Source of the DNA: Cycas panzhihuaensis
Taxonomy: Eukaryota > Plantae > Cycadophyta
Assembly: GCA_023213395.1 (NCBI GenBank)
Contig: CM041465.1
Location: 93,255,741-93,319,740 of the forward strand
Direction of reading: 5' to 3'
Length of the DNA: 64,000 nucleotides
Positions 1 to 64,000 of the stretch are shown here, one piece after another (position 1 is the first letter of the stretch; each line of letters starts with the position of its first letter). The notes beneath the pieces are model-generated. The model did no database searches. It had not been told where the DNA came from and was given only the letters and a program-made list of their open reading frames with translations. The position numbers and the translations under genes are program-made.

Positions 1-1340
1 AAGGATTTACACAAAGGGAAGGCATTGACTACATTGAATTCTTTGCACCTACAACTAAATGGCCTACAATTAGAACTCTTGTGACCTTTATTACTCAACA
101 AGGTTAGAAAATACACCAGCTCAATATTAAGACTATATTTCTTAACGGAGATATTGAAGAAGAAATTTACATGGCTCAGCCAAAAGGATATGAGATCAAA
201 GGTCAAGAGCATAAGGTTTATAGGCTCAAAAAGTCCTTGTATGGCCTTAAACAAGCCTCTCATGCTTGGTTTTCCAAGTTGTCTGAAAGAATGAGGCAAC
301 TTGGATATGAGGTTTGTGACTACCAAGATATTAGTGTAACATTGTTCATCAAGCACCAAAAGGATAAAGTTGCTTATCTCATAATCTTTATGGATGGCAT
401 GCTAGTAATGGGTAATAGTGAATAGGCAATAAGCCAGCTGAAAAGGGACCTTAGTAAAATGTTTGAATTGTCTAACCTTGGTTTGATAAAATACTACTTG
501 GGAATTGAAGTAATACAAAAGAATAGAAATTTGTTCTTCTCCCAAGAAAAATATATCAATGATCTTTTAACCAAGTTTTAGTTAGAAGATGCTCAACCAA
601 TGGCTTTACCTATGGACCGTAATACCAAAATCTCAGCTGATGGTGACAGTAGGGATACAGATACAGTACTCTATAGGAATCTTATAGGTAGTCTCATCTA
701 CACTACTAATATAAGGCCAAATATTGCACACTCTATTGGTATTCTTACATGATTCATGATAAATCCTAAGCAGAATCATTAGTAGGTAGTAGTACAAGTG
801 TTGAGATACTTTAAGATGACTAGCAAATATGGTCTACTATATGAACCTAATTTAGACTTTAAGCTTTATGCATATACAGACTCAAACTTTGTAGGAGATA
901 AAGATATAAGAAGATCTATGTCTAAGTATGTAACATTTCTTGGAACAACACCAATATCATGGAGATCCAGATAGTAGAAGATAGTTACTAATTCAAATAT
1001 CGAAGCTAAATACATTGTTGCTTTTGAGACCAGTAATAAGGTGATACGGCTTAGGAAATTGTTGGAAACATTGAATATCACCTAAATAAGTCCTACTAAC
1101 CTTCGTGTAGATAATCAATCAGTAATCCACATGATAAAAAATCTTGTATTTTATTATTGTACTAAACACATAAGTACAAAAGTCCATATGATTAGAAAAC
1201 GTATTTATGACAGTACAATTCAACTAGAATACTATCCCACAATAGACCAAGTGGTTGATATCTTCACCAAATCGCTACAAAAAGTGAAGTTTGAATAGTT
1301 TTAAAGGTAGCTTGGCCTTAGGGCCTCCATCTTCAACTAA
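1..1340 (+). pseudogene. Ty1/copia pol remnant (RT and RNase H), Copia-1
   Basis: Translation gives KGFTQREGIDY, FLNGDIEEEIYMAQPKG, LKKSLYGLKQA, YAYTDSNFVGD, DNQSVI, TKHIS and DQVVDIFTKSL; many in-frame stops. Confidence 0.95.
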
Positions 1341-1776
1341 TTAAAGAAGATGGCCACAGGATCATCATACTTTATTCTCTTTGTGAAAACCCCTTATGGG
1401 TGTGAAAGAATAAGAGTAAGTCTCTACTCTATACCTTTTATAAAACCCCCATATGGGCACAAAAGGATAAGGGTTGTACTAGTTTTAGAAAATCAAAACT
1501 TATGAAAACTTGAAAGGATATAAGGGATGACCAAATGGTATATGGAGACTTAGCAGATTAAGCTACACATTTTAGTTGCTTAGTTATTAGGCTACACTAA
1601 AGAGCCACCTTAGCCATTTTGATTTATAAAAAGGGTTGTAGATCTTAGAAAGTCTATGGATTTTTATTTACCATGAGGATTTTCCCATAAAAGTATTATT
1701 TAGAATTTTAATGTAATAATGAGGCTCAAATGAACACCTCATAGAATAGATTTTCTCGAAATGACCTTCCACCATT

Positions 1777-2100
1777 AAGGGGGGAATTGAAATAAGTTAA
1801 TATATCAAAGTCATTTATATAGATTAATTAAGTGACCTTAGTATATATTGTTAGTATTAATCTCTTAGTGAAATACACTTTATGTACATCTAGATGTAAT
1901 TTCATATTCATATCATTAGGTGAAAAAATCCTAATATAGCTCACCCTTATTATAAAAGGTGAAATCTTAAGGAGGAAGTCATTATTCATTCTCACCCCCA
2001 AGCTTGCTCTCGTATCTTGTTTTCATCTCTTTTGTATTCTCCATTACTATTGTATGCATGTGAGTGATTTATTCCCTAAATCTATCCTTCTTTCATATTA
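1777..2100 (+). repeat. Polypurine tract and 3' LTR of Copia-1 (right end uncertain)
   Basis: AAGGGGGGAA at 1777-1786 followed by TTGAAAT; TATAAAAG near 1952; lies downstream of the RNase H end. Confidence 0.6.
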
Positions 2101-2104
2101 CCTA

Positions 2105-5100
2105 TATAAAATTGTGGGTCGTGGAATGGTGAAGGTTTAGTTTGGGGATAAAAAGGTTAAAATTATCCCTAATATGAGTCATATACCTAGTTTGGTTATG
2201 AGTCTGATATTGATTAGTCAATTAGGTGATGTAGGAATAGAAGTGATTTTCAATAAAGATAACTATAGAATGGTTCAAGGAGCATTGGTGTTAGTAAGAG
2301 GGGTTTAATTTATAATATTATACAAGCTTGATATGAGCACAATGTATGCTAGTAGTTATAGTCTAACTCTTATAAAAAGTAGCAATAATTTAGGTGATAC
2401 CCAAGTATAACTTACTAGTAAAACTATGTTATAACATCAAAGATTGGGCCATATTAGAGAGAAAGGCCTTTAAAATTTATTCTCTAAAGGGATGGTAGAA
2501 GATATCTCTAGAATTAATGGCTCCTTGGATTTTGATTTCTATGAGCATTATATGTATGACAAATAGAATTAAGTCAATTTACCTTCAAACATAAAGAAAG
2601 CAAAAGGTATTCTATAATTCGTATACAATGATATTTTTAGACTTATAGATATACCCTCATTAGGTGGGTCTAAATATTTTATCTCATTCATAAATGATTT
2701 CTTAAGAAAAACATGGTTGTACTTTCTCAATTAAAAATTTTAGGTCTTCAATAAATTCAAAGAATTCAAGGTGTTGAGGACTGATAAGCAAATCAAGGTG
2801 TTGAGGACTGATAATGGAGGTGAGGTTTACTCAAAGGAGTTTGAGCAATTCTATAAGTAGTGTGGGATAGTAAGGTAGAAGATAACTCTCTATATATCAT
2901 AGTAAAACAAAGTTGTTAAAAGGATGACTAGGACCTTTCTAGTGAGATTAAGGAGTATTCTTAATACTACTAGTTTAGAGAAGAAATTTTAGGTTAAGGC
3001 TATGGTAACTATAAGATACCTGATAAACAAATCATCGATAACTACCTTAGTATATAAAACACCTAAAGAAGTGTGGTCTGGTAAGAAACCATCTCATGGT
3101 CATCTTAGAGCTTTTGGTTATAAAGCTTTTATATATATTCCTAGTCTAAAGAGGACTAAGCTTGATTTCAAAGAATAAAAGCCTATTTTCATTAGGTATA
3201 GTAATGGTGTTAAAGGGTACAAGCTTGATAACCCTAAAATAGAAAAAATTATGTATAATCATGATATTATCTTTAGAGATGAGTTTACGTGTGTAAAGCA
3301 TAATGAAGAACCAAAGTAGAAAGACTCTAAGAAAGTATAGTTTAAAGTAAGGGATAAAGATTCTACATCAAAATATGATTCAACTAAAGAAAAAGAACCA
3401 ACTATAGAATTAGCCCAATCTTAAGAACCCCATATTTAGAGGAGATTAATTCATGAGAGAAGACAACCTAATAGGTGTATTTTTAAAGACTTCTGTCACT
3501 CCTCTTTTATTTTATCTACTATACATGATGATTTAAGTATTGTTTAAGAGGCTTTGGAGTCAAAAGAGAACCAACTCTAGTTGAAGGCCATGGAAGAAGA
3601 AATGACAACCTTAGATAAAAATAACATATAAGATTTGGTGGATCTACCCAATGGTAGAAAACTTATTAATAACAAATAGATCTTCAATGAAAAATTTTAG
3701 GTATATAGTATTGTGAAAAAATACAAGGACTGATTGGTAGAAAAAGGTTATTCCTAGGTCAAGGGAATAGATTTTGGTGAGGTATTTTCTCCTATTATAA
3801 AGGTATCTTTAATTAGATTTTTTTTAGTTATAACAGCTACCTATGATATTGAGGTGGATTAGATAGATATGAAGATTATGTTTCTTCATGGTGACCTCAA
3901 AGAAGATATTTATATATTACAACCTAAAGGTTTTGAAGTTGTAGGGAAGAAAAATATAGTATACACGTTGAAGAAGTTATTATATATCTTGAAATAGTCA
4001 CCAAGGATGTGGTATTAGAAGTTTGATTTATATATGTTGGAAAATGGCTTTATGCATAATAAAGTAAATTATTGTATCTATTATAAATAGGTTGTTAATC
4101 ACTTTGTTATTTTGGCTTTATATATTAATGACATACTTTTAGTTAGTAATAATAAAGAAATGAATCAACTTATAAAAGGCCAACTAGCATCTCATTTTGA
4201 GATGAAGGACCTTAGTGCTACACATTTTATTTTAGACATTAAGATTAAAAGGGATAGGAGAAATAAAATATTTTGGCTTAGCCAAAGATAGTACATTGAG
4301 ATGATACTATAGCAATTCAAGTTATAAGATAATAAACTAGTTAATATTCCTCTTCTTATTAGTTTAAAATTATTAGTTGAACAATATCTAAAGACTCACT
4401 AAGAAGTTGAAGATATGGTATTTATTCCTTATGTTAGTGTAGTTAGTAGTCTAATATATGTGATAGTTTAAACTCAATCAGACATTACCCATGTAATGGG
4501 AGTAGTTAGTAGGTACATGTCAAACCTAAACAAGGAACATTGGGTGGCTATGAAAAGGATTTTTAGGTATCTATGAGGTATATTAAACTATGGAATTTGC
4601 TTCCAAGAAGATCACATAGAGAGTAGAATAATAAAACTGAGAGGATTTATTGATGTTAATTAGGTTGGAGATTTTAATAGTAGAAGATCTAGAAGTGGTT
4701 ATGTTTTTACCCTTTGTGGTGGTGCAGTTAGTTGGATAAGCAAAAGATAATAAATTATAATACTTTCTAACATAGAAGTAGAGTATATGGTAGCTACTCA
4801 TATGTGCAAAGAACTAAATTAGTTACAAAGATTGTGCACTGATGTTGACTTCAAGTAGAATGCTATGAGGATAGATTGTAATAGTTAAAGTATAATTTGC
4901 CTAGCAAAGAACACCATATTTCATGCTCAATCAAAGCATATCAATGTGTAATTATATTTTGTGAGAGAAATGGTTCAAGATCACAAGATAGAATTATAGA
5001 AGATTACTATATAAAAGAATGCTATAGATTCATTGACTAAGATTATTAGCACAAAATAATTTAGATGGCGTAAAAAGGAAATAAGTGTTTCAAATTTTAG

Positions 5101-5108
5101 TATTTAAT
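2105..5108 (+). pseudogene. Ty1/copia pol remnant (protease tail, integrase, RT, RNase H), Tnt1/Tork-like, Copia-2
   Basis: KIVGRGMVKV...QGALVLVRG, L*HQRLGHIREKGL, IKVLRTDNGGE, FLHGDLKEDIY, FEMKDLSAT, PYVSVVSSLIY and SKHINV motifs; heavily stop-ridden; gag and 5' LTR absent. Confidence 0.92.
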
Positions 5109-5143
5109 AGTAGTGTATATAGGTTTCTTGTAAAGTGCTCAAC

Positions 5144-5666
5144 AAGTAGGAGATTGTTGGATATGTCGAACACTTTTGCAAGTGTTACATAGTATAGGCA
5201 TTATACCTAAGCCTCTTTGTAGGGTCTAAGGGCCCATTGTAGGGCCCTTGGCTAGGGTGCCTAGGGGACTAACGACCCACTAAGTAGAGGTTTAGGGGGC
5301 AAGAGCACCTAAGAAAAATTTTTGGGTGTCTTATAAGGGTATTTTTTAGCCCATGGTTTATGCCCATTATATTATAAAATCATAAGGTAGTATCTTATAA
5401 AGTTGAGTCTATATATTCTTATGTAATGACATATATAAAAAAAAATGGTTAGATGAGTCTTTGATGAGTCGATGAGGAGAGTTGGGATTTTCATCTTTGT
5501 AATTATTTAGCTAGTGCTCAAATTAATAAAAGGTCTCTGGTTAGACTAGGATCTCTTAGTATTTTTTATTATGAACTTGGTTCATCTGTGTTATTTATTA
5601 TTTGCACAGTTTAGAGTTTTGTTAATACATTACTTTTGCAATTATATTTTCTCTTTAATCCAACTA
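5144..5666 (+). repeat. PPT (5144-5154) and 3' LTR (5155-~5666) of Copia-2
   Basis: AAGTAGGAGAT followed by TGTTGGA; inverted terminus TCCAAC(TA) at 5659-5666; TATATAAA near 5432. Confidence 0.75.
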
Positions 5667-5669
5667 GTT

Positions 5670-6715
5670 TATCATTAGTTTGTACATTACAGTTAGTTAG
5701 TCAGTCAATCAATTTTAAGGAAAAAAAAAAAGACCTCAAATTTTTCACTAAAATGGATGTATCTCACTACTAGGAGCTTAGCTTCATTTCAAACTTTAGA
5801 GGACCATCTAGAACATCATTTTGCATAAAAGATCCCTTGACTACTCCTACCTAAATTTTAAACTGAATTCTTACAAATTTTTAAATTTTATTTTTTCTTC
5901 TCTAGATCATAACTGATTACTAACCACTCAATTTTCCTCCAAAATTTGGAAATAAAACCCTCTCATGATTTGGGACCAAAAACCCTCCCTAATTAGATTA
6001 TGATTTTTTATGAAAGTGAGATAATTTCACCTTCAAGGATTTGAACCTAGCCAAGAGACCCAAAAATCTATAAAAAGCCCATATACTCTTTATTCTATAG
6101 CCAGATTGTCTTAGTCTCTCTTTACTTCTGAACTTAAAATAGAGTTTTAGACCTAATTCTTAAAAAACAAATCCATATTACCTTATTATAACGCATTGGA
6201 GATAACAATCTATAAGCACCATATCAAACTCCTTACATTTATATTTACCTACTAGGATTCAACTTAGATTTGGCATATAAATTACCCCTAACTAAACTCA
6301 AGATCTTAATTAAAGAGACATATTATAAATCTAAACTGACTTTAATGAAAATTTTGAAAAAGTAATACTAGAGCTCATAACCATGAAACTTTCTAAAGAA
6401 GAAGACAACCATTATAAGTTTGAAGAAAAGATTGAATTTAATGACACTACTCACATAACTGAGGGTTACTTCAATAAAGAAGATGAAAATAATGATAATA
6501 GATACTTCCTTCCTAAGGTGGAAATCAAAAAATTTAATGGTACTACATTGCATACCTGGGTCACCTAAATAGAATAATACTTTTCTATTCACCAGGTTCT
6601 AGTTGATAAAAACATCCCTCTTATCTCTCTCAATGTGGAAATTAAACCTTACTAATGGTACTAATGGGTTATGAAAATAATTAGTAGGCTTAGTTATTAA
6701 TAGGAACATTTTGTC
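5670..6715 (+). mobile_element. 5' leader and gag N-terminal part of a chromovirus-type Ty3/gypsy (Chromo-1)
   Basis: ORF 6383-6568 and read-through give LPKVEIKKFNGTTLHTWVT*IE*YFSIH...WY*WV, a gypsy gag capsid start. Linking it to the pol at 10377 is an inference. Confidence 0.65.
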
Positions 6716-9700
6716 AAGGATAAGGTTATTATCAAGGTCAAGGTCATCATCAAATACAAGGCCCAAGTCACCTCTACTAAGGGCAAAATAAGTTCCAAGG
6801 ATAAATATATTTTTAAGGCCAATTAAATCAAGGCCAAGGATATAATTTTGGACCTCAAAGAAGAGGAAGAAGTTAAAGTCCTAAGGGTAAAAACCAAGGA
6901 CAAAGAGGAAGAAGTCTAATGGTAGAGGAACAATCCAATATTCCTATTGCCATAGAAATGGACACTTGAAAGATAATTGCTTTTCAAAAAGATTAAATTC
7001 AAAAAAGGGGGCTACTAATATAATTGTTAAAGAAAGGCAAGATAAAAGATTATTTTTATTAAGTTTAATGACAAATGAGGAAGAAGATAGTTAGTATATA
7101 GATTTAGGATATTCTATACATATGACTCATAGACAAGAGTATTTAAAGAATTAGATAACACCAAAAGAAGTAATATTATGTTTGGTGATAACACCACTCA
7201 AGCAATAGTTGGTAAAGGGAATGTCTACATACAAACAAATTTTAGAGAAATAAGGTGCTTCATATCCCAATACTTAATAAAAATTTATTATCATTGGGAC
7301 AAATGATAAAACAAAAGTATAAATTAACCTTTAACAATGGAGAATATACCGTCAAAGATAAACTAAGGAATAAAGCAATTATGGCCAAAAGATAAATGAC
7401 TAGTGATAGGTTGTTCAAACTAGTCATTCTCCTAATAGACTATCATGCCCTAAAGGCATCAACTAATATGGATAGTAAAATATGGTATAAAATACTTTAC
7501 CATTTAAACTATAATAATTTGGTCTTAATGAAGAAAATAGACATAGTAATTAGACTATCTACTATTAAACATGGCAAAGAAATATATACAAGATGTATAT
7601 TTGGGAAACAACAAAGGGAAGGATTCTCTAATGAAAGTTATAAGGCCAATGGGCCCCTTCAGTTAGTATATACAAACTTATGTGGTCTAATGGATGTGCC
7701 CTTACTTGGAGGAGCTAAGTTCTTTATAACATTCATTGATGATTTCATAATGACGACTTGGGTCTACTTCCTTAAATTCAAGTCAAATACGCTATCATGT
7801 TTTATTGATTTTAGAAGTATAGTTAAAAGATAAAGTGAACTTAAAATTTTAACCCTAAGATCAAATAATAAGGGAGAATTCATTTCAAATAAATATAAAA
7901 ATTATTGCAGGTATTTTGGAATTAAGAAATAGCTCACAAATCCTTATACCCCATAACAAAATAGGATTGTTGAAAGAAAAAATAAGATAGGTGTTGAAAT
8001 AACAAGGGGTATGCTTAACAATAAGCATTTAGGAAATGAATATTAGGTAAAAGTTATACATATAACTATCTACTTTTTGAAAAATTATACTACTAAAGTA
8101 GTAGGGCTAGTTACACTAGAAGAAGCTTGGATAGGTTATAAGATAAGCATTAAACACTTGAGAATTTTTAGGTGCATAACTTATGCACATGTTCTAGATC
8201 AAAGGTGGATAAAGTTAAATAATAAGAGCATCAAATATATCTTTATAGGATATTATAACTCTTCTATATCCTATAAACTTTATGATCTAAAAGGAAAAAT
8301 GATTATTATAAGCAGGGATTTCATCTTTAAAGAAGATGAATTTTATCAAGAAGAAGTTATTAAAAAAGATAAGGGCAAGAATATCATAGTTGAAATGAAC
8401 TCAAACTCTAAGGTTATAAATGTACCTAATATAAATGAAGTAGGACCCTCTACTTCAAATCAAAGGGTCCCAAAATGGGTACAAAGGACTTATAACTCTT
8501 TAAATATTTTGGATATCAACTTTTAAAAAAGGACTACAAGATCTCAAAGGGTGAATTTTCACTTATGACGTAAGTTATGGAGTATAATGCGTCTCACAAC
8601 TTTGAAGAGGTAAATAATTAAGATGAATGAAAGAAAGCAATGAAAGAGGAATACAATGCTTTAGTGAAAAATTATACATGGGAGTTATTGGATTTTCCAC
8701 CTAGCAAGAATTCCATTAGGATAAAATAGGTCTATAAGACTAAGTATAAATTAGATAGGTCCATTGATAAATATAAGGTAAAGTTAGTTGCAACGGGCTA
8801 TGCACAATTTGAGGGCATAGATTATAATGAGACATTTGCACATATTATAAGGCTACAAATAGTTAGGTTAATCATAGACTTAACTGCACAACAAGGTTGG
8901 ATAGTACATCAAATGGATATAAAAAATGCCTTCTTAAATAACTATATTGATGAAGAAATTTATGTCTAATAACCTAAGGGGTTTAAAGTAAAATGAAAAG
9001 AAGACAAGGTCTATAAACTCAAGAAGGCTTTATATGGACTCAAGAAAGCACCTAGAGCCTGGTACTCTAGGATTAATAGATATTTCAAGGATAAAGGATT
9101 CTAAAAAATCTAATTAGATGCTAATTTATATATCAAATTGGAAGAAATCTCGGTACTAATTATGTGCAAAGAATTTGAGATGACAAACTTGGGACTAATG
9201 TATTACTTCTTAGGTATTAAAGTTTGGTAAGATGAAAAGGGGATATTTATCTTCTAAAGGAAATTCATATTGGATATATTACAAAAGTCTAACATGAGTA
9301 ATTGCAAGCTATTTGCAACATTGATAGAGGTTGGGATAAAATTATCTAAGTTTAAACAATTAGAACCAATTGATCCTACACTCTATAGGTAGTTGATTAG
9401 GAGCCTAATTTATTTGACTTTAACTAGATATCATGTATATAGTTAGTGTGGTTTCCAAGTTTATACATGAGATTACAATAAAACATTGATAAGTAGCCAA
9501 AATAATTCTTAGATATCTAAAGGGTACCATTGGATATGGATCACATTACAAGTCATGAGAGAACTACAAGTTGATTATCTATATAGACTTAAATTGGGCA
9601 GGTTATATAGATAATAAGAAATCTACCTCAGGTTATACATTTAATTTGGATTTAGTAGTAGTAACATGGAGTTCAAAGAAATGGACAACAATATCTATAT

Positions 9701-10054
9701 CTACTGAAAAAGCAGAATATAAAGTAGATGTAGTAGGAGAATGTGAAACAATTTGGCTTAGAAGATTGCTTTAGAATCTATAGGAAGAAAAGGTTGGTCC
9801 TACTTAGTTACTTTGTGATAATCAAAACATCATTCAAATAACTAGGAATCTAGTATTTTATGGTAGGATAAAGTACATTAAAACATAACTTCACTTCACT
9901 AGAGAATTAGTATAATAAAGTGAATTAAAATTAGTTTACTATAATACTAAAGAACATGTGGTAGATATATTCACAAAGGCACTTGGTAAAATAAAGTTTA
10001 TCAAATTTAAAAATAAACTTGGAGTCACCTCAAATAGGCATTATGGGGGAGAAA
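6716..10054 (+). pseudogene. Ty1/copia gag tail and pol remnant, Copia-3, nested in Chromo-1
   Basis: Zinc knuckle YCHRNGHLKDNC near 6945; ORFs 7396-7833 and 8077-8526 (integrase) and 9571-9774 (RNase H); [16 protein letters not shown]; DIFTKALG; PPT GGGGGAGAAA at 10045-10054. Confidence 0.93.
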
Positions 10055-10376
10055 TATTGGAATAATATCCATGTTGGGGCTTATATCTATCTTTGGTTAA
10101 TTATCAATATTAGGATGATAACCTAGATTGACAAAGATATCATAACCACATTATGTTAGATCTTAGTAGCATCATATCTAGTGTTTGTCAATACCAATCA
10201 ATAGTAGACTTTGAAGGATATGCCATATCCCTCTCAATCTTGATTATTTATTCATGGGTCTAAAGACCCTAGTATTCATCAACACTACCACTCTCATTGG
10301 ATTAATGGTTTCCTTCTTATATTATCATTTGATTTCCTCTGTCCCTTGATTCCATCATGTTTTCCATATCCTATCA
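10055..10376 (+). repeat. 3' LTR of Copia-3
   Basis: Starts TATTGG (decayed TGTTGG) right after the PPT and ends CCTATCA; gypsy protease codons resume immediately after. Confidence 0.75.
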
Positions 10377-13300
10377 AAAATTTCTAGGTTATAGTGGCTA
10401 ATAGAGGGATATTCTGTTGTGGGAGAAAATGATGCAATATCAAGTTATAAATAGGTGATTATAAACTCTCTACTTCCATGTATGACATTCCTATTAGAGG
10501 AGTCAATGTTGTATTGGGGGTCTAATGGATCAAACCACTAGAGACCATTTAACTAAATATATAAGAACTCTTCATTTAATTTACTTATGAAGGAATCAAA
10601 TTTTAATTAAATGGTATCATTTCTCTCCCAAACCAAATCATTAGATCACACCATATAGAGAGGCTTATTAAAAGGGGTGATATAGGGATCATTACTAAAT
10701 ACTATGCTCTAGAAGGTTAAGAACTTCCAATGGAAGGGGGCATTTTCTAAGATGATGGCATCCCAAATGACTTAAAATTAATGCTTCACTACCACAACTA
10801 GGTCTTTTAGAATATTCCTCATGGTCTCCCCCCAATACATGACTAAGATCATAATCTTGACTTGGTAGTTGGAAGTAATTCTTCTTGTATTCAACCATAT
10901 TAATACCCCTACCAGTAAAAGAATGAAATGAAATGACTATTTTAAGAACTCCTTAATGCATGTACTATCAGGAAAAGTAATAGCATCTTTTCAGCCCTAA
11001 TGATTTTAGTAAGAAAAAAGGATGGCTCATTTCACATGTACGCAGACTGCTACAAGCTCAATAAGATAACCATCAAGGGTAAATTTCCTATACCAGTCAT
11101 CAATGGACTCTTAGATGAGCTCCATGGGGCAACATTCTTCATATCTTTGGACTTGTTATCATGATACCGTCAAATTAAGATCAATATAGAGGATGTTCAC
11201 AAGATGATATTTTATACATACAAAGGATATTACAAGTTTTTAGTCATGCCCTTTGGCCTGACTAATACCCCAGCCACCTTTTAAGGTCCCATGAACAAAC
11301 TCTTTTGACTTTATTTAATAAATTCCATCTTAGTCTTCTTTAATAACATACTTTTCTTTAATCGTACTAGAGAAGACCATCTTCAGCATGTTGATACAGT
11401 ATTATAGGTACTTGTAGATGACTAACTTTATACCCAAAAATTAAAGTGTTAATTTGGGCAAATAGAAATAGAATATTTGGGCCATATTATCTCCTAAAAA
11501 GAAGTTAAGGTAGATCCTAAGAAAATTATAGTTATCATAAATTGGCCTAAGCCCAAAAACGTCAAGGGCCATGGATTCTTAGGAATCACATGGTATTATT
11601 AAAAGTTTTTTCATGGTTATACAAGGATTACTTCCCCTTTAATCAACCTTTTGAAAAAGGATTCCTTTCATTGAAATGATAAGGCCTATGCAGTATTTGA
11701 ACACTTAAAGGGGGCTTTAACTATCACTCTAGTCCTTGTAACACTATATTTTATAAAGTCCTTCACCATTAAATATGACACATTGGGGCAAGGTATTAGA
11801 GTAGTCTTAATACAAGAAGGGAAACCTCTAGTCTTTGAAAATTGTCAACTTACACCCAAGGATCAATTCAAATCTACCTATGAAAAGGAGATGTTAATAA
11901 TTTTCCATACAATTAGGAAACTGTGACAATATTTATTAGAGATACATTTCCAAATTAAAATAAACCATGATAGCTTAAAATATTTCCTAGCATAAAGGAT
12001 GACATCTAAGGAATAATAAAATGGATCACCAAAATGTAAGCTTTTGACTTTGAAATCATATATAAAAAATTCAAGGATAATATAGTGGATAATACTTTAT
12101 CTCACAAGGAAAAAGGCTTTATATTATATTCTATCACCATGGTTAATCCCTCTTGGATAATGATTACCAAGTAAGAATGGGATTAGGACCCCTTTATAAA
12201 GTAGATTATTCAAGACCTTCAAGCTTGGGTAAGGAACTCAATCCATTACACATGGTATAAAAACATTCTTTGGTATAAGAATAAGATATATATATGCCTT
12301 CATTCTAGTCTCAAGGATTAATTTTTTCATGATGCATATGCTTCCCCAATAACAAATCACTCAAGTTTTCTACAAACATACCACCACTTAAAATATTCTT
12401 TCTTTTGCAAGGACCAAAAGAGATATAAAGTAATATGTTTCCTTATATAAAATTTATCAATGACATAAGACAAAAATAGTCAAGTCCCTAGGACTATTGT
12501 AACCCCTTCTTATACCAAATCAATGATGGGAAGAAATTTCCATAGACTTCATCGTGGGTTTGCCCAAGTTAGAAGGAAAATATACTATACTTTTGGTTGT
12601 TGATAGGCTAACTAAATATTCTCATTTTTGTGGCATCGAAAATATATATAAGGCAAATCAAATTATTAAGAAATTTTTAAAGGATATATATAGTTTATAT
12701 TGCATGCATAAAAGTATAGCAACTGATCAGGACCCTAAGTTCATTAGTAACTTCTAGATAGAACTCTTACATGTACTCGATACCAAACTAATAATAAGCT
12801 CATCCTACCATCCACAAATAGATGGTCAAACTGAGGTGATCAATAAGTGTCTTAAAGTATACCTTCATTACTATGCTTTAAATAAGTTGGGCTAATGGTG
12901 TCATTGGCTTCCCTTAGTAGAATGATTTATATAAACAAGAATGACTTTGTTCCAAGCATCGTATGGCTATGAATCACTCACACTTAAGAATTATGCCATA
13001 ATTAGTTTTAAGGTTCAAGCAGTTAAGGACCACATCCACTAAACAATAAAGATTCTCAATCTAATTAAGGAAAATATGAACCTTACATAGAATTAAATGA
13101 AACAATAGGCAAATAAAGGGTGAAGTGAATAAGAATTTTAACTAGGTGATTGGGTATACTTATGGTTACAACTGTATAAGCAAGCATCTCTCAAAAAGGA
13201 TGGGAAATATAAATTACAACCCTAATTTTATAAACCTTATAAAATTCTTAAGACGATTGGTGAAGTTACATATGATTTAGACTCACCGCCATCATTTAGG

Positions 13301-13517
13301 ATCCATAATGTCTTTTATATTTCATGTCTTAATAGGTTAATTAAGCAAAAGGTATAAGTTTAAATATAATTATCTATCTTAAATGAGGAGGGACAACTTC
13401 AACTTATTCTAGAATGTATCATTATTGGAAGAATCCAACATCTACAATCTAGGTAAATCATTGAGTATCTCATCAAATAGAAACAACTTCCATAAGAAGA
13501 TGCAACCTAGGGGGACT
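10377..13517 (+). pseudogene. Chromovirus-type Ty3/gypsy pol remnant (protease tail, RT, RNase H, integrase, chromodomain), Chromo-1
   Basis: VIVAN...VNVVLGV*WIK; [15 protein letters not shown]; STYEKEML; ORF 12554-12757 (VVDRLTKYSHF); SSYHPQIDGQTEVINK; chromodomain-like IEYLIK*KQLP*EDAT* at 13460-13510. Confidence 0.93.
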
Positions 13518-13829
13518 TGTTAGGGTTCCAACCCCTAACTTAATTTCTCTTATATCTTCTACTTCTTCTCTCTCTTATCTTTTCTTATATCTTCTAGTTC
13601 TTCTTTTTTCTTAATATTTCACATGCATAAGTAGGAGGTTATGTAGTGGTTATAAAGCCCCATATATATTTATGTAATCCTTAGAGTGAAATATTTTAAA
13701 TATCATTAGTATTGTATGTAATTAAGAGGTTGCCCCCTTAAAGGGTATTACAATATAAGTACTTTCTTTTGGTGTTATTTGGGCACTATGATGGTGTGTT
13801 ATTGTCATTGAAGGAGTGGTATCCAACCA
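13518..13829 (+). repeat. LTR of family 'A', copy 1 (possibly the native 3' LTR of Chromo-1)
   Basis: TGTTAGGG...GGTATCCAACCA termini; colinear homology along its length with 25954-26309; preceded by AGGGGGAC; flanks GGACT and AAAAG are not a TSD. Confidence 0.8.
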
Positions 13830-16800
13830 AAAAGGTTGAAAAAACTACTATTTATGAGGATCCTCATCACACCATTTCTTTGCTTATTTTAAGTTGGTAT
13901 TTCAGCTTTTATCTACAAGTTTTTTCATCAATTTACCATAGACTATATCAGATACTAAGCTATGTAGGTGGAGGAGCTTCCTTAAAATATATGTGTAGGT
14001 TGGAGAATGCTTAGAGCAATTAGAGGAATCCCCCCTTTCATTTATTAATTCTTCTTCTCAAAATGAAAAAGAGCCGATTGCATAGCCATTACATTACTAA
14101 AATTTCCCCAGATAGCTACAAAGGCTAGTGACTTAAAGTAGTTTTAAAATTAGTTTCTAAAATATTTAATTCCAATCATAATTTTTTTCTATCACAGGCA
14201 TATCCAACAAGCAAAAATATTATCATAATTTTCCTAGAAATTAGTTATATATGCATGTTTACCTAATCTTATTTTGAAAGTGTTGGTGATTCAAAAAATT
14301 ATAGATAAAAATTACTTGAAAAGTAGGGTAAGATTAGATATTTAGAACATTATTCTAAGTAATTCTCAAACCCTTCCTTTCATAGATTTAATTTCAAAAA
14401 TAAAAAATACTTTAAAATGTTATTCTATTTCGTAGCTTTTTTTTTTTTTTAAGAAGGTCAAGAAAAGAGTTTTCTGCTTATTGTATATCCATTGTTGCTT
14501 GTCCATCTCTTGCCTCACATGTAGGGTTTCATTTAAAACAAAAAGCTTTATTAAAAGAAATAAAAAAGAATGTTTGAAAATAAGCTTTCTCTTTAATATA
14601 TTATACTTGCATTTTGATAGGTATCTTTTTGAAGGCCTAATGAGAAAGAGTTTTGTATTTGTTATGAGCCATCGAATCTATGGGGCTACATTTTTATTTA
14701 TTAGTTTAGATTGTTTATTTCTTATATGTAACTAAAATTGCATAATTAGTTACATTTAAATAATTTATTATATTCTTCTCTTAGTCTCTTACAGGTTTTA
14801 AAGTCTTCTTTCTAATGAAAAAGGGGGATAGTCCTTTTTCTACTTGGGTTTCATTATTAGATGAGAGGGATTATCTTATGCCTTTAGGTATTAAGTCTTT
14901 GATCTATATTCCAAATAGGCCATTGAAAGGTACTTATCTCTACCCGATGCTCACATGAGTGGTGTTGATAGTCAAGTGAGTTTTATTTGTCCTATTGAAA
15001 GTGTTGACCTCTTTCTATATTATCTTCTTTGAACTTGAGGTTTATTGGAATTATATGTAGGCATCGTTGAGTTACCTTACACTTGTGTGATCACCATCAT
15101 CGATAGAATAGTTCCAACTAAATTATCTATGAGTAGATCTATCCTATTGTCTTGATTCCTTAAGACCTCTCATTTGAGGTAGTCCTTTCCTTGGTTCTTT
15201 TAGATTAAGCTCATCAAGTTAGGTTTATTTTAGAGTCAGGGTTAAGTTAGATTAATTTTCTTGGGTGGGTATAGTTGTATAGGATAAGCATGTAATTATA
15301 TAGGAGTTTTTATCCACTTGTACTCGATCAACTTCCTTATAATGTAAGCATTATTTTTATGTTATTTTGACCTTTTGAGGGAATTGTCTATCTTGTTTGG
15401 TTGATATTATCTCGAGCTTTATAGTTGATTTTAGTTCACCTTCTTATTTGATGAACAAGTTGCCTCATTTGCTTACTTATATTACATATTTTAGTTGTTA
15501 TTTAGTTTTGTTTATTAATTTAGTCTCTCTTTATTTTCTTTTTTCTCTAGCACATAGAACACACATGCACATTGCCTTTAGATTAGTCTAGCAACCACAT
15601 TGGAGATCATCTCTACACTTGTATATAAGAGGCATATGAGCATCCCTCCCTACTTTGATCCTTATTTTCCCTTAGAGTCTATTATAGGGTTATGTTTATC
15701 TATCCTCTTCTCCTTCTTGCCTACATTCAATAGCAACCATACTAAGGACTTGCCAGTAGGATGTTAGTTTTGTATTACATTACTAGTTCCTCTTCTTTTC
15801 CTTATTTGAGCCCTTCAAGATAAGGTGAGACTCTATTTAGTTCATAGCTCATCTTTGTGAGGATCCCTCATACTTGTCTTATAACTTTAGGTTTTAAGTT
15901 ACCACAAGTTTAGACCTTCTTTATTTTTCACTTTTGCCTCTTGTATATGATGATTTTCTCATTGTCTTAGAGGCCTTCCTTTATCTAACTCTAATATTTC
16001 ATATCTATCTAGTCCTTCACTTGTTGATCACTCCTTAATAATAAGCCAAATCCTACTTGAGTAGTTTATAGACCCTCTTTAGGCCTAACCCCTATGCTAA
16101 TCATAAAAGCTCTACTAAACTCAAGATCTATACTAAACCCAAGATGTATACCAAGCCTACACATAGGATTAGTCTCAAGCAACTAATCCTTATAGGTAAT
16201 AGCGACCTTATTAAGAAATATACCTTATTATGATATAAGTCTCCCACTTATATCATTAAAGATACCTAACTCTATGACCTTTCTTAAACCCTTGAGTTAG
16301 TGGCTTAACTCTTTGCTTATGACCAAACCCAAGAGAGTGAGTAGGTTCTTGACCTACTTCAAGTCTAAACCATTCTATTTGATATTATAGCTAGCTTTAA
16401 ATCATAGTTTAAAGTGGTTGTAGCAATAAATCTTACTCTACCCCAGGCTTAATGTTTATTTGGGACTACCCCTATATTTGTCCCATCTATTTTCCTACCA
16501 TAACATCAAGTAGCCTCATAATAGTAGGTCGATTTGCAATCAATAGCATCATGTACCCCTCCTCCTATCCAACCCCCATCGATGGTCACCATATCTATGG
16601 GTCTTGCTTTGATAATAATGCCCTAGATTACTGAGCTAATTCCCTAACCTATTTAACCCATCCCACTCATTATCCTACTTGTCCCACTAATAAGTAGGCT
16701 TCACACCTCTATTCCATAACTAATTATTATATGGACTACCCTTATATCCCTAGTTCTTTGTCACCTTCATCTAATACGATTATTAGGGATGCCTCACCTC

Positions 16801-19800
16801 CCTCCATGTCTTGTCCATTCTATCTAACCCATCCTATAAATTAGCAAGCCCACCTTCATCCCACCTAGGTACATCACCAAAAAGTAGGGATATAGTGGGC
16901 CTCATCCTCAACCTACCTTTAGAGTTGATTCACTCCACCGTATAAGGTTGACCTCTTAATTAGAGGTGCATATGTATAAAATCAAGTTCTACATCCTCCA
17001 TCTCATCCTTTGCCATTTTGCCAAATTATACTTATAGGTGCTCAACCATATATACCATCCTCCCAAGATATAGATCCCAAATTCATGTTCATTTACTAAG
17101 GTCCATCCAGTGTTATCAAACTTGACCTAGGCCTATATCTATCTTATTTCATATAACTATTCCTTAGGCAGCAACTATATAGGTTGGTGTTCCTTATCAA
17201 TCCCTCTCCTATGATAACCCAACTTATGGAGGGCCTTCTTTATATATACACAACCTCTATGACTAAGTGACAACTACTTATTAAGTTGGAGCCATCCTTT
17301 AAACCATTATACCATACCAAGCCTATTAATAAGGGTATACACCTTATGTGAGGACCCAAACACTACTAATTTATCCATCCTAACTAATCTTTCCACTATT
17401 TAATCCTCTAGCTCATCCTAAGCTATGCCCCTTCATTGATTATAGGACTAGCCCACTCTCCCTTAAGGCCCTTAAAACTAATTTGTCACCTCACCCCCTA
17501 AAAGAACCCAAGTTTGAAGAAACTTCATCTAAAGGCCCTAGAGATCATGTTAAGGCTTTTGTTTTGGTATATATTTATTATTGGTCATACATACATATCC
17601 TAATGAAGCTCTTTCTTAAGTCCCTCTAAGGTGACACCTTAAGTGGTTTTACCATTTATTGTACCACTCCATCCATTGCTTTTAGAAATTGATAAGCACC
17701 TTTATAAACTACCTTGATGTGTCATTCCATTTTGAGAGTAGGGATAAAGCCTTACTCTTTGTTAAACAAGGTCACAATAAGCTCAAATGAGAATTCATAT
17801 GTCATTTCCATGATTTGCTCCACTCACGTAAGACTACTCTACCTAAAGACTTAAAATGGGATATCTTTGTTAATGCTATCTATCCTAAAGTTCATGAAAA
17901 AGTGCTTAAGATGGGTGCAACTACATGTGACTTAGTAATTACCAAGTGTTTTACTCTAGAATCTGGTAAGATCCAAGCAAGTCTAAAGAAGTTCAACAAA
18001 ACCCCCTCTCAATGAGAGGCACTGCCTCTACAATAGGACCAAATGCTCTAATCATAGACTTTAAGGCCTCCTATTAGAAATGTTGATAGGACCATGGACT
18101 CCCTGACCTTTGCACTTCATTCTTTCAACTAAGTACTAAATGATTTAATGTTGCAACCATTCTAAAGCTAAAATAATCCACTTTTTCCCTTACATGGGTA
18201 TAGGTTGATTTACCAAGTGACCCAAGCCACTTTCTAAACTAGAGATAGAACTCCTACCCCTCCTTAGGATAAAAAGAATCTATACCCCCCTCTCTTGAAA
18301 GGAGGTGGTGTTTGATAAGTAAACCTTATACCCATGATGATGCAAATTGCTAGACCCAATATTCTAAGTAGGTGCTAGCATAAGATCCTCCTCCTCAAAC
18401 TACATCCAAACCTAACCTTGAGTATCCAGTCCATGAGGACCCCTTCCTAAATAATAAAGATTTAAAACCTCAAACCTAATAATAAATATAGCAAGAAAGG
18501 GGATGACCCTAGCCTCAAAGAAGGCTACCACCTAACCCTTCTTTGAACTAACCAAGGCTCAACCTTAGACTTAGCTAAATAACTCTTCCTCCAAAGAGTA
18601 AGAGTCTATTAAAGTTACCTAACATTATAATACCAAGGGCAAGAGAGTCATCTAAATGCTTGACATAACTCAAGTATTCACCATGACTCATGCTCAAGTT
18701 GCCAAGGAAGTTGAAGAAGCTTCTACTTCTCAACAACTATCTATTAAGCCCAACCAACTTAGATCCATATCCTTCCCAAGATAATCCCTATATGCCCTTG
18801 TTGATATGACTTTATAAGGGAACTCCCTCCACCCATGGGAAAGGGAAATTGTTCTTTATTATTGAGGAACTCCATATAGTTTCTATAGTTATGTCCATGA
18901 TGAATGTCCTATAAAGCTACCCTAACCAACAAAATCTACTTCTAGAAGTCCTAAGGCATAAGGAAGTCCCCATATACATAGTTAACCCCATGCCAATTAA
19001 CTAACCTCTCATCATATATGATCCTAAGGATATGTTACTCCCTAAAAAGCATGAGCACCTTTGGTAGTATCCTTTCACTATAATCATCAAAACCTTAGAG
19101 TTTGCCCTTAAGAGAACAGTGGTAGATAATAAATCTTTTGTTAATGCCATGCCCACTAAGATGCTTAAAGCACTTAGCATTAAGGCCCTCAAACCTATTC
19201 TATGGAAGTACTAAGGGTATGATAAGAATAAGAAAGAACCCTTAGTGTAGTCACCCTTACTCTTATCCTCAAGGATAAAACCATCCTCATTGACATTGTA
19301 ATCATTAATATTAATATGGATTATAACCTCCTTTTGGAATTACAATGGTTGGATCATATGTGGGTAGTCTACTTTTCTTTATGGGGCCACCTAAAGTTTG
19401 TCTATAATGGAAGAGTATACATTATCGCATGTGAACCACTACCCTTTTGTTCATCCAAACTCATCATTCAAGCCATCTTTGATATAGAGGATAAGGAGAC
19501 ATTTGAACAAGACCCCTCCCTTAAGGCTCTTTTCAAATATTAGGGCCTATAGTTCAATGAAGATCCTCCCTTTTTTAGACCAAATATGATTTATTTCACC
19601 CTAATTAGTGTGGGTAGTAATGGACACTTAGTTGTACTTTGTGATCCTAAAACTAATCATGATGATCAAGTGCCTCTTGCACCTTTAGAGACAGTGATTT
19701 CTCTAACCTAAGGAGATTCATCCTATGCAAATATCCCTCTACCATTTGGTCCTTCTTTAAGTACCTCTTCTTCACCCAAGCTCCAACATGACCCTCTAGA

Positions 19801-22800
19801 TGACTGTAGAATTATAACTTTATCCCATTTATCTTATAGGGTATCCCCTTTATAGTGAGCTTGGATTACTCACCATGCTCATAAACTCATCCACAACCAT
19901 CACCTAAACTATTCCTAAGAAAGTGATAAGCCACAATTTATAGATCCACCCTCTTCTCAGCCTACCATCTTATCAACCTATCATGTAGAGGTTCCTTGGC
20001 TCATTGCCTATTTTAATGATATGTTTAGGATCTTTGAGAACTCCCTAAGTGAGAGAAATTCCCCCATAATTAATGAAGACCTTACCTCTCCCCCATCATG
20101 AACCATCAACATGGTTCACCATGTTTGAGATATTCTTAATCTAGTTATTATTCAACTCAATCCAAATTAAGTTCTCTTAATCTATGATTCAAACCCAAAA
20201 TCTAATTCTACCTTCTCACATGATGAGTTCATCATCTATGACTCCCTCCTATCTCCTTATTTTGATGAACTAATAGGCCCTTTTATGTTAGATCTAGAAC
20301 CAGAAACATACTTGCCTTTCCTTCCTATAGACCATCTCTCTATAGAATTAGAGTGTATATGCCATGGGTACTAACACTTGAGTTTCTTGAAGGAACCCGC
20401 CAGCTTCTTTGAGTGACCATTTGATCAATGTATGAACCCCCCTATCAAAAGCTCAAAGCCACCCACGTAAGCCAAAGTCATTAAAAGCATTAATTACTTC
20501 AAGAATGATGAAGCACTATTGGAACACCTTATAGGAGAATCCCCTAGCCTTCCTCTCAATTACCACAAGTTAAGGTTTTAGAAGTGTCTTTCCATGTGTT
20601 CCCTTTTAGTTGAGTCTACTCTAACTCAACATCCCTTGAACCCATATATTAACCAATCCCCTCTTCATTTTGAGGAGGGAAATATTCTCCTTATAAAAGA
20701 AAACATTTATTCCACCTTAGCCATTAGCAAAGTTATAAAGGTTGGAGTAGAATACTCTCTTGAAGATGTGATTTAATATACAAAGCTCTTTTAAAAGTTC
20801 CAATATGTCTTTACATAGGACTACATAGACATGAAAGGTATCGGCCCTGAGATCGTGACCCAGAACCTCACTACAATCCTTGGAGCTAAGCCTATTATGT
20901 AAAAATAATTCCCTATCCATCCCAAGCTTTAAACTATCATTAAGATGGAGATTAAAATACTCCATAATATAGTCATTATTACCTTAATTGACTACCCTTG
21001 ATAGGTATCTAATATCATCCTAGTTACAAAAAAGAATGGGGCTATTCATATTTGTATAGACTTTAGGACATAAATAATACATTCCTTAAGGATAACTTTC
21101 CTCTCCCATCCATAGAGCAAATTATTAATAGGATGATAAGATTTAAGGTTATTTCCTTAATGGATCAATTTTTAGGATATAATCAAATTTAGATTTCACT
21201 TAAAGACCACCATAAAGCAGCTTTCACCATGCCCTAGGGTACCTTTGCCTACAAGTCCATTCTCTTTAACTTAAAAAATGCTGGTGTAACCTACCAATAA
21301 GACATTTGGTTTGTTTTTTATGGCCCCATTAATAAGATTTTTAAGGTATTCATGGATGACCTATTGGATCTATTACAAAACAAGAAGGACCACCCAACTG
21401 ACCTCAGAAAATTCTTATTAAGATGTAGGAAATATAATGTTAGCCTTAATCCACATAAATGTGTATTTGTGGTCATGGTAGGGCAGCTATAAGGCTTTCC
21501 CATTTCTCTAAAAGGGATCCAAGTTGACCTTGATAAAGTAAGAACAATATTCGAAATACCCTCACCCTAAACCTAATAAAAAATTAAATCCTTCCTAGGG
21601 CAATTGGTTTTTTTACTTTGTTTGTTGGTGAATTTCACCATGCATGCCAAGCCTTTAACAATTCTCCTTAATAAGGAGAATCCTTTTGTTTAGACACTGA
21701 TATGTCAGGATACCTTTCAAGAGCTTAAATAAGGCATTATTTTAGACCCCATCTTAGCTCCTCCATGGTTTGATTGCCCATTTATCTTATATACATAATC
21801 CACAAATGAGTCAATTGGGACTATGCTAGCCCAAGAGTTTGACCTTAAAATTAAGCATGTTGTTTATTTCATTAGTTGCACCTTGATCGCTACTAAAATT
21901 AATCATACTAAAAAGAAGTGTCTTGTCCTTATGTTTTTTGTTAAAAAATTGAGGCATCAACTCTTAGGCAACACGACCAATATCACTATTCAAATAAATC
22001 CCTTGCATGTCTTAAAGACTAAATCTAACCTAATTGAAAGATTGAAATTTTGGGTTGTTCTTCTATAAGATTACAACTTTTAAATCATTAATAGGAAGTC
22101 CAAAAGGAGGATGGTTATGATAGAGCAACTTGTTGATGCACCCCTCCCAAATCCCACAAATGTACTTATTAATGATTCATTATCAAATGAAGTTATTTTA
22201 GCTTTGGAATGAATTAAGAGCTAAGGGTTAATTGATGACAAGTGGTATGGTGACATTATTCACTATATCACCTCCTAAACCTACCTTAAGAATGTGAGTG
22301 GCAAGGTTGAACAACATATAAGAGCCATAACCCACCAATATTTCCTTATTCAGAATGTACTATATAAGTGATTATTTGAGGAAGTGCTCCTCAAATGCAT
22401 CAATCCTAAAGAAATGATCTAATTCCTCTATAATTATCATGATGGTATCTATGGAGGGTGCTTTGGAAGGTAGTCTGTGGCCTAGAAGACCCTACAAATG
22501 GGCTTCTTCTAGTCTATATTATTTAAAGATGCCCATGCATCTTTCTAAAGGTGTAGGAAGTGCCATGAACACTCTAATATAGTGCATTGACCTTTAGGAG
22601 CTCTCTATATAATCATGTCACCTTGGCTTTTCATGCAATAGGGCTTAGATTTGATTGGGGCTATCATGCCCTTATCATCATCACAATTGATTTTGATAAT
22701 AATAAAATATTTTATAAAATAGGCTAAATCCATACCTCTTTCATCAATAATAGGTAAAATAATCCCCATATTTCTATTCTAATTAATAATTTACTACTTT

Positions 22801-23400
22801 GGGGTTCTTTACATACTAATCATAGATAACAAAATCCCATTTTGCAATAAAAAATTTAATGAGTTATGCAAAAAGTTTTATATTAACCATGAGATCTTAT
22901 TGCCTTATTACCCTAAGGCAAGTGGGTAAATCGAGGCATTTAATAAAATCCTAATATTGATCCTTAAAAAGGTCGTGTCCAAATCTCAACAAGATTAGCA
23001 TCAATAATTTTATCCTACTTAATGGGTTTATTATACTTCCATTTAGATTACTATAGGTTTGATGCCCTTTTTGCTTGTTTATGGGTCAAAAGTAGTCCTT
23101 TCACTTGAGATAGAAATTCTATCCCCAAGGGAATCAATAAAAGATTTTATTGATGAAGAATCACATTGTAAAATATGCCTACTTAATTTAGAAGCTCTAG
23201 ATGAGAAATGACTTGTTGTGTATTAAATAATTTGGCTTCTAAAACTAAAGCTCAATGAGCCCATGATAAACATCTATGGAATCAATAATTTACCCCAAGA
23301 TACAAAGTCTTGAAACTTAAATATTTGTATGATCACCTCCAAAAGTTTACCCATAAATGATTTGATCCTTTTATCAATTTATAAAATCTTTCAAATAGAG
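13830..23400 (+). mobile_element. Old, degenerate Tat-like Ty3/gypsy related to the 30826-47549 element; 3'-truncated late in integrase
   Basis: TTCA-A-TAGCAACCATACTAAGGACTTGCCAGTAGG at 15726-15760 matches the LTR end and PBS of the younger element. ORF 17815-18015 aligns with its gag (LFVNA.HPKVH..VLKMGATTCD). Protease ~19000-19450, RT and RNase H ~20900-22150, integrase ~22240-23400. 13830-15729 is presumed LTR. Confidence 0.85.
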
Positions 23401-23409
23401 CACTCTTTG

Positions 23410-25953
23410 TAGCTTACCCCCCACTAGATCATGGGTGTCACCACACCATTAAGCTAAAAAATCCCCATGACCCTATCAGTCTTTGGCCCTATAGAAATTC
23501 ATATTTTTTTAAAAATAAAATAGAAAAAATTATCAATGAGCTAATGGAAATGGGGATAATCCAACCTAATAAGAACCTATATGTTGTCCTTGTTATATTA
23601 GTTCAAAAACAAGATGGATCCTTTAGGATTTATATAAATTATTATAAACTCAATAAAATAACTATAACAAATAAGTTCCCCACTCTAAGAATTAATGATA
23701 TATTAGACAAAATTTATGGTACTATAATTTTTACCAAATTAGATCTCTAATTAGGATACTATCAAATAACTATTGCACCTGAAGATTGATAGAAAACTGC
23801 CTTTTGAACACACTATGGCTACTTTGAGTTTCATGTTATGCCTTTTGGCCTATGTAATATTTTAGCCACTTTTTAATTTTTAATGAGCAAGGTGTTTGCC
23901 CCATAGCTTAGGAAATTTATTATTATTTTGTTTAATGATATTCTCATTTATATCATAGGTATGCCCATTTATGCTCATCATTTAGAAATAATTAACTTTT
24001 GGTAAAACCAATTATATGCCAAGCTCTTTAAATATGAGTTTGGTAAGTATAAACTATAATACCTTGGCCACATTACCTCCATATAATATGTTTGGGTTAA
24101 TTCTAACAAAATATCAATCATTACGAACTAGCCAACTCTTAAAAGCCTTACCTAGTTATATGCTTTCTTAGGACTTACTAGATTTTATAGGCGGTTCATC
24201 CAAAATTATATAGCCTTAATAACTCCATTAACTATTTTAGTTCAAAAAATTTCTTTCTAATGGTTACTCATTACTATTAATGTCTTTAATCATCTTAAAG
24301 AAGTCATATCCTCCACTTTGGTTTTGGCCACACTAAACTTCTCTCAACAATTCCAACTAGAGTGTAATGAATCAAGCTTTGGCTTGGATATGGTACTTAT
24401 ATAAAACCTATTTAAAATTATGTTTAAAAGTTAAAAGCTTAAAGACCATGGATGTAGGTTGTTAATGTACTAAATAGAAATGAAGTCTATATTCCATACC
24501 ACTAAAAAATGGCATCAGTATCTCATAGGATTAAAATTCACAATCTTAATCGATCACCATAGCCTCTATCACCTATCAAACCAACTATTTTTGTTAAAAG
24601 AATAAACTAAATAGATTGAGTACCTCTAAGTTTTTGACTTCATGGTCATTTAAAAGAAAGGCTAAGACAATGTAGTGGTAGATACTCTTTCTTGCCTCTC
24701 AATTCATCCCTCCCTCATTCCTTCATATGAATCCTTCATTCATACCATCCCCACATCCCATCCCACATGGGTATATGACCTAGCTATGGATAATTAGTCC
24801 TAATCAAATTGTGTTAAATGGGCTAACAACGTGCATATCCAAAAGAATTAGTCCATACAAAACAACCTTCTTTTATATAAAAATTGCATACTCATCCACC
24901 TAAACTCCAACTTTATTAATCAACTCTTATTATAATACCAATTTACTCCATTAGGAGGCCATTTAAGATTCAGCAAAACACACCAATAAATTTGTTTTGA
25001 CTTCCTCTAGCCATACATGAAATCATCCATTCTTACATTTATTTCAAATTGTGACACATATTAGTATAATAAAGTCAACACTAAAGCTCAACCATGTCTC
25101 TCACAACCACTTATATTTTATAAGAAAAGTGGCAAGATATTTACATGGATTTCATTATAGGTCTACCTTTATCTATTAGGTATGACTCCATATTAGCAAT
25201 AATTGACTAATTAACAAAATTACGTGTACTTTTTATCAATTCACACTTCATATAAAGTATTACATATCACAGATCTATACCTCTAAATAATATTCTATTT
25301 ATATAAGTTTCTATTAACCATCACGTATGATTGAGATACGCAATTCACTAGTTCTTTTTAGTAAGAACTCTTTCAAGCCTTAGGTATGTCATTCAAGACA
25401 AGTTCTGCTTATGACCCCCAAATAAATAATTAATCAAAAGTTCTTAATAAAACACTGGAGACTTATATTATTTTGTATTTAAACACCAGGCAAGATGGTC
25501 ATCATGGATAGCCCTTGTAGAATACTAGTATAATTATTATTACCACTCAGCTATAGGAATGTCCCTATTCATATCCCTTAATGATTACCCTCCACCATCC
25601 ATTATATGTTAGCTACCAACCTTTGCATCATAGTCATACAATATAAGTTATAACATATAGAATAAAATTTAAACACATTTTAAACACCCTTAAGCAAAAA
25701 TTAACTAAAACGTATAATCAAATAAAGTAATTAGTAGATAATCATCATTCAGATCAATCTTTTACCACTAATGATCTTGTGTTTCTATGCCTTTAACCAT
25801 ATAAGCAATAATCTCTCAAACATTAGAGGAACCATAAGCTCAATCCTCACTACTATGGCCTTCATAAAGTTCTCCAACGTGTTAGTGAAGTGGCCTATGC
25901 TTTGAAACTCCCATCTAGTACTAAGATTTATAATATCTTCTATGTTTCCTATT
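23410..25953 (+). pseudogene. Second chromovirus-like Ty3/gypsy pol remnant (RT, RNase H, integrase), Chromo-2
   Basis: ORF 23544-23750 (KQDGSFRIYINYYKLNKITITNKFP); YFEFHVMPFGLCN; FLGLTRFYRRFI; WQDIYMDFIIGLP; KLNPHYYG...VAYALKLP...IYNIFYVSY. Confidence 0.92.
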
Positions 25954-26309
25954 TATTAGGGATCCAAATCCTAACTTGCCTTCTGTTATATTCTCTTATA
26001 TATTTTACTTCTTCTACTTCTTCCCTCTTCTTACTATCCCATAGGCATAAGTAGAAGGTTGTGTAGTAGTCATCAAGCACTATATATATTTATGTAATAT
26101 CCCACATGCATAAGGAGGAGGTTGTATAGTGAGCATAGATCCATATTAATATTTATGCAATCTTTAGAGTAGGGTATCTAAAATATCATTGTTATTGCAT
26201 GTAATTGGGAGGTTTCCCACTCAAAGGGTATTATAATACAAGTGCTCTTTTAGAGTTATTTACATATTATATTGGTGTGCAATTGTTATTAAAGAGTGGT
26301 ATCTTACTA
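25954..26309 (+). repeat. LTR of family 'A', copy 2, in 5' position
   Basis: TATTAGGGATCC...GGTATCTTACTA; homologous to 13518-13829; followed by AG and the PBS TGGTATCAGATCC at 26312. Confidence 0.85.
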
Positions 26310-27559
26310 AGTGGTATCAGATCCAAGACCTAGGTTCAAATCTTGTGGGGACAATACCACTTATGGGGGCAGCAAGGTAACGCGCCAAACATCATCGATA
26401 TGTAAAACACCATCGTATTTAAGGCTTGTGGGGCACATGAACACTGATGAAAGTAGGGTTATGCGAGGCTAGCCCATTTGACATGAGGAGAGGTAATGGT
26501 ATACTTGGTAGGGAGCCCTTTTCACTAACACCTCAAGGTTTTAGTGTAACAGTTTGTTATAAGTGGTATCAAAGCTAAGACCTAAGTTCAAATCCTGTGG
26601 GGGTAACATCGCTTATGGGGATGGCAGGATAACGTACCAAATATTGATGATGTACAAAATGTCATCCTAGCTAGGGCCTATGGAATACATGAATACCAAT
26701 GAAAGAAGAGCTAGTCCATTCGACCTAAGAACAGGTAATGGTCTACTTGGTAGGGGGCCTTCTTCACTAACACCTCAAGGTTTTGGTGTAATGATTCATT
26801 ACAAGTGGTATTAGAGCCAAGACCTAGGTTTGAATCTCATGGGGGTATTACTTCCTATAGGGGCAGTAGGATGACGTACCAAATATCATTGATGCATAAA
26901 GCATCATCATAGCCAAGGTCTATGGGGTTCATGAACACCAATAAAAGCGAGGCTAGGTAAGGATAACTCATTCGACCTAGGGGGAGGTAATGGTCTACTT
27001 GGTGAATGGCCCTCTTCACTCACACCTCAAGGTTTTGATGTAATAGTTTATTACAAGTGGTATCAGAGCCAAGACCCAGGTTCAAATCCTGTAGGAGCAA
27101 TGCCACTTATGGGGATAGTGGGGTAATACACTAAATTTCATCAATGTGTAAAATATCATCGTAGTTTGTGCCTATGGGGCACATGAATATCAGTGAAAGA
27201 AAATCTAGGTAGGGCTAGCCTATTCAACCTAAGGAGAGATAATGGTCTATTTGGGTGGGGGACCTCTTCACTAACACCTCAAGGTTTTGGTGTAACAATT
27301 CATTGCAAGTGGTATAAGAACTAAGACCTAGGTTTCAATTCTATGGGGGCAACGCCACTTATGGGGATAGTAAGGTGACATTCCACACATCATTAATATA
27401 CAAAACGTCATCATAGCTAGGGCCTGTGTGATGCATGAATGCTAGTGAAAGTAGGGCTAGGCAGGGCTAGCCAATTTGACCTAGGGGGAGGTAATGGTCT
27501 ACTTGGTAGGGGGCCCTCTTCATTAACACCTTAAGGTTTTGGCATAATAGTTTGTTACA
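26310..27559 (+). repeat. Tandem array of five ~252-bp TRIM-like units (PBS, ~170-bp internal part, PPT, ~68-bp mini-LTR)
   Basis: tRNA-iMet-type PBS (TGGTATCAGAGC consensus) at 26312, 26564, 26806, 27058 and 27310 (periods 252, 242, 252, 252). Purine tract AGGGGGAG(G) precedes each GTAATGGTCTAC...GTTACA segment. Confidence 0.92.
27036..27089 (+). promoter_or_regulatory. Putative Pol III type-2 promoter (A box and B box) spanning the mini-LTR end and PBS; representative copy
   Basis: A-box-like starts at 26542, 26784, 27036, 27288 and 27540; B-box-like starts at 26333, 26585, 26827, 27079 and 27331; constant 43-nt offset. CpG-restored consensus is TGGCGTAACGG and GGTTCGAATCC. Confidence 0.7.
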
Positions 27560-27564
27560 CTATT

Positions 27565-29936
27565 CCACATCAAGGAGGCCCTATCTATCCACAAGAAAGG
27601 CCATCATTTTAATAACCAAGCTAATTCTATTAATAGAATTAGAACTTAAGACCCACTCAGAGCTAACGATAGTAGAATGGATAGTAGTTCCCATCTAGGA
27701 ATCAAAGAAACCTTAGTAATCAGCAAGAAGCCCATGTGGTAGACACCTAGGACACCACCTCTCAAAACCTATTTTTTATAGTAATGTCATCTCAACATGG
27801 TGACAACTCATGGTTATTTGACTCAGGTACCACTCACTACATGACTAGCATAAAAAATATATTAAAAGAGACCTATCCCATTAGCATACAAGCAGTCACA
27901 TTTGGTGATAACCTGACATATAATGTGACTAAAATTGGAAAGGACCTAATAGTATTAAAAGAATCTAATATAAGGTATCATATAAATAATGCCTTCTTAG
28001 TTCTATGCATGAAAATTAATTTGTTTTTAGTCAGTCAAGTGAACAAGTAATTTTGGATGTTTACTTTAGTTAGGACATCTGTACCATCATAGATCATGCA
28101 ATTGGACAACTTGTAGTAATTGGTCATGAAGATGATGGCTTATATAAGCTTGACAATATTCCTATAGCCACCAATCCACTAATAACATCATGTTGAATGG
28201 CCTCAAATGCATAGCTTGATAAGAGGAAAGATATCATGATGGAAGACTCCCCTTTTGTCCAATAACTAGGTGAATGCTCCTACTCAAATGAACCATCTAT
28301 CTCTAATAATGCCAGAGACTAGTTATGTCATCAACACCTGGGTCAGTTGAATATGCAAAATTTAAACCTCATGTCAAGGATTCATATGGTATATGGCCTA
28401 CCCAAGATTAAGAGATATAGTAGCATTTGTGAGGCATATCTTGTAGGAAAGCAACAAAGAGAAAAATCCCTATCTAAGAATGCATGGATAGCCTCCCAAC
28501 CATTAGAGTTGGTCCACTCAAACATTTGTGGGTGGGTCTATGTCAATATAATCACTCAATGGTAGCCTATATTTTATGATATTCATAGATGATTATTCTA
28601 AGAAAATGTGGGATTACTTCTTGAGAAATAAGTACTAAGCCCTAGATAAATTCAATGAGTTCAAAGATGAAGTAGAAAATGAGAGTGATATGACCATGAA
28701 GACACTCAGATCTGATAATGGTGGCTATTATATTTCTAATCAATTCACCAATTTCTATAAAGAACATGACATCAAATTCTAATTTTTAGCACCTTACATA
28801 CTACAACAAAATAGTGTAGCTGAGAGAATGAACCAAACCTTTGTGAATAAAAGAAAAGCCATGCTAAGTACTGCCAATGTCACCACTAGATTTTGGATTA
28901 ATGTAATTATGATTATTGTATATCTAACTAACAGGAGTGTCACTATGGTAGTTAAGAATATCACTCCTAAGGAATCTTGGTCAAGACTTAAACCAATTAT
29001 TACGCACTTGAAAACATTTAGATGCATGGAATACAAATGTATTCCAAAGGAGAATAAAAAGAAGTTTGATAATAAAAACCTTAAGTACATCTTCCTTGGC
29101 TATGTACCTACTTATAAAGCCTACAAGGTGTTTAACATTATTGGTAAATAAATATACACAACTCAGGATGTCATCTTCATAGAAGATACACATGACCTAA
29201 ATTCTCCTCAAATTTAGTTTATAGTAAAAGATAAAGTTTGTGTGCTTCAAGTGCCTCTTAGACAAATTTTAGAGCTACCAGTACCAGCCTCCTCCAACAC
29301 ACTAGGCCCTTTATCAATTCCAACAATCTTCACTTTTACAACAAAAGCAAGCATAACTATGCCACCTATTTTAGTTGATAACCTTCAAGTGGAAGCTACC
29401 AACATTCAGCCACATTCCAAGTAAGTTCAACAGTTGTTAAAGGATACTCCTCCTCCTCCCATAATTGACAAAAGGCCATCAAAGATGAGATAGTCTACCA
29501 ATTTTTCCCTAATGGCATATGTCTTAGAAACCATTAAACCTTCTATATTTGAGAAGGTAGAGAAAGACCAAACATGGAAAGGAACCATAGATGAAAAGAT
29601 AAAATCCATCCTCAAAATAAAACTTGGAAACTAACAGATGTGCCACTTGGAAAGAAGTTAGTTAACAGAAAAAGGCTTTATAAAGTAAGATTCCATGCCA
29701 GTGGCCCTATTGAGTGTAATAAAGCTCTCTTGGTATTGCAGAGTACCTTCCTAAATAGAAAGCTTACAAAAGAAGTTCTCTTACAATAACCTCCCAATGA
29801 CTTCATCAACTAAGTTCACTGACCTACTAAGGACTAGGTTATAGACATCTTCATCAAAGCACTTAGCAAACCAAAGTTTGAATGATTTTAACATGACCTC
29901 AACATCAAATGTAATAAAGTTTCCATTAAGGGAGGG
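27565..29936 (+). pseudogene. Ty1/copia remnant (gag tail, protease, integrase, internally deleted RT and RNase H), Copia-4
   Basis: ORF 27784-28050 (WLFDSGTTHYMT); HQHLGQLN; MKTLRSDNGG; QQNSVAERMNQT; DIFIKALSKPKFE; PPT AAGGGAGGG at 29928-29936. Confidence 0.92.
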
Positions 29937-30266
29937 TGTTAAAACTTATAATGTTAGCTTCATTACCATGTAATTTACATGTAGATGTGTATAGTTGTGT
30001 ACTATAAGTGGCCCTTATTTGTAATTTACCTATAATTTACAAGTGTGTCAAGTTCGCAGCTTGTGTTGATATATCAACTAATTATATTGTTGTAAACTTT
30101 GGTAATGCGCTTATAAATTAAGGCCCACTCACTTCATTTATACATTGGATCATTTGTAATGTGTAAACTCTACTAGATTAGAGCCTCATAGAGTGACAAA
30201 TTTACTATGATCATTTGTACATCTCTATTGTGTTCATTTTAGCTTGATTATCATATTATTTCAATA
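29937..30266 (+). repeat. 3' LTR of Copia-4
   Basis: TGTTAAAA directly after the PPT, TATAAAT near 30112, probable end TTTCAATA; not similar to LTR-A. Confidence 0.65.
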
Positions 30267-30825
30267 GCTTACTTTATATTTTGATGAATGTATATAATAT
30301 TTAGATCCTAAAGCAATTTTTTTAGTTCTTTCTTTGTTTACTCTCTAATCATTCTTTAATCCCCAATAATAGTTTCAGGACCCATTGCCCATGTTGATTC
30401 CTTTATAATGTTAAGGGTTTAATTTTATCTACTTGTTATGATGTCTTCTCTTTACAAACAGCCAACTTCTTTCTCTTTAGATCTCATTTTAATATTTTAG
30501 TTGTTGACCTTTGTACATGGCATCATTTCTCCTTATTTTTAAAATATGCCAAAATCCCTAAATCCCTCTAAAAATTATCAAGAAGCTTTAACACAAGATT
30601 GAGAAGATCTTAGTTAGAATGGATATATTCATAAAAGGATAATGGATTAATAAATTCAACTCCATATTATTATAAAAATTCTTTGAAGAAATTTAGTGTG
30701 GGCTAACCCTCTAGCTTTTCAAAATCCTTATGTATTTATTATGTATAATATGTTTCAAACCCTTACATGAGCCACATCAACTTCCATTAAAATTTTTGTT
30801 TCTATATCCTTTACTATAATGAATG

Positions 30826-33392
30826 TAAAATGCTTACCATGGGGTGGTATCCCTACGTTTAGCAAGAGGACTGGTTATACAAGATTAGATTAGGCTAAAT
30901 AGTAAGGACTCACCTCGTAGGGCATCCGTGTACCGGAGTGTGGATTTGGGACCTACAGAGGTGTCTAGTTTCTTTTAGGTAGCTACACAAGACGAGGCCT
31001 TCCTACCCCTCAGATGGTCGGGAAGAGGAGGAGAGAACCTGGCACATTGTGTCTTCTCAAGTAAGTGAGAAGGTAACACGAGAATGGGAATGTATGTAAA
31101 ATGTGGCATCTAGGTGTAGGCTGGCTAAAGGGGCAAGGTGTGGGTAGTTCTAACATGAAATGAACTATCTAAATATGCTAGACTAACTACTAGATAAAAG
31201 ATATATAAAGCAAAAGTATGTTCTTTTCCTCTTTTAGTTTCTTATGTGTTTCTAACTATGCAAGCATGTGCATAAAGTACAACATCATAAAGGAAACATG
31301 CAAGGACAAGGAAAATACCTAGACCTAGCATCTGAATGGAGCACTACACGTCTTTTCGCTTCCTGCTCCACTTGTTGTGCATGCGATACCGGTCAGTGAT
31401 GGATGCCGTGAATGACCAAAGAGGGGCTAGCTTACCTCCTCAATATGTGGAAAAAGTGAATGGTAAATAACAGAAAATGACAAAAAGTGTTAAATATGGA
31501 ACTAACCTGCAATGGGTTTGTTCCACACGCGACTCCACTGATGCGAGATCCTACAAATCAAATAGATGAGTATCTCCCTCTCGAAAGAGGGGCCATAAAA
31601 TAGATCGAGTATATGTACTAAACTTAGAGGAAACAAAATCAAACTAAGCTAAGCATATATATTATTATTTAATGACATAACATTCAGTAAAGTTCTCACA
31701 AACAGTTACCGCAAATGACACCCAAAATGAAGAGTATGGCCTCGGAATGCCTAACTCACCCACAAGAAATCTCCACTTAGTCTCGGGAAAGGGAAACAAA
31801 CTCTCAACAAGGACATGGGGGCAGTGAATAATGAGAAAGAAGAGGGTAACTAAAAGGTATGCAAACACCCAAAGAATGAGATGCTACGGACAGCAAATCA
31901 TCTAGTTGGGCGTCTTGCAAACTATTAACCGGCAGGAAGTGGTTTTGGGGCTTATGCGGTGCCCAAAACCAATGGACGAAAATCTAAAACAAGCGTGGAA
32001 ATGGGCTGCCAACGCTGATTTAGATCTAGAAAAAAGCCTCCAAATTCCCTAACCAGATTTCTAGAAAGGCACGAAGGTGCAAAGGGAGAGAAAGTAAGGG
32101 ACTGAACCCTTGGGGAGAAGGGCAGTAAGGGGGACTGGCCCCGCCTTCTTCCCTCTAACTTTCCCTATGTTATCCCCTTGTAACAGCCACCTAAAAGTGG
32201 GCTGGCAGGAATGATGGGGGAGCTCTATGCTGCAACAAGCAAGAAAGCTAAAGATAAACAGGCATAACAACTAAAAGGCACATAAACTAGGAATTTACTC
32301 ACAAAAAATGGAAAGAAATAGTATGTATTTCAAAGTGAATATGAAGGTACCTTATTGTGAAGAGAAGAAACATGAACTTGCTAGAAAATGGCAGGAAAAA
32401 ACTAGCATCTAGTAAGATATGATGGCAAGTTTAGAAGAGGAGAGAAATGTGAGAATGATCATGTGAGTTTGGAGCCTTTGAAGCTTGTCTTTTTGGGAGA
32501 CTTTGAAGAAGATCCTCCTTGAAGCCTTGAAGACCTGCAAATAGATGTAGAGCTTGTTGTTCATGAGAAATAGGGGCAGCAATGGTCCCTTGTAATGAGC
32601 TAGCAACTGTGTGTGTCTCTCTGCAGTAGTTTTCTGTGGAGGGTTTTGTATAATTCTGTGTAAAAATGAGCAAAAGATTCTTGAAAATTAAAAGAAAGTT
32701 TTGTTTTATCCCTTGCTCACTACAGGTGAACGTTGGGGATCTCAGGGCGCTGCAAATATACAGATGCCACATGGCAGTTTCATGAAAAAAGTAGAAATTA
32801 TTGCGTAATTTTTAAAAAAAAATTCAAATAGTCACCTCGCAGTAAACTTTGCGGTACCGTGGCAAAGATCGCAGTGCCGCTAAGTTCATAACAGTACGAG
32901 ATTGGAAACAAAAAATAAGTAAGAATAAGCATAAATAAGGGTTTGGAGTTAATATTAAGAGTAAATTAAGGCTAAAACAACTGGGGAGAATACCCAGGTG
33001 ATGGGCAAGTAGCTAAGAAAGTAAACTAGGTCTCAACTAAGGATTCAGTCAGACTTAAAAGAGACTGTAACACGAGCAAGGTGTCATAATAGGGGCGAAC
33101 ATGATTGGCTGAAGCATCCTGAGGGGTTATAAAGACGAAATGGGTGGCTATGCGGCATATGGGGTGTAGCATTCGCTAGAGAATACCCTTATTATGAGTC
33201 GTCATAAGCTGAAAGCATGTTGTAAGTGCATGTAATATGATCAAGCAAAGAGGCAATGCATGCAGGTAGGCATGCGTCAAGCAGTCTGTACTAAATGACC
33301 TCCGCCAAGTAAGAGTAGAGAGAAGTGAGAACGTATACTTGAGCTTACCTAAGTCGATGCGTCTTGAGTCCATTCTCGGTAGCCAGGAAACA
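30826..33392 (-). repeat. 3' LTR of the Tat-like element (2567 bp)
   Basis: Direct repeat of 44985-47549; plus-strand termini T(A)AAA...AAACA. Confidence 0.95.
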
Positions 33393-33404
33393 CTGCCCCC
33401 TTGG
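33393..33404 (-). other. Polypurine tract of the Tat-like element
   Basis: Minus strand reads CCAAGGGGGCAG immediately before the LTR start TGTTTCC. Confidence 0.85.
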
Positions 33405-33759
33405 TAGTAGAGCCTCACTGCTCAGAAGCATGACGTCATAGCGAATGCTGACAACCCAAAACATCAGTAGCATATGTATATATATATATATATATACACA
33501 AACAAATATGAACAGCATATGGACCAAGGGTGTTAGCGAGTATCGTGGCGGAACGTATGGACAAGGGAGACGGAGACGAGGACAACATAGGGGCTGCCTA
33601 CACCTCGTCTAAGCATCAACCTACAAGTGAATAGAGCCAATGAAGGGGATGCCCCCGTTGCTGAAGTGTAACAAGTGATAGGAGAGCATCCAGTAAAATG
33701 AACAAGCACATCGAACTAAAAGCGACTAGAGACTCGGGCATGGGCTGGCCAGGCAAGCC

Positions 33760-34182
33760 TCAAAGACGGTCACTAAGAAGAGGGAGATGATGCTCAAGAA
33801 TGAGACGGATGAGGCTGTCTACCTCAGCATTAAGGTCCCAAGGGATGTGCTGAATATCAACTAATGTGAAGTGGGCCAAGAGAGACCTGGCGACTGAAGC
33901 GAGGGTTCTCAGGTGAGGGCATTGCACCTGGTAAACCTGGGTGAGATGGGACACCATAACCTGAAAATCACAAAGCAACACGATGGATCCGCGATCGAAA
34001 CAGAGAGCATCGGTAAGGGATTCAATAACGGCTGTGTACTCAGCTTCGTTATTGGTTGCCTTGGGAAGGAAGACCCTGGAATGCAGGAAATCATGTCTGG
34101 AGGGGCTACGAAGAATCCATGCAGCGGCGGAAGGTCTGGGGTTACCGTGGCTTCCACCATCGGTAAATATATAGAGGGGCAT
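33760..34182 (-). CDS. Stand-alone additional RNase HI-like (aRH) ORF, 140 aa
   Basis: FTDGGSHGNP, ATNNEAEY, LCDFQV and HIPWDLNAEVD: all four acidic catalytic positions present; uninterrupted ORF with ATG. Confidence 0.9.
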   Translation of the reverse strand: MPLYIFTDGGSHGNPRPSAAAWILRSPSRHDFLHSRVFLPKATNNEAEYTAVIESLTDALCFDRGSIVLLCDFQVMVSHLTQVYQVQCPHLRTLASVARSLLAHFTLVDIQHIPWDLNAEVDSLIRLILEHHLPLLSDRL

Positions 34183-34709
34183 GTTTGAATACTAAACCTT
34201 GGTAGGAAATAAACTCTGATGAAATGAAAGGGATACTCAAAAAGAATAGGCAATAAGTGGTCATGAAGGGTAGGAGGACCTAGTCATGAGGTTACCTAAG
34301 GACAGGAGTAAGTAATTCGACCACCATCTAAGAGCGGATGGAGAAAAGATGCCATGGGGCACCAAAGGTTACTTTGGGAAGTAAAACATGCCCCCGGATG
34401 AGGGAGCATTCCCTTTGGGGACCCCAGGAGTAGAAAAGGGCTGCAGAAACAAGCCCAGGATGGTGAAACAGGCTAAACAAGTATAAACTCGGGCATGCAC
34501 AGGAGTGACACGTAAAATGAGGTAAAAGGGCCCTAGAAAAGGTGCAATAATGGGGTGCCATAAATGCTCTTACAAGAGAGGAAAAAAAGGTTGTCAATAG
34601 AGCACAACGGGTGACAGGGCCAGAAGGCAAAAGTGATCAGGGAAACGGGATGGTCCCAATGGCTGTCGTGAGGTTAAAAACGGAAGAAGTGCCTGTCGGG
34701 GCCCCCACC

Positions 34710-34717
34710 TATATAAG
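34710..34717 (+). promoter_or_regulatory. TATA box candidate for the antisense PMD gene
   Basis: CCTATATAAGG about 165 bp upstream of the ATG at 34877. Confidence 0.55.
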
Positions 34718-34876
34718 GAAATCGAATGGAAAATGGATTCATTTTCACCAGCTCTCGTGAGAAACCAGAGTCATCTCCTTACGTAGCAGAGCACCACCCA
34801 ACTTTGAAGGCACGCAGGGGATGATCTGATCGTTGGATCGAAACACAGCGAGAGCCAATGAGATCGTCGAGACGAG

Positions 34877-37319
34877 ATGGCGACGGCCAGGCCAGATCTA
34901 GTGAGTGCATCTCACAAAACCTTCCCCATTTCAAAGTTTGAAATTCATCACTTTTTGTCAATTTTTATGCAATTTTTGCATCCCTTCTGGGTAATTGGAG
35001 GCCTCTTAAAGTTTGAATTAGATCCAGAAAGAGGCGAGACCTGGGCATTAGGGAGCCCTTATCCCAGTGGGCCCCATGGGGTCCACCACAAGAATTTTTT
35101 TTTATTTTCTTAGGCAGAAACCCTCCCTTTTAGGGGGGTTGCCATTCATACCATGGTGAAGATTGCAGTGCCACGATCTTTACTGTGGGGTCCCCCGATC
35201 GCTGCAAGACCCGTGCTAAACTTAGCGGTACTGCTAAGTTTGGCATGGTACGAAGGCAGAAAATCAGAAAAAATAAGATGAGGGGCCACAAGGCCCCAAA
35301 TCTCAGGCAAAGAAAGTTGAGAGATAGCCAGGGGTATAGATGACTACTAGGATGCTGACTTTGATTGATTTTTGGTGTTGACAGGTAGTTATCGCAGTGG
35401 ATAACCGCGAAAATGTCTGCATGGTGATGTTGAGTTATATTGAGATGATATCCTAGGGGGACAAGGAGATTCTACGGAGGTGTGGCCTATACAAGGCCTT
35501 GAAGACACCTCAATTTGCATCTGATCATAGGCTTCTAGTCAACATAGTGTCATACTGGGATCAGAGGAGGCACGTGTTCCACTTGTTGTAGATAAGCGAT
35601 GTGACAGTGACACCAGGAGACATCTGACATATCCTGGGGGTACCAGCGACTGGGAGGCTGGTGACATTGGGAGCGCTGCCTAGCATTAAGGTAACACATA
35701 GAGAGGCAGCCACATTCTTCACAAGGGTCGACAGGTGGGAGCAGAGAGGAGTTCCTCTCTAGATTATGCTAATGTCGAGGATTCCTCGGGTGAGAAAATT
35801 GATCACACTGTATATTTTGTTCCAGATTTCCCAGAAATAGAATTACAAAGAGATACCCAGAGGATGGATAGATGCAATATGCCGCTGCGAAGGTGGCGAG
35901 AGATTGGACTGGGCAACTATGATAGCGGCGAACCTCATCGCACAACTCGATGCCATCAGAGTGGCAGGAAAGGGAGGACTCTCTTACAGCACGTTGCTGC
36001 AGTGCTAGTTCTTCGATCACATCATGGTAGTGGCACTAATGGGGGGACCACACCCCATAGCAGAGTGGGCTCTAATGGTCCACAGATGGTAGACTCGACT
36101 GAGGGGGACGGAGGACCAGGCCCACGTCTAGCAATCAGTGGAGGCGACATTACTGGACCTCCTCACCATGATAGACTATGTGGCAAATCCATACAGGACG
36201 ATGAGGTGGGATAGTGATGATGAGGCAGGCAGAGCAGGAGTACCCATAGATAATGATGACGATGATGATGACACTAACGGAGGAGATGGGGCCAGCCCAT
36301 CACGACCTGCAGGAGAGGTAGGTCCATCGAGGTCGATAAGAGGAGTAGCGGGACCATCCAGGACTACCGGAGGAGAGGCAGGCCCATGAGGGACAACTAA
36401 GGAGAGTAGGGGGCCGGTGACTAGGGCCTGCAGGCTACGGGTCATGAGGAGATCTAGAGAGACAGGAGTTGAGCTGGTCCCTACGAGGAGAGAGGCCCAG
36501 GCAGAGGAGGTACCCGAGGATGAGGTACCCACAACTAGCAGAGAGCTAGGAGGAGAGGACGTCGTGTAAGTAGAGGAGCTAACGGCCATAGCAGGTGAGG
36601 CCTAACCATTTCCTTAATCGTTTGACAGCTAGGTAGATATTTGATTTTATTTTATCGTGGTATGAAGTGGGATATTCACTGACACATGACATGTTGCATT
36701 GTCAGGTACTACAGAGGTTAGGAGACTAGTAGAGGCCATGGTGAGGGAGATGTTCCCTCAGGTGTATGCAGAGGGGCAACTGCCCATCCAGGCAAAGGAT
36801 GCACCTAGATCGGTAGGTGCTCATATGGAGGCATTCACCTTGTTGGTAAGGGCGAGAGACATTTGGGCTGCAGAGTCCCAAGAGCACATAGCTTTTAGGG
36901 GACAGATGCAGCGGGAGCTCGACGAGGCGAGGAGTGAGCGAGATAAGCTGCGCAGATGGGTCCAGGCTCTAGAGGCATAGGGAAGAGCAGGCGAAGATGC
37001 AAGGAGCATGGTCCAGATAGCGGTGCTAGAGGAGCACCTCAGAGCGATAGAGGAGAGATTCTAGAGTATGGAGGAAGGACTTTAAGGATTGAGGGATTAT
37101 ATCCAGGCTCAATATGATTAGCTAGTGGACCAGATGGCGTCGAGGTCGAGCAGGAGCAGGGCATACACTCATACAGCAGCGACAACCCCGAGATGGCCAC
37201 GTGATGAGGGGAGCGAGGCAGGTAGCTCATGGAGGCCCAGGAGGAGCCTCAAAGGGATGTGGTCCCCAGGAGAGGGATCACACGGGCCAGGAGATGGTAC
37301 CCTAGGAGTGGGGCAGTAG
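34877..37319 (+). pseudogene. Three-exon plant mobile domain (PMD, aminotransferase-like) gene antisense to the retroelement; exons 34877-34900, 35385-36594, 36706-37319 (616 codons, several point-mutation stops)
   Basis: Introns GTGAGT...TTGACAG (34901-35384) and GTGAGG...TGTCAG (36595-36705) join all exons in frame. PMD motifs DHRLLVNIVSYWDQRRHVFHL..SDVTVTPGDI*HILGVPATG, LDWATMIAANL and GGLSYSTLLQC*FFDH; then an acidic GPS-repeat linker and a coiled-coil-like tail. Confidence 0.85.
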
Positions 37320-37761
37320 TAGTGTAGGAGATATGTATATGATTTTGACAGGGGAAAGCACAGGCCTCTAAGGGATCATATATAGGCTCATATGATTGTT
37401 CTCCCCTTGCAAGAACACCAGCTTCCCATATGTATAATGTAACATATAATTTTTGATGTATATATATACGGGGTAATTAGAACCCCATTTTAACATTAGA
37501 TGGTGTGTATATCATGTGGTAGATAGCATGTATCCTTTGTTTTGTATGTTGTAAATGTTTTATTATAAGTATTTTATTATAAGATGCATGTATTTCCTTC
37601 CATGTATGGCTATATGTCTAACAGGAGCACACACATCCACCGTAAGTAGAGGTGATAGAGATGTATGAGGTTAGATATAAAGTGACATGCACATCCACGG
37701 AGGAGCATAGTAGAATATGCCAAGGAAACAGCAGGCAGGAGAGAAGGGAGTAACGGTACTC

Positions 37762-38120
37762 CAAAGCGTCATCCTAATTGGCAGATGCCCAACTAGAAAA
37801 ACAAAAGTTCCCGAGAGGATACGGGGACACGGGTTCTGTGAGAGGAACCAGAAAGAAAAGCAAGAATCCATCTTAAACTACCATTCTACCCATGGTTGGG
37901 AAGGATGGGAACAACCTAAGATGGTAGTTTAGGCTCATTTCGGAGCATCGTCCTAGTTAGAGGATGCCCAAATAGGAGGACAAAGTCCCAAAGGAAATAG
38001 GAACACAGGTTCCATGGGAGGAACCAGAAGGAGATGAGGAAGACCATCTTAAGTCGTCATCCTACCCATGGCTGGGAGGAACGGGAAGGAACTTAAGGTG
38101 GTAGTTTAGGCTCATTTCGG
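37762..38120. repeat. Two tandem ~180-bp repeats in the internal non-coding region
   Basis: Both units contain GATGCCCAA...GAGGAACCAGAA...CTACCCATGG and end GGTAGTTTAGGCTCATTTCGG (near 37943 and 38120). Confidence 0.85.
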
Positions 38121-38144
38121 CATTGTGAAGGGATTGCTAAAAGA

Positions 38145-41100
38145 TCATGTGTAAAACTTCTTAAAGAATTTCTTGTTGATCACCTTCTTAAATTCCAAGC
38201 CTTCCAAGGTAGCGATCCTGTAGGCATCATTGTCGAGACTTTCGAGAACAACGAAGGGGCCTACCCATTTAGGCCCAAATTTGGTCAGGCAATCATAGAG
38301 ATATTCTAATTTGAGGGCATGGTCCCCAGGGCATAAAAGACGAGCATGAAGATGTTTATCGTGAGTCCTTTCTAGGCAGACTTTCAAAGCGAGGTTCGCT
38401 TGATAAGCCATTAAGCGCCTCTCATCTAAGGCTTCGAGATCTAGGAGACGAGCCTAGCGGATAGACTCCTTATCCATGAGACCTCGAAGGGAAACCCATA
38501 GAGAGGGGATTTCCACTTCTAGTGGGAGTACCGCCTCGGTTCTGTAGACTGAAGAGAATGGAGTCATTCCAGTAGCCGTGCAGATAGAAGTGTGATAGGC
38601 CCACAGCGCGGAAGGGAGTTGGAGGTGCCAATCTCTTTAAGATTACACAATGGTCTTCTTTAGAATATTGATAAGGGTTTTGTTGAAGGATTCAACTTGC
38701 TCGTTTGCCTAGGGCTAATAAGGGGATGAGGTCTTATACGAGATCTTCAATTTCTCACAAAGCTCGTCCATTTCCTTGTTATAGAAGGAAGTTCGATTAT
38801 CCGTAATTAGGACATCTGGAATCCCAAAATGGCAAATGATATGCTGGTTGATGAAGGTGGCTATCGTCTTGCCAGGCATAGTGGACAGGGGTATTGCCTC
38901 TGGCCATTTGGTGAAATATTTGGTAGTAGTTAAGATGTATTTATATTGTGCAGAAGATGGCGACAATATAGCACCAACGAGGTCTAAACCCCATTAAGAA
39001 AAGGGCCACGGAGATACGATAGGGTGCAAAGCCTCGGAAGGCACATGAGAGATATTGGCGTGCTCTTGGCATCACCGACATCTAAGGGCATAGGCACAGG
39101 CATCCTTGAAAAGGGACGGCCAGTAATAACCCATGCGAAGGATCCTTTGGGCCATAGATTGGCCCCCAAAGTGGCCCCCACAAACGCCATGGTGGCATTC
39201 ACGGAGTATTTGGTCTGCTTCATCAGAAGTAACGCAGCGAAGCAGGATCCCATCGAAGGATCTCTTGTACAACACTTCATCTACGAGGAAGTGTTGTCTC
39301 GCGGTGGCGCAGATGCGTGACCTAACCTTATTGCTAGCTTCAAGGCAATATTCCTGTTGAGACAAATATCGCATAATGTCACCATCCCACTCGCTATCAG
39401 CGAGTGGGTGACGAGAAGCACCTTGGATGGTCAAAATAGACTCGCCAGGAAAAGAGTCATCAATGGGAATATCACTCGCATTGGAAATGGTAGCATCAGC
39501 TAATTGTTTTGCCACTATCATTCCCTTCTTCGACTTCCTATTAATGACTTGCAAGTTGAACTCTTGAAGTAGGATGGCCCAATGACCTGCCCTACCTATC
39601 AAGTCTAAACGAGTAAGCAAGTAACGCAAGGGATCGGATTGAACAATCACCTTGGTTGTATTGCTAAGCAAGTAATGCTTGAACTTCTTAGTCGCATGGA
39701 CCAAGGAGAGGCATTCCTTCTTGGCAGGAGGATAGTTTAGTTCAGTGGTAATGAGGGTGCGGCTAATGAAATAGATAGCTCTCTTGGTTCCCGAGTCATC
39801 TTCATGTGCGTGCATTGCGCCTAAGGATTCATCGGTTGCTGAGGTGTATAGGATGAAGGGCCTATTGAAGTGAGGAGATGCCAACATAGGGGCAGAAACA
39901 AGAGCTTCCTTGAGTCCTGCAAAGGCTTGTTGGGTCTTGTCAAACCAAACAAATGGGGCTTCTTTCTTCAATAGGTTGGTAAGGGGTTTGGCGTTTATGG
40001 CGAAGTCTGCCAAAAAATGCCTAAGGAAACTGAGCCTTCCTAGAAACAACTTAATCTGTCGTTGGGTTCTAGGAGGCAGGATGTCAAGGATTGCCTTAAC
40101 TTTTTATGGATCGATTTGGATTCCTTGCTATGACACAAGGAAACCCAAGAGTTTGCCTGAAGTGACGGCAAACACACATTTGAGCAAGTTCAAACTGACA
40201 TGATACTTGCAGCATCGTGTGAAGATGGCTCACAAGTTAGAGGGATGATGGGTTGTGGTATGCGAAAGACCCATCATATCATCCATGAAGACCTCCAACG
40301 TGTTGTTGATAAGATCGTGAAAGATGAAATGCATGGCTCTTTGATAAGTAGCCCCTACATTCTTAAGACCAAAGGGCATTACCTTGTAGGCAAAGGTACC
40401 CCATGGTGTAGTGAAGGTTGTCTTGTGGTAGTCTTTAAGAGAAATCTGGATTTGGTTATAGCCGGAGAAGCCATCCGTTAAGGACATAACTTCAAATCTA
40501 GCCATATGATCGATTATTTGATCGATAAAAGAGAGAGGAAAGTTGTCCTTAGGACAAGCATTGTTTATGTCGTAGAAATCGACACATATGCGAATGGTCC
40601 CATTCTTTTTGGCAACAGGAACAATGTTTGATACCCACTTAGGGTAATCGATGGAAGAAATGAGTCCCACGTCCAAAAGCTTCTCAACCTCCATCTTAAC
40701 GGTCGCTGAAAGCTTTGGGTGGAGGAGACGCTGCTTCTAACACATAGGGTGAGCATCAAGAATAGTCGTAAGGTTGTGCATGACGATGGAGGGGTCAATT
40801 CGCTTCATGTTGGAGTAGTCCCACATGAACACATCATGGAATTCCTGGAACAGGAGGGAGTATTCCCTCACTTCATCAGGAGTACATTCTGCCCCTACCT
40901 TAATGATCTTGCCTGGGGCGAGGACTATGTCCTGAGTTGCTCCCATACACATAGCATTCCCCTCCTCAAAATGGAGGGGGGCAAGATCAACAGGAAGAGA
41001 TGAAACGGGAGAAGGGACTGGGTCAATTAGTATGGACCTAATCGCTAAGACCTTCTGGTGGCCAAGCTTGTGGTGACCAGAAGGTAAACTAGGCATGGAG

Positions 41101-42230
41101 CCAGCTAAGTGCTCCAGTAAAGCCTCATCATCCTCGAAGTAGTCCACCCCATGGATGACCTGACTTCGAATGGGCGAGGTGTGGGATGGCATGGGAGTAA
41201 TAGGACCGGTATGCCTCGTAAGCTATCCAACATCCCTAAGGGACTCTAAGGGAGAGTCAAGGAGAGATCTCTTATAAAAAGTAAGAGGGAAACTCTCGAT
41301 GCCATCACTCATGGAAGGTGATGGAAATGGAAAACCAGGATTCTGCTTACCAACACTAGCAATGGTATGTGACACGGGAGAGTGATAGGGTTCTGTGATA
41401 AAAGGAGTCCTAGGTGGAGACCTAAAATGAGAAGAGTGCCTCCTACCAGGGCGAAGGAAGCAAATAGGGTGAGGAAGGTGCTCATCCTCACTATGGGACC
41501 TGTCACCATCAAACATGGTGAGGTATCCATAGCTTCCAACGCCAATGGGGGCAAAGCAAGTCAAATCAGAAGAAGAAGATGTGGGGTCTTCTTTGTGGCA
41601 AGAGGGATCAGGGATACCGATCGAACAGGCCAAGGCATGATTAGAAGGGCCTTTAGTTCCCTTCATATGGCCATGGCTCACTTGGGTAGAAGGTCTAGTT
41701 TGTTTTGCGAGTGGTCACTCGTGGGAGATAACTCTCATTTGTCTATTATGGACAAACTTAAGTTGCCCCCAATGGGTGGAACACACAGCTCCCATTTGGT
41801 CAAGCCATGGTCAACCCAGAAGAAGGGTGTAATCAACATCAACATCGAGGACAACAATGTCGGCAAGGACAATCTTATCCTCGAGGGTAAGAGGTATCGA
41901 GACAGATCCTAAGGGAGTCTTCTCGCTACCATTGTAACCCTGACATCACCATGGAATAGGTTCCAAGGTAGAAATGCCAAGCTCTTGCATGATGCGCAAG
42001 GGCATGGCATTGACAGAAGAACCATTGTCCATGATAGTTCTTCGCACTATGCAATCAAGAGTATCGATGGTAATCGTGAAAGGGAAGTTCCATTAGAGTT
42101 CCCTTCCACTGGCTAGAGGAAGATCTCTGGGATCGAAGGAGATGATAGGTTCGCTAGTTTGTGTTGTACCCAAAGTGTGAACAGGCATATCATTCGATCC
42201 TAAAGCTTCCAAGAGGAGCGTTCGTTACTT
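38145..42230 (-). pseudogene. pol of the Tat-like element (protease, spacer, RT, RNase H, integrase), broken by stops and frameshifts
   Basis: RRTIMDNGSSVNAMP near 42030; ORF 40230-40694 (RT; MPFGLKNVGATYQ, FMDD); 39072-40049 (RNase H and HHCC); 38715-38966 (LITDN); 38145-38411 (KFGPKWVGPF). Confidence 0.95.
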
Positions 42231-44791
42231 AGGGCAGCTTCTCAAGATGTCCATGATGGACATCCCGGCAGCCACGGTAAGAAGCTCTTCAACCACGGAG
42301 AAAGGGTTACCCTGCCCTGTGGGTTGGTTAAGGGTTCTCCTAAAGTCGAAGCGATCGGGGCAGACGGGAATGCTCTTGGGAAGCGCAGGAATCTCCAGAG
42401 GAATGGCTTCCGAAAGAGGATCGAGGTGCAATGTAGATGTCGAGGCACCAATTGCCTCTTTTGTGACTTGAGATTGAGTCAAAGCGTAAAGGGGAGTGGT
42501 CTCAAGCATCTGAATCACCTTCTTTCCCTTGTTACGGGACCGCAAAGGCGAAGGAGCATGGTGGTCAGGGGAGCGCAAAGAGGAAGATAAACCTTGCGCA
42601 CCCTTCCCTCTACCATGCGAAGGATGAGAATCAGGGGATCTATCTCGATTCTGGTTGTTTCTTTGTTAAACATTACAATCACGCTCCCCATGTTTGGGGA
42701 ACGAATCTGTATGAATGGGTTGATCAAGATTAGACCTCGATGCCCGTCTAGGAGACAAATCACGTGGCGGGGCATCACGTGGGTGTTACACCTGACAATG
42801 CGAGTCATTGTGAAAACATTCCCCGTGGATGGAACACCATCTCTTCTCAAGGGGAGGATCGACTCTCCTTACTTGAGAAGGTTGGGTGCCATCCCCTTTG
42901 GGGGGAACGACATGAGAAGCTTGTTGAATTGGTTTATGGGAGGTTGGGGATAAAGGGGATTGGAGTTTAAGCTCCTTCATCATGTACTCGAATGAGCGTA
43001 TAGTGGAAGTAAGGGAGTTTAAAGTCCTCTCAGTAGGATAAGAGGTAAACCTAGCAGGTTGCGAAGGTTTGGTTTCCTTTGCTGAGGGAGGTGCCTCACG
43101 ATGTTGTGAGGGCTTAAGAGGCCTTTTGAGTCTAGCTTGGATCTTAATAGCCTCTAATGCTAAGTACTTTGTGATGGCAGAGTCGCATGTGGTTGCCCCC
43201 ATTTTGAGGACTTCCACATGTACTTTGGGGTGAAGTGCATTAACGAAAAGATCTCGTTTCAACTCTTCAGGCAACGTGGCCTTGGTAGAGTGAAGGAGAT
43301 CATGGAATCGCCTTACAAAGTCATAATTCATTTCATCATGACCTTGTTTGAGCGAAAGGAAAGCTTTCATTCTGCTCTCGAATAGACGGGCTACGTCAAA
43401 ATAATTGACGAATCCGTCCACCAATTGTTGGAATGAATAAATAGAGTGGGTAGGGAGACAATAGAACCATTTAAGGGCGTCACCCTGCAAGGATTGCAAA
43501 AATAGCTTCATTAGAATGTGGTCGTAAGCCCAGTAGTCTATGCACGCCATAGAGAAACTACGCATATGCTCAGCTAGGTCTTGCAACAAAGTTTTGTCGA
43601 ATTTGAGAACTTCAGAAGGGTGAGGTGGCAGGTTAGTCCTTAGCACCTCAATGGACAGTGGCGTTGACCTGTAGTCCATGAAGGGACATGTCCTTACAAG
43701 GGCCAAAGGATCGATGAACAGTAAAGAAATAGGAATGGATGGGGGTGGTAAACCCATCCCTCCTTGGGGAAATACCTCTTACTGGAAGGGGGGTTGCGAA
43801 TAAATGCCTTAGAAGGGAGGCACGTTCCCTTGCGAAGGCGTGGCAATAGGAGTTGTGATGGATGGCAAAAACAAAGGGTGCAGGACCGAATTCTGCCCAT
43901 ATAGGCCACCCACGGGTGGCGCAACCCCGTATGGGTGCAACGGGTCTACCCCATAAGCTGGAAGATGGTTTCCCCTACCCTGCCCCTAAGGTTGAGATGC
44001 ATAACCTGTAAGGTGTAAAGGGACAGACCACCAGATGGGTTTTGACCGTATGTAGGAGTGGGCCCCACATAGTTAATAGCAGCAACATTAGTAGGACCTC
44101 GAGGCCTACTAGGAAACGCATGTGCCACGTTTGAAGGTGGCGCATTCGTTTGACTCAGGAATGACATACTAACCCCAAGTTTTGGAAAGGACACGACATG
44201 AACAGGCCCTGAAGAAGCAAGACCGTGGCTAGGAATAGATGGTGCAACACTTGTCCTGGGAGCCAGTGTAAACACGGCATGGGACAAGTACCCACGGGTA
44301 GAAGAGTCATTTATTATAGGAGGCACATGTGCAGATGAAGAAGGCGCTACACCATGCAAAACTTCTTCAAACCCCCTGGGATGTGCTTGATGGCAAGTTG
44401 CTCGAAAGTACTCGCTGAGTGCTTTGACCACGTCAGTAGAAGGGGTATCTTCGTAGCCATATGAGGTTGATGGGATCTCGAATGTCAGGGACCCCTCAGG
44501 GCATTCTTCATAAGATTCACCAATAGGATGGTGAGTCTCGTGAAGAGGCGAGTCTTTTACTGTGTGAGCAAAAGGATGAAGGTCAGAAGGGTGAAACAGG
44601 TCACCCAGATAATAGATAGGATCATCACCCTTATGGGTGAATCCTGGAATAAACGCAGGAAACTCTTGAGTTCTCGAGACCATGGTGTGGTAAGCCCAAT
44701 CAGACTGGTAACCTTCTATTGTTGAATCGGGATCTGACGACGGAAGGGAATAAGGCGATGGGTCTTCTAATAATGGTGGCAGACCTTGCAA
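42225..44791 (-). pseudogene. gag of the Tat-like element with a long Pro/Ser-rich N-terminal region
   Basis: ORF 42786-43757 (LMKLFLQSLQGDALKWFY, LKQG, WCSIHGECFHNDSHC knuckle); ORFs 43946-44791 and 42225-42578 flank it on the same strand. Confidence 0.88.
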
Positions 44792-44965
44792 GCGACGTGA
44801 GAAACGTCACATGCAACACCTTTACGAGCATTATTAGAAAAAAGTAAAAGGGGTATGAAACAAATATGTTGGGGGCTGCCCAACTGAAAAGCAAGATAAG
44901 AAGGCTACTTAAAGGCAAGAACACTAATGAAAAGGGGAAGTAAAACTAGTTCCCTTACTGGCAGT

Positions 44966-44983
44966 TCCCCAATATGGTCGCCA
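44966..44983 (-). other. Primer-binding site (TGGCGACC..., probably tRNA-Arg type)
   Basis: Minus strand TGGCGACCATATTGGGGA begins 1 nt after the LTR end TTCA. The tRNA identity is recalled from Tat/Ogre elements and not verified. Confidence 0.85.
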
Positions 44984-44984
44984 G

Positions 44985-47549
44985 TGAAACGCTTGCCGTG
45001 GGGTAGTATCCCTATGTTTAGCAAGAGGACTAGTTATGCAAGATTAGGTTGGGCTAAATAGCAAGGACTCATCTCGTAGGGCATCCGTGTACCAGAGCAC
45101 AGATTCAGGACCTACAGACGTGTCTGGTTGCTTTTAGGTAGCTACACAAGGTGAGGCCTTCCTACCCCTCGGATGGCCAGGAAGAGGAGGAGAGAACTTG
45201 GCACATTGTATCTTCTCAAGGAAGTGAGAAGGCAACATGACAATGGGAATGTATGTAAAATGTGGCGTCTAGGTGTAGGCTGACCAAAGAGGCAAGGTAT
45301 GGGTAGTTCTAACACGAAATGAACTATCTAAATATGTTAGACTAACCACTAGATAAAAGATATGCAAAGCAAAAGTATGTTCTTTTCCTCTTTCAATTTC
45401 TTATGTGTTTCTAACTATGCAAGCATATGCATAAAGTACAACATCATAAAGGAAACATGCAAGGATAAGGAAAATACCTGGACTTGGCGTTTGAATGGAG
45501 CACTATGCATCTTTTCGCTTCCCACTTCTTCCTACTCTACTTGTTGTGCATGCGATACCGGTTGGCCATGGATGCCGTGAACGACTGAAGAGGGGCTAGC
45601 TCACCTCCCTAATATGTGGAAAAAGTGAATGATAAATAACAGAAAATGACAAAAAACGTCAAATATGGAACTAACCTGTAATGGGTTTATTCCACACGCG
45701 ACTCCACTGATGCGAGATCCTATAAATCGAATAGACGAGTATCTCCCTCTTGGAAGAGGGGCCACAAAATAGATCAAGTATATGTACTAAACTTAGAGGA
45801 AACAAAATCAAACTAAGCTAAGCATATATATTATTATTTGATGAAACAACATTCAGCAAAGTTCCCGCAAATAGTTACTGCAAATGACACCCAAAATGAA
45901 GAGTATAGCCTCAAAATGGTTAACTCACCCACAAGAAATCTCCACTTAGTCTCAGGAAAGGGAAACAAACTCACAGTAAGGACATGGGGGCAGCGAATAA
46001 TGAGAAAGAAGAGGGTAACTAAAAGGTATGCAAACACCCAAAGAACGAGATGTTATGGACAACAAATCGTCCAACTGGGCGGCTTGCAAACTGTTAACCA
46101 GCAGGAAGCAGTTTTGGGGCTTATGCAGTGCCTAAAACCAATAGACAGAAATCTAAAACCAGCATGACAATGGGCTGCCAACGCTGATTTAGATCTAGAA
46201 AAAAGCCTCCAAATTCCCTAACCTGACTTCTAGAAAGGCACAAAGGTGCAAAGGGAGAGAAAGTAAGGGACGGAACCCTTGGGGAGAAGGGCAGCAAGGG
46301 GGACTAGCCCTGCCTTCTTCCCTCTAACTTTCCCTATGTTATCCCCTTGTAACAGCCACCTAAAAGCAGGTTGGCAGGAATGATGAGGGAGCTCTATGGT
46401 GCAACAAGCAAGAAAGTTAAAGATAAACAAGCATAGCAACCAAAAGGCACATAAACTAGGAATTTACTCACAAAAAATAGAAAGAAATAGCATGTATTTC
46501 AAAGTGAATATGAAGGTACCTTGTTGTGAAGAGAATAAACATGAACTTGCTAGAAAATGGCATGAAAAAACCAGCATCTAGTAAGATATGATGGCAGGTT
46601 TGGAAGAGGAGAGAAATGTGAGAATGATCCTGTGAGTTTAAAGCCTTTGAAACTTGTCTTTTTGGGAGACTTTGAAGAAGATCCTCCTTGAAGCCTTGAA
46701 GACCTGCAAATAGATGTAGAGCTTACTGTTCGTGAGCAATAGGGGCAGCAATGGTGCCTGGTAATGAGCCAGCAGCTGTGTGTATCTCTCTGCAATAGTT
46801 TTCTGTGGAGCATTTTGTATAATTCTATGTAAAAATGAGCAAAAGATTCTTGAAAATAAAGAGGAAGTTTTGTTTTATCCCCTGCTCACTGCAGGTAAAC
46901 ATTGGGGATCTCGTGGGTCGCAAATGTGGGTGCCACGCGTAATTCTCGTGAAAAAGCGTAAACTATCGATGATTTTTTAAAATTTCAACAGTCCCCACAA
47001 GAACTTCGCGGTACCACGATAAAGATCACGGTACTGCTAAGTTTACAGCGGTATGAGACTGGAAACAAAAAATAAGTAAATATAAGTAGAAATAAGGGTT
47101 TGGAGCTAAAATTAAGAGTAAATTAAGGCTGAAACAACTAGGGGGAATACCCAGGTGATGGGCAAGTAGCCAAGAAAGTAAACTGGGTCTTAACCAAGGA
47201 TTCAGTCAAACTTGGAAGAGACTGCAACACGAGCAGGGTGTCGTAATAGGGGCGAACATGATAGGCTGAAGCATCCCAAGGGGTTGTGGAGATGAAGTGG
47301 GTGGTTGTGCACCATATGGGGTATAGCATTCGCTGCAGAATGCCCCCATTGTGAGTCGTCATAGGCTGAAAGCGTGCTATAAGCACATGCGATATGATCA
47401 AGCAAAGAGGTAATGCAGGCAGGCAAGCATGCATCAGGAAGTCTGTATTAAATGACCTCAGACAAGTAAGAGTAAAGAGAAGTGAGAACGTATACCTGAG
47501 CTTACCTGAGTCGATGCGTCTCGAGTCCATTCCCGGTAGCCGAGAAACA
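44985..47549 (-). repeat. 5' LTR of the Tat-like element (2565 bp)
   Basis: TGAAAC...GAAACA; direct repeat of 30826-33392; adjacent to the PBS. Confidence 0.95.
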
Positions 47550-47776
47550 TAATGTTACCAATGTTATTATCAAATAATAATATACCCTCAATTTATCATC
47601 TTATTTATGACATCATCATTTTCATATAAACCATGCTCATAAGCATTACCTAACTTCATAGTAATTTGCCCACTCATGCCCTCATTTGTATGCTATCATA
47701 ATTCATATCTTAACATACCTCATTTATTGTTACAAACGACTTTATACCTATCTTAGTTTGTTGCTCATCATACTAT

Positions 47777-50700
47777 ACAAGTAGAGGCATATGAAGGCGT
47801 TGGACTTGAGCATGCAGACTTGAAGGTCTGGAGGATGGATTGGGAGCTGGGTGGAGATAGTGTGCTTAGGCTTCATCGACATCAAATAAACCTTATTTGG
47901 AAAAGGAGAGAATGGACCTATAGCTGGCTTAGGAGGAGGCAAGTGCAAATAACAGAGTTCTATTTTCAAGAGGGAGAGGCTTGTGATTTACTTTAGATGG
48001 AAGTTTTATGTGTTATTTTTTAGATCATAGAGGAAGCTTTTAATAGAAATATGGATTCCTTATTGAATTAATCAAAATAATCACAAAACTTTAACCAGAC
48101 CCATACCCCTATCAATGGTAAATTATACCTAAAGGCACTAAGAAATGAACAAGTAGAGATATTTGACATAAACCCCATTATAGATGAGGAACAGATTAGA
48201 ATCATGGTACCTAAAAGACTATATAAACGAATGGAGAAACATTAGGGGAACAATTTAGTGGGTCATTTTTTAGGCCCTAGACTGGGGGTAGATCCCATAA
48301 GGAAATAGGTGATCCAGAGATGGAAGTTGAAAGGCCTAATGGAGGTTATAGCACTCCCAAAGAAGTGTGTGATTTTCAAGTTTAGGCTCAAAGAAGATAT
48401 GGTAAATGTTTTGCTAAAATCACCCTAGATGATGGGGAGGAAGGTGGTACTCATGGAGAAATGGCACCCAAATTTTGATCTAGCTGAGGGATCTATAAAG
48501 CAAATCCCTCTTTGGGTTCATTTTCTAGCCCTCCTTCTTTAAGCTTGAGATATAGATGTTATCAGAGGGGTAGAAAAGGCCATAGGACCTCTCTTGGTGG
48601 TGGATTCAGCCACAAAGAATAGGAGTAAATTAGTGAATGCTAGGTTTTATGTTTTGGCTATAACTGACAAACCCCTCCTTGAATCAGTGATAATTGATGG
48701 GTTTAGGTAGAATAGGGAACAGAAACTAATATACGAGCTTGAGAATGTGAGATGTCTAAAGTATAAATGTTTAGGTCACCTTCCTCATAGCCATTTAGGG
48801 GACCTAAGGTTAAATCCTCCAGTGACCTATGATGACAAGAAAAAAGAAGTTGAAGAGCAGAGTGGCCCTAATGAAGGCTTTGAAGAGGTAAAGGGAATGA
48901 AGAAACCTAATTATAGGTTGGACAGAAGTCAAATCTATTAGAGGCTATGAAAGAACCAAACCTAAAAGAGGTAAGACATGACCTAAACTTGGATGAGGAG
49001 GATACCCTCTTCAAAGAGGAGGAGGGTGAACATAGGCCCCCCCTAGATCTTACATAGACCTAACCTGTAGAACTCTAGCTCAAAAATGTAAGTAAGGAGA
49101 TTACTAAATACATCATAAAGATGATGGACCCTCCTTAAGGGGCATGAGGACCCTCCCTAGATAGACAAGAGGAGCATAAGAAACTTGAGAAGGTCTGGAG
49201 GATAAGATATAGGGCTCCAAGAAGAAGCTAAGGAACTAGATCATATAAAAGGTCCTAATTTCAGAAGTGAGAAGAGGCCTAGGAGGCCTTCATTGAAGGT
49301 GGTTTGAGAGAGGGAGGTAGCTCTTTAGATAGACCAAGGGACACAATGTACCTTAAGGGATGGAGGAGGAGGGAAGGGTCCCAAACTAAGGAGCAAAAGA
49401 TGCTGAGGTTCGGAAGGGAGGAGGAGGAGTTAATATAAAACTTACCTCCTAGAATATATAGGATATAAATGCCCCATCAAAACATAAAATAGTAGAAGAG
49501 CTACATGTTCATAAGGAGTGGATATTCTCCTTCTCTAAGAGACCAAGTTGGTAGCTGGTAATAGAGAAAAAATCAAGAATAAAGTATGGATGGAAGTTGA
49601 GTGGATTATCTCAGATCAAAATAGGGGCTTAAGTGGTCTAGCCACCATGTGGAATCCTAAAGGCTAGGAGGGCCATTAATGTTATATTGAGGATCACTTT
49701 ATATCCAGTTAGTTGACCTGTAAAAAAATCAAATAATAAGTAACTAGTATCAAATATATATGCCCCCCTAACATAGGAGGGGAGCAACCAACTGTGGACT
49801 AGGCTATTGGAGATCCATAAGGAGTGGACAGGGCCCTGGTCGATTACTGGGGATTTTAATATGACGTTGTCTCTTAAGGAAAAGAAGGGTGGTCACAGTG
49901 GGTGGACAAAAAGCATGGATGATCTAGGGGATTTCATGAAGGAGGGAGGCTTGATGGATGTCTCCCTAAGAGGTCCCAAGTTTACCTATTCAAATAGAAG
50001 ATTGGGTGCTAATCATATTTAGGTTAAATTAGATAGAGTTTTAGTAAACTATTCTTGGGCAAGTCAACACAGTAATATCATCCCAGAATCCCAGCCAAAG
50101 TTAGTCTCGGAGCACTCACATCTGGTATTAGGATGTGATGAAATTAAAGGTCATATGGGAACCCCTTTCTGCTTTGAGTTGATGTGGACAAAAGACCCAA
50201 GCCCTTGAAATCTAATCATAAAGTGGTAGAAGATCCCTATTTAAGGATGTGTGATGTTCAGATTTTCAAGAAAACTGAACTGGGTGAAGCGTTAGGTTAA
50301 AGATTAGAATAAGAGATCCCACAGGGATATCTTTATCTTAAAAAACTAAATATTAGAGGAGTAAAGGTGCTAGAGGAGAAAATTTAGGAGGAAGGAGGTC
50401 ATTGTCCCTTGACTAGAATGAAAGAAACCTCCTTTCCAAATTGGAGGGATTTTTTATCAAGGAGGAAATTTTCTAGAGACCAAAGTCAAGGGCTTTATGG
50501 TTGGATGAGGGAGATAGAAACACAAAATTCTTCTATATAACAACCTTGAAATAAAGAATCTACAATCAAATTAAAATTTTGATTAACAAGGATGGGGAGT
50601 AAGTTTCAAAGCAGAAAGCCATTAAAGACACAGTAGTGGATTAATTTAAAGATTTATTTAATGAACTACGTTACATGAATGAGGGGAAGCCAGGAGAGAG

Positions 50701-53700
50701 ATGTTGGCTATGATTCCCAAGAAGGTTAGAAATGTTATGAATGGAGCTCTAGAATCTCCCTTCTCAATGGAAGAGATGAGGAAAGAAATATTTGGCATGA
50801 AGAGAGAGAAGGCCCCTAGTCTGAATGGCTTCCCCCCTAGGTTTTACTAGGAATATTGGTATATCATTAAAGAGGACCTCTTTAAAGTTGTAATGGAATT
50901 CTTTGAGAATGGGAAGATTCATGGAGAATAGCAAGCCACCTTTCTAGTCCTTATTTTGAAGAAAGGTAATGCGAAAAAATGGAGGACTTTAGGCCTATTA
51001 GTTTATGTAATATAAAGTATAAAATCTTAGCTAAACTTTTAACTAATAGGTTAAAGGAAATCCTCCCTCTGATAATTGGCCTAAGATAGGTTTGTTAAAG
51101 GCAAATAAATTCTAGATGGTATCATCATGGTCCAAAAAATAGTTCATTTGGCCTCACAGATGAAGGAGCCTAGTATGATTGTCAAGATTGAGCTCTCAAA
51201 GGCTTATGATAAGATATCATAGGAGTGCTTGATAAAATGCATCAAATCTTTTGCTTTTAGGGATCGGTGGAGGAAATTGATAGAGAGTTATATCTCTAAG
51301 TCAAGCTTCTCAATGATTGTTAATGGTACCTCCTCAGCTTTTTTCCCAGGCTTTAGGAGTTTAAGATAAAGGGACCCCTTAGCCCCATACTTTTATTCAT
51401 CATCATGGCTGAGCTGATGGGTAGGACTATAGAGGAATCTAGGAGAACTCAAAAGATTATGAGTTTAAAGCCTACTTCGAGTGCTGACAATGCTGTTCAT
51501 CGACACTTTGTGGATGATAATATTTTACTAAGTAGAGCTTCCATAAAAGAAGATAGAGCTATAAAAGTGGAGATTAAAAGGTTTGAGGTAGCAATGAATC
51601 AAAAGGTTAACCTAAATAAGATCAATATCTATTTTTTGAAACATATGGAGAGGATACAGAGAGTCATCAGTAGGATTGTGGGAATGCCCACCAGGAATCT
51701 TCTTATCTTGTATCTAGGCATGCCCCTATTTATTGGTAGAATGATAAAGAACCTCTAGAACCTAATCATTAGCTGGGTCTAAAGGAAATTAGTGGGTTGG
51801 AAGGGGGGATTACAGAACCAGACAGGGAAACTACAATTACTAGTGGCCTCTCTTTAGAGCATTCTAACTTATATGATTTCCCTATTTAAGTGCCCAAGGA
51901 AGGTTATAAATTCCCTTGACTCTATTTAAAAGAGGTTTCTATGGCCTGGGGATAAGGATAGGGACAAAATCCACCTTGTGTCCTAAGAGAAAGTATGTCT
52001 TCCTAAATGGGCAAGGGGCTTGAATGTTAAGGATATTGCTTATTTTAACAAAGCCCTAGTTGCTAAATTGGGCTAGAGCCTTGGAAAAAATGAGAAGAAG
52101 TCCTAGGGTAAGATTATTACATAAAAATATCTTAAAGACAATCAATATCTGAAACACAACACCCTAGGAAAACATAGATCTACAATTTGGAGGAGCTTGG
52201 TTTATGCAAAGAAGATGCTAGCATTAAGGTTTCAGTGGTGTTTAGGGGATGGAAAGTCAATTAACTTTTGGGAGGATAGTTAGTGTAGCCAAACCCAACT
52301 AAATAAGAAACCTATTCTCACTTCTATTTAGGATATTTATTAAAGTTTATATGGTAGAAAGGTGAATAGTTATCAGGAGGTTAGTGAGGAAGTAAAGAAC
52401 TGGAAATATTTTGAAGAAATTCCTCCAAATTACGTTAGAGAGCAACAAATTACAACCCTCAAGAATGAGTTAAATAAAGTGTACATTCCCTGACTCCTTA
52501 AGGAATATTCCTTAATATGGCCTACATCCCTATCAGGGGAGTACTCGGTGAAATCTAGTTATCTATTCTTGATTTTTTAGAATGGTTTAAATAAAAATAA
52601 GCTACTCGGGATAATATGGAAGCTAGGGTTAATCCCTAAGGTTGCTATCTTCTGGTGGCTTTGCCTTAAGAATAAGATTCTAACCTTAGATAATCTAAGG
52701 AAGAGAGGCTTCTCACTAGTAAACAGATGTACTATCTACCTCAAGGAGGAGGAGTCCTTAGATCATATAGTGCTAGAATGCTCCTTTATCAAGGAGGTGT
52801 GGGTGAAGCTGTGGAGCATCTTTAAGGTTACATGGGTTTTGTTTAGAACTATGAAGGAAATAGCCAATGTTTAGTCCTATCCCTTTATATGTAACACTCT
52901 AAGTTTCTTATAGATAACCTCTTTACCTATGATGGTGTGGATTTTATGGAAAGAAAGAAACAAGCATATCTTTCAAGATAAAAGTATAAAGGAAATAAAA
53001 CTATTTATGATCATCATTATTGCTCTAAAAGAAACCTTAAAGGAGAAGGATGAAAGTTTTATCCCCCTAAGGAAATGAGGATCTTGGCAAACTAGGGGAT
53101 AAAGAACTCCAAATTCAAGGTGGAGACAAAGAGGCAAGGAACATGGAGCCCCCACTAGAGAACTAAGTTAGAGTAAACTTTGATGGAGTGTCAAAAGGCA
53201 ATCCCAGCGAAGTGGGGGGGTGGTGGGCTATGCAAGGACGAAGAAGACAAGGTGCTCTAGGCTTTGGCTAATTATTATGGTATTCAAATAAATCATTGAG
53301 CTGAAATTAAAGTGATGTATAAATCCATGAATTTGGTCTCTATAAAGGGCATCCTGAGAGTTATTTTGGAAGGGGACTTTCTAAATGCAATAAAACTGAT
53401 TAGAGAGGAAGAAGAGCTAGATTAGAGGTATAGGGCCATAATTAATGATGCTAAGGAGTCTCTTTAAAGGAGAGAAAATTCTCAAGTGGCTCATATTTAT
53501 AGAGAATAAAATGGGATAGCTAACCGATTAGCAAACTGGGGGTTCATCTTAGAAGTGTTGTAGTATAGAAGAATAATTTACCTGAGGAGATTATGGGTAT
53601 GGTCAGAAAAGATTTGGGGGGCACAAGTTCTAGCCGATATCCTTAAATGGTCCACTAGATACCAGTGGCCTTAGTTTCTTCATTGGGATACTTATACCTA

Positions 53701-53897
53701 ACCACTGGGCTTATCGTGGCTAGGGTAGATTAGCAGCAATATGTCTTTAGGATGGCTTGTTCTGGGTAGCTAGCCCGTGGGCCTGTCATGGTGGATCTTG
53801 GTAGTCAATCTGGTAGATTTTGTATAGGGGTTGGGGTTCCCTTTTATTCCTCTCATTTATTTAAACCATATCAAAAAATAAAATAAATAAAATAAAA
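47777..53897 (+). mobile_element. Degenerate near-full-length L1-clade LINE (ORF1; ORF2 with endonuclease, RT, zinc finger, RNase H; A-rich tail)
   Basis: ORF1 ~48200-49400 (NLVGHFLGPR, EKWHPNFD, IPLWVHF); endonuclease LL*ETKL, GDFNMTLS, KLDRVLVN; WLDEGDRNTKFF; FRPISLCN; SKAYDKI; FVDD; RNase H NFDGVSKGNP...HIYRE*NGIANRLA at ~53170-53540; A-rich tail 53873-53897. 5' end approximate. Confidence 0.93.
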
Positions 53898-54552
53898 GGA
53901 TTAACTTTAATTTTAAGTATATAATATATAAAATATAGCCCAAAATAATGACCTTTAAATTGTGATTCTAATAGTTTAGATAAAATCAAATACTAATACT
54001 TGTGTCAAAAGATGTACTCATTTTAAAGAGGTTCACTCATAGGCTTTATGGGACTACAACAGTATCTTTTATTAAAATAATAATAACTTTTTATCAAATC
54101 TCTGATCGACATAAGATCACTTACATTGGAAAGTAGAATTTAAATGCATATAATTAAAAAATAAATTGAGGTCAATTGGATACCTATAGCTAAAGTTATA
54201 GCCATTTAAAGTTAAAGTAATAGATTTAACTCCAAAGGTGGTAACAAAAACTAGGTTGAAATTAAATATGCTATAATTTTTATATTTTCACCCTGAAACC
54301 TATAGTGTAACCAGTTAAGATTTATAAAATGATCCATTTTATCTCAAATTTGCCAAAGTTTGTTTTTTTTTAATTAGCATTTATACACTTAAATATGTAT
54401 TCAAAACCCTACATTAAGGTAGGGAAAAAATATTTTACCAAATAACCTTTCTCTAATACATATATCATAGGTTGCCCTTATCACCCCTACAATATGCAAA
54501 ATAAGGGAAAAATAACTCAAAAATGGTAGAGGTGGATGGAGTGGGAGATAAA

Positions 54553-55127
54553 ACTAAAGAGCACCAAAAGGAGACCAAAGTAAACCCCAATACAATTATA
54601 TTCATCAACATAACATTACATGAGGTGGGGGTATTATATTTATAAGAGAATCACCCTATTATTATATTATTTTAATTCTAATCTAACCAATCATACATTT
54701 TCCCTATTATTAAATACTCCTAATCCTAACCTAGTTAGCCCTTAACCTTCTAACCTGTTAACTCTTTAATATGTAATAAAGGCTCACCACATGTAATAGG
54801 CCAACACTTGTTACCTCTATAAATATTCAAAATAAAGAAAGATAAACCAAAAATAGTGAAAATTAATAGAGTGTGAGGTGTAAGTGAAGTACACTAAAGA
54901 GAACCAGACATCAAAATAAACCCTAATAAGATTATATTCATCAACATAATATTACATGTGATGGGAGTATCATGTTTATAGGAGGATAACCTCATTATTA
55001 TATTATTCTATCTCTAGGAAAAGCAATCATACATTTCTCCTAATATTAAATACTCTTAACTTTAATCTACTTAATCATTAACCTTCTAACCTATTAACCT
55101 TTTAATATGTGGTGAAGTATCACCACA
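54553..55127. repeat. Two diverged ~238-bp direct repeats (54553-54791 and 54893-55127), probably LTR-derived
   Basis: Shared ACTAAAGAG...ATTATATTCATCAACATAA...AATCATACATTT...AACCTTCTAACCT...TCACCACA. Confidence 0.8.
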
Positions 55128-55399
55128 ATAGATCTTGTCATATGCTGACAAGATCTTAGTCAACTATTAGGTAAGTTAACTAGCATTGATCCCATTAATT
55201 AATGAGACCTTGTTGACATAAGTAAGTAACATGATCACACATTATTATTCAACTTAATCAAAACTATATTATATATAATGTCAACCTGAATGACCAATAT
55301 CTCTCTTGGACTTACAAGTATTCCATCCCTGAATACCCAAGCTAATATCTCTCCCTAACATAAAATCATAATGTACTTTTAGGTAAGGAGAATAAAGCT

Positions 55400-58300
55400 T
55401 CTACTGTAGTAGGCAGACTAATGTTAGGTATGCTAAATTTAGAGCATTCTTCTACTAACTTGGTTAACTTTGTCAAAGCCTTTGTAATAGAAATTAATAG
55501 ATTATTATCTAAATCTACTAAACACTATAGCTTATCTTCAAGTTGATCTCAAGATATAACATTTGTTATTTAAATCTCAAACTAAAATTCATCACTTAGA
55601 CAATATGCTTTGTTTAAAGCTTCATCCAATGTAAACTACAGTATAACAATCTAATGTTAGATATATGAAAAATCCTCTAAGAGCTTATTTATTTCTATCT
55701 ATAATGGTTGAATTTGAGTGAATCTAAGAGTTTGTTCATTTCTCCTCTATGCTATAGTTAGGGTGTGTTGTACTTCCTCTAGATTTTAAGTAATCTTTGT
55801 CCTCTACTTTATTAGCTCTTGTAGCCATTGTTGGAAGTAATGGGCTTGAACCTATAAAACATTTAGGCTTTCAACCAAAATATTCCATTACTTAACTACT
55901 TCCTAAGAGGAATCCTTGCATTTATGAAATAACATCTATTGCAGTGATAACATTTTTATTTTTCTCTCTTTCAATTTGGTAGAAATTTGAAGAATCAATT
56001 CTCGAAACATTATTTTAGTATCCCTCACAACATCTACATGTTGATTCTTAAGGTCTTGGATTTTAGAGTGCATATCGATAACACTTTCTAAAATCATTAT
56101 TATCTATGTTTGGAAGGATATGTACCTTTGTTCCATCTATTAAACTTGACCTCTTAATTACTTAATCAAATTAGCATTTTTATCCACTCTAGACTTTGTG
56201 AAATTGACATAAGCATTAGAAATGGAAACCGATTAGTTGATAATTAGAGGTAAACCTTTTAATAAATTGTTCTGATGGTTCTTCATTTCCATATGAAAGA
56301 GTACGTGATTTCTGAGGATATAGTAGAAGTTACATTATGGTAACTTTTGTGCAAGGTATTATGAATGGATTAGTCAACATTACTTCTTGAGTCACCAATA
56401 CTTCCTAGAATTAACTTCCTTCTAGTTCAATATCATTTAGTAGCTATTCTCTTTTTTTCTACTTTTTCCTAGTGAAAAATTGTGCATATTCTTTAGTAAT
56501 GACATTGTTAGGATCTTTGTCCTCCATCCTTTCTCTAGTGTTATTATTCATATTAATAAATTGTAGCACTTCTTGCACTTAACCATGTCCAAGTATTTCT
56601 TGTGGCTCTAAATTATTGTTGTTTACCTTTTCTAGAGTGTCTACTACATCTTCCTCTATTGGAATATCTAGCATACTTATTTGTTGAATGATATCTAGGC
56701 TTGGATATATTAGATCTTTAATAATATTGATTAAAATATCCTATCGATTAGTTATCTCCATGTCTTATTGTAAGGCTTATATTTTGGTTATGGTCAAATG
56801 TATTTTTCCATGCTTATCATACCTTTTAGGATGTGTAAGTAGGAATTAACATTATCAATAAGAACCAACAATATTATTTCTTTAAACTTGTTATGGGCAG
56901 CTAGCTACTCTTCCAACTTACATTCATTTCAATCCTTTGTTTTCTCATGCCCTCATTTTGAAGAAGATTCCTTAAGTCCCATGCCTTATTTATAATTTCA
57001 ACTAAAAAACACTTATATGTCTTTGTTAGACTCTTGTCTTTTGGAGTTAACCTCTATTGTTCACTTGAATATGTTGTTCATTACTTCTTGATAGGCATTA
57101 TAATTAAGTGTTACTACTTGGGATATTTCTTAGGCAAGTCTGCCTCTGTTTTAGAGTAAATGGATTCTACTTTTAGCATGTTTATGACTTGTAATATATT
57201 TTTCAATTCATCAAGTTTATTAGATGGGAGATTAATGTCAAAAATGGAAAGATTGACTTATTTAATAATATTCAACAACATATATTATGCTTTTAATTCT
57301 AGTCATAGTTGTGGTGGTTGTAGTTTGAAAGGAAGTATTTTAATAGGTGCATTTAATTGTTGAAAATACAATCATACTTCATCATTAACCTCTAAAACAC
57401 AAAGATTTAGAAATGCTTATTGAAAAAGTGGAATGCAATAAAAAAAACTCTCAAAACTTACTATTTTTAACCTTACCTCCTACATTAGCTTATTCCAATA
57501 GGAAATATTCTTAATCCTATCATTGTGATCTAGAGCATGGAGGTAATTAGCAAAGTGGAACATCTCTAGATCCTTTGGTTGTCTCTAGGATGGGCTCTAT
57601 GTATGGACTTAATTATCATCAATAATAAGGAATAGTAATGAAATGTTGTCCCTTTATCCTAATATCTTTTTAGTCTCTTTATTCATCTCAATGCTCAAGT
57701 ACTTGGCCCACTACATCTTTTGTCCTCTTGATATTTTCAAAATAACTAGTCAATAATTTACAGGCATATTTATTGGTCTAGCTTATGGGATTAATATAAC
57801 ATAAATAATTTTTTCTATCCATTTCTGAGTGGGTTGCATCATGTCATTAATAAGTATTCCTTAACTATTATAACTTTTATTTTCCTTATAGATTTTCTTC
57901 CAAATTTCCCTTCTATCTACTTTTTCAAATGTTATCTCCTCTCCTTCAAGAGGCAATCCTATAAGTAGATTTATTGATTATGGAGTAATTATAAAGTTAT
58001 ATTTTAAAAAATGAAAAACTCCATCATTATACCTAAGGATTTTGTGTACTAATAAGTTTTACCATTGAAGAATGGGGAAAAATATCATTTAGGATATCCC
58101 AACTTGGTATATCAGTCATGCTCCTTATCTAAGTACCATTTGTTGTTTTAATTTTGTTGATGTACTTATGTTTTCCTAAACTAAAGCAGGTTGATATGCA
58201 TACTCTTTCCATTGAGTCTTGTGTGCTGATAATACTTTATCTACAATTCTATTTGAATTGAATGTTAGTTGAGATTTTTCTTAAAGTCTTGAATTTTGTC
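55400..58300 (-). pseudogene. Degenerate extra ORF region downstream of gypsy pol, with a PMD-like N-terminal part
   Basis: Minus-strand translation of 58050-57670 gives GVFHFLKYNFIITP*SINLLIGLPLEGE and RGQKM*WAKYLSIEM; the rest is E/K/Q-rich decayed coding-like sequence. Limits approximate. Confidence 0.5.
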
Positions 58301-58970
58301 TGCCCAATTTCTATAAGTTCCAACATCTTCCACTTCATTATTTATAATTTGTTAAACTTCATTCTAATTTCTTAAAATTATAATTTTAAAGAGTATGTTT
58401 GTTCAATGATCATTCCATAATTTATTAATTTTCTTTTATGCCTTGTCCATATGACCTATCATATCTCTATTGAATATTGCTATATGGCACACAACTTTCT
58501 CTTATTATTTCTATGACCATCCAAAATATGTGCCATTAATATGTCATTTTCATCAATTAGTTACTTATTCAATTAATTGTAACCATGTTTTGTTGCATGC
58601 CATTTGACCAATTCATCATCGGTCTTAAGGGTCAAGCTTTCACATCAATGTGTCAAGATATACAAGTATTAATAGTAGTTTCTTTATCTCTAACTCACAT
58701 ATTATATCACAATCATGATTAACTTTTCCTTAATTCTTATTCATTTCATGATTTTTGTTAGCAAGAAATCTCGTTGAGGATCTTTAGTAAATTTTCCTTC
58801 ATTAAATAAGGTCTATTGATTCATCTTCAAATTATCTTTATCGATTGAGATTTTGTTGAATCAACCTTGTCGACTAAAATTTATAAAGATCCATATATTA
58901 GTTGAAGCCTATTAAATGGTTATCTTTAATTAGTTAAACAACCTTTGTTGAACACTACTTATTAACTAGT

Positions 58971-61900
58971 CTACGATAGTTTCATTGTTCTATTGGACTT
59001 AATAATTAACATCACATTATTCAAATAAGGTGGAGGTTTTTTTTTTTTTTTTTTTAATTGAATGTACTTTTTCATTTGATTTCCATTAAGTTGACCCAAA
59101 ATTTCTTCACCTTCTAAAGTTTGTATAGAAACTGACCCATTGGGCCAAATTTCTTTTAGCTTGAAGGGACTATTCCAATGTGTTTTCATTTTTCCTAGTT
59201 TAGTCTTTAACTTACTATCAAACACCAAGACTAAATCTTCTAGCTTAAATTATTGTACTTAGATTTGTAAGTCATGGCATTACTTTTATCTTTGCTTTGT
59301 AACTTTTTTATCTAAATTAGACAACATTCTAGTCTCATCAAGTTTCATTAACTATTGCAATCTTCTAATTAATTATTGGTGATCTCCCCACTATATGAAA
59401 TACAGTACCCAAATATTAGGGATGAGGTATTCGATAGGCATAGTAATTTTTTATCCATATCTTAGTTAAAACAGAGTCTATCCTGATGTTTTCCTTTTCA
59501 TCATACATATGCCTAAAGCATAACATGAAGTTTGTTAGCCCAATCTAATCAACCCACATTACACATTTTTGTTAAGGATTTGCATAAGATCTTATTTAAA
59601 CTCTCCACCAACCCATTATACCTTGGATAGTATGGGATCAATTTGTAATGTTGTATCAAGAAATTATAAAGCAAGTGCATGACTATTTGACTTATAAAAT
59701 AAGAACCTTGATTGCTAACTAACTCCAATAGGCATCTAAATCATACAATTACCACTTAGAATTTAAAAATACTATTGTAGTCATCATGTAATCTTGTGTT
59801 TCTCTTGCCTCGACCCAACCTATTATATAGTCCGTAGTGATAATAATATAATGAGCTCCAATTTTTGCCATTAATGGGCTAATGGGTCTAATAAAGACAA
59901 TACACCATTTAGCAAATGGTGTGTCTTCAATAATTAAGTTTAAGGGAAAGAAATTTTCCCTACTCAATTTGTCGATTCTCTAGAATATATCTCATTTCTT
60001 TGACCAATCATGGGAGTCTTTGAAAATTGTAGGCCACCAAAGGCCTAACTGTAAAATCTTCCTTACAAATGAATCTTTAGTGACATGTCCTCTACAATGC
60101 CTTTATGAGATGCACTTAATATCATTTCTCTTTCATGTTCTAGAATGCATCTACAAAGTATCATATCTAAACTATGTCTATATAGTTGTCCTATAATCAA
60201 TGGATAAAATTGGCTCTTACTTACCAAAGCTCTTTCCACCTTTATCAACATGGTTGATGATGTAGTTCCTATATGCAAAAAATATATAATATCTATAAAT
60301 TCATCAGGGATGACCTCAATTTTATAGCGTTTTACATCTGAAAGTCATTATCCATTCCCAAGGGTTCTTCATCTATTTGAATTCATGAAATATGATTTAG
60401 AGCTACATGTGCTTTGCTAGGTTTCAAAAATATTTTAAAATTATATTCCTTGAATAAAATAATCCATTGACTTAACCATCCTTGAAGCATAAGCTTGTTA
60501 ACTAGGTATGTTAATACCTTGTGGTATGTATAAAAGTGGAAGAAGCTTGCCAGAAGGTAATGCCAAAATTTTTGAAGTGTATATAGTAAGGCAAGTCCTT
60601 CCCAATCCATTGTGGTATAGTTATTTTCCATCTGAGTTAGGCATATACTCATAAATATGATCAAATGATTAATGGCCCATTTTTCAAGTTGAGTTAAAAC
60701 AACTCATATTATTATTGCTAATGCATCAACATGAATATAAAAAATCTTATTCTAATTTGGAAAACATAGAATTGGTGGGTTGTCCAATTTTTATTTTAAA
60801 TTTTCAAAACCCTATTAGCACTTTGTCAACCAAGTGGATGGTGTATCCTTCTACAATTGATTTTCTAGTGGTACTATGATAGCTGCATAATTCTTAATGA
60901 ATTTTCAATAATATCCAATATGTCTAATAAATTTTTTTACCATTTACTAATTACTTGGAGATTGTAGATTTCAGATCATTTGGATTTTGTTTGAATCAAT
61001 TAATAATCCTTTACAAACTAGATGGCCTAGCAAGGTGCCAAAATTATCTATAAGTTGGCATTTATTTGGATTTAAATATATGCTTACCTATTGACATTTA
61101 TAAAGCATCATCCTTAAATTTGCATTATGATCTTTAAGAAATCCAAATTTTGTCTAATCATTTAAATAGGATTTTAAGAATTTATAGAGAAATTATTTAA
61201 AAACTAATGTAACAATTCTAGAAAAAATAGTTCGAGCATTTATTAATCCAAAGGGCATAAAGTTTTAAGTATATAATCCTCATTCTATTATAAATATAGT
61301 CTTTCTCCAATCTTCATTTATAATTTTCACCTGATTATAGCTAAATAATCCATTCGTGAAGGAGTAAATTTCCTACCCTATAACATTTTCCAATACTTTT
61401 TTAGCGAAGGCTATGAGAAATTGGCCTTTCTTTGTCACTTTATTCAAAGATCAAAAGTCAACATATATCCTTCATTTTCCATCCTTCTTTTTGGTAATGA
61501 CAATTAGACTAACCTAATCACTTTTCTCAATAAGTACATCATGTAATGACTAGCCTTTCAATTTCCTCTTATACCTTCTTTTTGTATTTTGGGTTCATTT
61601 TGTATGGCCTTTATTATATTGGCTTTGCTCCTTCTTCCAACCTAATTTTCATAATTGCCAATATGTTCTAAAATACCTTTTAGATCTTTATATATCTTGG
61701 CAAAGACATCTTTGAATTCCTTAAAAAGTTTATGAGCTTCTACCATTATCTATTCTAGCCATCTATCTCCTACCAAAATTTGTTTTGGTTCTTCATTTGT
61801 CCCGAGGTTTATCTTTTAGAATTTTGTTGGTCAACTACAATTAGTCATATCATATGCCAACATTTTTTTGACTTTTCTTCTTTCATGTTTAGTGTCTTTA
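58971..61900 (-). pseudogene. Non-chromovirus Ty3/gypsy pol remnant (RT, RNase H, integrase)
   Basis: ORFs 58971-59228 (KTHWNSPF...PNGSV), 59749-59967 (FAKW..FI.PI...YIIITTDY..WVEA), 60063-60278 and 60383-60664 (NYTT..EGLA..Y.LQKFWHYLL); MPFGLINA near 61250. Confidence 0.92.
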
Positions 61901-62089
61901 AATCTTTGTCAATGAATTACATGTACACATAACTCCACAAAAATCTAAAGTACCTATTGACAACTACCATAAGAACTACCACAAAAAATGTAGTGGTAAA
62001 TAGACTTCTCTAAGAGATTAGAATGACTAGCTTAGATTCCACTTATGGTGGACCAAGAATGTACAGATAAAGGAAATCAATAAATTTCC

Positions 62090-63430
62090 ATGAAAGTAAT
62101 TAAGTATAGAGAAGCCATTGCATTAGCAGAGGTGTAGAATAGTTAAAGACCAAGTTATAAGTTCAAATGATTAATAATTTGTCAAAAGGAGACCTATAAA
62201 TATTTCCTTCTAATCTGTTTATGTACATGTCAAGAATTTTGGTGTTATGAGACTGTAGTGCATATAATACATTATTGATACTTTTCATTTCACCATCTCT
62301 TATCTAAATGGTAATTAAGCATTTGCCTTTGACTCCTTATGCCCCAAACACAACTTTATTTGAGAGTGCTCTTTCAAGCTTTACAAATTGATCTTCTTTA
62401 TAATCCATGTGAGTAGAACACCTCAAGTCTATGTACCATCTATTTCTTGTTTCATGTGTTATCAATCTTGAAAAGAATAAATTTCCATTCTTCTCTTTTA
62501 CTATCATATTTGCCTCCTTTCTTTCTATGCTTACTTTCCTAAAGAATGCTCATTCATTTGGTGTCCATATCTTTTGTAGTAAGTACATTAATTTGTGATT
62601 TTGCCTCTTCCTCTTCCCACTTGACTTAGACTCCTTCCATGCCCTCTATAACTAGGATTTTCACCTCATCCATAATTTTATTCTTTAAATATTTGGCCTC
62701 TACCTCTCCAACTCAAATTTTGGCCTTTCTAATTCAGTGATTAAGCTCTTTAAGTTGAGATTCTTTTAGCATCATTCTTGATTTTTAAGCTGATTTTAAG
62801 GGTTTGCTCTAAACTTTCATTTAAGCTTTTGTTCTTCTCTTTAACTACTAATAAGACCCCACTAAACTCATCAATCTTCATTTTAAACAAGTTTTTAGAC
62901 CCCTTAATCTTGTCGTGATCATCATAAACCTTTTCACTTGCCCTACACTCCTTAAAATATTTTCCACAATTCTTTATTTGTTAACATCATCTCCCAATAC
63001 TCTTATTCGATTAACCAACCCTTAAGACTTTTGTGATGGAATCATTGATTGGCTCTCTATATTCATCTTATTATTTTTTTAACTTTACTCTTAGATTTTA
63101 GAGTTTGATGATGGCTACTCTCTCATAAGCATTTTTAAAAATATTCCAAGCCTATTTTGATATTTTTATGTCACTAACTCTCAAAAATATATGGTCTTCC
63201 ATGGCACTAAAGATAATTAACAATGTTTCACTATCCTTTTTTATTTCATTATAAGTTGCCATTTTTTCATTAGAATATGTGGTTTTAAAATCTAATTCTA
63301 TATATCTTTTAATTACTAATGTCCATAAGTCTCTAGCAATAGAGAAAAACTTCATGCACCTACTCTAATTAGTGTAATATATGCCATCAAACTTGGGAAT
63401 AATGAGATCATTAATGTTAAATGCTATGAT
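62090..63430 (-). pseudogene. Ty1/copia gag and protease remnant, Copia-5
   Basis: ORF 63152-63355 (DLWTLV...IFLRV...*AWNIFKNAYE); RG-rich region and knuckle near 62560-62700; WYIDLRCSTHM at ~62407-62440. Confidence 0.85.
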
Positions 63431-64000
63431 TATTTGTTACATACCAATCAACAAATGAAAATAAGTGAGGAAATAAAGTTAAATCACATATATAAATTAC
63501 AACACAACAAAATCCCTATCCCTCAAAACTCAAGACCTCCTCCTATCTCATGTTTGTTTCCCTCCTTCCTCCTTTTTGGTCTTTAAATGAGACTATGCCA
63601 CCACAAAAGAAATTTTTATTAAGAAGAGCATCAATTTTAAGCTTAAATCTTACTTGAAGCATATCCACATAATAAACTATCCATGAATCACCTTAACGAA
63701 TGTTAGAATTCATGGAATCACTAGAAAGTTTAATGAAAAATAACAAAATCTAGCTTTTAGATATAATAAAATACTAATTTCTATATATAACCTTTATAAA
63801 ATAAAAGAAAACAAATAATCGTAACATTATGGCATCAAATTCAAAAAGTAACTAGTAATAAAGCCAAAAATAGACACTAGCACTATATGCATATGACCAA
63901 TAGATTATTAGTTAGGGTTTGAGCAGTCTAGATCTCAAATTTTATTAAATTCAATTTAATATCACTTATACCTTTGAGAAAAGCATAAGCCAAGGTAAAG

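Follow-up and report, generated by a model that had tools for sequence, protein, structure and literature searches.

INTRODUCTION

TRIMs are non-coding miniature LTR retrotransposons, and the LTRs of some are too short to hold a Pol II promoter, which raises the question of their transcription. Among other short non-autonomous retroelements, tRNA-derived SINEs have A and B boxes spaced as in tRNA genes and end their transcripts at T runs; SINEs are without LTRs, PBS or PPT and are mobilised by LINEs. Tandem arrangements of TRIMs are well documented: a survey of 43 plant genomes reported TA-TRIMs, L5I4 forms included, for 129 subfamilies from 35 of them (Gao et al. 2016, PMC4717578); promoter, tRNA and Pol III are mentioned nowhere in that report. 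SMART (FRetro129) is a grass-specific element of 292 bp with 85-bp LTRs that contain a TATA box, and its transcription was left as an open question by its authors (Gao et al. 2012, PMC3281118).

Three kinds of TRIM, namely Helenus, Ajax and Cassandra, are grouped as TRIMp3 and are thought to use an internal Pol III promoter (Kojima 2024, PMC10886601). Every LTR of these TRIMs contains a complete tRNA-like or 5S-like sequence, in agreement with what the preliminary description of the present locus had said of known Pol III TRIMs, and the screen that detected them compared tRNA or SINE2 sequences with the LTR entries of Repbase (PMC10886601). The Helenus boxes retain TRGCY..YGG (box A) and GGTTC (box B), and the sole plant Helenus reported is that of Selaginella, with a 120-bp LTR (PMC10886601). 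Here we describe a tandem TRIM array and three groups of relatives in which an A-box-like motif near the LTR end and a B-box-like motif behind the PBS stand at tRNA-like spacing on the two sides of the LTR/PBS junction.

RESULTS

Architecture of the array

In the window (the whole 64-kb stretch of DNA analysed), positions 26310-27559 are a tandemly arrayed TRIM (Table 1). The preliminary description of a miniature LTR retroelement array with PBS, PPT and 65-bp LTRs is borne out by alignment of the units and by Tandem Repeats Finder, which reports a period of 252 and 5.0 copies at 26304-27542. There are five unit copies, and neither the repeat finder nor sensitive blastn gave a further one in the 64-kb window. 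The alignment gives each unit the order AG, 12-nt PBS, ~175 nt of non-coding sequence, purine tract and 65-bp mini-LTR; unit 2 is 242 bp long, with a 10-bp deletion, and the other units align readily. Listings of ORFs over the region include none of at least 80 aa inside the array. A monomer of this TRIM would be ~315 bp long with LTRs of 65 bp.

The elements are shorter than 1 kb, non-coding and bounded by short direct LTRs with TG..CA ends, with a PBS 2 nt after every LTR and a purine tract 3 nt before every LTR, as is expected of TRIMs. Dispersed copies of a TRIM have TSDs of 4-6 bp, and here CTATT stands on both sides of the integrant, and contigs leave the LTR terminus into unrelated flanks (see below). 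A TA-TRIM has at least three LTRs and at least two internal regions in tandem with shared LTRs, and the composition of this array is L6I5, that is, six LTRs (one large and five mini) and five internal regions. A tandem TRIM array as such is a known arrangement and is ordinary. Pairs of units are 72-78% identical, at K2P distances of 0.27-0.38 that are roughly equal, and substitutions among them are mostly transitions (ts/tv 4.4). The roughly equal distances and the excess of transitions indicate that the array was formed at one time and has decayed like methylated plant DNA; it is old and inactive, and its units are dead.

Table 1. Positions of the array, its parts and the surrounding gypsy features in the window
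Feature	Position	Strand	Remarks
Five 252-bp TRIM units	26310..27559	+	AG, PBS, internal region, PPT, mini-LTR
PBS copy 1	26312..26323	+	complementary to the 3' end taken as that of initiator Met tRNA
PBS copies 2-5	26564-26575, 26806-26817, 27058-27069 (exact), 27310-27321	+	0-2 mismatches overall
Mini-LTR 1 (65 bp, TGGT...TTATA)	26497..26561	+	ends set by relatives and array end
Mini-LTRs 2-5	26739-26803, 26991-27055, 27243-27307, 27495-27559	+	
PPT-like GACCTAGGGGGAGG of unit 3	26974..26987	+	3 nt before mini-LTR; homologous site in every unit
T4 run and A-box-like 11-mer, mini-LTR 1	26539..26552	+	
T4 and A-box-like 11-mer, other mini-LTRs	26781-26794, 27033-27046, 27285-27298, 27537-27550	+	
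B-box-like 11-mer, unit 1	26333..26343	+	9 nt after the 12-nt PBS, as in every unit
B-box-like 11-mers, other units	26585-26595, 26827-26837, 27079-27089, 27331-27341	+	
Left TSD CTATT	25949..25953	.	same pentamer at right end
Right TSD CTATT	27560..27564	.	
356-bp large LTR (TATTAGGG...TCTTACTA)	25954..26309	+	5' end of integrant
Gypsy integrase C-terminal SH3 domain, insertion target	25827..25946	+	Pfam SH3_Tf2-1, E=2e-11
Second large-LTR copy, gypsy 3' LTR	13518..13829	+	behind integrase SH3 and PPT

The reference for the 12-nt PBS is TGGTATCAGAGC, from which the array copies deviate at 0-2 positions. It is the exact complement of a CCA-ended 21-nt small RNA printed in PMC6678167, which is taken to be the 3' end of initiator Met tRNA; these last 21 nt of the primer tRNA give TGGTATCAGAGCCAGGTTTCG. 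In the unit alignment, the mini-LTR starts with TG and ends with TTACA. Its 3' end is fixed by loose contig ends behind 26803 that enter unrelated flanks, and its 5' end by relatives that read GGTAA and then TGTTACAC before 26761; the end of the array at 27559, directly before the TSD, is further support for the mini-LTR boundary.

The integrant and its gypsy LTR

The array is part of one retro-integrant (25954-27559) that lies with a 5-bp TSD in a gypsy integrase gene, whose interrupted frame picks up again behind the right CTATT. The right end of the integrant is a mini-LTR, and the left end is the large LTR, which includes a 63-bp internal tandem duplication (26035-26161) and is followed by AG and then the first PBS. 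The LTR upstream of the first unit is thus a foreign one of 356 bp, which the preliminary description had overlooked. A second copy of the large LTR lies elsewhere in the window, downstream of an integrase SH3 domain (13226-13354, E=2e-10) and a PPT (13505-13517), and this placement identifies it as a gypsy 3' LTR. The PPT core before it, ACCTAGGGGGA at 13505-13515, is also the PPT core of the TRIM.

The large-LTR gypsy family and the TRIM have in common the PPT core, the LTR termini (TGTTA...TTACA), the AG spacer and the PBS, from which we infer that this gypsy family is probably the helper of the TRIM. Ordinary reverse transcription yields two like LTRs. A helper LTR on the left with a TRIM LTR on the right is the product expected of a plus-strand strong-stop jump between two cDNAs, and the chimera may thus stem from a transfer of the helper's plus-strand strong-stop DNA to TRIM cDNA via the common PBS. 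A similar chimera is present on an unrelated metagenome contig (L046), which reads copia LTR, PBS, TRIM internal region, mini-LTR, PBS and copia gag. These gypsy-LTR/TRIM and copia-LTR/TRIM chimeras are physical evidence on the packaging helpers.

Two further ideas about the large LTR were set aside. Homology between the large LTR and the mini-LTR is not established, with local alignments at z 0.5-1.9 and z=4 only when the common stretch of LTR end, AG and PBS is included. A truncated PBS behind the large LTR at 13.8 kb was dropped, the TGGTATC there being part of the LTR end.

Contigs of three low-coverage DNA runs, under two organism labels, were aligned to 25900-27650 at 80% likeness. The large LTR is extremely abundant in these runs, its contigs stopping at 26309/26310, and over the array coverage is deep only at the 3' part of the mini-LTR and the PBS region, the internal region being shallow. 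Between 35 and 57 contigs per run end their match right behind 26803, at the TTACA end, and continue in AT-rich sequences with low mutual agreement. These sequences past 26803 are insertion flanks of dispersed TRIM copies, as the preliminary description had expected. Loose ends from the same runs also reveal a diverged subfamily in the same genome that has other sequence after ...CCAAGAC and still reads GGTTCGATTCT or GGTTCAATTCT. X20, the one run guessed to be of RNA, gave only a few contigs, and these pass on into other sequence.

A-box-like and B-box-like motifs in the window

The A-box-like 11-mers of the five mini-LTRs start at 26542, 26784, 27036, 27288 and 27540, and the distance from the start of each A box to that of the next B box is exactly 43 nt in all four complete pairs, so that the 11-mers and spacing quoted in the preliminary description stand. 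Its claim that they fit the tRNA consensus holds for the spacing, which is tRNA-like, and less for the boxes themselves, which are decayed in the array: against the A-box consensus TRGCNNAGY..GG (PMC5758916), the array A boxes have just 4-6 of 9 matches. The B-box consensus is GGTTCGANTCC (PMC5758916), and the 11-mer of unit 4 (27079-27089), GGTTCAAATCC, agrees with it at 9 of 10 positions. B boxes with at most one mismatch number five in the window, three of them inside the array, against 5.0 expected. The pair of A and B boxes is not significant within the window alone, and the weight rests on relatives elsewhere.

A T4 run stands directly before every A box. It had been described as the only T4 of the unit consensus, and it is the only one in units 2-5; unit 1 carries a second T4. 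Depletion of T4 within the units is not significant, with P(0) at 0.34-0.64. The CAGG/CCTG stem proposed around the B box is perfect in unit 4 and imperfect in the other units.

Related elements in metagenomes

Metagenomes were scanned for a PBS with GGTTCRANTC within 14 nt, a key that leaves the sequence upstream of the PBS outside the pattern. The scan returned 78 loci, 59 of them distinct, and among these are three further TRIM groups (A, B and C) with LTRs of 50-70 bp that share the T4, the putative A box and the spacing of 43-44 nt. Group A consists of 10 diverged loci with T4 followed by TGGTGCAGTGG and an A-box match of 8/9, and includes several complete elements of ~260 bp with 68-bp LTRs and approximate 5-bp TSDs. 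Group B has five loci, with LTRs of 51-62 bp, T4 followed by TGGTGTAATGG and an A-box match of 7/9. Group C is one old locus, seen on nine contigs, that has T4 followed by TAGCAAAGTGG and an A-box match of 9/9, and is a decayed tandem TRIM with a period of 225. Some relatives are only ~250-260 bp long. Relatives in L023 and L055 have 5-bp flanks that match at four of five positions. In the remaining families the A box matches at 4-6 of 9 positions, save for one family with 8/9 at the non-tRNA spacing of 49.

Spacing from A box to B box is 43 nt in groups A and C and in the window, 44 nt in group B and 41-46 nt in decayed copies. The parts between the boxes vary in an offsetting manner, the LTR end and post-PBS spacer being 14+6 nt in groups A and C and 11-12+9 nt in group B and the window. 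Just 34-76 nt around the junction align between the window and its relatives. The candidate module of ~95 nt, comprising T4, A box, LTR end, PBS and B box, is the sole part that aligns between the four groups, in the order hairpin-T4, A box, 11-14 nt of LTR end, PBS, 6-9 nt and B box.

Conservation was scored on the majority string of each of the four groups, over the ~100-nt stretch only. Agreement, out of 4 groups, is 4.0 for the T4 and 3.2 for the A box, and 3.55 for the B box, a value biased by the inclusion of the B box in the search key; it is 2.65 for the upstream LTR, 2.3 for the LTR end, 2.4 for the spacer and 2.2 downstream. Across lineages, T4 and A box are thus better kept than their neighbours (2.3-2.65), at a spacing of 43-44 nt, in keeping with the preliminary description, which had made this conservation a check on its proposal; this comparison covers groups A-C selected via the B box, and the four groups share descent and represent few independent events. 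An nhmmer half-model built from the LTR side and the PBS only gave two new 5' junctions (n=2), one with a B box that carries a transition (L045) and one in which the B box is lost (L072). An initial metagenome pattern, made from the T-run side of the window family and the PBS, had 0 matches; a pattern from the A-box side had three chance matches in one phage gene among viral contigs and 0 among genome contigs.

The LTRs leave 24-40 nt before the T4, and the ~24 nt of group B provide too little room for a Pol II promoter. No TATA is present in group B or in the window family, and group A LTRs have TATAAATA ~37 nt before the A box.

tRNA mimicry and RNA fold

The preliminary description had called the promoter tRNA-mimicking, and in the sense of a fold this does not hold. 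ARAGORN and Rfam found no tRNA genes in the window and 36 relatives, 121-nt slices included, and the best match has 9 bits and covers the T arm only. Rfam likewise gave no 5S match over 25500-28500 at E up to 10. RNAalifold found neither a conserved cloverleaf nor a conserved fold of the module (-2 kcal/mol), which points to constraint on sequence. The exception is a terminator-like 3-bp hairpin next to the T4, with 94% pairing and with changes on both sides at two of the three pairs.

DISCUSSION

A candidate Pol III promoter split by the PBS

We tentatively read the junction block as having been, in active copies, a type-2 Pol III promoter split by the LTR/PBS junction. To judge from the sequence comparisons, the chances of this reading are a little short of balanced, and it is the most likely of the mechanisms considered. 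TFIIIC would contact both boxes, one within U5 and the other past the PBS, and the sole promoter would be a 5' or internal LTR, since a B box is needed downstream. Transcription by Pol III would begin some 5-15 nt ahead of the A box, pass the weak T4 on this first encounter and end at the T4 of the following LTR, where the small hairpin perhaps aids termination. The product would be an uncapped genome RNA of roughly 200-260 nt with a very short terminal repeat, the implied R being ~8-12 nt. The short LTRs, with no TATA in either group B or the window family, would fit a promoter whose elements lie downstream of the start.

The position of the start is a weak point of the proposal, as is the shortness of the implied R. 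In the usual type-2 geometry, transcription begins 10-18 nt before the A box and hence ahead of the T4, which conflicts with the start directly at the A box given in the preliminary description. Speaking against the promoter, a T4 between the expected start and the A box should also stop fresh transcripts. Plant Pol III genes use upstream TATA elements, and in group A the TATAAATA sequence would set the start 7-12 nt before the A box by either rule. Since B-box-like motifs are common beside the PBS in the register of the T-arm complement, the B box probably began as extended primer complement, that is, as the complement of the T arm of the primer tRNA, and it could still take part in priming. 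The helpers' sequences after the PBS, in the copia element of L046 and in the large-LTR family (X20 contig), are without a proper B box.

Alternative explanations

The alternative that deserves most attention, although we regard it as unlikely, is that the block acts in cis during reverse transcription and integration: pairing between the B-box-like motif and the primer's T arm would be one such signal, the U5 motif would serve integrase or primer placement, and Pol II or read-through from host genes would supply the RNA. Precedents for such pairing are the primer-activation or U5-TΨC contacts made by retroviruses and the extended PBS boxes found in Ty1. Within the metagenome set, 26 of the 59 distinct loci, many of them in unrelated elements, have a B-box-like motif 0-2 nt behind the 12-nt PBS, which is the register of the T-arm complement; one locus (L010) tracks the tRNA complement for ~30 nt, and in the window units 14 nt of complement (…GAGCCA) remain ahead of a 7-nt insert. 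TTGGTGT is found near the helper LTR ends too, though in a weak alignment with z below 2, and the TATAAATA sequence of group A could serve Pol II. Yet the TRIM motif matches the B-box consensus (9-10/10) better than the ungapped complement of the primer, it is 4-7 nt out of the complement register, and helpers with the same primer are without the motif at that place. A role in priming also leaves unexplained the invariant T4, the A-box matches of up to 9/9 and the spacing of 43-44 nt held by offsetting indels, and a Pol II origin of the RNA is at odds with group B and the window family, which have no TATA and almost no U3.

Resemblance to A and B boxes could instead be a matter of chance and common ancestry, with the block kept as the neighbour of an essential PBS and LTR terminus. 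The window itself would suit this explanation, its B boxes occurring at the chance rate and its A boxes agreeing with the consensus at no more than 4-6 of 9 positions; a score of 8/9 arose by chance, at a spacing of 49, in one unrelated family, and the four groups are relatives that amount to few independent events. We nevertheless consider it improbable, because the chance that a B box has an A box scoring 8/9 or better at a distance of 40-46 nt is estimated at ~1.4e-3 per family, or ~0.05 over some 35 families, and because the LTR end is poorly kept (2.3/4) even though it lies closer to the PBS than do the A box and the T4. It is hardly credible that the array is an ordinary satellite which arose within the 3' untranslated region of the gypsy element around it. 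Its position near the 3' end of a gypsy pol gene does recall the tandem repeats known near such ends in plants, but the integrant is bounded by a 5-bp duplication, the integrase frame continues behind it, every unit has a PBS, a PPT and LTR ends of the form TG..CA, and the dispersed copies stop at the LTR terminus.

Implications

Taken more broadly, the split-promoter reading would point to a widespread and so far undescribed lineage of ultra-small LTR retrotransposons (~250-320 bp, LTRs 50-70 bp), transcribed by Pol III from a tRNA-gene-type promoter with the A box in U5, a B box behind the PBS exapted from T-arm complement and a hairpin-T4 terminator 5' of the A box, and using gypsy and copia helpers. 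We put this wider proposal forward with still more reserve, as a possibility that we incline slightly against. If it is true, no transcription would start from a solo or 3' LTR, all LTRs would act as terminators, and there would be little to keep the LTR from becoming vanishingly short. A promoter complete only where an LTR meets the PBS region would explain the extreme miniaturisation of these TRIMs, their harmless residence in genes, and the retention of only the ~95-nt junction block over long evolutionary time; it would also be a third design among Pol III-driven TRIMs.

A promoter divided between an LTR entry and an internal entry would escape screens of LTR libraries, and the open-access full-text literature yielded no description of the split layout. 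New here are the three further TRIM groups with the layout of the window, and novelty as a promoter design would be conditional on function. The junction block is in any case a simple search key for annotating such elements.

Comparison with known systems

In its alternation of LTRs and internal regions with common LTRs, the array is like the TA-TRIMs (PMC4717578), from which it differs in that its first LTR is a foreign, larger gypsy LTR. SMART, likewise an ultra-small and highly conserved TRIM, has a helper-like PBS and PPT and unrelated LTRs (PMC3281118); compared with its published description, the elements here have LTRs of 50-70 bp and A/B-box-like motifs, and the window family has no TATA. 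The extended PBS contacts of retroviruses and Ty1 also complement the T arm of the primer next to the PBS and are hence B-box-like, whereas the motif described here is out of register and is paired with an A-box-like motif and a T4. Unlike tRNA-derived SINEs, which would have no LTRs and a LINE-type 3' tail, the array has LTRs, PBS and PPT.

The closest comparison is with TRIMp3, which likewise have a PBS, a PPT and 5-bp TSDs and occur in plants and fungi (PMC10886601). Helenus is distinguished by tRNA-derived sequence within the LTR, and the window and its relatives gave 0 genes with ARAGORN and no tRNA match with Rfam; Cassandra and Ajax are distinguished by 5S rRNA-derived sequence in the LTR, for which there was no match over 25500-28500. 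A/B-box-like motifs, T4 and spacing are conserved across the four groups, and the present elements would be TRIMp3 in a wide sense if these motifs act as a promoter. They differ in that only the putative A box lies in the LTR, the PBS stands between the boxes and the putative B box is internal.

Chimeric elements joined at the primer-binding site

The array of tandem 252-bp TRIM units forms the right part of a retro-integrant with two different LTRs, which is flanked on both sides by a perfect CTATT duplication and lies in a gypsy integrase gene of a related family. A plus-strand jump from one cDNA to another, between helper and TRIM and via the PBS that they have in common, best accounts for the unlike LTRs. 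The left LTR contains a 63-bp tandem duplication (26035-26161; two copies, 76% matches) that is missing from the LTR copy at 13.5 kb.

Metagenome locus L046 is a second helper/TRIM chimera, independent of that in the window, with copia as the helper (its gag is Retrotran_gag_2) and the PBS again as the joint. At metagenome locus L015, a normal TRIM internal region comes after the four mini-LTR and PBS copies, and their repeat unit equals plus-strand strong-stop DNA.

Features of the window and of metagenome loci
Feature	Location	Description
Retro-integrant	25949-27564	left, 356-bp gypsy-family LTR; right, 65-bp TRIM LTR; flanking TSD
Copia/TRIM chimera	L046:7470-9750; also L041	copia 5' LTR, PBS, group-B TRIM internal region, mini-LTR, PBS, copia gag
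Strong-stop-like repeats	L015:11-340	51-bp mini-LTR and 13-nt PBS, repeated head to tail in four copies; period 64-65
Hairpin	alignment A3 (junction block) columns 12-21, e.g., window 26773-26782	3 bp, 4-nt loop; last base is first T of T4
Copia fragments	7396-8523; 27784-29148	gag-pre-integrase, integrase SH3, Pol beta-barrel domain

The copia fragment at 27784 begins at the expected place of the interrupted gypsy's 3' LTR. Elsewhere in the window, long direct repeats (30825-33144 and 44984-47301; 86-92% identity, ~14.16 kb apart) are probably the two LTRs of one large retrotransposon.

Promoter-like motifs and the T4 hairpin

Among LTR elements with an initiator-Met PBS, the B-box-like GGTTCRANTC lies mostly 0-2 nt behind the 12-nt PBS (26 of the 59 distinct loci in L001-L078), an offset that is the register of the primer T-arm complement. 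The A-box-side pattern matched three IMG/VR contigs (L079-L081), each time in the same phage structural-type gene; these lack TRIM features, and we rejected them as TRIM relatives, the matches being due to chance. All four TRIM groups retain the hairpin at T4, the TTTT run directly before the A-box-like 11-mer, with compensatory changes (UA/CG, CG/GC) preserving its pairing. The hairpin resembles a small terminator hairpin.
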